This document shows positions 1 to 64,000 of a stretch of 64,000 bases of DNA, piece by piece (the first letter of the stretch is position 1; every line of letters starts with the position of its first letter). The position numbers were made by a program, and so were the translations under genes. The stretch lies in assembly GCF_018977255.1 (NCBI RefSeq), contig NW_024704742.1:16742001-16806000 (forward strand), read 5' to 3'. The notes under the pieces are model-generated. The model was given only the letters and a program-made list of their open reading frames with translations. It was not told where the DNA came from and did not search any database. The DNA is from Callorhinchus milii. Taxonomy: Eukaryota.

Positions 1-253
1 TGTATTTTGACTGTACATAACAGCAGGACTTGATGACTCAGGCTGTGATCATTCCCAGAGATGCATGGAGCCCTCAACCTATGTTTGATAGAAATAAGGT
101 CTTTTGTTTAGCATCAGAAGTTCAACAAATACATGACAAATTTAAGTGATGGGTCACTCATAGTGGTGATCTTCCCCCTTATAACTGCCTCTGAGCCATT
201 ACGTTAGATCTCCAACAAGGGCACTCAAGACACAGGAGATTGGCGGATTGCTT

Positions 254-581
254 TTAATAATAATAATAATAATAATCCTTGCATTTGATATAGCGCTTTT
301 CATGTCGGGCGGACGTCCCAAAGCGCTTCACACAGCACACTGTAAAGTGAATTGACTGTATATTTGTGGGCGAACGCGGCAGCCAATTGCGCACAGCAAT
401 GTCCCACAAACAGTCATAGATTGAAAATAACCAATTTATTATTGTTTTTGGTTTTGGAGGGATTATTATTAGGCGTGTGGAGTAAGGAAACTTGCCCAAG
501 GTTTCGACCTCTGCTTGGAATTGAACTCAGGTCTCTCGCTTGCAAAGCGAGTGCTCTAACCACTGAGCTACAGGACTCCAC
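254..581 (-). mobile_element. tRNA-Ala-derived SINE, young short subfamily (~325 bp)
   Basis: Reverse complement starts GTGGAGTCCTGTAGCTCAGTGG (A box), has a GTTCAATTCC B box, an L2-type 3' stem-loop and a (TTA)n tail; near-identical to copies at 38494, 51131, 54166 and 62706. Confidence 0.93.
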
Positions 582-759
582 TTTTCCAGGGATAATAATC
601 CTTAAAAAAATACAATAATAATTTGGTCACTAAATCCACAACTGTTTGACCCGGGAGAGAGTGCTACTTGTTTTTTGCTTCAGCCATCATTTTGATTGGC
701 CATTCTGTGCTCTAAAAATCCTCTGATGTAAAATGGATCTCCACACCTCTCCCTTTATA

Positions 760-930
760 ATTTTTTAGTAATGATCTTAATTGATGTCCTCCTGTTACCA
801 ATTCACCGATCATCAGAAATAATTTCTTCCCATTTCCCTTTTCAAAATCCCTTTTATAATTTTGAACGAATCTATCAGGTCTCCTGGCAACAGTCTCTAT
901 TGCAGTGAAAACAGTTCCAATTTCTCCCGT
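760..930 (-). mobile_element. Old CR1 LINE ORF2 C-terminal fragment
   Basis: Reverse complement reads as degraded KLELFSLQ.RLLPGDLI..FKIIKG, the CR1 LGLFSLEKRRLRGDLIEVFKI motif. Confidence 0.6.
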
Positions 931-1964
931 CCTCTATTCTGGAGGTGTGTAGCATAATAACTGATAACATCAGTGCTGCCTTTTAAAAGTGGTTTCTTTA
1001 TTTTCAGTTGTGCTTTGGTTGACAGGTTTAGCATTGAAAAGCCTTCCTGTGTGTTCAGTAAAATTACAATCTATCATGAACTGAACCTTATTATAGCCCC
1101 AAACCCATTGTGAAAGTCAGGGAATGATATACATTCTATTAAGTTCTCCGATTTATCTATGTTTTATCCAATTTGCTGACTACCTCTCTGACAATAATAT
1201 TCAATTAAAGTAGAATCATAAAAAAAATTGGAAGGCTGAATACAAATGATGGGGTCAACAGAGTTTATTTAATGCCTTCTCACTGCAATGACAGAGTATG
1301 TTAGGACAAATATGTTTCTGTCTCTTTCTGCAGTTCAACATAGTTCATTCAGTTGAAAGTAATTGAAGGAAAACTTATTTTGGTGGCACTGTAAAAAAAA
1401 TTAAAGAATATGTTGCACTGAAATGGAATTGCTTCATAGACTACACCAATGGCTTGCTGATGTTTTCTGGTAAAAGGAAATGGTAAAAACAAAATGTCTA
1501 CATAGCAGCTATGAGGCGACTTTCTCTTTCTCTTGCAGTGATGTATTATCAAATGCCTTGAAATGGCAGGTCATACTTTTGTAGTACAATTACATATAGG
1601 ATTTTTGCCAATGAGTTATTGTTAACCTCTTTTCTTCAGTAATGTACAACAACTGAAAATACAAAGGTCATTCATCACTTCTTCAGCTTCTTCCTGAACT
1701 GAAAAAAACCCTCAAGTATTACTACAATTCTGAAGAATTGTATTTAGTAGTTTGGGATAACACCTGAACTATACTAAGTCTTTCAGTGGGGTGAAAATTG
1801 TAAACTGAGATGTGTTAATTAATAACAATGTCAGTTATTAGATTGTTGGCAAATCTGCTCAGTTGTTAATTAAAGAGCTGTTTTGTACATCCCAGTTTTA
1901 CTGTCTTTTTTTTAGTTAAGCTTGTGCTGAGCTTGCTGCAGACTATGACTGAAAGTATGACTGT

Positions 1965-2309
1965 TGTTTGGCATGGTTAGTAGCACTCTCATGCTTTAGT
2001 CAGAAGGTCGTGTTTTGAGGCTCCACTTCAGGATGTTTGGGTCATAATCTAAACTGACACTCCAGGGAAGTGCTGTTTTGTCACAGGTGCTGTCATTCAG
2101 ATAAGATAATAATTCAAAGTCCCATCTGATTGTTCCGATGGATGTTAAAGTTAAATTTATTAACCATTTATTAACGATTCCATGACACTATTGAAAGTGA
2201 AGGAAGTTTCTCCTGTTGTCCTAGTCAACAATTCTCCAGATAAAAATTGTACTTTGAGACGTTTGCATGATGTGATAAAGCGCTATATCAAATGCAAGGA
2301 TTGTTGTTA
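1965..2309 (+). mobile_element. Old Deu-domain SINE (SacSINE1-like), internally deleted
   Basis: tagcactctc...gtcagaaggtcgtg head, ctgacactccag...ggtgctgtcattcagataag...ggatgttaaag Deu-like core, and the shared gcgctatatcaaatgcaaggatt tail. Confidence 0.75.
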
Positions 2310-5058
2310 TATGATTATTTCTGTTTGATTGCCTGTTAAATGTAAAATATCCAAACTAAGTGAGGAATTTGAAACATTTGATTTGAAATAAATGCACATA
2401 GTATGGATGATTTGGATCAAAGTTCTCTTGCATTACATTATTTGAAGTCTACTTTGAAAGTGTTTTTTACCTGAATTTAGTTTTTGAGCCTGACTGGGAA
2501 GGGAAGTCCCTGCTGTGAAATAAAAGGGGATTGTCACAGTGTATTATCTTCCCAAAGGGAGAAGTAGCAGATAGTTAAACAAAAATGCAGTAACAGTGGA
2601 GAGGTTGCTACAGGACTTTAAAAGTGGGAAACTATACAAGGTTTGAAATATTGAAGGCAATTGGCAATGAGCATGGTGGTGGGCAAAGAGATATCATCAG
2701 GCAGGAATCAAGAGGTTCTGTTCTGCATCAGTGTAAATGTGTGTAGTGGAGAGGGAATGCCAGAGACTTGAGGAACAAAAGCGTTCTGAACATTCAGTGT
2801 AATCAGTAAAAATGAGCAAATGGTCACTTGTAGGGGAGTGTGCAGTAGGGTAAAACCCAGAATAGTTTTTCATTCCTCAGTAGTGCAGTGTTCCGATCAT
2901 AGGCGAGGAATGTAATTTTTTGTTTCAGAAGCAGGATTTGAACCTGAGGTTGCAATACAGTATTTGTGTAATCTGAGGTAGTGCTGTTGTGGGCGGCCAC
3001 ATTTCAATTGAATGAATGGGAAACAATGAAGAAAATGGCAGTTACTGGCACATGCCTTTGGACAAGCATCCAAAACTCTTGGCTGAAGACTATGAATTCA
3101 GAACCATTGATGTTGAGTATGGCTTATAAGGATTACTGCCATTTAAAATTGCATTACTGGTTTCAGAGGAGCTGATGTTTGGTGCTCCCAGTTCATGATC
3201 AGGTCTTTGTTGTGTGCTGCACATTTTTCCTTTTTTCCTTGATGACTTTCCTTTGTAGAAACCTGAGCAGAGTGCTTTCAGCCTTTGTGAATGGTACTTT
3301 GTAAGTGAAAGTTGTTGAATATAAATTAAGAAACATTTAAGGACTTTGAAGTTGCTCATAGCTTAATCCAAGAGTGTAAGAAACATTTATAGCTTCTGTG
3401 TCTGAAGCCAATCTGAGATCTCTGCCGGCTGTCATTGTTGCCAATTGCTGAGCTCAGTATTTTAATGGCAATATCTCATGTATTTTAGTGCAAGTACTGA
3501 AAAGCTCATCTCCATGGGCAGCATGCAGCATTTTAATGACAACCATCAGTGTTTGGGGTTTGCATCAGACCAAACAGTCATGCCAAAGTCAGTTTTCAAT
3601 ATGATATTATATCACAGTTTCATCCCCATGTAGATCAACAGCATATCAAATATCAAATAAACACAAGTATTTAGATGGAATCTTGGTTTTCTGTTCTTGT
3701 GAGCAGCATTCAAGAGGCCGGTCAGTCTGCGCCAGAAATAAACCTCACGAACAGTAACTCACATTATAACAGGCGATTCACATTATAAGTGAGTCACGCT
3801 CTCGAGGGGGGCTTTCTAATAGGGTCGCCCCAGAATGAACAAGTACCAATTAGAGAAAAATGTTTTTACTACCGGGAATTAAATAAAGTTATATCATAGC
3901 ACTTTGAAAAAAGTACATTTTACAAATAATGTGTATGAGAAGTGCCAAAGATTAGACGTTAGAGAAAATGTCTGTGAATCCATGTCATAATAGGGCTGAA
4001 GTAAAATTCCATCGAGGGCATTTGTTACCAATATTTACCAAAAAGGAGTATGACATTTCACTACTAATGCCTACGCCATAGACATTGTCAGAAGTACTAT
4101 CGTATATAGCGTATCTCAGACAGTGTTCCCTACATCGAGCTCGAGCAGTCTGTGGATGTGCATTAAAATATTAAACACTTAAAAATGTATTTAATATCAG
4201 AAACATTAAATGATGCAATTTGAAGTCATGTTTCTAATCCAGTTTGTTCAGCATGGATTAATTATTCTTGTTTTGTCATCAGGGACAATGTCTCTTGATG
4301 TTAATACTCCAGTTGATGTAAATAAAGATGTATAATAAGAAACGTAAATGCTAAACAAGTGACATTGGTCATAAAGTAATGAGAAATTGTACTTAGTGTC
4401 AAAGATGTCCTGTAATAACTGACCTCTAGCGTCCCACAGAAGTTGTACATGCCATTTCATTTCTCAGCTAAGAGGCAAAAGGAAAATGCCAGAATGATGC
4501 TTTGGGCTATGGAGGAGCCATTTCATTATTTATACATTTGAATATAAAAGATTAATATTAATCACAGCTTGTCTTAGTCAAAATTCAGATGTGTTTCCCC
4601 CATGAAACAAAATGCCTTGTTTAATCTATTCAGGGAATGAACAAAATACATTTGCAGGCAATTGAAATTCCAGAAGTTATTTGTATTAGTTTGCTTATTT
4701 TAAAAAAAGGAAGATTTGAAGACATGGCTTGTTTTCAGTCTAAGCTTCAACAAAGTGATATTTGTTTTACAGTAACTCATCTAGAGTAAGATGTGAAACA
4801 AAACATGAAAAAGTATTATATTAATTTGTCAAAATCCATTAAACAAAAAGTATCCATATGTTGCACTTTTCTAAAAGTATATTTATTATATATACACTTG
4901 ATGGGTTAGTCCATGAAATTCATTATTCATGAATCTAATCTCATAATCACTGAATCATTCACTTGATTTGGTCATTCTTCTCTGTAATATTACAAACCTG
5001 GGAAAAGGATTGTGGGGATAATATCACAATTTGTGTTGTTTTCCTTGTCACTGTTTAG

Positions 5059-5185
5059 TATGAAAGAAACCAGCCTTTCCCACAAGCAGCGGAAAGGAGG
5101 ATCCAATTCAGCAAATTGCAAGCCCTGCCCGGTGGTTCATCCTACTCTTGTATGTGGAACTGATGGCCACACATACTCTTCTCTG
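5059..5185 (+). CDS. SPOCK3: Testican (SPOCK3-like) internal coding exon, N-terminal half of Kazal domain
   Basis: Pyrimidine tract plus AG at 5057-5058; donor GTAAGG at 5186. Phase 2 start, phase 0 end. Encodes MKETSLSHKQRKGGSNSANCKPCPVVHPTLVCGTDGHTYSSL, resembling human SPOCK3 MKEAG...CKQCPVVYPSPVCGSDGHTYS as I recall it. Confidence 0.93.
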
Positions 5186-5339
5186 GTAAGGATGTGCTGA
5201 TGAGAAAAAAAGAAGATTTTTGAGTTCTTCTGAGAATTGTTTTCACTAACCTTTATAATTTTTGATTGTAGATTTAATATGTATAGTATTATTAATGAAG
5301 GCAAAACTGAAGTTATACTCTGGAACTGACAAGGTTGGG

Positions 5340-5548
5340 GGAAAAAAATCACACTCAGAGTAGTTAGGATATGCATTGCCCTGCCAAGAGCAAAATCTAT
5401 ATTGGCCTGCAAGAGGCAATTGGACAAATTCCTTAAAAAGAGTAACCTACAAGGGTGTGGGGAAAGGTCAGATAAGTGGAACTGAAAGGATTGCTCTTGA
5501 AGGAGCTGGCACAAATACTTTTGTGCCATAAATTTCTATGGTTCTATG
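5340..5548 (+). mobile_element. CR1 LINE 3' end fragment
   Basis: Degraded ORF2 end and 3' UTR ending in ttctatggttctatg, an 8-bp CR1-type tail repeat. Confidence 0.65.
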
Positions 5549-7934
5549 GTTGCCCTAAGAAAATCAGAGCACCATATTAATTTACATCATGATTGCACAA
5601 TTTCCCACTCATCGGTTCCAGACAAGCATTAAAGATGGAACCACCATGTTTTCCTGGTCATGCTTTCAACCTGGACCCAGTTGTAATGTTGGAGAAGCTG
5701 GAAATAAAGTTAAGCATTTTTTATTCATAAACATTTACATTAGTTTGTTTTTTTCTTGGGTTTTATCACATACTGACCACCAACATCAGCAATATGTTTC
5801 TTAAAAACAGATCATTGGTGAGAATGAATGAGAGACCCACTTCTCCATTAATTTATTCTGGAGTCCAATATTATTGCCTTCTAGTTCCTCACCCAGGTGA
5901 CCATTCTTCACTTTTTAGCCTGGACAGTGAGCTCTGTGTTAAACTGATTGAGAAAAGGGCAATCTTTTTGTCAAACCTTTAAAATGTTAATGAGACATAC
6001 GGTGATTCATCTTCTAAGATGCTGTATGACCAGTGACAATTAGACACCCATTATAGCATGAATTTTGACAACTAGATAGATGTGACTGTTCAGAAATATA
6101 ATAATTCTAAGCAATTAATGTCAATCAGACCGCCCTTCTGGAATTGGTTTATTGGTCACAATTTTGTTTTGTTTCTGCTATACAAATGTAATCTTATGTT
6201 GTTGTTGTTGATGTTCTATATACACACTAAATTACAAAAAGAAGCTTTCAAAAGGCATTTGTCTCCATTTGAGAAATGAAGGCTGAAGATAAGTTTTCCA
6301 TTATTGGTTTACTGAAGAAATTATTTCATTTATTTTAGCAACCTCAATTATCTGGCCACTAATTTAAGAACTGGACCTTTTATAGCGAACTTGATCCTTT
6401 CAAGAAATTAACTCTAAGGGTGCAAAAGACAATAGAAACTCCTATCTGTTGCACCAACCTTTTTTGCTCATCATTATTACTTATTTTTTCTGAAAAAACA
6501 ACAGTATTACAATAATGAAGCCACTCAAATTTCAGGATAGCTTTACTATTATAACATCTATCAATCACAGCACACAATATTAAATAAAAATGCAACATTG
6601 AAAGTAAACTACTTTAAAAACGTTACCTCTCGCTTCTATTTCCTCTCATATTATCTTTGTCCTTTTTAATATTTTTGCCATTTTCTAACCTATTCTAATC
6701 TTTTCCACTTGTTTTTTTTACCTCAAACCTTGGACTTATTTTTCTTTCATCCGCTGTCTGTTTTGAAAGGTGGTAAGAACTATTTTTAAAAGTGATCTTT
6801 ATTTTTTTGAGAAGTTCAAAACCACCTTGGAAAGACATTCAATGAAAACCTAAAACACTTAAGAAAATGGCAGGCCCATTATTAGATGGAACTCTTGTCA
6901 ATTTCAGCAATAAGATTAAGATATAAGAGGGGTGAAGTCTTGAACAAGCATAGTCAACCGTGAATCTGATGCCCTATCATGCAGAAAAATATACTCATTC
7001 ACAGTGGCACTAATAGTTAAGATACCAATATGATATATTTTCATTGCTAAATATGCTGTAATGAAAGATTATGGTTGCATGTCCATATAATATTTGAGAC
7101 TATGATCAGTAAATGCTGCCCAGCTCATTCGACAATGAAGCAATTTTGTGTGAAACAAAACCACTATACATTTCAATCTCATATAACATGATTTTAACTG
7201 AGTAGTAGCTATCTTCAGGCCAGAGAAAATGTAGATGAGTGCAAGCTGCAAAATGAAGCATTGCAAAGAATTGCTTTCAATATTGATCAGCTTCCATTTA
7301 TTGATTCTAAAAACTTGACCATGCAGTAGATTTGTCTGAAGGGTGTGGTAGCACTGAAGTTAATATCTTTGAGCCCAAACTAAGAACAGTGCTAATCACT
7401 GATTAGTTCCTTTGGGTTCAACTAGGATGGTTTACAATCTGCTTTGGATTTTTTAAAATACATATTTAAACACTTCAAGATGCTACACTGTGTGAGGGGC
7501 TCTATATACATGCATGTATATATGCTAAAAGTTAAGGAAGTGTTAGAAAATTTCCATTGTACTTTAGAAAACTTTGAAGTTTTTCTGCTTCTTGATCACG
7601 GTCTAAACTAGAACAGCCAAAATGGAAGAAAGATGAAGTTGATTCAATGTTATAAATTATAAATAACAAGGGTTTGGGAAGTTTGAGGGTTTTTTTTAAT
7701 AAACAAATGATACAGTTCCTTCCATCTTACAAATGGCCATGAGTCATTATCGTAAACAAAATCATAAAGACGTATTTTCTGGGTACTGATTTAATGTAGC
7801 TGTCCAGTTGCTAGTTGTAGCCTCTTTTCCAGTCTCATTATGCTCATCTGTTCCCCTTGGTAAACTTGGGCTTGCTGCACGTTGCCCTCCCCACCCCACC
7901 CCACTCTGTCATACCATCTGTAGCTGAATATAAG

Positions 7935-8280
7935 GACATACGATCATAAGAATTTGCTTGGCAAAAGAAGACCAAGGTCTATCCAGTTCGCTTTCCACAA
8001 TTCTGGCGATCGTATCCAGAGATATAACAAGAACATAAGAATTTGCTAGGACCTTCAACCTCTGCTGAACTTCCTCCTTTATCCACTCTGTATCACCCCA
8101 CTCTTTATCTTCAAAACCACCTAAAACCCTATCTTTTTGATTGTGCCTAAGGTCACCTCCCTCCTCCTCCTTCCCCCTCCCTTTCCCCCTTCCCAGCTAG
8201 GTGTACAGCAAAATCTCTCTAAAGTCCTCTGAGGGGTTACTCTCTATGTGAAGGGTGCTATATAAATACAAGCTTTTATT
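7935..8280. mobile_element. Composite: CR1-type 3' tail (-) followed by degraded L2 3' end (+)
   Basis: cataagaatttgct occurs twice (CR1 tail, minus strand); 8050-8280 has ttcaaaacc..taaaaccctatctttttga and gtgaagggtgctatataaatacaag (L2 tail). Confidence 0.55.
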
Positions 8281-8737
8281 GTGTAGATGAACAATGAGCT
8301 TGATCTCTTCCAGCCTAGTGGGAAAGGCTTAAAGTATGGCATGTCCATCAACTCCTGGATGTCAGGCAAAATGTTGATAAGTAACCTTGCAGCAATAGTG
8401 TATGGTCTGAGCAGTATTGATTGGCAAAGCTGTATTGTCTGTTAATAACATTCCCCACTAGGTAACATTGTTCCATTTTAAACAGCACTTTCTTAGTGGC
8501 CAAACATGAATATTCAACAGTATCCTGTTTTGTGAGGTGTCTCATTCACAATAAGCTTTCCGATCAGATTTCTTTGCTGCAATGACATTGAAATATAGAC
8601 AGTCTTCCACATTTGAACTGTAGCACATTTTCTATTTGATTCCTCTTCACGGTGGTGATATAGCAATATACTACCCGAGGAATGATTTCAAGATGATCAT
8701 GTAGGACAGTTACAAAATAATCGGGTAGACAGTAGAA

Positions 8738-8846
8738 GTGGACAAGGTACTGGATGTGGTAAGGCAGTGTTATGGGCAACGTAGTGGATGTGGGCAAGGC
8801 AGTGGATGTACCAGTGATGTACTGGACATGTGGTGAGGCACTGAAT
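8738..8846 (+). repeat. Degenerate ~18-bp minisatellite (gtgggcaaggcagtggat), 5-6 units
   Basis: Units gtggacaaggtactggat, gtggtaaggcagtgtt, atgggcaacgtagtggat, gtgggcaaggcagtggat, and later gtggtgaggcactgaat. Confidence 0.65.
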
Positions 8847-9678
8847 GTGATTTTACACTGTAAATTTAATATGAAATGATGCTTACCCAACTGGTTTTAT
8901 ACAGTTGGTGCAAAATAACTAATTGTTTAATAGTGATGCCTCTGGTAAGTTGTGCAGTTCCTTTGTGTGAGGCCATCCAGGGAAGTGCCCAAGGTCATCA
9001 GGGTCCTCCTGCTTTCAGCTGCATGCAGTTTCTGAAGAATATTCACGGATCCCACAAGGTACTTTCTCTATAGAATAGCTGTGCCTAGATAAGATTAGCC
9101 AAGCACATTCTGACTTCCACTGCAGTGAATGACTGCACTCACACGAGGGTCTGCAACCAAGGATTTCCATGATCAGATCGCTTACTTTTAACCCAGAAGC
9201 AGACATCAGCCCACTCACAAAGAGCTTATAACCACCATCTGACCAGATCTTCCACTGAGAGCTCATCCCTTCCAGAAAAATCTTTAGCATTCGACCCATT
9301 GGCAACACAGGAGCCAGGATTGCAGATATTTCTGAAAAATTCCTTTTGGTTTGCGAGTTTGCAGATCCACCAATGTGTCGAGTCTAGCCTTGCCAGCTAG
9401 CCCCTTAAACCAAGGGCAGGGGTGCACAGTTTTTAAGAAAGGCTGTATCTAACACTTGTGTTCCCTGAATAGAGTTGGTGAATAGGGACCAAGTCATTTA
9501 ATTGAGCAGCAAATTTACCCTTTCACCATAATTCCATTCCCCCACCCCGCCCCACCCCAGATGTAAGCATTAACTTGCTAGTACTACATTTCCGTTCCGC
9601 AGTTGAAGTATACGTGCACTCTTGACCTTGCCGTAACATTTCAAGATGGGTCCAAATTTGCATGGTGGTACAGTACCT

Positions 9679-10176
9679 CAACAACAACAACAAAATTACA
9701 TTTATAGAGCCCCCTTCACATCAGGAGGACATCCCAAAGCGCTGAACAGTCAGGGGTCAGGACGGGGGAGGGGTGGTGTAGGGGTGAGGGAAGGCAGAGA
9801 GGTGGAAGGGCCACCAAAGGCACAGTCGAAGAGAAGGGTCTTGAGACCGGCCTTGAAGGAGCCAAGGGAGGAAGCAAGGCGAAGGATGGAGTTCCAGAAT
9901 GTGGGGGCAGAGAGGCTAAAAGCCTGATGGTAAGGTGGGGCGGGAGACATGGAGCTGGATGAACGGAGGGAGTGGGCAGGTTGGTAGGGAGTCAGCAGGT
10001 CAGAGAGGTAGGAGAGGGCAAGGCCATGGATGACCTTAAAGGTGAGGATGAGGATCTTGAACTCGATCTCTGAGAGAGGGGGAGCCAGTGGAGTTGGGCG
10101 AGGGTGGGAGTGATGGGGTCACGGAGCCTGGTGCACGAGAGTACATGAGCTGCGGAGTTCTGGATGATCTGCAGCT
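9679..10176 (-). mobile_element. L2 LINE 3' fragment (family A)
   Basis: (CAA)n tail and 3' stem-loop; the minus-strand ORF has the L2 C-terminal motif AFSLSAPTFWNS..SFKAGLKTLLFD. Confidence 0.9.
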
Positions 10177-10460
10177 ACCTCAATATCAAAAGGTTATTTT
10201 ACTGTTAACTTTCAATCATTTTGATCTCAGTATGCTGCTGTTAGTACAAGTCACATTTCGAACATATTAGGTATATTCTTAATTCAGTTTAAATCAGCCC
10301 ATGCTCACAATAACTGTATCAGCAAAATAACTGCATTTTGCAGCAAGAAAAGGTTCTCACCCATTGAATAGAAATGATATTTTGACATCTACAAGTAGTA
10401 TTTCTGTGTCAGAATTTTTTTGAAAGGAAGACCTTGACTATTTTGAATAAAGATTTTTTT

Positions 10461-11041
10461 GAATCACATTGTAATATATAGCACAAAAACAGGCCATTCA
10501 GCCCAATTGGTCTATGCCGGTGTTTATATTCCACATGAACCTCCTCCTGACGTTCCTCAACTAAGCCTTCAAGCATAACCTTCTATTCCTTTCTCCCTCA
10601 TGTACTTATCTAGCTTCCCCTTAAATACATCTCTGCTATTTGTCTCAACAACTCCTTGTGGTAGCATATTCCACATTCCCACTACTCTTTGTGTGAAGAC
10701 ATTTCTTCTAACTTCCCTATTCAATCTGTTTGTGACTATTTTATATTGATGGCTCCTGGGTTTGGTCTCCCCCAACATGGAAACATCTTCCGTATGTCGA
10801 CTCTATCAAAACCTTTCATCATTTTAAAGACCTCTATCAGATCATCCCTTACCCTCATCTTTTCAAGAGAAAAGAGTCCATGTATGCTCAGCCTTTCCTG
10901 ATAGGTATAACCTCTCGGTTCTGGGTTCATCCTTGTGAATCTCCTTTACATCCTCTCCAGTGCCTCTACATCCTTCTATAATGTGGGGACCAGAACTGCA
11001 CAGTATTCTAAGTCTGGTCTAACCAATGTTCTATTGAGGTT
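10461..11041 (-). mobile_element. CR1 LINE 3' fragment
   Basis: Minus-strand ORFs GLFSLEKMRVRDDLIEVFKMMKGFD and FTQRVVGMWNMLPQGVVE..FKGKLDKYM are the CR1 ORF2 C-terminus, frameshifted. Confidence 0.92.
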
Positions 11042-11440
11042 TACCATAACCTCTATAGATCCTTGGTTAGACCACACTTGGTTAGACCAATAATTGGTAC
11101 ATTTCTCCAATTCAGCACTATATCGTTCAGCATGAGAAAATGAAGGCTATAAACTCGGCATGAGAAAATTAGTGCTGTAAATGTGGTGTGGCATTGCAAA
11201 ACATTCTACACTACATGTACTACACTATCATTTCACAGAAAATTGTGGTTAAATAAAAGGAGTATTATTGCACAGGTTGTAAAAGTACATGAAGGTGTGA
11301 ACGTGTGTAAGTTATCTAAATGCGGAGCTGATATTGCATGTTTGGTGGTGAAAGGCAGCAATTCAAGCAATTGCCACCAAATGTTTGTGAATACTTTTAA
11401 GCATATATTTGTAAGAATCTATTTCTTTTCTTTTCCACAG

Positions 11441-11546
11441 TGCAAACTAGAATATCAAGCGTGCATGTCAGGCAAACAGATCTCAGTCACATGTGAAGGA
11501 CGGTGTCCCTGCTCATCCACAGTGGAAGGAAAAAATGAAAAGAAAG
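11441..11546 (+). CDS. SPOCK3: Testican (SPOCK3-like) internal coding exon, C-terminal half of Kazal domain
   Basis: Acceptor tttcttttcttttccacAG; donor AAG|GTATGG at 11547. 106 bp, phase 0 to 1. Encodes CKLEYQACMSGKQISVTCEGRCPCSSTVEGKNEKK, in frame with the previous exon; CKLEYQAC..GKQISV.CEG.CPC is SPOCK3-type. Confidence 0.95.
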
Positions 11547-12330
11547 GTATGGCTTCACTGAGTCTTCACTAACCGTTTATCAATGGAAAGTGTAGTATTT
11601 TGTGCTTTGGTGGTAATGACAGGCAGAGTATGAATTTGAATAATAATATTTCCATTTGTTTGCTTTCTTTTTTTGTTAATAAAACACATTTTCATGTTAT
11701 TAAACATAGTATTACCTCTAAAATGTATTGCCCACTGTGCAACTCTCTGAGGTCCAAAGTTTTGCATGATATTAGTTTTACAACTATTGTCATAAAATTT
11801 AAGGTAGTATGGAATTTGGGAATTTACTTAATTCAGTGTTAATTTCAAAGCTGGTTTCAAACAATACCCAGAAAGAACTTTGGAGATGCAGTTCCCAACT
11901 TAAAAAGCACAATCTTAAAATTGAAGAGAGCAGTCTTAAGGCTAAGACCATGAGCAGTTTAAGGAATCGCAGTTGTGTATAAATGCTTTCTTCAAATTCT
12001 TAAGGGAATTCTCCAGGTTATTGGTGTAATGTTAAAGATGAGAATTGAATACCAGTTAAATTGGATTAGCACAGCTTCTCATACGCATTTCTTACCCTCC
12101 ACTGTTATAAATATGTTTTGTGTTTGTCTTGCCATATGTAGTTACTGCCATTGGTTGATATTTGTCTAAATGATTGTAGTGAAAGCATCATTGCAGATCT
12201 AAATGCATGAACACCCATTTAAAGTGAGTATAATATCTGTCAAATACTGGTGAACACTGTTCTAAATTAATGCAGCTGTTACCATTTATGCTCCCTGCCA
12301 AACTGAGTCCATAGGTATAAAAAGGGCTAA

Positions 12331-12553
12331 AAGGGTGGTGAATGTATGGAACTCACTACCCCAAAGGGCTGTTGACGCTCAGACCTTGAACATATTCAAG
12401 ACTGAGATAGATTTCTTATTGCAAAAGGGATTAAGGGATATGGGGATAAGGCAGGGTCAGGTTATTAGCTGGAGTTAGATTAGAAGATCAGCCATGATTG
12501 AATGGCAGGGCAAGCTCGAAGGGCCGAATGGCCTACTCCTGTTATGTTATGTT
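12331..12553 (+). mobile_element. CR1 LINE 3' end
   Basis: RVVNVWNSLPQRAV coding stretch, then 3' UTR gggccgaatggcctactcctg and a ttatg tail. Confidence 0.85.
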
Positions 12554-12977
12554 AATGAAAGATTTTAGTATAAAAATGGTCTGCAGATTCTTTACAGATA
12601 TAAAAGTCTGTATGGGAAATTTGTCTTAAACATTGTAATTGTGGTGTTAATTATCCTTAAAAAGATGATGAGTAAAATAACTCATTATACCTCTTGAACG
12701 AAATTATAAGTGTGTGGCTCCCTATTAACATTGTTGCGTGATATTAGTTTGGTGCCTCTGCATAGGAACCAGGAAAATAATTAGTGAAGTGTTTTGTGAT
12801 GTGATAATTAACACGTATAGTGCTAATTAGCTTAAGCATTGAATTTAGTGGCTTTGGGGTATTTGGGCATTGCAGTTTCATTTAGCGACCTAGTGACATT
12901 ACTTTGATTTTTTTTAGTCTCGTTGAATTGTTTTTTACATTAATTTGGAATCAAATGCATATTGACTGCTCGGCATA

Positions 12978-13189
12978 CAACAACAACAACAACAAGATTC
13001 CATTTATAAAGCGCCTTTCACGTCAGGAGGACGTCCCAAGGCGCTGCACAGTTGGGTCATGACCCGAGCAGGGGGAAATGGTCAGGGTGAGGGGAGGGAA
13101 GGGAGGGAGCGAGGAGGGGGGAAATGGTCAGGGTGAGGGGAGGGAAGGGAGGGAGCGAGGAGGGGGGAAATGGTCAGGGGGAGGGAAGG
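12978..13189 (-). mobile_element. L2 3' end containing a 46-bp G-rich tandem repeat (~2.5 copies)
   Basis: (CAA)n tail plus stem-loop; aaatggtcaggg recurs at 13076, 13122 and 13168. Confidence 0.88.
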
Positions 13190-13789
13190 CATAGCCACTG
13201 AGAAGGATATCAGGGGAAGGGATATGTCTGGGATACATGACTATCAGCCAGTGAATTAATTATCATAAGATTGCTAAATGTAGTGCAAGTGTTAATTAGC
13301 ACCACTGGTGTTAATTACATCACAGCATCACAATTTTTACCTATGTGTGCAAAGTGTTTATCTTTGACAGAATTCCATAACTTCTTCAGTGAAAGAACCA
13401 AAACCAACACTGCCAGGGTACTGTGCTGTCTTTTCCATTTGCAGCTGGCAAAATCTAATCAGAAACACTGTATGGCTCCAAATTAGGTCTCTTGACACTT
13501 ATGACATTTTATTCAAATTTCATGTTTGACAAGTATGAATTGAATGGAGAGCCATACCAAAAATGGATATAATAATAATCGTTATCGCCTTTGATGTTAG
13601 GAGGAAGTCCGAAAGCACTTCACAGGATTTACACTAAAATGCAGTGACCATGTGTTTGTGGGCAAATAGATGGACAACACATGTATTTAGAATTGGCTGA
13701 AGGGAAGGAAGCAAAGGGTTTTCGTAAGGTGAACTAGGTAAAAATCGGGTGAGATATTAAGCTTGGTACCTTGGGGGTCCATAGTATAT

Positions 13790-15330
13790 AGTAATGACCT
13801 GGATTTGCAGACCCAGTGTAAGATAGTTAATTTTGCAAATGACTGTTTCCTGGCAATGTCCTAAATATAGTTCCAATATAGGAAACCACAAGTACTCCAT
13901 GGATGACATTGAACTTGCTAAGGGGAAAACTGAAAGAGATCTATGGGTATTAGTTGACATAGGAACAGGAGTAGGCCGTTCAGCCCATCGAGCCTGTTCC
14001 GCTGTTTAATTCGATCATGGCTGATCTATATCTTTACTACAATTTCAAATCCAATTTCCCGCTTTCTCCCCATATCCCTTAATACCCCGACCTACTGAAA
14101 ATCTGTCAATCTCTTTCTTGAAGGTGTGGATGAATCCAGCATCCACAAACTTTTGGGGGAGAGAGTTCCAGATTTCTACCACTCTTTGAGTGAAAAAATG
14201 CTTCCTAATTTCACTCTTAAATGGTCTGGTTCTAATTGTAAGACTATGCCCCTTTGTTTTGCATTCCCCCAACATAGGAAATAGCTTTTCTGCATCTACC
14301 CTATCAAATCCCTTTATCATCCTAAAAACCTCTATCAAATCACCCCTCAATCTTCTAAACTTGAGGGAATACAATCCAAGTTTACGCAGCCTTTCCTTAT
14401 AACTTAACCCTTTTTGGCCTGGTAACATTCTGATGAACCTGCGCTGCAACCCCTACAAGGCCAATATATCTTTCCTGTGGTGTGGTGCCCAAGACTGAAC
14501 ACAGTACTCCAGGTGGGGTCTGACTAACACGCTATACAGCTGAAGCATCATTTCTTCCCTTTGTCTTCCAGGCCTCTCGAGATAAAGGCCAACATGCCAT
14601 TTGCCTTTTTGATTATGTTTTGCACTTGGAACTAGTTTTTAGTGATTTGTGGATATAGACACTCAAATTGTTTTGCTCTTCCACAGCTCTTAATTTCTCC
14701 CTATTAAGAAAGTATTTTCCTATCTTTTTTCAGTCTATAGTGGATGAACTTGGAATTCCCTACATTGAGCTCCATCTGACATGACACGTTGCTCACTGTG
14801 TCAAAACAGTGTGAGGCAGCAATTAACAAGGCAAACAGGATACTATATTGTTAAATCAGTTAAGTTTAGATTCCCAGGCATCATACTCAGGCTATACAGT
14901 GCTCTGGTCAGGTTGTATCTTGAGTACTGCATACAGTTGTGGGTACCACTATATAAGAGGCTGTTCAGGCTCTCGAGGCTCTTGCAGCCAGTCCCCAGTG
15001 TTAGAGCAATAGCTATGAACATGTCTAGACAAGCTAGGGCTTTTCAGTTTTGAGGGCAGATTACTTAGGGGAGACCTCATAAAGATATATAATATTTTAA
15101 ATGTGATTGAAAAAATACTTTAGGATGCATCAAAACAAAGAAACAAGAGGAAGCCAGGTTTAGTGTTGTATAGAGCAAATTCAGGACAGAAGATAAAACG
15201 ATCTTCTTTACCAAATACGTAATTAACTGGAAAAGTTTGCTAAGACGGGTAGTTGAATCCACGCCACTGAACATAATTAGCAGTGCAGTAGATGTTCTGT
15301 TTGAGATCAGAGGATATACAGTGATACAGA
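13790..15330 (+). mobile_element. Old CR1 ORF2 fragment interrupted by a younger CR1
   Basis: ERDL.VLVD-like coding ends at 13959 and resumes at 14787 (KQCEAAINKANR..LYSALVR.YLEYCIQLW). Confidence 0.8.
13960..14781 (-). mobile_element. Younger CR1 3' fragment
   Basis: ORF 14045-14449 encodes QRRFIRMLPG..LGLYSLKFRRLRGDLIEVF..FFTQRVVEIWNSLP; flanked by the 5-bp direct repeat tgaca (13955-13959 and 14782-14786). Confidence 0.92.
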
Positions 15331-17149
15331 ATGCAAGTAACTGAAAAAAGATTAAGACTGAAGACGGTGGTAAAATAAAATTAAATGTTTTTCTAAGATA
15401 TTAATACTAGACAAATCACACTTGGTTTATCGAAATTAGATTGGAGCACACTGCTATTCTATCTCAGACTAGTAAATTACATCACTATCCATGGATGTAG
15501 TTTTCCAATGTCACACATGGAAATTTATAAATTGTCACTTGGAAAAACATAAGGATAGCAAGACCGAGCGGGAATTTAGAAAAAAACAACTTTGTGTTTT
15601 CTTTCTTTTTCCATTACCTTTTTAATTTATACATCATGTGTATTACATTTTGTTCTTTCAATTTTCTTTTCGCATCATTTATTAAGTGATTTTTATTCTT
15701 ACTTTGCCTATTTGCCTATTTTTGGTACTTTTTAAAATTATTATATTTCAGATTGTTTTCCATCTCCCTCCATTATAGTATTTTGACGATGTGGATCATT
15801 GTCCCTGAGAGTTAAAGTTAGAGGGTCAATCTCATCAATTAGGTGTTGCTGTGCTCTTTGGTGTGACTGATAACCCAACGGTAATCAGTAATGTGTCATC
15901 TGGAAGAAGCCATTTAAGTATGTAGATAGAGGTTTTGCTAATTCTTCCTTGGATTTCCCTATTTACAACATCCTTCAGAACAATGTATTACATAACTGAG
16001 TGTCTTCCTAATTTTACGTAATTCATCAATATTTTTGTCCTTTTTCTCTTATTGGATGTTTATTGTCCATGATTGTCCATGATTCTACATGTCAGCCAAA
16101 ACATGTGGGAAAAAGTTGAAGTGTTTTGGAAGTCAAACCATGCTCTCTCAATTGACTGTGAAGCGCTGTAGTGAGAATTTCAAGTAATCTTGCTGTGCTA
16201 GATTGTCAGGGCAAATAAACCTAGTAACCTCGCAGCCAACTGAGAGCAAAGGTAGAAGGAAAATGTTGAATGTAATTTTGTGAGGAGACCAAAGGTCACA
16301 CGACAGAGGAAATCTACAAATAAGTTCTGTATCACACGTAGCCTTTGCAAGCGGTATTTATTTTACCAGTGTGTACGAAGCATGGTCCCAAGAGCTTCAA
16401 TATTTTTTCTTGCACTTTTCTTCTTGAACAGTTCCTGTTAGGGAAATTCGGAAGGATTATAATCAACTTGGACCTAGGGAGGATTCATAGCAAAATATTT
16501 GGGCAAAAAGTTGTAAATGTGTGCACTCACCTGATAGCATCATATGTTTCACACACACCAATGTTCAAAACAGGTCACCTACTTTGCATGAACATTAAGT
16601 AGTGAAGCCTAGTGATTGCAAGTGTTTGCTGATTTGCAAACAGCAGCTGAACATGATAATCCTCAACTGATTTTGGTCAATGATCCATCAAGATCAAAAA
16701 CAAAAGTGGTAAAGCAAAATTAATACTGTAATAATCAAGTGAAGCAACATCTGGTAAAGCAAAATCTGATTTATCAAGTTCTGTCACAAAAGCTACAATA
16801 GAAAGAACCTTCACGAAGGAGGTGGCTTCATTAGTTTTTCTTACTCTAATAATAATCCCTGCAATTGATACAGAATGTTTTCAAAACGTCGAAATAGCTC
16901 AAAGAGCTTCACAGGCCTTTTTGTATAGTGTAGTGCCTGTGTATTTGTAGGAAGTGATGCCAGCAGTGCTTCCTGTGCACTATTTACAGGAAGTAATGTC
17001 TGTGGCAACCTGGTATTCCGGAAATCATTCATTTGTTTGCACTTTGTTTATAACACATTTGCTGCAATATTGAATCCAGCTGACCATGTGATAATATAGT
17101 TGCCCTGAAGGAACTAGCGTCAACTAAGTGTAAAAATGGCATCCCTTCA

Positions 17150-17317
17150 CCTTGCCCCCTCTTTATCCTGTCTTTAAACTCTACCTTAAAATCTATTCTT
17201 CAAACCTGCCTCTGGTTACCTTCCGCTCCCTCTTCTTTGCTCAGCAACCTGATCTCGCCACCAGAAAGCGTTAAGATGTTACTCTGCATGAAAAGCGCTA
17301 TATAAATACAAGTTGTT
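17150..17317 (+). mobile_element. Degraded L2 3' end
   Basis: tctttaaactctaccttaaaatctattcttc...gaaaagcgctatataaatacaagttgtt. Confidence 0.6.
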
Positions 17318-17672
17318 TCTGTTTGCATATTTTGGTTTTGCTAATTTGGAGATTGATTCAATAGTGTAATACAGCAGTCAAGGAACCACTGTTAAACTAA
17401 GTTGATTTTATATTTGTGCCATTTATTTGCATTTTCTGTTGTTTTCCTCCACATAGTAAATTATATTCTCTCCCTCTTTACATTACCAAAAGTCACAACA
17501 CTTATGGTTCTCTGCCAGAGAGGGAGGGAAGGCCATTCGTGGAGCATTGGAACAAGACAGGTGGAGCTGCCTTCAATTATTTTTCTGTTGATTACATTAG
17601 ATCATAGCGGTTTTCATTCATGTTCCTGTCCATTTATAAACTGAATAAACTTAAAAAAGAATAACACTGAGT

Positions 17673-17981
17673 ATGGGGCTTCTGTAGCTCAGAGGTTAGA
17701 GCACTCGTCTCTCAAGCGAGAGACCTGGTTCGATTCCCGTCAGGGTGAAACCTTGGGCAAGTTTCCTTACTCCACATGCCTAATAATAATCCCTCAAGAA
17801 AAAAAACAACAATAAATTGGTCACTGCAATCCACGACTGTTTGTGGGACACTGCTGTGCGCAATTGGCTGCCGTGTTTCGCCCACAAATATACAGTCAAT
17901 TCATTTTACAATATATTCTGTGAAGCGCTTTGAGATCTCTAAAAGAGAAACGTGAAAAGTGCTATATCAAATGCAAGAATA
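17673..17981 (+). mobile_element. tRNA-derived SINE, short form, older subfamily
   Basis: A and B boxes, ccttgggcaagtttccttactcc segment, and shared body and tail. Confidence 0.88.
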
Positions 17982-19039
17982 TGGACCGACAGATTCCCTT
18001 GTAATGTCAGTATCTGACAGTCCATTTTCATGAATGGTTTTAATAATAATACAGTGCAGCCTTGTTATGACGTACTTCTTTATAGCATGCATTGTTGTAC
18101 CATGGACCCCATTCATACTGGTTGCACACATTTGTGTGATTGTCAGGGCTGTTATGCATGGCAATGAGGTGTAAACTGTGGCAGTTTTAGCGGTCACACC
18201 AATTCACAAAGACTCATCTGATGCAAACTACTGTGGAAACACTGGATCCCCTTGAGTTGAATGTGTGAGTAAAGTTGAGTGTGTGAGTAAAGTGTCTGTT
18301 TAGATTCTGGTAAATCCTATGTGAAAGTTTTAGATGCTAATATCACTGTGCAATTTGGAACAAATCCTGATACAAGAGCAACAAGACAACTTGCATTTCT
18401 GCAGTGCTCATCACGCAGGAATGTGTCTTTGAGCGCTGCACAGATTCAGAGTGAGGAGGGGGAGGTGACCATGGGGGTGGTTGAAGAAGTAAGTCTTCAA
18501 GCTGCAAATGGTTTGGAGAGAAGGGTGAGTTACGCAACACAATGGGAGCAAGCTTTCAAATAGATGGCACACAAGTTTGCCTACAAAAATAAACAGTCAC
18601 TACACCTTACACCTTACTGTGAAGCACTATGAGACATCCTGCAGATGTGAATGGCCCTACATTAAATGCAAGGATTATTGTAAACTAAAAACAACACTGA
18701 CTTCTTGCTGTCTGGTTTGCAATAATGTGCATTGAGAATGAATTTCTGAACCACCAGGGTTGCTGATATACAGTATAACTGGAATATTAGTGACACAACA
18801 TCCAATTATTCAATTGTTTAGTCTTGTAAATAGAAGCCTTCAAAATCTGACAGCTGCATACACTAGGGAGAAAGGAATAGAGGCCTAAGGGAAAGGGGAT
18901 TAGGATGAGTGGAGGCTCTTGTCAAGTATAAATACCAGCACAGACTAGTTGAACCGAATGGTCTGTTTCAGTGCTCCACAATCTTTTTATTGTAATTCCA
19001 TGTAAATTAATGATTTACAATGTCCACCTTTAGGTACTT

Positions 19040-19898
19040 AATAATAATAATAGTAATAATCCTTGCATTTGGTAGAGTCTTCGAGACGTCTCAAAGTGGT
19101 TCACAGAATATTTAACAACAATAACAACAAATTAAATTTGTTTAGCGCCTTTCAGGTCAGGAGGACATCCCAAGGCATTGGACAGTCAGGGATCTGCACC
19201 CTAGCTGGTGGTTGAGATCAGGACGGGTGAAGGGCAGAGAACGAAGGAGGGTGATCGAAGCCACAGTCAAAGAGAAGGATCTTGTGACGGGTCTTGAAGG
19301 AGGCAAGGGAAGGGGCAAGGCGGAGAGTCTGTAGGATGGAGTTCCAGAGGGTTGCGGCAGAGAGGCTGAAGGCTCGGCAGCCAATGATGGGGGACATGAA
19401 GCAGGACAGAACCTAACCCCCTACCAACTTGTCAGTTCCTGATCGGAAGGAACTGACAGGTTGGTAGAGGGTTAGGAGGTCACAGAGGTAGAGAGGAGCA
19501 AGGCCATGAGGTGAGGACGAGGATCTTGAACTGTATCCTCTTGAGTTATGGGGAGCCAGTGGAGTCATGTGAGGATGGGGGTGATAGGGTCTTGGTCACT
19601 TTATGCGGTAAAGTGAATTGCCTGTACATTTTTGTGGACGAAACACAGCAGCCAATTGCACACAGCAGTGTCCCACAAACAGTCGTGGATTGAGTGCCCA
19701 AATTATTATTTTTTTAAGGGATTATTTACCCCAGAAAAGCGATCCATCAATCGACTAACAGCCAGGTTCCTACTTACTGCTAGTAAACAGAGGCGAGTGG
19801 AATAGGACAACTTGCCCAATGTTTCACCCTGCCAGGAATCAAACCCAGGTCCTTTCCTTGTGAGGCGAGTACCCTAACCACAAAGCTACAGGATTCCA
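19040..19898 (-). mobile_element. tRNA-derived SINE (long form) split by an L2 insertion
   Basis: Tail at 19040-19112; body and head at about 19599-19898, including the ccaggttcctacttactgctagtaaacagaggc segment. Confidence 0.82.
19114..19598 (-). mobile_element. L2 LINE 3' fragment nested in a SINE
   Basis: (CAA)n tail, stem-loop and L2 C-terminal coding remnants (gaggatcttgaac = FKIL). Confidence 0.88.
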
Positions 19899-20150
19899 TG
19901 ATTTTGATCAGTATTGAATATTGCACAACAAATTGAAATGAAATGTTTGTGAGCAAAATAGACAGTAGCCTTCCAAACAACTCACCGTCTCTTAGAAGTG
20001 TCTATTGCTGTAATGTAATATCTGTTGAAGAAGTCATCCAAGGACAACCAAACCTAATCTGTATGAATATAAGCAATACATGAGGAATTCTGCTGCTGTA
20101 GATTGAAGTTAAATGAATGCATTCATGAAAATAAATGAATCAATGAACAG

Positions 20151-21002
20151 TTGAATGTGAACAAGACTGAGGCCCTCCTGATTGGCTCGTGCCAGCGTCT
20201 CAGCACCTCAGGCTCTGGCAGCATCAACCTCCATGGTTGCACACTTCAACTCACCAAGCCAGTCAGGAACCTAGGTGTCTTGTTCGACCCTCAGCTGTCT
20301 TTTCTCCCCCACATTCAAGCCATGACCCGCTCTGCCTTCCCTCACCTCCCTAACATCGCCCGACTCCGCCACTACCTCACCCCTCAGGCCGCTAAAACTC
20401 TTGTTCATGCCTTCATCACCTCCAGATTCGACTACGCTAATACCCTGCTTTTCGGCCTTCCCAACTCTTCCCTACACAGGCTGCAAATACTCCAGAACTC
20501 TTCAGCCCGTGTTCTCTCCCGCACCAAACTCTGCATCCCCATCTCCCCCATTCTCGCCCGACCCATTGGCTCCCTATCCTTCAGAGGATCCAGTTCAAGA
20601 TCCTGGTCCTCATCTACAAAACCCTCCATGGCTTCACCACACCCTACCTCTGCGACCTCCTAACCCCCTACCAACTCGCCCTCTCCCTCCGCTCAGCCAG
20701 TTCCTGCCTGCTCCAAGTCCACCAACCCATCCACCCCACCATTGGCAGGAGAGCCTTCAGCCACTCTGCCTCCAACCTCTGGAATTCCATTCCCCAATCC
20801 CTCCGCCTCACCCCCTCCTTAGCCTCCTTCAAGTCTTGCCTCAAAACCCTCCTCTTCGACCGTGCCATTGGTCACCCCCCTCCCTGCCCTCCCTGCCCTC
20901 CCTAACCCCAGCTCGGGTCTGAAAGGCTGTACACTGTCCAGTGCCTTGGGACGTCCTCCCGACGTGAAAGGCGCTATACAAATGTAATCTTGTTGTTGTT
21001 GA
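20151..21002 (+). mobile_element. L2 LINE 3' fragment (family A, ~850 bp)
   Basis: Encodes LNVNKTEALLIG..VRNLGVLFDPQLSF..LVHAFITSRFDYAN..LQILQNSSARVL; has the 3' stem-loop and (TTG)n tail; frameshifted. Confidence 0.95.
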
Positions 21003-21096
21003 TAACATCCATCCTTAATATGCAGGTAAGAGTTTTTAATAAAGTAACAAGCCAAGAGTAAGTTGTGTGACAAATGTCACAAAAAAGTTGCGGAAG

Positions 21097-21288
21097 CTGT
21101 CAGCTTGGCTCATTTGAATAGTATTCTTCTAAATTGGAAAGTTGTGGGTTCAAGCTCAAAATCCAATTGCACCTTCAATTGGACATTCAAAAATCCCATG
21201 GCACTACTCAGAAAGAGAAGGGAGTTTTTTTACCAGGTTATCCTGGCTAACAATCTGCCAGATAAAATTGGTCATTCACTTCAGGCTA
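21097..21288 (+). mobile_element. Old Deu-domain SINE fragment
   Basis: cagcttggctca..gttgtgggttcaagc head and atcccatggcacta..gggagtt..tcctggctaacaat Deu segment; directly followed by a tRNA-Ala SINE. Confidence 0.65.
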
Positions 21289-21292
21289 TGCA

Positions 21293-21603
21293 GGAGTCCT
21301 GTAGCTCAGTGGTTGGAGCACTCATCTCGCAAGCAAGAGACCAGGGTTCGATTCCAACAGTGTGAAACCTTGGGCAAGTTTCCTTACTCCTCATGCCTGG
21401 TAATAATCCCTCAAGAAAGAAAAACAATAATACTTTGGTCACTCAATCCACAACTGTTTGTGAGACCTGCTCTGCGCAATTGGCTGCTGCGTGTCTCCCA
21501 CAATATCTACAGTCAATTCACTTTATACTATATTCTGTTAAGCGCTTTGAGACGTCTCAACGATGTGATAAGGCATTATATGAAATGCAAGGATTTATTA
21601 ATA
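21293..21603 (+). mobile_element. tRNA-derived SINE, short form
   Basis: ggagtcctgtagctcagtgg A box, ggttcgattcc B box, older-type tail gagacgtctcaacgatgtgataagg. Confidence 0.88.
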
Positions 21604-22305
21604 TTAGAGGAATCTCCTTGAAGTGCTGTTTGACCTTGTTATGTGCTATATCAAAAAGGAAAGAATTATTAATAAGATACTTCAATGTTCTCATTGTTTA
21701 CATCGTGTGCAAAACTGGAACAAATCTTATAAAGGGAGCAAAGGTAGTTTGGATAGAGTTCTTCTGTCAGTAAAACTTCACTGTAAGAGGGGTCTCCTTG
21801 GAACTGAACTGGCTCCAAGGTGTCATGTTTGGCAATGGCTCATTGGCAGGACTTGGGAGGGTAGACCAGTCACTAGGGGCAGGGTATCATCCCACTCATC
21901 TTGTCTTAATCCTGCAAGCAAAAGCCCTAATGGATAGGGTAGTCCTAGCTGGACAAGCAACAGGAAAGCTTGCCAGACCGTGATATCAATGGCAACCTAT
22001 GCAATTTTAGCTCCAGCAGTAGCCCCCACACACGCCCAACAAAATAAAACTTTATTGCACAAAATTGGAAAATTTAAAAAATTTAAAAATTGTACATTTA
22101 TTTTGGAAAACAAAGGTTCCAAAATTCATGCATGCAAGACATAACTGCATCATACATCAAACACCAATAATACTAATGCTGGTTCATGCTGCATATATCC
22201 TTGCCATTCACAACAATTTTGGACCCAAACATGTAGTATTTATGAAGGCTTACACAGCAGCAACAATAACAACTCGCATTCATATAGTGCTCCTCATGCA
22301 AAGTA

Positions 22306-22470
22306 CATAAGAACATAAGAATTAGGAGCAGGAGTAGGCCATTCGGCCCCTCGAGCCTGCACCGCCATTCGATAAGATCATGGCTGATCTTCTGACCTAA
22401 CTCTAATTACCTGCCCTATCCCCATATCCCCTAATCCCTCTTTTTTAAAAATCTATCAGTCTCAGCCTTG
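22306..22470 (-). mobile_element. CR1 3' end inserted into an L2-type tail
   Basis: cataagaacataagaattaggagcaggagtaggccattcggccc; 5-bp direct repeat aagta at 22301-22305 and 22471-22475. Confidence 0.85.
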
Positions 22471-22549
22471 AAGTAGCGTCCTAGAGCGCTTTCAGAGCCC
22501 AAGTCTTGATACCAACTGTTTCAGTAGTAATGCAAATCTCACCTGTACA

Positions 22550-23243
22550 GTGTCAACCTCGGCAACCTAGGCGTCAGGTTCGACCCCCAATTATCCTTCC
22601 TCTCCCACATCCGGTCCCTCACCAGCACCGCCTTCTTCCACCTCCGACGCATCGCCCGTCTCTGGCAATACCTCTCTCCGAAAGCCGCTGAAACCCTGGT
22701 CCATACCTTTGTCACCTCTCGGCTGGACTATTCTAATGTCCTCCTCGCCGGTCTCCCATTTTATCCATAAAATCCAGATCATTCAAAACTCTGCCGCTCG
22801 CATTCTCACCCGCACGAAACTCCACTCCCTGATCACCCCAGTCCGTGCCAGACTGCACTGGCTGCCTGTCCCAGAGAGGATCGACTTCAAGATCCTCACC
22901 TTTGTATTCAAATCCCTCCACTCCTCTGCACCACCCCCTACCTCTCTGACCTCCTCTCTCCTCAAAATAGTACCCGTTGCCTTAGATCTTCCGAGGCTGG
23001 CCTCCTCCTCATCCTCTGAGTCCTCCGCTCCAGCCATGGTGGCCGTGCTTTCAGCCACTATGCCCCAAGGCTCTGGAATTCCCTTCCTCGCCCCCTCTCT
23101 TCCTATTTTCAGGTCCCTGCTGAAGACCTTTCTTTTCGACCGCACCTTTGGTCACCTTCCTCCCCCTCCCCCTGGCTCGACTGTGAAGCGCTCTGAGACG
23201 CCGTCCAGCATGGAGGGCGCTATAAAAATCTAAGTTGTTGTTA
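22550..23243 (+). mobile_element. L2 LINE 3' fragment (family B)
   Basis: Encodes IQIIQNSAARILTRTK..ITPV..LHWLPVPERIDFKIL; tail agcgctctgagacgccgtccagcatggagggcgct plus (TTG)n. Confidence 0.93.
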
Positions 23244-23399
23244 TCAAGATATCACAAGAAAGAAATTCTACCTGGGCCTAGATTAATTCTTATTTATGTA
23301 ATATTTTAGAGGGTCTGGAATTTGGCGAATTAATGAATACAGTCTTACTTTTGAAGACAGTTTTCTGTGGTTCTTCAATACAATACAATACAGTTTACA

Positions 23400-23800
23400 T
23401 TGATAAGCTAGCTGTCTTTCACACTGGGAAGACGTTTCAAAGCGCTGAACAATGCTGTTTGGATACCCAAGGTGAGTGTGGGAGTCGAGAGGGTGGGAGG
23501 TGACCAAAAAGTGTGGTCAAAGAGATACATTTCAGAAGGGAAGGAGCGAGTCTAAGGGATAGAGTTCCAGAGTGGGGACTGAATGATTCATAGTCTGCCC
23601 ACCAATGGGGTGGGTCGGATAAGGGGGGAGGGAGAACATGAAACAGGCCAGTGTTGGCTGAGTGAAGACAGTACCTGGACTGGTGCGGTTGTAGGAAGTT
23701 GCAAAGGTAAGGGAATGCGAGACCATGGATCCATTTAAATATAAGAATGAGAATCTTAAACTTGGCCCGCTTTCTTGACGAGCCATTGGGGCCGAGCGAG
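23400..23800 (-). mobile_element. Degraded L2 3' fragment
   Basis: caaagcgctgaaca tail, gagttccagagtgggg (LWNS) and gagaatcttaaac..gagccattgg (HWL/FKIL) remnants. Confidence 0.7.
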
Positions 23801-26340
23801 GATATTGGTGATATTCTCGAGGAAAAACCATGTTCAAATTAAAGCTTATTAAAAATTTGGCCAAACTCTGGATACTCTAAAATGCTACATAAATAGAATA
23901 AATCTGATGGAATTTCTTCCTACCCATGTGAATCAAACAAGCCTCATTCATTGAACTATTTATAGCTCTTGAGCCCTGCATTGGACAACCAGGGAAGTGC
24001 AAACAGGGTATTTTTAATGTTACAAAGGACCAAGACACAGAAATGTAGAATGGGAAGTATAAACCCAGCTACTCGATACACATTACTGTAATTACCATGA
24101 ACAAAGCAGCTCTCTCTCGGCAGCATATTGTTAGCACAATACGGTGCCTTGAATTATTAGATGTTGATTGTGAGCCTACCTCAAAATTTCAGTAATTAAC
24201 CTAATATGTTCTGTGGCACTTGGCACAAGATTAGGATGATTTTCTATCCTTTCAAAACAGTGATGCCACAAATAATGCAAATGTTCTTAAAAATAGGTTT
24301 ACATTACTTGCGGTTCTATAAAACCTTATAATGTGTCAAAAGATCAAGAACAGATTTTGTATTTTTTTACATTTTGTATTAGTTTAAAACCAGTAGAATA
24401 GTGCATTGGTTACATGGCTATCATCTCTGTTTCTAGGACAAAAATATGTTCTTGTGTACTCCAGGGAGTCAATTAGACAGTAGTAACTTTTAGACTGTAA
24501 ATGCAATGAAATATTTATATAGTTTTCATTTCTGAGCTACAGCTTGTTATGACTGCAATGAAAATGTCACCAGCTAATAGAAGGTACACTTTGTACAAAA
24601 TACATTAAATGTTATAATATATATAATAGTTTAAAAAACAAAGTTGTATTTAATGGGAATTCTATATAATAGAGCAGATATAATAGAGTATTGCTTGTAT
24701 TTACCACAAATTTGGATAATTGTACATACAATTCTGGTGTTTTTTCTGAACTCTGCAAGTGTGGCATCCCATTATTGTTGAGTTCAAGTTTCACCTGCAG
24801 AGCTTACAGTAACAAATTAATGGCTGTGTCTTGCCATCGCCACAGCTTTCCTACAGTTTCAGTGGAACCTATGGTGCATGTTGCTCCTTTAGGCAGAATG
24901 AAAGAAAAGTGGGGTAATTAGTTGAATAAGCTGTGTACTGTCCAAAATGCAACATTTTGGTGCAATAGCAGAAGTCCTTTTTATTTCCATTTCTCATTAC
25001 ATTTCTTTGGTTTGAACAGTGCCAATAGGAGCAGACTACACAGTACAAACATTTGAAACTGCTCATTGAGCATCATTTTTTTAAAAGTTAAAATTGTTTG
25101 CTTTTGTTTCATAACACAAAGGAATTGAGGTGTATTTGTGTAGGCGTTTCTTCCCCCATGCTCTTGCAGAATAATTGTGTGCCAGCCATGACTTTACATT
25201 AATTAAAAGGTGTAAATTAAACTATTCAGATGTCCAAACCTTCAAAACAGAATCTATCATGATCAAAAGTTGTTGCTGCTGTGATCAAACATCTTTAAGG
25301 CTTATTATAATATTAATGTTTGCATTTGATATAGCGTTTTCCATTTTGGGAGAACATCTTAGAGTGCTTTGCAGTCTTTTCCCGTGAAGCTTAGTGACTG
25401 TGTATTTTGTAGGCAAAATCTAAGTTAGATTCAGGAATAAGATATGTCAAAGAAATCTTGCAGGGAAATTGGATGAATCGGCTAGATGAACTAATGGTTA
25501 GCTTAATTCTGAAAAAAAATCTATTTTATAGCTTGAGACTGAATAATTTGCAAAAAGAAAACTGCAATGAGTTGCTGGCATATAATTGGAGAATAAATTC
25601 AGTTTTTCAAATTCTCCTTTGACCCTTGTACATTTCCAGATTTTGCTCTTTGCTCTGTCTTCTGTCATTGTTTCCTCTCCCACTTCACTTGTCTAGAAAT
25701 AGCCTTGGATATAAATTACCAACTATGTTTTAAGTAAGAGAGATACCACAACTCAATGCCCACGCAAGACAATGAGGCATTAATCACTTTTATTGAATCA
25801 GCTCAAATGCTTAAACTGGTAAACCCTGGGATCTAAACGACTTATATTTGAATCATACAAAATACAAAAATTATCCAACTCATTTTTGTTATTTAATCTT
25901 GGCAGTAAAAGTATCTATCAGGGCAAAATGTACTGAGAAGATGTATTCAAATAAAATGATAAAAACCTTTCGCTAGCAGTTCATGAAGTTACTATGTTTT
26001 TCATTGGCTGATTTAACAACAATTCGTTTTTGTTATCTCATTAAGCATGTACAACGCACACACAAAACTCATAAAAATAGATTGTTTTGTGATTCTTCGA
26101 TTGTCACTTAGTATAACGACTTTGGCGGACAAACGCAGCTACTATTTCTGCTGTTTGCTAAATTTACTGATGAATGGGGAATGAGATGTCTGTGTGTCTG
26201 CTTACCAAGGTCAACAAATTTACCATTAACCGAAGAAATTGTCCCCTTATTTTAAAAACAAGGCAGTATTAATAAGCAGTGCAAATTGTTGACTGGAGAC
26301 AAAATGCTACTGAACTGTGATGCTTGGAGTCACTCTTACT

Positions 26341-26766
26341 ACAACAATAACAACAACAAGATTACATTTGTGTAGCGCCTTTCACGTCAGGAGGACGTCC
26401 CAAGGCACTCAACAGTGTACAGCATTTCAGACCCGAACTGGGGTCAGGGGGAGAGAAGGGTGGGGAGTGGAAGGGGGGGTGGCCGATGGTATGGTTGAAG
26501 AGGAGGGTCTTGAGGCGGTACTTGAAGGAGGCTAAGGAGGGGGCAAGGTGGAGTGACTGGGGATGGAATTCCAGAGGTTGGGGGCAGAGTGGCTGAAGGC
26601 TCTCCCACCAATGGGGCGAGTGGGTCGGGGGACATGGAGCAGGCCGGTGCCGGATGAGCGGTGGGAACAGGCGGATTCGTAGGGGATTAGGAGGTCGCAG
26701 AGGTAGGGTGGGGCGAGGCCATGGAGGGCTTGGTATGTGAGGACCAGGATCTTGAACTAGATCCTA
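26341..26766 (-). mobile_element. L2 LINE 3' fragment (family A)
   Basis: Reverse complement closely matches 20590-21002. Confidence 0.92.
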
Positions 26767-27960
26767 TGAAATAAACATTTACTCTTAGGCTTGGCTTTTT
26801 ATGGCAAAAATTTTAAACAAAGTAAGCTTGTTTTAGGAACCAAACCCTGCACGTTTTACTGATTTTTACTTCTTACTGAAAAAGCCTTGGGTTGGTCCAT
26901 ATGTCTGGTGCTTTGCCTCTTAACTCATATGTGGGAATGTAATGCAGAGGTTGGAATGTGACTGCCCTCTCCTATAGATGGAAGAGATGCTAGATAGGCT
27001 CTGAGGGGAACTCTTCCCCCTCAACAAAGCTAAGTGTCCTTCAGTAACGCTGAACAGAATCTATCCGTGAAATTGCCACTCTTTGATGTAAGTTAAAATA
27101 GTGTGAGGGCTGTGATGTTCTGACTCAGTGCAGCTATAAAACTGCTCAGTTCAACAAAACTATTATGGACTCGGCCGTTTAGCTGCCTAATGGTATTTGA
27201 GGCCAGCATTATGCGGCTGCCAAATAAGGATGTATTCAGCTTTACGAACAAATGTTCAGTTTTTATACTGAACTGTAGGAAATCTATTCACTAGGAAGAA
27301 TTACTTTTCTCTCATTTTCTCTCTATCCTCTCTATTGCACCAAGGCACATCTATATTTTGTGAACATCTAGGATTTAGGAAAGGGTTAGGGTTAGAGAAG
27401 TAGTACAATGACCACAACAATTCTGTTCTTGAAGGTATTTTTGTGACTTCTCCTCATGAGGTTTACATTAGCTATGAGTTTGCAGAACTCTGTATATTTG
27501 ATATAATTTTGTAGTTTTCCTCTGGTGAAGGTACATGAACCTCATTAAGGTCCACCTTATGCAAGGTCCACCTTAACCGACTTATTCAGAATCTATGGGG
27601 TAAAATTTGCAGAATTTGTGTTCTATTCCTTACTTAAGTTCAATTAAATTTTTTGGCTGAGAGCACAATTTTTGTCCTCCACCACCGCTAATACCCAATA
27701 ATAACAATAATAATAATAATCATCCTTACACGTTATCATGCCGTCAAAACACCTCAAGGCACTTCATATGATTTCCTGTAGAGTGCAGTGACTATATTTA
27801 GTGATAAAGAATGCAGCATATTTACAGAGTCCAGTCTCCACTCAGGTTTTCTTCTTTGAAATAACTTCCTTGTGACTTGCAATCATACACATCTTGCTGT
27901 ACAATCTTTGAAAGGAAAAGACATTCTGGATAATCAGCCAGCAACTTTGACTTACAATCT

Positions 27961-28415
27961 TAACACAAAATGCTGCAGATGCTGGAAATCTGAAACAAAA
28001 ATAGATGTCGCTGGGAAACACTCAGCAGGTCAGGCAGCATCTATGGAGAAAGGAAAGTGAGTCAACGTTTCAAGTCCACAACTCTTTGTTAGAACTTATC
28101 ACGTTGACCTTTACCATATCATCTGGGTCCCAGACTTTTCTCTCTCTGGTCTGCCGATTTTGTTGCAATTTTTACCCCGCTTTGTTTTGTATCATTAACA
28201 CCGCTTTAACTCATCATGCCCTGTCCTCTAGCCCATTTGCTCCTTTGTCTTCCTAGCCCTGCCTCCCCCTCTCTGTTAGCCCTCAAAAGCCTTTCCCTCC
28301 CAACATGCGTCAGTTTCTGACGAAGGATTATGGACCTGAAACGTTGACTCACTTTCCTTTTTCCATAGAGGCTGTCACCTAACCTGCTGAGTGGTCCCAG
28401 TGACTTCTGTTTTTG
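27961..28415. mobile_element. Penelope-like element terminal repeat (pLTR) in inverted arrangement
   Basis: ~100-bp inverted arms (27996-28096 and 28312-28415); right arm has ctgacgaagg...cctgaaacgttgact; 14-bp flanking direct repeat tttgacttacaatc. The Penelope assignment rests on my recall of this motif type. Confidence 0.75.
28312..28349 (+). ncRNA. Minimal type I hammerhead ribozyme motif (Penelope-associated), activity unknown
   Basis: CUGACGA (28317-28323), stem II agg/cct, GAAA (28338-28341), palindromic AACGUU in place of stem III, putative GUU cleavage triplet; stem I is short and imperfect. Confidence 0.55.
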
Positions 28416-30641
28416 ACTTACAATCCTGTTTGATACTGAACATCACAGTTACATTTCAGTAAATAGACTTGTCAAGGCTTGACAATCAGTATGTGGTTAA
28501 TGTTCTACTTTATGATAATGTAACCTGAAGCATCATTTGTAAACAATAGTGAAACAATATATCAAAGAGAGTTAATGTAGGACGCTTTACTGTTTCGTCC
28601 ACAAAATACAGTCAATCCACTTTACAGTATATTCTGTGAAGCTCTTTGAGACATCTCAAAGACGTGATAAGGCGCTCTATCAAATGCAAAGATTATTATT
28701 CTGCAAAGCTGGATCTGTACAAACCTTTGTTCCAAACATGAACGTGGGTAACATTAGTGAAGGCCGAGAGTAGTGCAAAATGTCCAGCAACTGGTCTACT
28801 CATGCCAGTCTCACACATCCACCAAAATATATTGTTCTCAGGCCCAGTTCCCAGGGCCCCCAACATAAACCAGTTTTTGATTGTGTATGATTTTGCGATG
28901 TACAAAATGTGAAATGCCACCATTAACCCAGCAGCTCCAGCCACTGAGAGTGTTTAAAGCCAACTCTAAGCCAACAGGAGGACCCAACACCTCGAAAAAG
29001 GTGATTGCATTGAAGCATCCCATGTGCCTATTTTGCTTCTCGTTGAGACAGCGACAGGGAACTACTGTTGCCTAACTATCTGTCAGTAATGAAGTAAACA
29101 ATAATTTTACATTTATATGAACATCAATTGTACATTTATAAGGAAAACATATTCAGCTGAATGTCAGAGACCAGCACACAGTAGAGTTGCCAGATATTTA
29201 TTAAGCCCAGCTTACTCGTTCTGAACTGACTTTCTAATGTTAACTTTAGTAACATTAATATTTAATGTTAAATATATTGAAGAACAATATATTTTGGCAC
29301 CTTAAATATAACCAATGCTTAGAATTTCTCATTTTCAGCTGCTGGTGCTTATCCAGGATTTTCTAGGTAACATTGTGTGTCCTGTAGTTCATGTAATATT
29401 TTTATCACTTATATGACAGGCTGCTGTGCTGACTGAACACAAAAGACCACAACAAATTGATAATGCTTTATGAGAAATGAAAGCAATTAGACCTCTGCTC
29501 TTGTGGTGTATAATTTTTCAAGTAAACCTTTATAAGAGTACATTATGGAACCCCTTTAACTCAGAAAAAATATCTTCAGCAAGAGGCAGAGTATATTTGT
29601 TAACTCTGCAGCCTTATTGGGTTTGTGCTTTCAAGAGCACACATACACATAAACAGCTTATTTCCATCCGGGTCAGTTTGAAAGGAGAAATTCCTGCAGA
29701 TGCATTGAATGTATCAGTTATGGGTGCCATTGATTTGCAGAACTTCAGTTCCTTTAAGCATATATCCTTGATGACTGGCAAAGTCAAGCACCCACCACCA
29801 TGTGTTTGCATGCTTCCACTCTACACAAGAACTCCATGGCTTAAGTTGAACTTCAAGGGCTATCTTGTGCTGATTTCTGTCTGAATGCACACCAGAAGAC
29901 TGAAATATGCCACAGTTTGGAGCTTTCTATTGTTGTTATAGTACAGGTCGCAGCAGGCCTGCCTTAGCAGGCAACTTGCTATTGTAAAACAGCCGATTTT
30001 CCCAGCTTTGAATATCCCAAAACCTGACATGAAATTTTTACCTCTGGGCATAGGATGTGTGAAGCCTGATTCCCTGTCAGACTGCTTCGATTCCATAATG
30101 AAACAGTGCAGAGTCAGCCAACTGTACCCGACAACTTTCAGTATATGTGCAGATAGCTTGACGTCACACGCACATTGCTAGATAAAAAGCAGTTACAATA
30201 AAAAGTTGGAGCAAAATCTCTGGAGATCAAGACATTCAGAAGCTTGCGTATTGTCATCTCCTGAAGTCCAGAGAACATGATAAAGTAGCAGCGGTTCGAC
30301 ACAAAGCAAAGCCTCTTGTTTGGCACCACATTTTGAGCCTCCAAAACTGCAGTGGTAAAGCAGCATAAGATGAACCAGCTCATCCTTATAACTTTGTGAT
30401 TGAACAGCAGGATCAAGGTCCATCCCAAAATTAAGAATACCAGATTTCATAGAGGTTGTTTCTGTTGTACCAGAAAGATAGTGTAAGGTTTGCTATGAAT
30501 ATGAAGCAAATTTGACCCTAGGATATGAGGAACAAACAAGCTAAAAGTTTGAAATAGAATTAATAAACAGTGTTATGCAGAGCACATTAAGCAGAACCTG
30601 CAAGTGCACAAAAATATACAATTCAGTACTAGTAACTATGT

Positions 30642-31092
30642 GCCATCCTGGCTCAGTGGTAGCACTCTCGCTTCTGAGTTGGAAGGTTGTGGGTTCAAAC
30701 CCAATGTCAGGATTTGGAATCACTTAGTCTAAGCTGACATTCCAATGCAATGTCTGGGGGAGTTGCAGTGGTTGCATTGTCAGAGGTGCCATCCATCAGA
30801 TGAGATGGTAAACCAAGGTCCAGTCTTACCTGTTCAGGTTGATGTTAAAGATCTCATGGCACAATTTGAAAAGAGAAGCGAGTTTGTCCTCTTGTCCAGG
30901 CCAACAATCCCCAAATAAAAAATTGATCACTCACTCGATGGCTGTTTGTGAGATATTGCTGTGCGCAAACTGGCTGCTAGATTTCACCCCAAAGATACAC
31001 AATTAATCCATTTTACACTATATCCTGTGAAGTGTTTTGAGACATCTTGATGATATGATAAGGTACAATATCAAATACAAGGATTATTATTA
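30642..31092 (+). mobile_element. Near full-length Deu-domain SINE (SacSINE1-like)
   Basis: tggctcagtggtagcactctcgcttctgag A box, gggttcaaaccc B box, Deu-like core ttgcattgtcagaggtgccatccatcagatgagatggtaaaccaaggtc, shared tail and (TTA)n. Confidence 0.85.
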
Positions 31093-31187
31093 GAATCATA
31101 AAATCTTACAGCACAGAAGGAGGCTATTCGGCCCATCATGCTCTTGCCAGTTCTTTGAAAGAGTTATCCTACTTGTCCCACTCCCCC
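31091..31187 (-). mobile_element. CR1 3' tail inserted at the SINE (TTA)n tail
   Basis: tagaatcataaaatcttacagcacagaaggaggctattcggcccatc; attattat on both sides. Confidence 0.7.
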
Positions 31188-32726
31188 TATTATTATCATA
31201 AATGTAACATTCAGTTTATTTTGATTACATTGCCTAACAGTGTTCTGGATGCACAAAAGTGAAGATGTAGTTCTGTAAGTTCAGTTTTTGGCAGATGTTT
31301 TGTAAATCTGCAGCAGAAACACTGAGAGCTTATTGCCTTATTGCTGGTGCTGGGGTTACATAAATAAGCATTTCCCTGCTACCGCTTTTTTGTCAAAGTA
31401 CCAGTCTTCAAATGAATACGATCAACCTTTGGTATATCTCTCCCAGTGGTGGCACCTTCAAAATGCTGCGTAAGTCATTAACATTTTTTTTCAAAGATCA
31501 AAAAGTAATCTTTCGCAACAGTGAGATACACCCATGATTTCCATTAACCAGACCAAATTGTTTGATCTCTCTTGATCTCAAATTTACAGAACAAGATTTG
31601 TTTCTTGAGGCCTATTGCTGCACAGTGATTAGTGGACGAGCCAGAGTGCTGTGCACATTGTCTGAAACAATGAGCAAAGAATGCTTTAGGTGCAGTTATA
31701 ATTCCGATCCAAGAGTCATTTGCTAACAGTTTAACTTTAACCTTACGTACCCAGACTGAATATCTGAGCATGTTTACATGAAGAGGAAATGTGTCCTAAT
31801 ATATGTAAAGTGTTTTAATTTGGGCTTTTAAGATAATTTTTGGTTTATCTGGTCATCGCAAGAAACGAGTGGGCAAGTGGATTATTACCATTATGTTGTG
31901 TATAAAAGCAACAAGGATTCAGCCACCACTGGCTTTAATTCCAGTACCTTTTCTCTAAGGAAGAAGCATTTTCTCAAGCATTATAACAAACCTTTATTTT
32001 TATGTAGCACACTTCAGTTGAGAAGAATTCTCCAAGCACATCGCAGAATTGACTGGAAATCTGAGCTATGTGGGAGGGGCTGGGTGTTGGGGATGAGACG
32101 AGAGGGGAGCTAGCAAGAACTAACTCGATATCTGCTTGATACTTAATTTCAGAGTTTCTCCTTGTGTTTGAGATTTCTTTACAAATATGGTGGTTGGGAG
32201 GTTGCCAGTTTTCCCCTTCCTGACTCGCTGACAGACTACAGCAACGGGCGGCATTATTTTCCATTCTCTGCAGCTCAATGTGTTGCAGTGTGGCAGGATG
32301 CCCTTCTCGAGATGAGGGAAGGCAAGCAAGTCTACAATTGACAATTTTTTAATAACATTGTTAGAAAACAACTTTGCAACCAAAATAATATTTTGTATTT
32401 TTCATAATTCGTAAATATTGCCTTAAACAAAAGGATTACTTAAAGAAGGTTTCGATTTAGAATTTGAGAAAGGAACTACGTAGAATTGATAGATTGTGGT
32501 AATAATCTATAGATGCTTTAGTGTGTCTATGAAAGCCCCGATTAGGTCTTATAAGTCAATTCACTGATCGCCCAATTCTACTTCAGAAGTAGAAATCTAT
32601 GAAAGAACAAAAATTTGCAACAAAGTAATTTCAGTTAGCACATTAAATTCACCTGAGTTGAATGGAACATGTTCACCCAAATATCGTTTATAATTCAAAT
32701 TTAGGATTAACAAGCAGAACTGCTTT

Positions 32727-33302
32727 CATTACGTCACGGCTTGACTACGCCAACTCCCAGCTCTCTGGACTTCCCAATTCTTCCCTCCGCAAACTACAGA
32801 CTATTTAGAACTCTGCAGCTCATTTCCTCTCCTGCACCAAGCTCTGGGAGCCAGTTATCCACATCCTCGTCCTGCTTCATTGGCTCCCCATTCCCCAGAA
32901 GATCAAGTTTAAGATTCTAATCCTGTCTTCTGAAGCCCTCCACTGTCTTGCTCCTCGCTACCTCTGTAACCTACTAAGACCATACCAATCTGCTGCCTCC
33001 CTCCACTTGGCGGGCATTGGCCTGGCCCATGCCTTCTACCGCTGCCCACCCTACCATCAGCGGTCAGGCCTTCAGCCTTTATGCCCCCACCTTCTGAAGC
33101 TCCATCCTGGAATCCCTCTACTTCGCCCCCTCCCTTGCCTCCTTCAAGCCCATATCAAGATCTGCTTCTTTGACCGTGGCTCCACCCCAACCCCCTCTTA
33201 CCCTCCACACATCTTGATTCCAACTCCAGCTCATGGGCAAACCCTTGAATGTCTGGTGCCTTGCGACATGAAAGGTGCTTAAAAAAAATGCAATTTGTTG
33301 TG
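32727..33302 (+). mobile_element. Degraded L2 3' fragment
   Basis: FITSRLDYAN (ttcattacgtcacggcttgactacgccaac), LHWLPIPQKIKFKIL and a tail remnant. Confidence 0.85.
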
Positions 33303-33777
33303 GTTGAGTGAATCAGAAAAATACAAAAGTTTGATTACATGGCTTTTCTGAAATTATTGTGGGTTTATAAATTTGCTATTTTATTTTTACTATTCTGGAA
33401 TGTTATCATTGTATGAGAGTGTTTATCAAATATTGCTTGAAGTTACTTTGATGTGACTGTTGGGTATAAAAGGGGATTCATCTGTAGTGCTATTTTGATT
33501 TGGAAAGAAACTTGTTTTAGTTTGTGTCAGTCCCCTCTAATGGAGGATGATGTTTACTAACTGGAATGAGTGAGACTATACACAATGTTAAAAGTTCAGT
33601 GGTAAGTGTAGCCTCAGGCATAAATGAAGAAAACATCAATGGAAAGGTGAAGAGCAGAAAGCTGGCCTTTTCATTTAAAATCACGCTACCTTGTTTCAAA
33701 ATGTTCCCTGACTTCCTGAGTGCTTTTTTTAAAAAAAAGATTCCTGGGTCATGCACAGCACACAGGACGTGATGTTA

Positions 33778-34146
33778 ATAATAATAATCCTTGCATTTGA
33801 TATAGTGCCTTATCACGTCATGGAGACGTCTCAAAGCGCCTCACAGAATATACTGTCAAGTGAATTAACTGTATACTTTGTGGGCAAAATGCAGGAGCCA
33901 ATTGTGCACAGCAGTGTTCCACAAACAGTCATGGATTGAAGTGACCAATTTATTTTTTATTTTTTGAAAGAATTATTACCCCTGGAAAACTTATCCGACA
34001 ATCGATTAACAACTGGGTTCCTACTTACTGCTAGGTAAACAGGTGCGTGGAGTAAGGAAACTTGCCCAACATTTCGCTTTGCTGGGAATTGAACCCAGGT
34101 CTCTCACTTGCGAGGCGAGTGCTCTAACCACTGAGCTACAGGATTA
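33778..34146 (-). mobile_element. tRNA-derived SINE, long form (~370 bp)
   Basis: Head with ctcgc-CTCGCAA-gtgag anticodon arm; extra internal segment ctgtttacctagcagtaagtaggaacccagttgttaatcgattg; shared tail. Confidence 0.9.
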
Positions 34147-34406
34147 CACATGTTGATGGGATGATACCTCGGTCCTCCCCCGAGGCCCTCTAGCTGGCGC
34201 CTAGCCCAATAAAACACACTGAACGGGCAACCAGTCCGTATATACCATCCGTTCTACCCCCAAACCCTCGACCTGCATTTAACTTGGATTTTGCAAGCTG
34301 CCCATGCCTAGGTACTAACAATACATTTATAGAATCGACTTTATTCTCTCAGAAATCCATGTGAACATTGAAAGAACTTGTTTTCTTTTGAGTTTCAATT
34401 CCAATT

Positions 34407-34726
34407 ATAATAATAAATAATAATAATCCTTGCATTTGGTATAGCACTTTTCACGTTTTCTCGACATCTCAAAGTGCTTCACAGAATAGACTGTAAAGTG
34501 AATTGACCGTATATTTGTGGGTGAAGCATGGCAGCGAATTGCGTACACAGTGTCCCACAAACAGTCATGGATTGAAAATGACCAATGTGTTATTGTTTTG
34601 GAGGGAATTATTATTAGCCGTGTGGAGTAAGGAAACTTGCCCAAGGTTTCGCCCTCTGCCTGGAATTGAACTCAGGTCTCTCACTTGCAAAGCGAGTGCT
34701 CTAACAACTGAGCTACAGGACTCCAC
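34407..34726 (-). mobile_element. tRNA-Ala-derived SINE, short form
   Basis: Same head, body and tail as 254-581. Confidence 0.9.
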
Positions 34727-34964
34727 TTGTATTGATTAGGTACATTTTGTCACACAAGATAGTCAATCGCTAACTGGAAATATTTTAACTTTAGTATTCC
34801 TCCTAGTTCCACCTCATAGTTATTGTGCGTGTTAAATTCTGAAGAATATAATAATCCTTGAATTTTATACCGCACCTTTTACATTGGAAGAACATCTGAA
34901 AGGACTTCACAGGAGTAGTGACTGTGTTTAAGTAGGCAAACGTGGAAGCCAATTGGCATGCAGC

Positions 34965-35250
34965 AATAATAATCAGTCCTGCATTTACATGGCAACTTCC
35001 ATGTCAGGAGGACATCCCAAAGCACTTTACAAGATATACTTTAAAATGGAGTGACTGTGTGTTTTACGGCCAAACACAATGTCCCAAAAAGAATGATTTA
35101 TTTTATTTGGGGTATTGTTATTCAGGATACTGGGAGAAACTCCCATCTCTTTACGAATAGTGGAAACCAGGACCTCGAATATATGTATCTTCCAATGGAC
35201 AGTATCTTTCATAATGCAGCGCTCCCTCGGCACTGTAATTTGGAATATAT
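34965..35250 (-). mobile_element. Degraded Deu-domain SINE
   Basis: caggatactgggagaaactccc and ataatgcagcgctccctcggcactg are the reverse complement of the Deu-like core. Confidence 0.6.
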
Positions 35251-35734
35251 GGCAGTTTGATTGCTTTAGAATTTGTTAGAAGTAGTTCCCAACTTGCACT
35301 TCATGCTGTGGATTCATCGGTTGATGCGTTTGTTTCTTTGTCTCTTGATACATTCTATCTGATAAACATTTTCAGTAATCCGCTGTGAATTGGGAAACTC
35401 AACTTCATTATTTAAGCTTTAAACACAAATCAGTAAATTTGATTTGCTTCTGAATTTGTATGATCAAACCAGGACCCAATTAACAAAATACAAATTTAAA
35501 AATTCCAGTGCCCTAAGCATTTTACTGATAATGTTTATATAATGAAATCCGATTATAATGAACTCAATTATAAATAAACCGCCTTTATAATGTAAAATAC
35601 TGAAGTCCCAATACAGTTACAGCTTAGATTCTGCCAAATGTAAGATGTTGTCTTGGCAAATAGCATTTTATAACAAAGAGCTTCCACTTTAATCGACATT
35701 GAGGTTCACTTCCAATGCAATTGCTGCCTGTGAT

Positions 35735-36015
35735 AATAATAGTCCTTAGTAATCCTTGCATTTCATATTGTTGCTTTCACGTAGGTAGGAAGTTTCAAAG
35801 CTCTCCGTAGGATTTCTATTTTAAAGTTTAGTGATTGGATAATTTGTAGGCAAATGTGAAAGCGAATTTATGCACAGCAATGTCCCATGAACAGCCATGA
35901 AGTAACACATCATACCTGGATGATTGTTAGCCAGGACACCAGGAGATACTCCCTTCGGATGTTTAATGCTCATCAGAACAGACAAGTAGAACTCTGGTTT
36001 AAATCTTATCCGATA
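35735..36015 (-). mobile_element. Degraded Deu-domain SINE 3' half
   Basis: Tail, cacagcaatgtcccat, gttagccaggacaccaggagatactccc and ggtttaaatcttatccga segments. Confidence 0.6.
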
Positions 36016-38493
36016 TAGTGTGTTGAAAACATATCACAAAGTATTTACATTGAACATTACACTTCCTATTTGTATTTAAATTGCCATCAATTTATTATTC
36101 CAAATTATTACTAAGTGTATCCTATCCAGCTCAGTTGGTAGTATTTAGCTCCAAGTCAAATTTTTAACTTTTAATTGCATCAATGGTGGAATATCTTGAA
36201 ATCAACTAGGGTTGAATCAAGAGCCATATCACACTGTGTTGCTAACAAAAATTACCCATTGTGAACATTTGTTAGTTAAATTGCAGAAAATATGCACCAC
36301 AAACTTTAGTACATTTGCACGCAAAATACTTCAGTGCTCCAAGACACTACACTGTGAGAAGGGCCTCAACATCAAACACATAATTGCAAATTGTTGTTTT
36401 ATAATTGTGGATGCTGAATAACTGCATTTTTAGTCACCTCCTCCCCATCCTGCAACAGTTTAGGTGCCCAGTCATTATGTAAAGCACTATGAAATATGCT
36501 GCTGCTAAAGATATTTAAATCTGCATGATGCAGCACCACAACCTTTTGGTACTTCTTTTACTTATTGAGTGACAAGTTAATTCTTCATTTTGATTCATAC
36601 TTTCCAAGTTCCCTTCACCATTAATATGTTGGCTGGATGTTCCTCCTAGCCTTTGATATTTGTTTCTTCCTTTCACGTATTAATTATTCATATTCAATTC
36701 CCCATGCCACTTGGTTAGCAGTTTGTTGTTTCATGTTTTGTTTATTATATGCCAAGTTCTCTGCTCCTATACTCGCTGTCCAATTCATTTCAACCTTTGT
36801 TTTAGTTGTCAGATTTCTCCTTTTTGTTGGTTAAATCCTGGGCTCCCTTCGCTCTTGATTTGTTGGCTGGCAGATTGTTCTATCTTTTTTTCTCAACTAT
36901 CTGGTGCACTTTCTTCTCCTTGTTGACGTCACAATTACCTTCACTGTTTTTGCCAGTAGAATGATTCACTTCATCTTTTGCTTATTAGCTCTGTGTATCT
37001 ACTCGGTTGTTTGATGTTGAGGCCTCTTCTCCCTCAGGAGACTTGGGAACATGCTGATGTGTCTTATAAAGAAAAACAAACCCATTAGTAACAGTGGGTG
37101 CTTTCCTATCTTCCTTTCACATGACTGCTACAAATAATATTTTTGTGGTTGAAAAATGCCTATGCAATTAAGAAATACTGGCACCAAATAATAGGTGATC
37201 CCTTCATTGTGTGGCCAGGTTTAGTTCTGATCCACTTATGTACTGTGAACCCACTCTATGCAGGATTGTGGTTATAATCAGCTTCTGGTGTTGACTAGCT
37301 GGCTTGGAACCCTAAAAAGATGCAGTTTTGTGGCTCATCAGTGCCACTGACATCACTTCCAGTCTATTGTGCACAGGTAGGGTCGCGGATCTGAATGTCA
37401 CTCCCTGTGTGCTGTGTGTGCATGCTCTGCACAGAAAGTGCTGTTAACGTCAATGGACTCTAGATCCATTTCCCCGCTTCAGATTAGTTAGTGCCCGAAA
37501 AAGAAACGACTAAAAGTATTATGCAAATTTAGGAATGAATGTGGCTGAAAGAGAAACATCGCAATGTAAATTACAGCAATTTCTAACGGGATTCCTTAAT
37601 AACTACTTCAAATTTTAAATTAGCATTCCTTCCAGTAACCAGAGGTAGGACATGTTAACCTGTCTGTATTTTATTCTGGAGTGAATCCTGTCAGAATGGA
37701 GATCCCACCGCTCAATATCACATTCCTTACTGTAAAGAGTGCCCATTTATCTGAGTCATTATTAAGGAATTGTGTTAAAAATTACTACCAATTTAGATTC
37801 CAGTATATTTTTATCCGATACTTTTGGAGGGAATATGCTGGTGGGAGAGGGTCACTTTGCAACAAAGAAGTAAAACAACATGTCAAGCATGCAGAACAGA
37901 AGGTACCTAGACCATTATTATTATATGGTTATGTACAATTGTGTTCTACAAGTGTTTCAGCAATATCATATTGAGTCATGATGACCAGTGACAGCTCTTG
38001 TGAAGCCCTTTCTTTGAAGGCAACCATTTCAATTCTAATGCCTGCACAGCAAGGATTCATGCTCGAGTTCTCTCGCTACAAAAAATAATAGATAGATGCC
38101 TGATAGAAGCAACATAGTAATTCAACCCAGGTAATGATTATCGTAAATTATGAAAGTAAAGGTCAAGTGGTTTATGGATATCAACAAAACCCTAACATTG
38201 AATTCCTACCACAAACGCACTGCCAGCTCTATGACCTTTACTAACAGTAGTTATGTGTCTTTAGTTTGTTCAATATTTTGTTTGCTACATGTGAGCTGGT
38301 TGGGATATGGCATTAATCAGCATGATTCGGAGAAAAGAGAAATAGGGAAGGAAGAGAGAAGGTGCTTATGATATTGCATCATGTAACATATTTTATAGAA
38401 TCATAAGGAAGTTTTGGCATCAGGCTGCTGTGAAATGTAAGAACATTTCTTTCAACTGATAGTTTGAAGGTAAATGATTTGCATTTCTTTATC

Positions 38494-39090
38494 AATAATA
38501 ATAATAATCCTTGCATTTGATTTTGCGCTTTTCACTTCTTCTAGACGTCCCAAAGCGCTTCACAGAACACACTGTAAAATGAATTGACTGTATATTTGTG
38601 GGCGAACGCGGCAACCAATTGCGCACAGCAATGTGCCACAAACAGTCGTAGATTGAAAATGAACAATTTATTATTGTTTTTTGTTTTGGAGGGATTATTA
38701 TTAGGCGTGTGGAGTAAGGAAACTTGCCCAAGGTTTCGCCCTCTGCCTGGAATTGAACTCAGGTCTCTCGCTTGCAAAGCGAGTGCTCTAACCACTGAGC
38801 TACAGGACTCCACATATAGTGCTTTTCACTTCTACTAGACGTCTCAAAGCCCTTCACAAAATATACTGTAAAGTGAATTGACTGTATATTTTGTGGGCGA
38901 AATGCAGCAGCCAATTGCGCACAGCAGTGTCCGACAAACAGTCGCGGTTTTGAAGTGACCAATTATTTTCTTGAGGGATTATTATCATGCGTGTGGAGTA
39001 AGGAAACTTCCCAAGGTTTCACCTTGCTGGGAATCAAATCCAAATCTCTCGCTTGATCTAACCACTGAGCTACTGAGCTACAGGACTCCA
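38494..39090 (-). mobile_element. Head-to-tail pair of tRNA-derived SINEs (young 38494-38813, older 38814-39090)
   Basis: Two complete heads (ggactcc at about 38805 and 39083) with no spacer between the copies. Confidence 0.9.
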
Positions 39091-40491
39091 TTGTACAATC
39101 AAGGTGAAGGTCAAGGACAAGCAACATGTATAAGATTGTACTGTAATGGGGAACTCACGACTTGCAAGTCAGTGATTGGAAGCCAGTTATATGAGAATTT
39201 CTGATCAGTTGTTGCTAAATAAGCTCTATGTCTAGACATGAGTTTCTCACTGTGTCATAACTTACCCTGGATTACTAGGATGCTAGACTCATTAATAAAC
39301 AGCTTGAAGCTGTAATGGGAAGACATTATGTAAGATACATATTATAATAATAATCCTTGCATTTGATATAGGACCTTATCAAGTTGTTGAGACAATTCAA
39401 AGTGCTTCACAGAAGTGAATTGACTATATATTTTGAGGGCGAAATATATTATATGTCATGCAGTATTATATATCATATAAGCCAGGTATTCTGGAAATAC
39501 AAGATCAAATGGGCAAAAGACCTTTTTCATCCATACCTTGCTTGTGATCTTGTCATCTCTCTCCATGTCTCAGCCATAGTTATTATCAAATAGTTAAGAC
39601 TATACCATTGTTTTAGAAAAGGACAAAAAGCCACAAAAATATGTTTTGAAATATAAGTCAGAACAGTTTGAGTGAAAAGTCAAAAAAAGATTTAAGCAGG
39701 ACGTCTACGGTATTCACATACATGCTCTTGAATTGTAAGGGCTGTGTGAGTTACATGATTCACTTCAGATTACCAGGTATTTACAGACTTGTACAATTAG
39801 TGTCTTACATTTTTCAGAACATATGACTTGCAAGGGGTGGAATCATTGCTTGGTAAGGGACATACCCTTAGAGACATCTCAAAGACGTGATAAGGTGCTA
39901 TATCAAATGCAAGGATTATTATTATTATCCTGTGGGTCAGTAGCTTTTGTGTTATGTTGACATGTGGGTGCTTGGGCAGTTAGTAAGGGGTTGGGACCTC
40001 AGTGTGGAGTGGTTGGACTCTTTCAGAACCTAAGTTGGCTTGCATTTATTAGGCTATTTTAGGTTATTTTCAAGCAGGAATTGTCAAGACTTTACTTTAA
40101 GTGACATGCCATTGAGGGTCTGAGCTGGGTTCCCTCTGGTTTTCTGTGTCATTACATAAGTGATTTGGAAGTGGAAATGGGGGACAAATATCATTTGCAG
40201 ATGTTACCAACTCAGGAGGATGTTGGAGCTTCAAAACCTGTTTTATGGCTTTTTGTCATGTTCTAAAAAATTGTATTGTTGTAACTATTTGGTTAACCAA
40301 GATTGGATGGTTTACCTATCAAATAGGTAGCTATTGAAGCTTAAAGTAGACAAATGTGTATTGGTACATTGTTGGAAAAAGAATATGAGATAGAGATGTA
40401 CATGAATAGTACAGAGATTTTTTCAGTTAGTTCTCTGCACTGCCATCTCAGCTTCTGCACATTTCAACAACTTTCAGCAAGATTCAGAGTG

Positions 40492-41159
40492 GTTCTAACA
40501 GAGCTGTCAGTGGTATAAACAGAATATAAAGTAGAATGTATATTATTGCATATCTCTCAGCATTTAGTGGTGTCCTGTTGATTTTGCCACGGTATAATTA
40601 CTTTGCTGCACGGTTATAATGATCTAACATATCCACGTCAGTACTCAGCAAGGAGCAGTTCAACTAGAAAAGAACTGCTACAGGTCAGGTTGCAAGCTTT
40701 GTGGAAGTCAATTCATTGACAGACTCTGCTCCTGGTGCATACAATTGGAATAAATCTTTACTTTTGAGAAATGAAGCTTCTCTTGACTCCAAAGAAGAGA
40801 ATTAGACTTTCAATGCACAATTTGGTTTGAAACTCTGGGTTAAAGTTTCAAACCAAATTACAATGTTTATTAACACTGGTGATCAATTTAACGTCGAAAT
40901 GATGTACAACACATTGGCAAATTTCTCAGGTGTGCTGAAAATTAAGCCCCCCACCACACATACCACACACAACATTGTCAGGTGGGAAGGCCTCAGGGGG
41001 ACAAGGCTCTCAACTTTAAGATCAAGAGATTTGGTGTTGTTCTAACAGCTGTCAATGGTATAAACAGAATATAAAATAGCATGTGTATTAATGCATATCT
41101 ATCAGCATTTGGTGGTGTCCTTTAGATTTTGCCTCAGTTGAATTACTTTGCTGCACAGT
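40492..41159 (+). repeat. Pair of ~122-bp direct repeats (40492-40614 and 41039-41159)
   Basis: gttctaaca..gctgtca.tggtataaacagaatataaa...gcatatct.tcagcattt.gtggtgtcct..gattttgcc...aattactttgctgcac in both copies; roughly 85% identical by eye. Confidence 0.85.
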
Positions 41160-41980
41160 AATGTGTTAAATATTGCAAGTTCATGTTCACCTACAAAACA
41201 CTTTATAGCACTCTGCAGTATATCCTGGGAAGACTTTTAAAATTGGCTAAGAACCATTGCCTCAGAGTTAGAGTCTCTTGGTCAACCCACAAATCTTCAT
41301 GTTCCCAGAAGACTTTGTGCTTGCTTTATCCAGTTTGAAAATCATTTAGTTGTATTTCAAGGAAATGTTTGGGTTCCAGATTGTGGACCAAAGCCTGGAA
41401 TAATGTGCCTGGCACAGTGAAAAATATCTAACTTACATAAAGAAAGATGATCCATCAAACCTTCCAAACACCAATTTAGTGAAACAAAATAGATTTGACA
41501 ATAAATACATAATCCTGCAGATGGTTATTGTTTCCGTACACATCTGCACTACTGTACAAACGTCCTTGTACCTAAATACTTCAAGAAAAAAGTCAAGAGG
41601 GAAATGTACAAACACTAATTGCAATAATTTCAGCCAGTAATTCTGTAGTAAACATCAGAGGCATCATTTAGTTAATTTCTCACAGTTAAAAGTTTAATTC
41701 TGTAAAGTGTAATGAAATGAATGCAAATGGTTTATAGAGATGTGGGATACACAGATCACTATTCTAATAAAACTTGGATTAACTGGTTTAATTATATTAG
41801 TTACAGAAATCAAATTGCACTGATGGATTCAGTTACTAAATCAGACTCTTCACTGTTGTTTTGGGGATGTACTTTCCCCCATCCCCAGAAAATGTGTTTG
41901 CTCTTCTGAATGAATGGTATGTTTGTGTGCGTGTGTGTACTTGTTAAGAATACAATATAATTGTATTTGCGACTATATTA

Positions 41981-42356
41981 GGTGTCCTGTGGCGTATTGG
42001 TTAGAGTACTCACCTCACAAGCGAGAGGACCTGGGTTCAATTCCAGAGCAGGGCGAAATGTTTCCTTAAATGTTTCCTTAACACGCCCTTGTTTATCTGT
42101 CAGTAAGTAGGAACCCAATTGTTAGTCGATTGGTGGATCACTTTTCCGAGGGTAATAGAATACTTTAAAAAAATTAATAATAAGTTGGTCACTCTATTCA
42201 CGACTGTTTGTTGGACACTACTGTGCGCAATTGGCTGCCGCATTTCGCCACAAAATATACACTTTACAGTATATTCTGTGAAGCGCTTTGAGACGTCCCG
42301 AAGACATGATAAGGTGCTTTATCAAAGGCAAGGATTATTATTATTATTGTTATTAT
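41981..42356 (+). mobile_element. tRNA-derived SINE, long form
   Basis: Diverged head, tgtttatctgtcagtaagtaggaaccc..gttagtcgattgg segment, shared tail. Confidence 0.85.
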
Positions 42357-42404
42357 AAAGGGAGTTGCTCTATGATGTCTAAAAATGCTCTGTAACCAGT
42401 ATAT

Positions 42405-42859
42405 TCAAGATCAATTCAAGATCCTCATCCTCACCTCGAATTCAAGATCCTCATCCTCACCTATAAGGCCATTCATGGCCTTACTCCCTCCTACCTCTCC
42501 GACCTACCTGCCCATACCTCCATTCCTCTGGCTCCGGTCTGCTCCATATCCCCCGCCCCAACCTCCCTACCATCGGTGGCCGGGTCTTCAGTCTCTCAGC
42601 CTCTAGGCTCTGGAACTCCATCCCCCAGTGCCTTCGCCTTGCCTCCTCCCTTTCCTCCTTCAAGGCCGGTCTCAAGACCTTTCTCTTCGACCGTGCCTTC
42701 AGCTGCCCTCTCGACTTTCTACCCCCTCCTCGCTCCCTCCCTTCCCTCCCCTCACCCTGACCATTTCCCCCCTGCTCGGGTCCCAACCCAACTGTCCAGC
42801 GCCTTGGGACATCCTCCCAACGTGAAAGGCGCTCTATAAATGAAATCTCGTTGTTGTTG
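42405..42859 (+). mobile_element. L2 3' fragment (family A) with a duplicated 24-mer at its 5' end
   Basis: aattcaagatcctcatcctcacct occurs twice; ends in the stem-loop and (TTG)n. Confidence 0.9.
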
Positions 42860-45116
42860 CATATGGCCCCATACAAAAGGGATCCATAATCTCAATTTGA
42901 CCACATCATTTTGTACCTTCTGTTTACTGTATGGCCAGATCGTCTGGGTAGTTAAAGTAGATTACGTTTAGACAAGTGAAGTAGAATTGAGAAAATACTT
43001 TGTAATATTTCACAACTGATTTGATTCTGATAATTGTCATATCAAATATCATACCAACAGAAATTCTGTGTTTTATATTTATTGACCAGTTTCAGCTCCG
43101 AAAATCACAATACAGAGTATTGTGTGCAACTCCCCTGTTTATCATGTGGATTCATGAAATTTTGGCTCAGATCCTGGATCACACAGTTTCCCACTGGAGT
43201 ATATTTTAGACATCATCGTGAAGTCCTTAGTACTTCAGCAAAGAGGAATGTGGAAAGTATACAGAGAAAGTGCAGAGAATTTGATTAGGGAGGTTGAATT
43301 ATAGTGGCTAACATGAGCAAGGCTTTGATGGGTCAAATGGCCTTCTAATATACTGTAATGTCTATGATTCTATGAACAAAGTAACCAGGCACATTCACTT
43401 ATATCCCCAATTCAGAAGAGGTAAAGGGTCTGGTTACCCATTTCAAAACCAAACAGAATAAGTGTAGTTTTGTGTTTTCATCTCCAAGGCATTACCTCAC
43501 ATGAATTTGTATATAAATGCAATTTGTTGTTATTTCTATTGAAGGTCATTCTGCACATGCACGAATGGGAGTCACCCAGCAGAGTAAATCAGCTCTAGAA
43601 TAAGCAATATAGATGAATTCATTGGCTGGTCACCAAGTCCTGCCTACCTATTCTTCAGGTGGAAGATTAAAGATCCTATCACACTATTTGAAAAGAGAAT
43701 GGAGTTTCTCATGATGCACTACCCGACAGACCTCCAGATTAATTCATCATTCACCCCGTGACTGTTATGGGACCTTTTGGCTCAAATGGCTCTGGTGTTT
43801 TCTTACAAAATCTATGCATTTAACATTGATTACTATAAAGGGCTTTGAGTTGTTTTGACATGATAAGGTGCTTTAAAAAGGCAAGTGCTCTCTTTAGTTT
43901 CCACTCGGGGAATTCTCCACAACACTAAACACCGAAGATAGAAATATATACAATGAGACATTTGTTGTTTTCTCCCCCCTTGCGTCTGCTGCTCTTTAAA
44001 ACTGTCACCCACACAAGGTGTTGGTCTCACCAGTGCCAAGAAAATCAGTCTTTGTTGTTGAATGAATCTTTAAAGCTGTATAGAATGCCAATGGTCATAG
44101 CATAGATAGAAGCGGTGCTCACTAAACTGTCTTCAGCCAATAAAAGGGGCACAGTGTTGAATCAAGTGAAAATTCTGTGAAAATTATATAGCATATGCAA
44201 ATCCATTTCAATCGAAAAGCAGAAAAATACTGTTATACAAGCAGAAATTGATGCAATTGCCCTATGATACTTGAAATTGCAGAATCTTGATCCAGGGCTT
44301 TGTAGTCTAGGTTAATGATTACCCCACAATGTATTTATCTGTACAATTTAGTCCAGAAGCACAAATAGCATAAATCCTATTTGTAAATCTTTTATTTCGA
44401 ATGGTGTAATTGTCAGAGGTAAATGATTACTGTATTGTTTCAATTATTTTCCCTTTTGATGTCTCAGAAAATGAAATGTTTGGAGTTGGTAGTCAAAAAC
44501 ATTGAGAGTATTGCATTGTGTAGAGTTGTACGTTCCAATCATGTAATGACCCTCAGAGCAAACAAAGTAATTTGTGAAATAAAATCAGAGAAGCGATGTT
44601 TTCTGTCAAAGAAAACTTTCAGCATCATATATCCAAAATATCCCCTGCAAGCACTCTGAAGTACATGTGTTGCTCTGGGCAATACCATGCTTTTATAGAA
44701 AGGTGATGAATGCCCAATTCAATAGAAATAACCAAGAAAAAGCATCGTCATTCTTATATCAGCAGAACCAACTTCTATACTGCATTTTTTATAGCAACAT
44801 TAAAAATTATTGTCTTGCTGGAACTTGCTCTTTAGTGACAAGCCTAAAGAGCTGAGTCAATTCTGCCTTGATTCAGTAATCTTAAAACCTGATTCAGGCA
44901 GGTCCCCGGTCCAAAACTCAGGGGCCCTTTTGATAATTGACTCAATAATGGTACCTGAAAGAATAGACATGTCTCTGGGGAATGGGATTTTTCCCATTTG
45001 GCTCCTATTAAGTAATGGCAATGTATTCCAATGCTGTAATAGATAGGATTGTTCTAGTTGGATAAGCAGGGGAAAGCCTACCAATGCTTCATACTGGTTC
45101 AATTCTAGCAGTACCA

Positions 45117-45605
45117 TAATAATAATAATAATAAAAATGGTGCTTGCCTTTGATATAGTGCCTTATCACATCCTTGAAATGTCTTAAAGCGCACCACAGG
45201 ATATATTATGAAGTGGATTCACTGTGTATCTTGTCGATGAAGCGCAGCAGCCAGTAGCGCACAGCAATGTCGCACAAACAGCCATGGAGTGAGTGATCAA
45301 TTTTATTTTGCAGGTTTGTTGGCCAGCACCCTGGGGAAACTCCTTTCTCTTTTTGAATAGACCCATGAGATCTTTAATGCCCATCCAAGTCCCTACAGCT
45401 ACCACCATGCTAGGCTGACACGCAAACCATTTCCCCCAGAAAGCGATTCGCCATTCGACTATCAACCAGGTTCCTATTTACTGCTAGGTAAACAAAAGCA
45501 TTTGAAGTAAGCAAACTTGCGTAAATTTTTGCTCCGCCCGGGATTAAAACCTGGGTCTGTTCACTTGAGAGGCGAGCTCCCTAACGTCTACTCTACAGAA
45601 CTCCT
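45117..45605 (-). mobile_element. Chimeric SINE (~490 bp): tRNA-Ala-type head, long-form segment, partial Deu domain, shared tail
   Basis: Contains both ccaggttcctatttactgctaggtaaaca (long-form segment) and ttggccagcaccctggggaaactcc..ccatgagatctttaatg (Deu 3' part). Confidence 0.8.
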
Positions 45606-46399
45606 AATGTGTAGTTTGGAATCCAAATCGTTGGCTTTTGCTAGCCCTCACTTGTTTTCTTTAAGCATAGGCAAGTGGGCCCACTCTATGTGCATTGTTG
45701 TCCCCCTCTCCCAGGGGAAAGATTGAGCGCTGTGTAACTGGAAAAAAAACTCTAATTGTGTACTTTCTGACTTCTGAGTAGTTGAGAGAGAATTAGAGTC
45801 GCTTAAGCTTGGCAAGGCGTTTCTGAGTGTTTGTCTCGCAAAACAACATGCACTGTACTTTTAATGCATTAATTTCAATTATTAAGCAACCAAATAATAG
45901 ATAAGATTTAAAAATCTAGTGTTTTATGCCTCTTGAGATGCATTCTGTGCAAGAAGGCCAAAGTCTCCTCATTTTGAATGTCTTGACTACTTGATCTCAA
46001 GTACTTACCTTTTGAAATGAATAAAATATTAGATCTAACATTAATTACTGCAAATGCTAACTTTTGTACTTTGAAAGAAAATGAATGACTAGAAATTAGC
46101 ATTACCTAAGAATAAGACGTAAGTCCTTTCAATTTCCAAATCCATTAATGCAAAAAAAATTTTGTTTAAGATTTTGGCTGCAGCTGCCCTTCATTGACTT
46201 CATTCATTTGAAAAACCCACAGTAAGCTAAAATACAATAAATTTAAGCACCTTATAACCAAAGTTTGTTTAATTTTTTAAAAAATGTTGTCAAAAATATC
46301 CAAATAGCGATTCATATAATGAATTGGAGCAGAGCACTTGCAAATACTGTGTTGTAATAGTTACTGCTCATATTAGTTCATGTAGGCGTGTGAATGATA

Positions 46400-46650
46400 T
46401 GAGGACGATAAATATCATTGCAAAACACCTTGCTCAATTAAGCAGATGTGCCAAGAAGCGGCAGATGGATTTTAATGCAGATTAATTTAAGGTAATGTAT
46501 ATTAGAAGGGGGAAAAAAGGTAAACATCTGCATACAATGAAGTTGTGTCCATTATCAAAGCTGGAGAAGGAAAGGGATTTGGGTGTGATTTATGATCATT
46601 CTCTGTTGCGGTTCTGGTTAATGTGAAGCTGGTATAACCAAAGCTAATCA
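46400..46650 (+). mobile_element. Old CR1 RT fragment
   Basis: cagatggattttaatgcagat..aaggtaatgtatatt (QMDFNA..KVM) and gaaagggatttgggtgtg (ERDLGV). Confidence 0.65.
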
Positions 46651-47129
46651 AATATTCACTTGAAATTTGAAGTCTTTGACAACAAGTCTCTCCAAATTCC
46701 CTTCACCACAATCCCCTCCTTTTGACTTAAAAACTCTCTCAGAAATGTACCTCTGTTGACCCCAGCTTTTAAGCCCCTCAAACTCCTGTTCCTGCTAGGC
46801 CTCATGGTCTCTAGGAATCGCTTTGAGATGTTCATGCTCCATGAACGATACTATGTAAGTGTGCTTTGTTCTTGGATAATGTTGAAATAAATTGTATTAA
46901 TCTTCAATGACCACATTCTGAATATGGTTTGCACTTTTAGACCTGCATTTAGAGACTTGCATTCATTGGAAAAGAAAATATTTAGGGGTGACATGATCTA
47001 GGTTTTTAAAATGATATATCTTGCTGATGTGAAAAGGTGCCATATCAGATGCAAGGAATATTACTGTATTATTGTTACATTTCGGTCTAAAAACTACCAT
47101 TACCCTCAGACCATGCACTTATTAAGTCC

Positions 47130-47660
47130 AGGATCGACCACATCAAAATTCTGTTCTCCAGACTACTCAACTCTTCCTACACAAGCTGTAAACTATCCAG
47201 AACTCTGCAGCCCATGTTCTTTCTTGCATTGGACTCTGTGAGCCTATCACCGCCATCCTCACCCTGCTCCATTGGCTCCCCATTCCCCAATGGATCATGT
47301 TCAAGATCCTCATCCTGATTTTCAAATCTCTCTGCAGTCTTGCCCCATCTTACCTTGACCTCCTTAAACTGTACCAACCTGGCTGCTCCCTTCGCTCAGC
47401 AGCCTGCTTCACATCCCTCACCCCACCAGTGGTTGGACTTTCAGCCTATCTGCCCCCACTCTCTGGAGCTCCATCCCTGGAGTCCTCTGACTCACCCTTT
47501 CCCTGATCTCTTTCAAGGTCCTACTCGAGACCTTCCTCTTCAACATTCCTTCAGTCAATGTTCCCCTCCCAACCCCTGCAGCTACTGCCTTCAGCTCAGG
47601 CGCCAAGCTGTTAACCACCTTGGGACTTCCTACTGATGTGAAAGATGCTATATAATTCCA
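47130..47660 (+). mobile_element. Degraded L2 3' fragment
   Basis: IQNSAA..LHWLPIPQWIMFKILILIFKSL coding remnant plus tail. Confidence 0.85.
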
Positions 47661-49134
47661 AATGTGGGATGTGATCAGGATAAATCTTTTCAACAGTATT
47701 CCTTCCTAATCATGTAAATGTACTGAAGCAAAAGAAGAGCAAAGTGATGCAACAAAGTGACACATACCTTAAAAGTTTTCAATTTGAGAGGGAATTTGCA
47801 ATCACTTAAATGTAATGAACAGCTGACGCATTCAGCTTCCTCGCACAAAAGACATGACCCTTATTTTAGAGTCTATGCTTTTGATAAGTTCATACAATAT
47901 GTTTTATGTTGGGATAGTAGAGGTAATAGTTTCTCATAATTTTAGCATCATTCATGAATTCTGAAAGAGATTTGCACCCTATATGCATGAAAATCAGTCA
48001 CTATGTGCTGGTTCTCATTGCTCTTAATTTCAGCACTGAAAATTCAGATTGCAGGACAGTAGTTATACTTTATGAGAGAGTAATTTAATTGAAATCATTC
48101 TATATTCTCTGAAACATTAATCAAGAAAAGTCTGGTATATGGAACATTAATTTTGTGGCAGTATGAAAAAGCAGCTGCAGTTTCCAGATAGGTTATCTAG
48201 AGTTTTCATATTAATTACGCCTTACCACAGGATAACTGGGGTAGAAAATTCATTATGTTTAGCTCAGTAATAAGGAAATCAAACTGCTCTCATTCATTGG
48301 AATTGTGAAGTACAGTAACTCCTGAAATAATTCCAATTTATTTTTGCCGTCCAAGTGGGCGAAGATCTTTGCAGCGCTGGGTGCAACCTACTAAAATCTT
48401 TCAATAATTGTTTGCTTTTTTCTTTTGCTGTGAGCCATTGCTCCTCTTTCCAAACTCCTGTCAGTTAGGGAGAGCATCCCTAAGTACAGGTTAGATGCTT
48501 CACAACCGCAGCTGCCTCCCCTCCCTCTCAAAAATGAATATGCATTTGCTACGTTGAGACAGATGCTCTTTTCACCTTCCCACTGCTGTATTTGGCACAG
48601 TTGTGGCATGTTAATGCTCCCAATAGACATGGTACAATTTAAAATGAAATGTTCAGGATTTTGCATTTATCAGCTTTAAACATCAATCCTATTTATGGAA
48701 ATCAATGCAGAACCTCCCTAAAGTACAGAGAAACTATCGCTGAAAATGAAATCTCTGCTGCACCAAAACAGCAATTGTAACAGTATTTATGATAGACATC
48801 CAGCTACAAGTGATGGAAGCAGTTGCTGGGGAACAGGAGCTAGACTTATTGGGATTTTGACATATACTATACCTCAGTCAGTCTGACTCAGAGAAACTTG
48901 TTGTTATCCAGAACAAAGGTATTTCAGCATCACTCCTCCTTCCACTCTCAGTATAGCACAACCCACTTTTCTATTTTTCTTTTTTCAGGAGTTCCTGTAC
49001 TTTACAATTCCAATGAATTAAAGCATTTTTATTACTTAGCTAAACACAGTGAATTTGGCCAAGACATTTTTCCAAGATTCAACTCTTCTCAATTTAAAAG
49101 ATGCAGAGCGAACTGTGTGAAAGACCATTTGAGA

Positions 49135-49750
49135 CAACAACAACAACTTGCATTTATATAGCTCCCTTCATGACGGATGGCCTCTCGGAGCGCTTAACAG
49201 TGGCAGAGCCCAATGCCAAGCCAGCAGGAGGGGGAAGGTGACTGTAGGAACGGTCGAAGAGGAAGGACTTCAAGCGCGACCTGAAAATGGGGAGAGAGGG
49301 AGCAAGATGAAGGGATTGAGGGCTTCTGGCACAGATGGTGGGATGGAGGGTCCAGGGGAAAAGAAGGAGGCTGGAGCCAGTCGGGCAGAGGCAGCGGGTA
49401 GCAGTGTAGTGAGAGAGCAGGTTGGAGAGATAGAGCGGTGCCAGCGCATGAAGGGATTTAAATACAAGAGTGAGGTTCTTGAAATCGATCCGCTCTGTGA
49501 CAGAGAACCAATGGAGTTTGACAAGGACTGGCGTAATGGAGGTATGAAGTTTAGTGCAGGTGAGAATGTGGGTGGTGGAATGGTGGAACTTTGAATTGGT
49601 CGAATTTTGTGAATAGTGGAGCAGGGGAGGCCGGTGAATGCCGGTTTGAGTAGTTGAGGCGGGAGGTGACGAAAGCATGGACGAGAGTTTGGCCAACTTT
49701 CGGAGTAAGGTATGGACAGGTACCTAAGCTATTGTCGTCCATTGCCATCG
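49135..49750 (-). mobile_element. L2 3' fragment (family B)
   Basis: TLVHAFVTSRLNYSN and ITPVLVKLHWFSVTERIDFK; (CAA)n tail. Confidence 0.9.
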
Positions 49751-50494
49751 AGATGGAATTATGGTCGTCAGTTGCTGAGTGAATCCATGGTGGCTGGAGG
49801 GAGGGATTCTAGGTCTTAATTTTCTTTCTATATTTTATTGACTTCTGTTTCATCCTTAACTGGTCTGAATGATACATTTCGAGGAGAAACAAATTGCAAC
49901 TGAATTTCAATTGAACAGTATCCAGAAATCCAGTATCACCATTTTGTTGCTGTCAAAATTACAAGACTGATTTGGTTGGTGATAGCTCCTGATCTCAGCT
50001 TTACTGTGAGGGAGAGAAAATGAGATTCAGTGTGTTTCATCTTCTAGACTAGATGAAATAACCCAAACAGTGATCATCGTATTTTTTTTCATTTTTTAAA
50101 TGAGCAATCACTTTAGAAGCTTTCTTTGTATTGACCTTTATGTAACAAGCAAAACCACTGCTGGATACAATCTGAGGCTGATGGACCTTAAATAAAACTT
50201 TGTGGAGCCATATCAAGTAGTAATTTTTTATTTACTTGCTTTAATGGTGTTAATCCATCTGATCATTAGGTTGAAGGATGTTAATGTTAGGAAGTGGACC
50301 ATTGCCAACCCCAGGCAGCCAGTATCATTATCAGTCATTTCCATTCATGTATAGAATGGGCCAAATGCAACATAAAGATCCCTTGATCTTTATCTCATGC
50401 TTTTAAACCTACTCTAAAAGAGAATTCACTACTGTATAAATGTTACTTTTCTATTTCCCATGCTAAACACAATGTGCTTTTTCTGTGTGAGGTA

Positions 50495-50790
50495 ATTTTA
50501 TGGTGCCTTTCAGGTCAGGATGACATCTCAAAGTATTTCACAGTGTATTTCTAAAGTATAGTATCTGTGTCATGACTCTACCATTTTGTAGACGAATGCC
50601 ACAGACAGTTTGAACACAGCAATGTCCCACAAACAACCATGACATTAATGTCAATTTTAACTGGAGAATTTTTGACCGAGACACTGGGAGGGACTCTTTT
50701 CTTTTTGGGATCCTTAACATCCACCTGGACAGGCATACGGAACCTCGGTTTAATGTCTCATTCAAAGGACGGCATCTCCTAAGTGCCAAT
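50495..50790 (-). mobile_element. Deu-domain SINE 3' half
   Basis: gggatccttaacatccacctggacaggcatacggaacctcggtttaatgtctcattcaaaggacggcatctcc is the reverse complement of the Deu-like core. Confidence 0.75.
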
Positions 50791-51130
50791 TATTGCCATG
50801 TTTATATTGTACTGTGCTTGCTCATTCACACTTGGGACTGAATTGAGATTTCCCCAATTTACTCCACATCAGACCTTAGAGATAATACAGAGGGAACTCT
50901 AATCCTATCACTCAGAATTTCACTTAGATCTAGATTTTGGAAACTGTTTCCTTTTTACTAAGAGCAGAAAAAGACTTCCAAATTAAGACTGAATTGAAAA
51001 ATTCTTCACAAATCTGTGGAAACTTTAATTTCAAGACAAAATGGTCTTACCTGGCTAAATGTAGGTGGAATGTAATGCCAGCATGTAGGGGAGAGTATCA
51101 CTGAATAGCAATTGGAATGGGAATATCACA

Positions 51131-51459
51131 GTGGAGTCCTGTAGCTCAGTGGTTAGAGCACTCGCTTTGCAAGCGAGAGACCTGAGGTCAATTCCAGGCA
51201 GAGGGCGAAACCTTGGGCAAGTTTCCTTACTCCACACAGAGCCTAATAATAATCCCTCCAAAACCAAAAACAATAATAAATTGGTCATTTTCAATCTACG
51301 ACTGTTTGTGGGACACTGCTGTGCGCAATTGGCTGCCGCGTTCGCCCACAAATATACAGTCAATTCACTTTACAGTGTGTTCTGTGAAGCGCTTTGGGAC
51401 GTCCTCCCGACGTGAAAAGCGCTATATCAAATGCAAGGATTATTATTATTATTATTATT
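51131..51459 (+). mobile_element. tRNA-Ala-derived SINE, young short subfamily
   Basis: Intact head, CpGs retained, stem-loop agcgctttgggacgtcctcccgacgtgaaaagcgct, (TTA)n tail. Confidence 0.95.
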
Positions 51460-52094
51460 AATTGTTGCTGAATTGAAACCTCCAAATCTTTTAGATACAG
51501 ACTGTAGGATGCCTGTATCTAGAGTAAACCGGAACATTTGCAAAAAATATCTTAAGCTTGTGAGTGGAACTATGACCCGGAACACTTGATTACTGTTTTT
51601 TAGATGGACAATTTATTTTCCTTCGGATGATGAAAAAAGTTTCCAAGCTGTCAGACTCACTCTGCCCTTCCTAATTCTGTTAATAGCTAAAAAATTGGAT
51701 GTAATTCCAAGGATGGTTTGAGCTGACAAGAGGTCTGATCTGAGATGCTTCTTGTCAGGTTTGTGTGTGAGAAGCATCTGATCTGCTATGCATTTTCTTG
51801 ATTAGTGTCTAACCTTCAACAACCTTTCATGTCTGTCTTTCCCATTAAAGCTTCATCCATCAGTCCATCAAATAGGGTAATGGTCTGAATGGTTCTGAAT
51901 CGCTTTCGTTCCAGCTATTTTAGAATTGATGTTGGATAATTTTGCACAGTATTCACCATGTTGATTTAATATTATCGGTGTTCCACCTACATCATGGATT
52001 CAGTTGAAAAATAAAATGAAGCAAATAAATGCAATATCACCAAGTTCCCTTATGGTGTACTGGTAAAGGAATGGCACTGCTCAATGAACACTAA

Positions 52095-52480
52095 GTCAGT
52101 CTGGTTTTGTTGTCTGAGTCAGAAAATGGTTTGTTCAAGCCTCACATCAGGGCTTTGAACTCATATACTCTAGGCTGACACTCCAGTACTGTCCTAGGGT
52201 GTGCTGCATTGGAGGTGCCAACCGTCAGATGAGACGTTAAACTGAGCTTCCATTTGCCTGTTCCCATGGCAATATTCAAAAAGAGAAGGGAGTTTCTCCC
52301 CGTGTCGTATTCATCAATCTCCAAAATAAAATTGGTCATTCACTTCATGATGATGCACAAATTGGCTGCTGCATTCGCCTACAAATACAGTCACTATGCT
52401 TTGCAGTGCAGAAAATGTTAAGTGCTTTGAGACATCCTTCCAGCATGAAAGTTGCTACATCAAATGTGAATATTATTATA
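52095..52480 (+). mobile_element. Deu-domain SINE
   Basis: ctaggctgacactccagtactg...gctgcattggaggtgccaaccgtcagatgagacgttaaac core plus tail. Confidence 0.78.
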
Positions 52481-52631
52481 AGGATTGCAAGTTTTACAGA
52501 CCCAAGTCGCCAGGTTTGCTGATCTCAGCCAAGGCAGCAGTGTCCTCAGCATCTCTGGATTAAGGGAGAAGGGGGATAATTGGCTTGTGATCTTGATTCT
52601 GATCTCTATCTAGAGGCCTGCTGGAAGATGT

Positions 52632-52812
52632 GTGGAGTCCTGTAGCTCAGTGGTCAGAGCACTCGCCTCACCAGTGAGAGACCTGGGTTTGATTCCCTGC
52701 CTGGGCAAAAGGTTGGGCAAGTTTCCTTACTCCACACTCCTCTGTTTACCCAGTAGTAAGTATGAACCTGGTTGTTAGTCGATTGGCGAATCACTTTTCC
52801 AGGGACAATAAT
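52632..52812 (+). mobile_element. tRNA-derived SINE long form, 5' half only
   Basis: Head plus cctctgtttacccagtagtaagtatgaacctggttgttagtcgattggcg; no tail. Confidence 0.82.
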
Positions 52813-53534
52813 ATACATTACAGCCCTTTGAAATACCCTTTGTTGAATCACAAACAATGGTATCTATCGTACCATCTTTTAAGTGCTAGTGTAGTAAATC
52901 ATGTGAGATAAATGGTATGCATATTGAAGGACTGCAGGGATGATATTGTTAACAATAGCAAGATCACTAGCCAATGTAAGAAGTACAAGCAGGTAATGGC
53001 TGAGACAAAAGTCTATGGATATGTGAAGCATTAAAGGAGCAAGATATTTAATTGTTAGTTATTGTTACTGAGGAGCCCCATTGGTAATTATTGCAGATAA
53101 CTGAATGTACTTCCGGCTCTTGTTTAAAGTTCGGGGGAAATTTATTATTGATCAATGGAAGTTTGTGATGCATGTAAATAGCAGACCACCAATGAATCAG
53201 TAGTCTGATTTCAGGAAGCAATCCTGCTTGTGCAGAAAATAATATATTTTTTTATTTTAACAGCTAGATTGCATCAACCTGTATCTTTGATTCAGCAGTA
53301 CTTAGCAAGCATTTAGTGACAGGATGGAATAGCATCTGCCACAATTGAATTTTAGAAGGTCAAATTATTTACATACATACGTCCTTCAGTCTTTCAGTTC
53401 AGTGGTTTGTACTCCTCCCTTTGGAAAACTCATTATTGGAGAATCATATTATAACTATTATTGGTTCTTTCCCTTTGTTTTTTAGTCTTTTGGGTTCTTT
53501 ATTTTGTTTAGGTGTTAGTAGGTGTTAGGTACAA

Positions 53535-53830
53535 TGCATAATGGCTGAAAGTCCGCCCACTGATGGTGGGGCAGATAGGTGAGGGGCGCGAAGCAAGCCA
53601 GTGTTTGCTGGGCAAAAGGAATGGCCGGTACAGTGAAGTTCAAGGAGGTTGCAGAGGTAGAGTGTGACAAGACGTTGGAGGGATTTGAACGTGAGAACAA
53701 GGATCTTGTATCAGTGTGTTTCTGGATTGAGAGCCAATGGAGCCAAGCGAGAATGGGGATTATAGGTTTGTGGAGCCTAGCAAAGGGAGAGGACATGGGC
53801 TGCAGAGTTCTGGATAGTCTACGGTCTATG
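53535..53830 (-). mobile_element. Degraded L2 fragment
   Basis: IIPILAWLHWLSIQ on the minus strand; gcagagttctggat (IQNSA). Confidence 0.75.
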
Positions 53831-54165
53831 GAGAGAAGAGCTGAGATATTTTAGGAAAGGGAAATAAGTTAGCATGTTGTGCAAAGCATATGTTGAAAGC
53901 CCTATCCACCCCATCATCAGTAGGATGGCTTTCAGCCATTGTATCCTGCACAGGTGAGGAGTTCACTAAATACCCACGCACAGAGAAAGGTTATATAGCT
54001 CAAATTGTGGAAGATAGTAAGCAGAGTGAATGCAAAACTACATTTCAACTGCATTTATGACTGACATTTTGAGAGTATACCTGCAAGCAACTAATCGGTG
54101 AATCGCATCCGTCAACAGTTAAATAAGCATTCCCCTTTTCACCACAAAGCTGAGAAAAGTGGTTT

Positions 54166-54498
54166 GTGGAGTCCTGTAGCTCAGTGGTTAGAGCACTTGC
54201 TTTGCAAGCAAGACACCTGGGTTCAATTCCAGGCAGGGCGAAACCTTGGGCAAGTTTCCTTACTCCACACAGAGCCTAATAATAATCCCTCCAAAAAACC
54301 CAAAAACAATAATAAATTGGTCATTTTCAATCTACGACTGTTTGTGGGACATTGCTGTGCGCAATTGGCTGCCGCGTTCGCCCAAAAATATACAGTCAAT
54401 TCACTTTACAGTATATTCTGTGAAGCGCTTTGGGACGTCCTCCCGACGTGAAAAGCGCTATATCAAATGCAAGGATTATTATTATTATTATTATTATT
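54166..54498 (+). mobile_element. tRNA-Ala-derived SINE, young short subfamily
   Basis: Near-identical to 51131-51459, including the cacagagcct variant. Confidence 0.95.
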
Positions 54499-55721
54499 TA
54501 ATTTACCGCATTTTGTAGAAAACATTTATGTTTCCTGAAAACAATTTCTGCAGAAGATTAAGAAGAGATTTTACTTCATCTGTTGAACCTAATTTAAGTG
54601 CTGTGTATGGTGATTCCTGGAGTGTTGTAGCGGTCAAGAAAAGGCGTTCCAGTCATCTCCCATCCAGAAGCACTCAGACAGAAAACCAATACTTCAGTAT
54701 TCATGATGCAGTAAGACAGTCCCTGGGGTAATAATAAGGCAACTATTTATCCCTTCCCTCACAGATATCCTGAGTGTAAAGTAGAGTCCAGTACAGAAGG
54801 AATAGCCGTGAGCGTAGAATTCCATAACAGCAAAAAAATTCCAAATAACCGTAAAGTTCATCTTCTTCCCACTTTTTAAAGTGAAGCAAAATTTACTGCG
54901 GCTTCAAGTTGTGGCCTGACTTAACCACAACTCAAGTGGTATATTCTATTTGACTGGTTAATGCTTCACTTAGGTCTAATTGGCAAAAGGGGTTGGAAGT
55001 ACTAATTCGGATTTACATAATGCCATGACACATCATTTGTTTATTAGTGCTAACATCTTGTAAGACCACTTTTTGATCATTGCAAATATAAATGCTGCCT
55101 GCCACTTTTTGGGGGGAAAAGTTTGAGGCAAAAGCAGTTTCGTGTTCATCAAAGTAAGCATGGAGAATAGAACACATTTTCCATCTTAATGTTTAATGTC
55201 GCCAACTATTCCTAGATCTGTTACAATATGGGCCATATGTAAATCAAGCTCCCTCTTGCTCTGCCTAAGTAATGTGCCTTATTTTTTCTTTCCTCACTGG
55301 GTTGAGCACACAAATTTATTTCATGTTTCTTGTTTCCTAAGGTCCCTTAAGAAAATAGGGATTGTGGCAGAGATGTAACTTATTGTCCTGATGTTAGCCT
55401 CACCGCTTGTTGAAATCAGATAAGTCCTTTAGAAAAACAGTTGAGAAAAATTTTCTTATAGAAAAACAATGGAGTGAAATTTGTGGCTGCTCCTGAATCC
55501 GTTCATTGCCTTAATTATCACAAGGAGCAGGTTAAGGAATACCGCAAACGTGTTCCTTATTTATCACTTCTCACTTACCTCAGTAATGAAATGCAACTCT
55601 CAGTCCCTAATCCACACAGCAACTCTCAGCCACACAATTAATAAAAACACAGGAAACTGCTTATAGAAGTGTAAACATTGGTAGAGTACATTTACATCAA
55701 AACATGTTATCAAGCAGGTAG

Positions 55722-55983
55722 ATGTCAACTTGGCTCAGTTGGTAGAACTTTTACTTCTATGTCAATTGTTGTGGGTTCAAGCCCCATGTTGGGACCTGAC
55801 TGCTGGACTAGCTTGACAATCCCTCAGATAAAATTGATCATTCATATCATGGCTGCTTGTCGAATATTGCCTTGTACAATTTGGCTGCTGCATTGCTTAC
55901 AAAGCAGAGTCTCTACACTTTACAGTAAGTCCTATTAAGCATTCTGAGATATCTTCCTGACATGAAATGCATTATTGTTATTA
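55722..55983 (+). mobile_element. Deu-family SINE with the central domain deleted
   Basis: tgtcaacttggctcagttggtag..gtgggttcaagcccca head joined to the acaatccctcagataaaattgatcattca 3' body. Confidence 0.65.
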
Positions 55984-57412
55984 TAACTCAATGAAACTCC
56001 ACAAGTTCGCCATAATGTACTTGTCACTTATTACATCCAGCAGCAGAATTCAGAAACAAAGTTTATGAGGATTTACACATGCAAGTTTCATCATGAATAT
56101 TGTTCAGAATAATTAGGAGAATAAATACGCTAGATATTGGGCATGCATTCCTCTGGCAAAAAACAGTGGAAAGGGATCCCAAAACCTGGGTAAAACAGGT
56201 AGAAGTGAGATCAGAAAACATTCCCCGATGAAGAGGATTTTAAAAAGGTGGAATGAACAGGCATCAGAGGGTAAAGAAGGGAGATAGATGTGTACTTGCA
56301 TTACAAGAGTATTGTGGAGTATGGGAGAAAGGTGGGGAAGTGGGATTGAAACATCAGCGAGGAACTACTGAACTGGCAAAATGCCTTGGTGGACCAAATG
56401 ATCTCCATCTGTTCCTATGTGAATCCCATTACAAATCGTTGCTTTTTTATCCTGGTTTTGTATTACAATTTAATATAATCTGACAGGCCTGCTATTTGAT
56501 TGCAAACCCTCTATTGTGGTCACGAAACATATATTCAATGATTGTCACTTGCACAGCCTTCCTCTCTCAAGGGACAAAAATTATATGCTGCAGTTATTCA
56601 TTGAATGCTTTCATTATAATTCAGTTTTCATGCTAACTAACGAAGTTCCCTACTGCACATTTTTTTAAGCATCTGTCTTTTTTTTCCAAAGAAATGATGT
56701 TAACAACCAATTTATCGCCCTTGAAAGCAATTGATATTATACTGGTAGGGTTGAAGTTGACAGAAATGAGCATCAATGATGTATATTTCACACATGAAAT
56801 TTAAAATTTTAAATGTGAAATACGGAACAAAAAAAAGCACACAACTCATCTAAACTATAGCTCTATGTAGTAACATTGAGTAAGTGTATGCAAATGACAC
56901 ATTAGTGCAACAATACATGTTGTCCATTTTGTAATTATAAAAGCAAATCATTCACATCACAAGACTTTAACTTTGGGATATATGTTGCTGTTCGCTGACA
57001 AAACAGTCACTATACTTTAGGTAACAATGCAGTGAAGTCATCCTGATATGAAAAGCGCTATAACAAAAGCAAAGATTATTATTGTAAACGGTTTAAATGA
57101 AGATATGAACGAATTAAAGCAAAAGATGAGTGGTTCATGGACACCGATTCTATTGACAAGGTTCAGTGGTAGGCCATACACACTTGCTCCTGTCAGCTAT
57201 TTTTCTAATGTAGCATAGTCAGATTTGTGAAAGATACCAAAAGGGTTTGTAAATAGTGAATCTAGCAGGTGGGTAAACCTCGAACCTCCAGTTGGACACA
57301 CATCTCATCTCCTGTCCTCTGCGTGTCAGGAATTTCCCTTTGACCCCAATCCAGAAATTACAGTTGAGATTGGTACCCATTCCAAGCACAATTTCAGAAG
57401 GAGTACTGCCTC

Positions 57413-59610
57413 AACAACAACAACAACTTGGATTTATATAGCGCCCTTCACACCGGATGGCATCGCAGAGCGCTTCACAATGACAGATCCCGGGGAGGGG
57501 GAGGAAGGTGACCAAAAGTGCAATCAAAAAGAAGGATCTTCAGCAGAGAGCTGAAAATAGGAAGAGAAGGGGTGAGGCGAAGGGAGTGAGGGGGTTCCAG
57601 AGCCTTGGGGCGTAGTCGCTGAAGGCACGGCCGCCGATGGTTGAGCGGAGGATTCGGGGGACAAGAAGGAGGCCAGACCCAGTGGAGCAAAGACAACAGG
57701 CACTGTTTTGAGGAGAGAGGGGTCAGAGAGTTAGGGGGGTGCGGAGGAGTGGAGGGATTTGAAGACAAGGGTGAGGATCTTGAAGTCGATCCTCTCTGGG
57801 ACAGGAGGCTAGTGCAGTCTGTCAAGGACAGGGGTTACCGGGAGCGGAGTTTGCTGTGGGTAAGAATGTGGGCAGCAGAGTTTTGCATGACCTGGATTTT
57901 GGGAATGATAGTGGGGGGGTACTGGTGAGGAGGGCATTTGAATAGTCCAGCCGAGAGGTGACAACAGCATGGACCAGGGTTTCAGTGGCTTTTGGAGTGA
58001 GGTATTTACGCAGACGGGCAATGCGTCGGAGGTGGAAGAAAGCGGTGCTGGTGAGGGACTAGATGTGGGGGAGGAAGGATAATTGGGGGTCGAAACTGAT
58101 GCCTAGGTTGCGTATGGGGTCGGAGAGTTTTAGGAGGAGGTCGGGTAGGTAGAGGAGGTAAGAACCATGTGATTTAAACGTTGACGAGAGCCAAAGAGTA
58201 TGGCTTCTGTCTTGTCAACATTCAGCTCAAGGAAATTCGCGCTCATCCAGCTCCTGATGTCTGACAGGCAGGCTGACAGAACATCAGGGGACTGGGGGTC
58301 GCAATGTGAGGTGGAAAAATAGAGTTGGGTGTCGTCTGCATACATGTGGAAGTGTACCCCATGACTGCAGATGATATCCCCAAGAGGGAGCATATAGATC
58401 AGAAAGAGGAGGGGGCCAAGGATGGATCCTTGGGGTACCCCGCAAGTAACCGGGTGAGAGCGGGAGGAGAAGCCGTTTGTGCAGATGTACTGCTGGCAGT
58501 TCGTGAGGTAGGACTCGAACCAGGCGAGTGCGGTCCGCTGAGGTGGATGACGGAGGAAAGGCGGTGGAGGAGGATGGCGTGAGCCCTGGTCACAGATAGA
58601 GAGGATGTCATTTGAGCGTTTCACAAGCGCAGTCTCTGTACTGTGGGCAGGGTGGAAACCGGACTGGAGGGGTTCGAAGAGGGAATGGGAGGATAGGTGT
58701 GTGAATTCTAGGACTTTTGTGAGGAAGGGCAGGTTAGAAATGGGGTGGTAGTGGTTGGGGTTTGAGGGATCTAGGGAAGGTTTTTTGAGGAGGAGGAGGG
58801 TGATGACAGCAGTTTTGAGGGGGGCAGGGACTGATCCAGAGGAGAGGGACTGGTTGATGACATCAGCCAGTAGTGGGCAGAGGAGGGGGAGCTGGGTGAC
58901 CAGCAAGTTGGTGGGGAGGGGGTCGAGGCAGCAGGTGGTGGGTTTCATTGAGGTGATGGTGGGTGAGAGGGAGGAGGAAGAGATGGGGAGGAAGGAATGT
59001 ACGATGGGGGTCGTGGTAGGAGCTGATGATGGGGAGGGTGAGGGGGATGGAGAGGGGGTGGTGGTGTGTGACAAGAGGCAGGAGGATGAGGCTGCTTAGC
59101 GGATGTTATGTATTTTGGATGAAAAGAAGTCCATGACCTCCTTGCACTTGGCATTGGATGTGAAGATTGAGGAGACCTGAGGGGATGCATGGAGGAGATA
59201 GTGGGTGATGGAAAAAAAGACTTTGAGATTGTTTTTTGATTCCAAGATGATGTTGGAGTAGAAGCCGTTTTCACGCGCATCAAAAGATGGTGGTAGCTGT
59301 GAAGATGCTCGAGCCACAGTTGGTGATAAACTGTCAGTCCAGTTTTCTGCCATCTGCGCTCAAGCAGCCGGGTTTGGGTTTTTAGGCAGCGGAGATGAAT
59401 GTTATACCAGGGGGATCGGGTGGGTTTGGAGATGGTCCTGGATTTCAGGGGGACGAGGGAGTTGAAAATGGAGGAGAGGCGATCACGGAGCAGCTGGACA
59501 GCAGCTTCAGGATCTCTGCAGGTGGAATGCCAGAGGGATAGTATATTTGAGGATGTGAGGGACTTTGTGAGGGTCTCAGGGGGTAGCCTTTTCCACGAGT
59601 GGTAGATCAC
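57413..59610 (-). mobile_element. L2 LINE (family B), ~2.2-kb 5'-truncated copy with degraded RT domain
   Basis: Motifs PWYN..LKTQTRLLERRWQKT, YHPISNLPFLTKVLE, QSGFHPAHSTETAL, GVPQGSILGPLLFLIY, YADDTQLY and LNVDKTE; frameshifts and deletions; (CAA)n tail. Confidence 0.95.
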
Positions 59611-59933
59611 AATACTGCTAGCTCCAGGATTCGTCAGTTATAAATGCTTTAATGACTCACGAAAATTAGATACCAAAAATAACAAAACAAAATATTTCTC
59701 AAATCTGAAAATGAATGGAGTACCATTCCCTGGAAAAGTAGTTCACCATAAAGTCTCTGGCCTGCAGAAATTAAGAGCCATTGTACTAACCTCTCCCCAT
59801 GATCTGATTTGTTGTTCTGCACCAGATTATGACAACAAAAAGTGAATGTTAAACAAAGCAAATTAAGTTACAAGCAACTCCAGCGACTAGCAATTACAAT
59901 AAAAGAACCCTTGCTTCAATTTCAAGATGGTGT

Positions 59934-60591
59934 TGTTAGAAAATAAAATCAGCCAAATCTGTAAGGAAATAATGCTAATTCCTCTAACCAAATATCAGAC
60001 TGTTTTATTATTATTTGTTTGTTATTCCCCAATATCCCAATGGGTCAGACCAAAGGCCGGTACAATCAACAGATCTTATAACAGAATAACACCACTATAG
60101 ATATCTCGAGTTCAAGAGTTCAACACTGTGTCTTTACAGCACACAAGCTTGATTCTTCATGCTTTCAGTCTTGTTGCTTACAGCTTTCAATCTTCCATCT
60201 GATATCCTCAGTCTTAGTGTTTCCAGCTCTCAGTCTTCCATCTCCGTACCCTTGTCTCCGCAGCCCGGGATGGCCCCATCTCCCGTATCCTTGTCTCCGC
60301 GACCCGGGACGGCCCCGTACACAAAGTTATCGGAACTCTTATACTAATGTTCATCCAATCATGGTGCAGACATTAGATCACCCGGTCGAAATCATGCCGG
60401 GTTCACATGAACGCCTCATGGGGTGTACGTGCCTCACACACACAAACACACTGTCCTTGAGACAGTCCGTTATCTCGTGTACGTGCAGAGAGTTTCAGTC
60501 CAGCTGCCCACAACACACTTAACTTAAAAGTTAACCCGTTCGCAACATCTATTATGATTCTAACATTATACAAAAAGTGTAAATTCTAACA
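59934..60591 (-). mobile_element. Solo LTR (658 bp), antisense to the host gene
   Basis: TG...CA termini with 8-bp inverted ends tgttagaa/ttctaaca; 4-bp TSD gtgt (59930-59933 and 60592-60595). On the minus strand: ATTGG about 60356, TATAA about 60341, AATAAA 60004-60009. CpG-rich. Confidence 0.8.
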
Positions 60592-60821
60592 GTGTCAATC
60601 ATGAGTTGAAAGTGAAGAAGAGAAAAATGTCTTGGGAGAAACTTCTCGGAAAGGTGGATTGCCACAGCAAATGAACCCAAATTCTGTCCTAAGTGATGCA
60701 GTCAGATTTCGTTGTAACATGATGACTTGAGTCTGTATAATTGGACACCACATTTTGACGGATTATGCTATAGAGCAGCAGCCAGTCAGCACTTCCTGGT
60801 TGCAGCTCATTGATGTCACCA

Positions 60822-61250
60822 CCACAACAATGACAAAATTACATTTATAGAGCACATTTCACGTCGGGAGGACGTCCCAAAGCACTGAACAGTCAGGTGT
60901 CGGGGCCCGAGCATGGGGAAGGGGTGGGGTAGGAATGAGGGAAGGTAGAGAGGTGGGAGGGAGACCAAAGGCACGGTCGAAGAGAAGGGTCTTGAGACCG
61001 GCCTTGAAGGAGGCAAGGGAGAAAGCGAGGCGAAGGGACCGTGGGATGGAGTTCCAGAGTGTGGGGGAAGAGAGGCTGAAAGCCCGGCCACCGATGGTAG
61101 GGCGGGTCGGGTGGGAGAGAAGGCCGGAGCCCGATGAACGGAGGGAGTGGGGAGGTTGGTAGGGAGTCAGCAGGTCTGAGAGGTAGGAGGGGGCAAGGCC
61201 ATGGATGGCCTTAAAGGTGAGGACAAGGATGAGGTGAGGATGAGGATGAG
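60822..61250 (-). mobile_element. L2 3' fragment (family A)
   Basis: Encodes [49 protein letters not shown] plus the tail. Confidence 0.93.
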
Positions 61251-61554
61251 TCACCAAACCTGACTGTGCCTTTGCACAGGAAGCCTGCAACCAGCAACTC
61301 GTAAATGTACTGAGGATCCGTGCATCTTGGAATTGTACCGCACTTTTGGTATACTCTAAGGCCACAGTGCTGTACTACCCATACTGACATCCAGACCAAC
61401 AGACATCTTTGAGACGTCTCAAAGCACTTTACAAAATTTACTGTAAGGTGAATTGACTGTATATTTTGTGAGCAAAATGCAGCAGCCAATTGTGCACAGC
61501 AATGTCCCACAAACAGTTATGGATTGAGTGACTAATTTTTTTATTTTCCAAAGC

Positions 61555-61897
61555 GCCGGGTTCTTGGAATGCCCTGGTTCAGCCGTGTTATTAATGACAT
61601 AGAGTCAGCTAAAACCAGCTTACCTCCAGTGTGCAGTGACATAGCGAGGATGCGTCACTCACTCTTTGGACATATCCGCTCAATGGACGAATGGTGGTCT
61701 GCCCACTGGGCTCTCGCACTTGTTGTTGAGATGTACCACATATGGAGGTGACACCATGGCATCTGAGACATACCTGGGCATGATAATTCAGGGTGAATTC
61801 AGGCCTTGAACCTCAGAAAGCCTGGGATACTGTCCATGATCAGCTGCTGTGGAGATTTTGACAACCCAACACTGGTCATGGACTGTAGTAGTAGTAT
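61555..61897 (+). mobile_element. Degraded RTE-clade LINE 3' end
   Basis: RVLGMPWFSRVINDI..LPPVCSDIARMRHSLFGHIRSMD..AHWAL fits the RTE C-terminal pattern (ILG..W....N...R...FGH..RM); ends in (GTA)n. Confidence 0.65.
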
Positions 61898-62159
61898 TGC
61901 CCATACAGTAACAGTAAATGACTCACACAGGTTAACTATGAATAAAGAGAGTGCATGTTAAATCACTGGAGAACAAAATAATGGGAGACTGCATGATTAA
62001 ATAGGTTAGCAAGCTGACCTGTCACTTCTGAGACTCATGTGTGAATATAAACCCTCACTGTTGACTGAAAGCTTTTTTTGTCTGACTGTGAGGTTCCAAT
62101 ATGAAGTGAACTTCAACAGTCTCAACTCAGTTTTAGTAAGTGTGGGCTCTCAACACAAA

Positions 62160-62545
62160 AAGCTTCATGGGATTCAGTGTGAAGCATAGTGACTGTCTAT
62201 TTAGTGTAGGTGAACATGGCAGCCAATATGTGCAATGTCGTTTAATTAGCCATTAAGTGAATACACATTTTGGATCCGGTCAGGAGGATTGTTGGTCAGG
62301 ACACCTGGAGAAAATCCTTTCTCTTTGCAGTCAGAAAAGATTTTAAAGAGCCATAGGATCACCGGAACAGGCAGACGGGGCCTGTTTAACTTCTCATCCG
62401 AAGGATAGCACCTCCGACAATGCAGCACACTTCGAGCACAGCATTGGAGTGTCAACTTAAACTATGAACTCAAATTCCTGATGTGGGATTTGAACCCACT
62501 GCCGTCTGCCGCATGGGGAAAATTTCTAGCAACTGAGCTAGGACA
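62160..62545 (-). mobile_element. Deu-domain SINE
   Basis: acaggcagacggggcctgtttaacttctcatccgaaggatagcacctccgacaatgcagcac..ggagtgtca, then a gggatttgaaccc B box and tagcaactgagcta A box. Confidence 0.82.
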
Positions 62546-62705
62546 TATAGAAAGTTACAGCACAGAAGAAAGCCATTCAGCCAATTGTGGCATGCGGGAC
62601 TCTAACCTTACGATGTCTGTTAAATTAGTTTTTATATGACATCTCTTCAGTCTCTTGGCACCAAATGAGTAATTAATTATGCCTACTATGTTGTTACAAG
62701 TAATG

Positions 62706-63040
62706 AATAATAATAATAATGATAATCCTTGCATTTGATATAGCGCTTTTCACATCAGGAGGACGTGCCAAAGCGCTTCACAGAACACACTGTAAAGTGA
62801 ATTGACTGTATATTTGTGGGCGAACGCGGCAGCCAATTGTGCACAGCAATGTCCCACAAACAGTCATAAATTGAAAATGACCAATTTATTATTGTTTTTT
62901 GTTTTGGAGGGATTATTATTAGATGTGTGGAGTAAGGAAACTTGCCCAAGGTTTCGCCCTGCCTGGAATTGAACTCAGGTCTCTCGCTTGCAAAGCGAGT
63001 GCTCTAACCACTGAGCTACAGGACTAACCACTGAGCTACA
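62706..63040 (-). mobile_element. tRNA-Ala-derived SINE, young, with duplicated A-box segment
   Basis: Matches 254-581; ctaaccactgagctacag is tandemly repeated at the head. Confidence 0.93.
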
Positions 63041-63360
63041 GAATTGTCCTTGTGTATGTGTGTGTGTATTTTGGCTAATTGTCTTATGACATCTTTTACA
63101 ATTTAACTTGTTTTCTTTTACTTTGTGTCTGGTTAGTTTCAAATGTTTTCCATAGTGATTTTTGTTTCTCCAATAAACTGACAGGGCAAAAAGGCTTTGG
63201 TTCAGCTGCCCGCAAGCCTTTGCAATTAGGTATCTTGACCAAAATAAATTTTTTTACACAGCTTCAAATGAGCTTTTAATAACCATCGATTTGAATGGAT
63301 TTTTTCCTGCAATGTCATCCACATGTCTCAATAGATGGTCTTGTCTTGTGTTTTGAACAG

Positions 63361-63486
63361 AATGCAGTGACAAGGAGTTCAGAGAAGTTGCCTCCAGACT
63401 AAAGGACTGGTTCAAAGTACTGCACGAAAATGGAAACTACAATAAGAAGAGTCGCGGACTTCAGAGACAAGACAAGGATAGAGTTA
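63361..63486 (+). CDS. SPOCK3: Testican (SPOCK3-like) internal coding exon, start of SPARC/EC calcium-binding domain
   Basis: Acceptor ttttgaacAG at 63359-63360; consensus donor GTAAGT at 63487. 126 bp, phase 1 to 1. Encodes (E)CSDKEFREVASRLKDWFKVLHENGNYNKKSRGLQRQDKDRV, matching the CSD.EFREVA.RL.DWFK.LHE motif. This frame is absent from the ORF track. Confidence 0.92.
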
Positions 63487-63597
63487 GTAAGTGCTTGCAG
63501 AAATGCCACAAGGACACAGTTAACGAGTGCCCTCAGAGACAAGGATATAGTTAATAAATACTCTGAGAGACAAGACAAGGACACAGGTAGCAAGTAC
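63459..63597 (+). repeat. Degenerate 36-bp tandem repeat (4 units) spanning the exon/intron junction
   Basis: Units 63459-63494, 63495-63530, 63531-63561 (5-bp deletion) and 63562-63597; consensus about cagagacaagacaaggayayagttaryaagtrc. Confidence 0.85.
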
Positions 63598-64000
63598 AGG
63601 CAGCATGTTAGAATTTTTTATTAAATTGTTCCAACAGAAACATGACATATTGGGAGTAAATGTGCAATGTGTGATATTGCAGGAACACTATATGTGCTTG
63701 TTCTTGTCCCATACATAAACACTTGTTTGTAGCTGAGCACACCGCCACCAACATACCCACACACACACAAATGATTAGCTTCTCTCAGGCTTCACTCTGC
63801 TTGTCCATGTAAATTGCACCTGGGTCTGGACTTAGTATATTAACATAGCATTTTAGAGTGTTCAGAATTAGGCTAATTGTTAAATTCAATTTTAACTTTG
63901 ATGCCCGTTTCCATAGTTTTTTTTAAAAAAAACTTAAATAAAATCAGCTTCAAAATTAAAAACTAAACTGTATTTAGAAATGTCCCAAATTCTGCAAATT

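Follow-up and report, generated by a model that had tools for sequence, protein, structure and literature searches.

A fold-back unit with a hammerhead motif in Callorhinchus milii fits an old Penelope-like insertion with inverted ends

A fold-back unit of ∼450 bp, located at 27946–28425 of the window (the whole 64-kb stretch of Callorhinchus milii DNA analyzed here), consists of two copies of a single repeat end, arranged head to head and flanked by a duplicated target sequence. Very probably, it originates from a single old retrotransposition of an EN-bearing Penelope-like element (PLE), which would have left twin inverted ends and a hammerhead without a role for the host. The unit is more readily explained as an independent 5′-truncated insertion with an inverted end than as a fixed mini-element or a tandem retrozyme. 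Four out of five features tested for EN+ PLE insertions were found, namely an inverted 5′-truncated copy, a one-sided tail of 30–40 bp, a target duplication (TSD), and a dispersed family with variable truncation.

Architecture and setting of the unit

The direct repeat TTTGACTTACAATC is present at 27946–27959 and at 28412–28425 with 14 out of 14 bases identical, just as the first-pass annotation had it. The depth of repeat sequence (see below) starts in bin 27942–27968, at the left copy, and drops to 7.5 (X2) from 28428, behind the right copy. When an element of the same size was placed at random in the window, a 14-bp flanking repeat was encountered in 5 of 20,000 draws, all five at most 10 bp from the real site (same seed). 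Because the right duplication begins with four bases that fit the end of the adjoining arm as well, the strict TSD is 10–14 bp long. The inverted arms of ∼100 bp, also known from the first-pass annotation, were confirmed: 27996–28094 and 28315–28415 are 83.3% identical over 102 columns (E = 5e-24), with 83 matches, 13 substitutions (10 of them transitions), and 6 gap columns, which corresponds to a divergence of 13.5% (13 of 96 aligned bases). A spacer does separate them, but its length is 220 bp and not ∼215 bp. The whole unit folds as one long hairpin (−170.8 kcal/mol, z −11.8), and none of 100 shuffled sequences was as stable.

The left, inverted arm (27996–28096, minus strand) is pLTR-like and contains a dead hammerhead core; its inner boundary follows from the arm alignment and from other copies, of which 4 out of 32 pieces listed end at 28096. 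On its outer side, it is 36 bp longer than the right arm, a feature overlooked in the first-pass annotation. This one-sided tail (27960–27995, minus strand) has no partner in the right arm and is family sequence, with a depth of 318,433 (X1, bin 27969–27995). The head-to-head junction was assigned to 28097–28110, with an approximate breakpoint, and contains an 8-mer at 28101–28108 that is identical to 28341–28348 and complementary to the stem III region of the left arm. It is followed by the pyrimidine-rich spacer (28104–28314, plus strand; contig depth 1,271–33,857 in X1), the 3′ part of a 5′-truncated sense copy upstream of the hammerhead, which contained no convincing ORF in any of its six frames. 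The right arm (28315–28415, plus strand) is the sense pLTR-like copy and lacks the tail. Thus, the antisense copy is short (136 bp from the hammerhead edge to the end of the tail), and the sense copy is longer (∼310 bp) and tailless. No further copy of the arm was found in the 64-kb window by blastn or nhmmer, and tandem units are absent from 26500–30000.

Two halves of a Kazal_2 domain were identified by domain search in plus-strand exons at 5059–5185 (E = 6e-06) and 11441–11546 (E = 0.02), the latter containing the second half of the domain. A further plus-strand exon at 63361–63482 matches SPARC_Ca_bdg (E = 3.8e-07) and, from the domain match and the reading of its boundaries, represents the start of the SPARC Ca-binding region. 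Because the splice phases of these three flanking exons are mutually compatible, the unit appears to reside in a 51.8-kb intron with its hammerhead core in sense, that is, on the pre-mRNA strand, assuming that no exon between 11546 and 63361 was missed; the intronic location proposed in the first-pass annotation is thereby upheld. From the order of its domains, we take the host gene to be testican/SPOCK-like. Searching PDB with the third host exon (63361–63482) yielded nothing useful. Approximately one quarter of the window is repeat sequence, comprising tRNA-headed SINE-like copies and LINE remnants, and Rfam reported 10 tRNA matches in it at gathering score.

The repeat family in contigs of the same species

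Contigs from four public runs carrying the same species label (X1, X2, X5, and X12) were aligned to 27780–28589 at 80% likeness, which was achieved for 9,526 of 7,939,851 (X1), 8,628 of 6,922,088 (X2), 2,086 of 1,370,769 (X5), and 435 of 1,564,475 (X12) contigs. The flanking bins were at single-locus depth (about 8–10; 10.3 in X1 and 8.5 in X2). All bins between 27942 and 28427 were at least 100-fold above flank depth in X1, and depth fell back at both duplications. Summed depth in X1, which does not equal copy number and may under-count the spacer if it has diverged, was 160,000–860,000 for tail and left arm, 37,000–65,000 for the right arm, and about 1,300–34,000 for the spacer, without a bin of zero depth anywhere inside the unit. 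Within the tail, X1 contigs break off at 27962 (n = 165) and 27966 (n = 186). Contigs of other copies (four records) lead out of the spacer and into the core, which identifies the spacer as sequence lying upstream in the family. One very abundant repeat, ending at the duplications, accounts for arms, tail, and spacer alike. X1 and X2 each contain one contig that enters the element from the flank with 0 differences, so both carry the insertion; the contigs of X5 and X12 leave the flanks uncovered, and the 15 of 114 joints listed do not include one expected from an empty site. The locus was found in no run recorded as RNA, which, like the uncovered flanks in X5 and X12, carries no information on expression.

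The first-pass annotation had left it to the other copies to decide whether they share both termini or only the arms. Among the 15 of 114 joints listed, 11 connect the left with the right arm, and they do so at 11 different coordinate pairs; arms are therefore joined at many different places. Each of these joints is represented by one or two contigs per run, six extend over 30 letters or more on their shorter side in one run or several, and four are strand switches; at 80% likeness, some joints may be artefacts. As judged from the joints listed, the repeat family is dispersed, present in high copy number, and variably truncated at its 5′ end. Loose ends behind 28076 were found in 134, 112, 45, and 14 contigs of the four runs, respectively, and their sense reading passes through an intact CTGACGA core. 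The consensuses of these ends agree across runs for 20 letters and then diverge, indicating that numerous copies break off close to the 5′ edge of the hammerhead, which is also where the left arm of the copy studied here stops. Of 881 loose ends, the 24 listed show no excess of contig ends at the hammerhead cut site.

The hammerhead motif and its predicted activity

The sense core comprises CTGACGA (28317–28323), GAAA (28338–28341), and the adjoining C-G-U-U up to 28345. It is part of a minimal type I hammerhead motif (28312–28349, plus strand; putative cut 3′ of 28345), in which the core is intact and stems I and II are damaged. The palindromic 15.2–16.2 pair (C28342-G28343) and the extra base between 9 and 10.1 (A28324) are both present. 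On the minus strand of the left arm, the core reads CTAACAA (28092–28086) and has lost G5 and G8. Both the sense core and its decayed counterpart had been recognized in the first-pass annotation and were found as described. The core CUGANGA/GAAA/UH is thus present in the right arm and in the loose-end consensus of the family, and absent from the left arm. By itself, the core motif is not beyond chance: 0.32 occurrences per window were expected from 60 Markov simulations, and one was observed. The comparison with the Rfam hammerhead model, which the first-pass annotation had proposed, gave no hammerhead match in 27500–28900 at E ≤ 10 (1 chance match) and none in the window at gathering score. 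As the core is expected 0.32 times by chance and is missed by Rfam, the reality of the hammerhead rests on the family data.

These data suggest that the family keeps the catalytic core. Among the 40 of 55 variant rows listed, none falls within 28317–28323 or 28338–28345, and the core is retained in the loose-end consensus, so that the conservation of CUGANGA/GAAA among copies, a test set by the first-pass annotation, turned out in favor of the motif. Position 16.2 on the left-arm register (28066) varies in 17% of X1 depth, as expected for CpG. Family letters differ from the studied copy at 28327 (G, 89% of X1 depth), 28329 (C, 83%), and 28337 (C, 69%), and restore a 5-bp stem II; in the same register, the studied copy has G-U, G-C, A.C, U-A, and U-G, and thus lacks three family pairs, the conserved G10.1-C11.1 among them. 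Stable stems I and II with G10.1-C11.1 can consequently be formed from the family letters, but not by the studied copy. An alternative 3-bp stem II (A-U, G-C, G-C) was predicted with P ∼ 0.5 in the isolated core; the 3-bp stem (agg/cct) of the first-pass annotation can therefore form, but only as a fallback, shifted in register relative to the 5-bp stem of the family. A second variant, found in three X12 contigs behind 28315, has a G-C pair replacing A-U at the bottom of stem II, so that both sides of the pair are changed. The extra T at 28314–28316 was confirmed and adds a bulged U to stem I. In each of the four runs, the loose ends before 28315 close with CAG, which shows that the third T is not shared across the family but is either particular to the studied copy or confined to a minority.

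The hammerhead of the studied copy is probably inactive, because pairs of stem II were lost, a T was gained in stem I, a partner in sense orientation is lacking, and the core is predicted to pair with the antisense arm. Already in the isolated motif, the predicted fold covers the core with a local hairpin of 6 bp. The cleavage-competent share of the ensemble was 1.5e-3 for the isolated core, about 1e-6 (9e-7) for the right arm/sense copy, 2e-13 once the left arm was included, and 6e-24 for the whole unit, from folding energies that ignore tertiary contacts, dimers, and help by protein. In the prediction, the core pairs along its entire length with the antisense arm upstream of it, which agrees with the earlier idea that this arm could sequester it. 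When two core copies were cofolded, an active dimer was not predicted, and a second sense hammerhead motif was not found in the 64-kb window. The suspicion voiced in the first-pass annotation that the extra T may render the motif inactive was justified and, considering that stem II has lost three pairs too, understated. According to passages of the respective reports, single minimal hammerheads (min-HHRs) showed no cleavage and dimers only weak cleavage (PMC4209133), the hammerhead of an anole PLE cleaves only with protein and is dispensable for insertion in vitro (PMC11167929), and one of nine predicted dimers from Xenopus cleaved (bioRxiv 2026.07.22.740005). Compared with the min-HHRs of metazoan PLEs as portrayed in the part of PMC4209133 used here, the studied copy deviates by G-U in place of G10.1-C11.1, by the mismatch in stem II, and by the bulged U in stem I, and the 5-bp stem II of its family is shorter than the 7–8 bp of schistosome families.

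Origin of the unit and its meaning

For PLEs, an inverted 5′-truncated copy adjoining a sense copy, with a tail of 30–40 bp on one end, has been described (excerpts of PMC8557442), as have rotifer elements with an inverted pLTR, a 31-bp tail, and a TSD of 9–10 bp (excerpts of PMC3846280); dual min-HHRs located 100–700 bp apart on opposite strands were considered probable truncated PLEs (section of PMC4209133). The unit resembles EN+ PLEs (Penelope/Poseidon and Neptune) in the head-to-head inverted end, the tail on one arm (36 bp here), the TSD, the 5′ truncation, and the position of the hammerhead in a terminal repeat. It differs in that no ORF is left and in the TSD, which is 10–14 bp long here versus 8–10 bp in the rotifer examples given in these excerpts. 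The one-sided tail supports the first of two options left by the first-pass annotation, a 5′-truncated PLE insertion with an inverted end, as do the contig depth along the unit and the differing junctions seen in other copies. The probable assignment to the PLEs is based on architecture and motif. An ORF for RT/GIY-YIG, whose linkage to the family would be a defining feature of PLEs, was not found: pattern scans of viral, metagenome, and prokaryote collections, in which fish DNA is unexpected, returned 0 loci; left-arm frame P0001, a short query and thus a weak test, yielded two candidates among longer proteins, none at E ≤ 0.01; and frame P0002, likewise short, had two matches among 1.84 billion representatives, both tandem-repeat artefacts without RT or GIY-YIG.

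In the insertion event envisaged here, the RT/GIY-YIG protein of the element, supplied in trans, would nick both target strands ∼14 bp apart, and cDNA synthesis would start at two sites separated by one tail-length. One cDNA would stop at about the 5′ edge of the hammerhead and the other ∼210 bp further; the two early-stopped cDNAs would be joined head to head and the gap filled, after which the arms would have drifted 13.5% apart. For the anole system, part of PMC11167929 reports that the tail is the stretch between two RT start sites, that both strands are cut and extended, and that the hammerhead is not needed in vitro. One observation runs counter to this history: the TSD is perfect although the arms differ by 13.5%, which was not expected and, by our own arithmetic, has a chance of about 0.13. 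The hammerhead would be cargo of the family and not a device of the host gene, and the antisense arm, being transcribed first, would pair with the core in the pre-mRNA. Most likely, the unit does nothing, or contributes at most ∼100 bp of double-stranded RNA to the intron.

A related but less probable route, which still deserves consideration, is that self-priming (fold-back) on an antisense template, instead of two target primings, gave rise to the inverted arm, with the same dead stub as the outcome. Palindromes at junctions were interpreted in this way in the Discussion of PMC3846280, as far as that section goes, and the 8 nt at the junction are indeed complementary to the left arm; however, this 8-mer may be family sequence or due to chance, and the in vitro extension of both target strands from two RT start sites that bound the tail (PMC11167929, in the portion cited above) directly explains why the tail is one-sided. 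Fold-back units might also constitute a non-autonomous family, MITE-like or retrozyme-like, transcribed and re-inserted as a whole by PLE proteins, which we consider unlikely. The clean TSD, the missing ORF, a spacer that is repeated throughout, the recurrence of the left arm's inner end (∼28096) in other copies, and the ability of PLE ends to mobilize enclosed DNA in trans (mentioned in a passage of PMC3846280) would all suit such a family. The varied joints of the other copies listed and the absence of a tandem array would not, and none of the 32 of 21,220 pieces listed crosses 28097–28134, which is a weak argument inasmuch as the locus' own contig is likewise missing from those listed. Animal non-LTR retrozymes, according to parts of PMC7229834 and bioRxiv 2026.07.22.740005, share with the unit the lack of an ORF, a type I hammerhead, pLTR-related sequence, a size of a few hundred bases, and a long TSD, but they are tandem repeats with canonical type I hammerheads. 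The unit is inverted, has one sense motif of the minimal type, and offers no basis for a ribozyme-to-ribozyme circle. The absence of tandem units, the single sense motif, and its minimal type rule out that it is a non-LTR retrozyme, and the retrozyme-like option of the first-pass annotation found no support either, the lack of a junction shared among the listed pieces being the weak part of this argument.

Just as unlikely as a family mobilized as a whole is that the fold-back shape itself aids spread or survival, the antisense arm locking the hammerhead and the units either being mobilized whole or being tolerated in sense within introns from which solitary intact hammerheads are purged. The same low probability jointly covers a milder version, according to which the inner ends of arms cluster at the 5′ edge of the hammerhead and not at its cut site, and thereby mark the 5′ end of the RNA. 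Far less probable still, and in our view close to negligible, is co-option of the hammerhead, as an active ribozyme of the host pre-mRNA, to affect splicing or the level of the testican-like gene. On the pre-mRNA strand, none of the core residues is lost and the palindromic C-G pair of stem III is preserved, and intronic ribozymes were proposed to affect mRNA biogenesis in amniotes (section of PMC6765202). Against this stand the stems, which are damaged relative to the family, the predicted sequestration of the core by both the local hairpin and the antisense arm, the missing sense partner together with cofolded cores that did not form an active dimer, and the small proportion of Xenopus dimers that cleaved.

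As a 5′-truncated insertion with inverted ends, the unit is an ordinary example of a known PLE pattern. Literature searches, mostly at the level of listings, turned up no description of the family or of fold-back PLE stubs in cartilaginous fish; it may nevertheless have been described. The single locus, a decayed stub like very many others, matters little. Were the intronic ribozyme active and controlled by its antisense arm, this would be of real interest, but the evidence presented here points against it. The family is of some value, because the formation of the inverted ends and tails of PLEs is still referred to as an open question in the part of PMC8557442 cited above, and the large number of short fold-back copies in one genome allows junctions, the side of the tail, and the length of the TSD to be counted. 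Should the inner ends of the arms indeed mark the 5′ end of the RNA, thousands of copies would constitute a natural test set for the two-start, twin-priming model of PLE inversion.

Repeats elsewhere in the window

A SINE-like repeat of ~330 bp, headed by a tRNA-like portion and with (TAA)n-type ends, is abundant in the window, where its copies are up to 96% alike; they include those at 254-582, 17682-17980, 21293-21606, 34392-34737, 38494-39090, 51130-51463, 54166-54499 and 62702-63033, and further ones exist. A LINE remnant with a reverse transcriptase domain (RVT_1, E 6.4e-19) occupies 57419-59637 on the minus strand, and similar LINEs have left numerous shorter 3′ fragments throughout the window. 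A direct repeat of 150 bp (40468-40617 and 41011-41162) consists of two copies 83% alike and 545 bp apart. Two short stretches are self-complementary, 11010-11079 (80%) and 19412-19476 (87%), and scans of the window found no hammerhead core in either.

Flanks of the insertion

The 14-bp target-site duplication of the Penelope-like fold-back unit (27946-27959 and 28412-28425) has a 12/14 match 75 bp upstream (27871-27884), which may stem from an earlier duplication confined to the flanking DNA. To the right, a 108-bp fragment of the SINE-like repeat (28593-28700) lies 170 bp from the unit, followed by a perfect 17-bp inverted repeat (28822-28838 and 29281-29297) whose copies, 442 bp apart, might represent the termini of what is left of a small DNA transposon.

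Boundaries of the arms and of family copies

In the exon scan, the boundary between the antisense arm and its one-sided 36-bp tail (27989-27996, minus strand, which is here the sense strand of the element) resembled a strong splice acceptor, with a pyrimidine run and CAG. This site may be the 3′ end of an intron in the 5′-UTR of a Penelope-like element. The sense arm ends immediately short of the corresponding AG and, therefore, contributes no acceptor to the host intron.

Among the listed points at which public same-species contigs break off, many copies of the abundant repeat family to which the unit belongs have ends that seemingly coincide with the 5′ edge of stem I of the hammerhead (28076-28096 and 28315) rather than with its cut site. 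Such ends possibly arose from run-off at the 5′ end of the RNA, or from a stall at the hammerhead structure.
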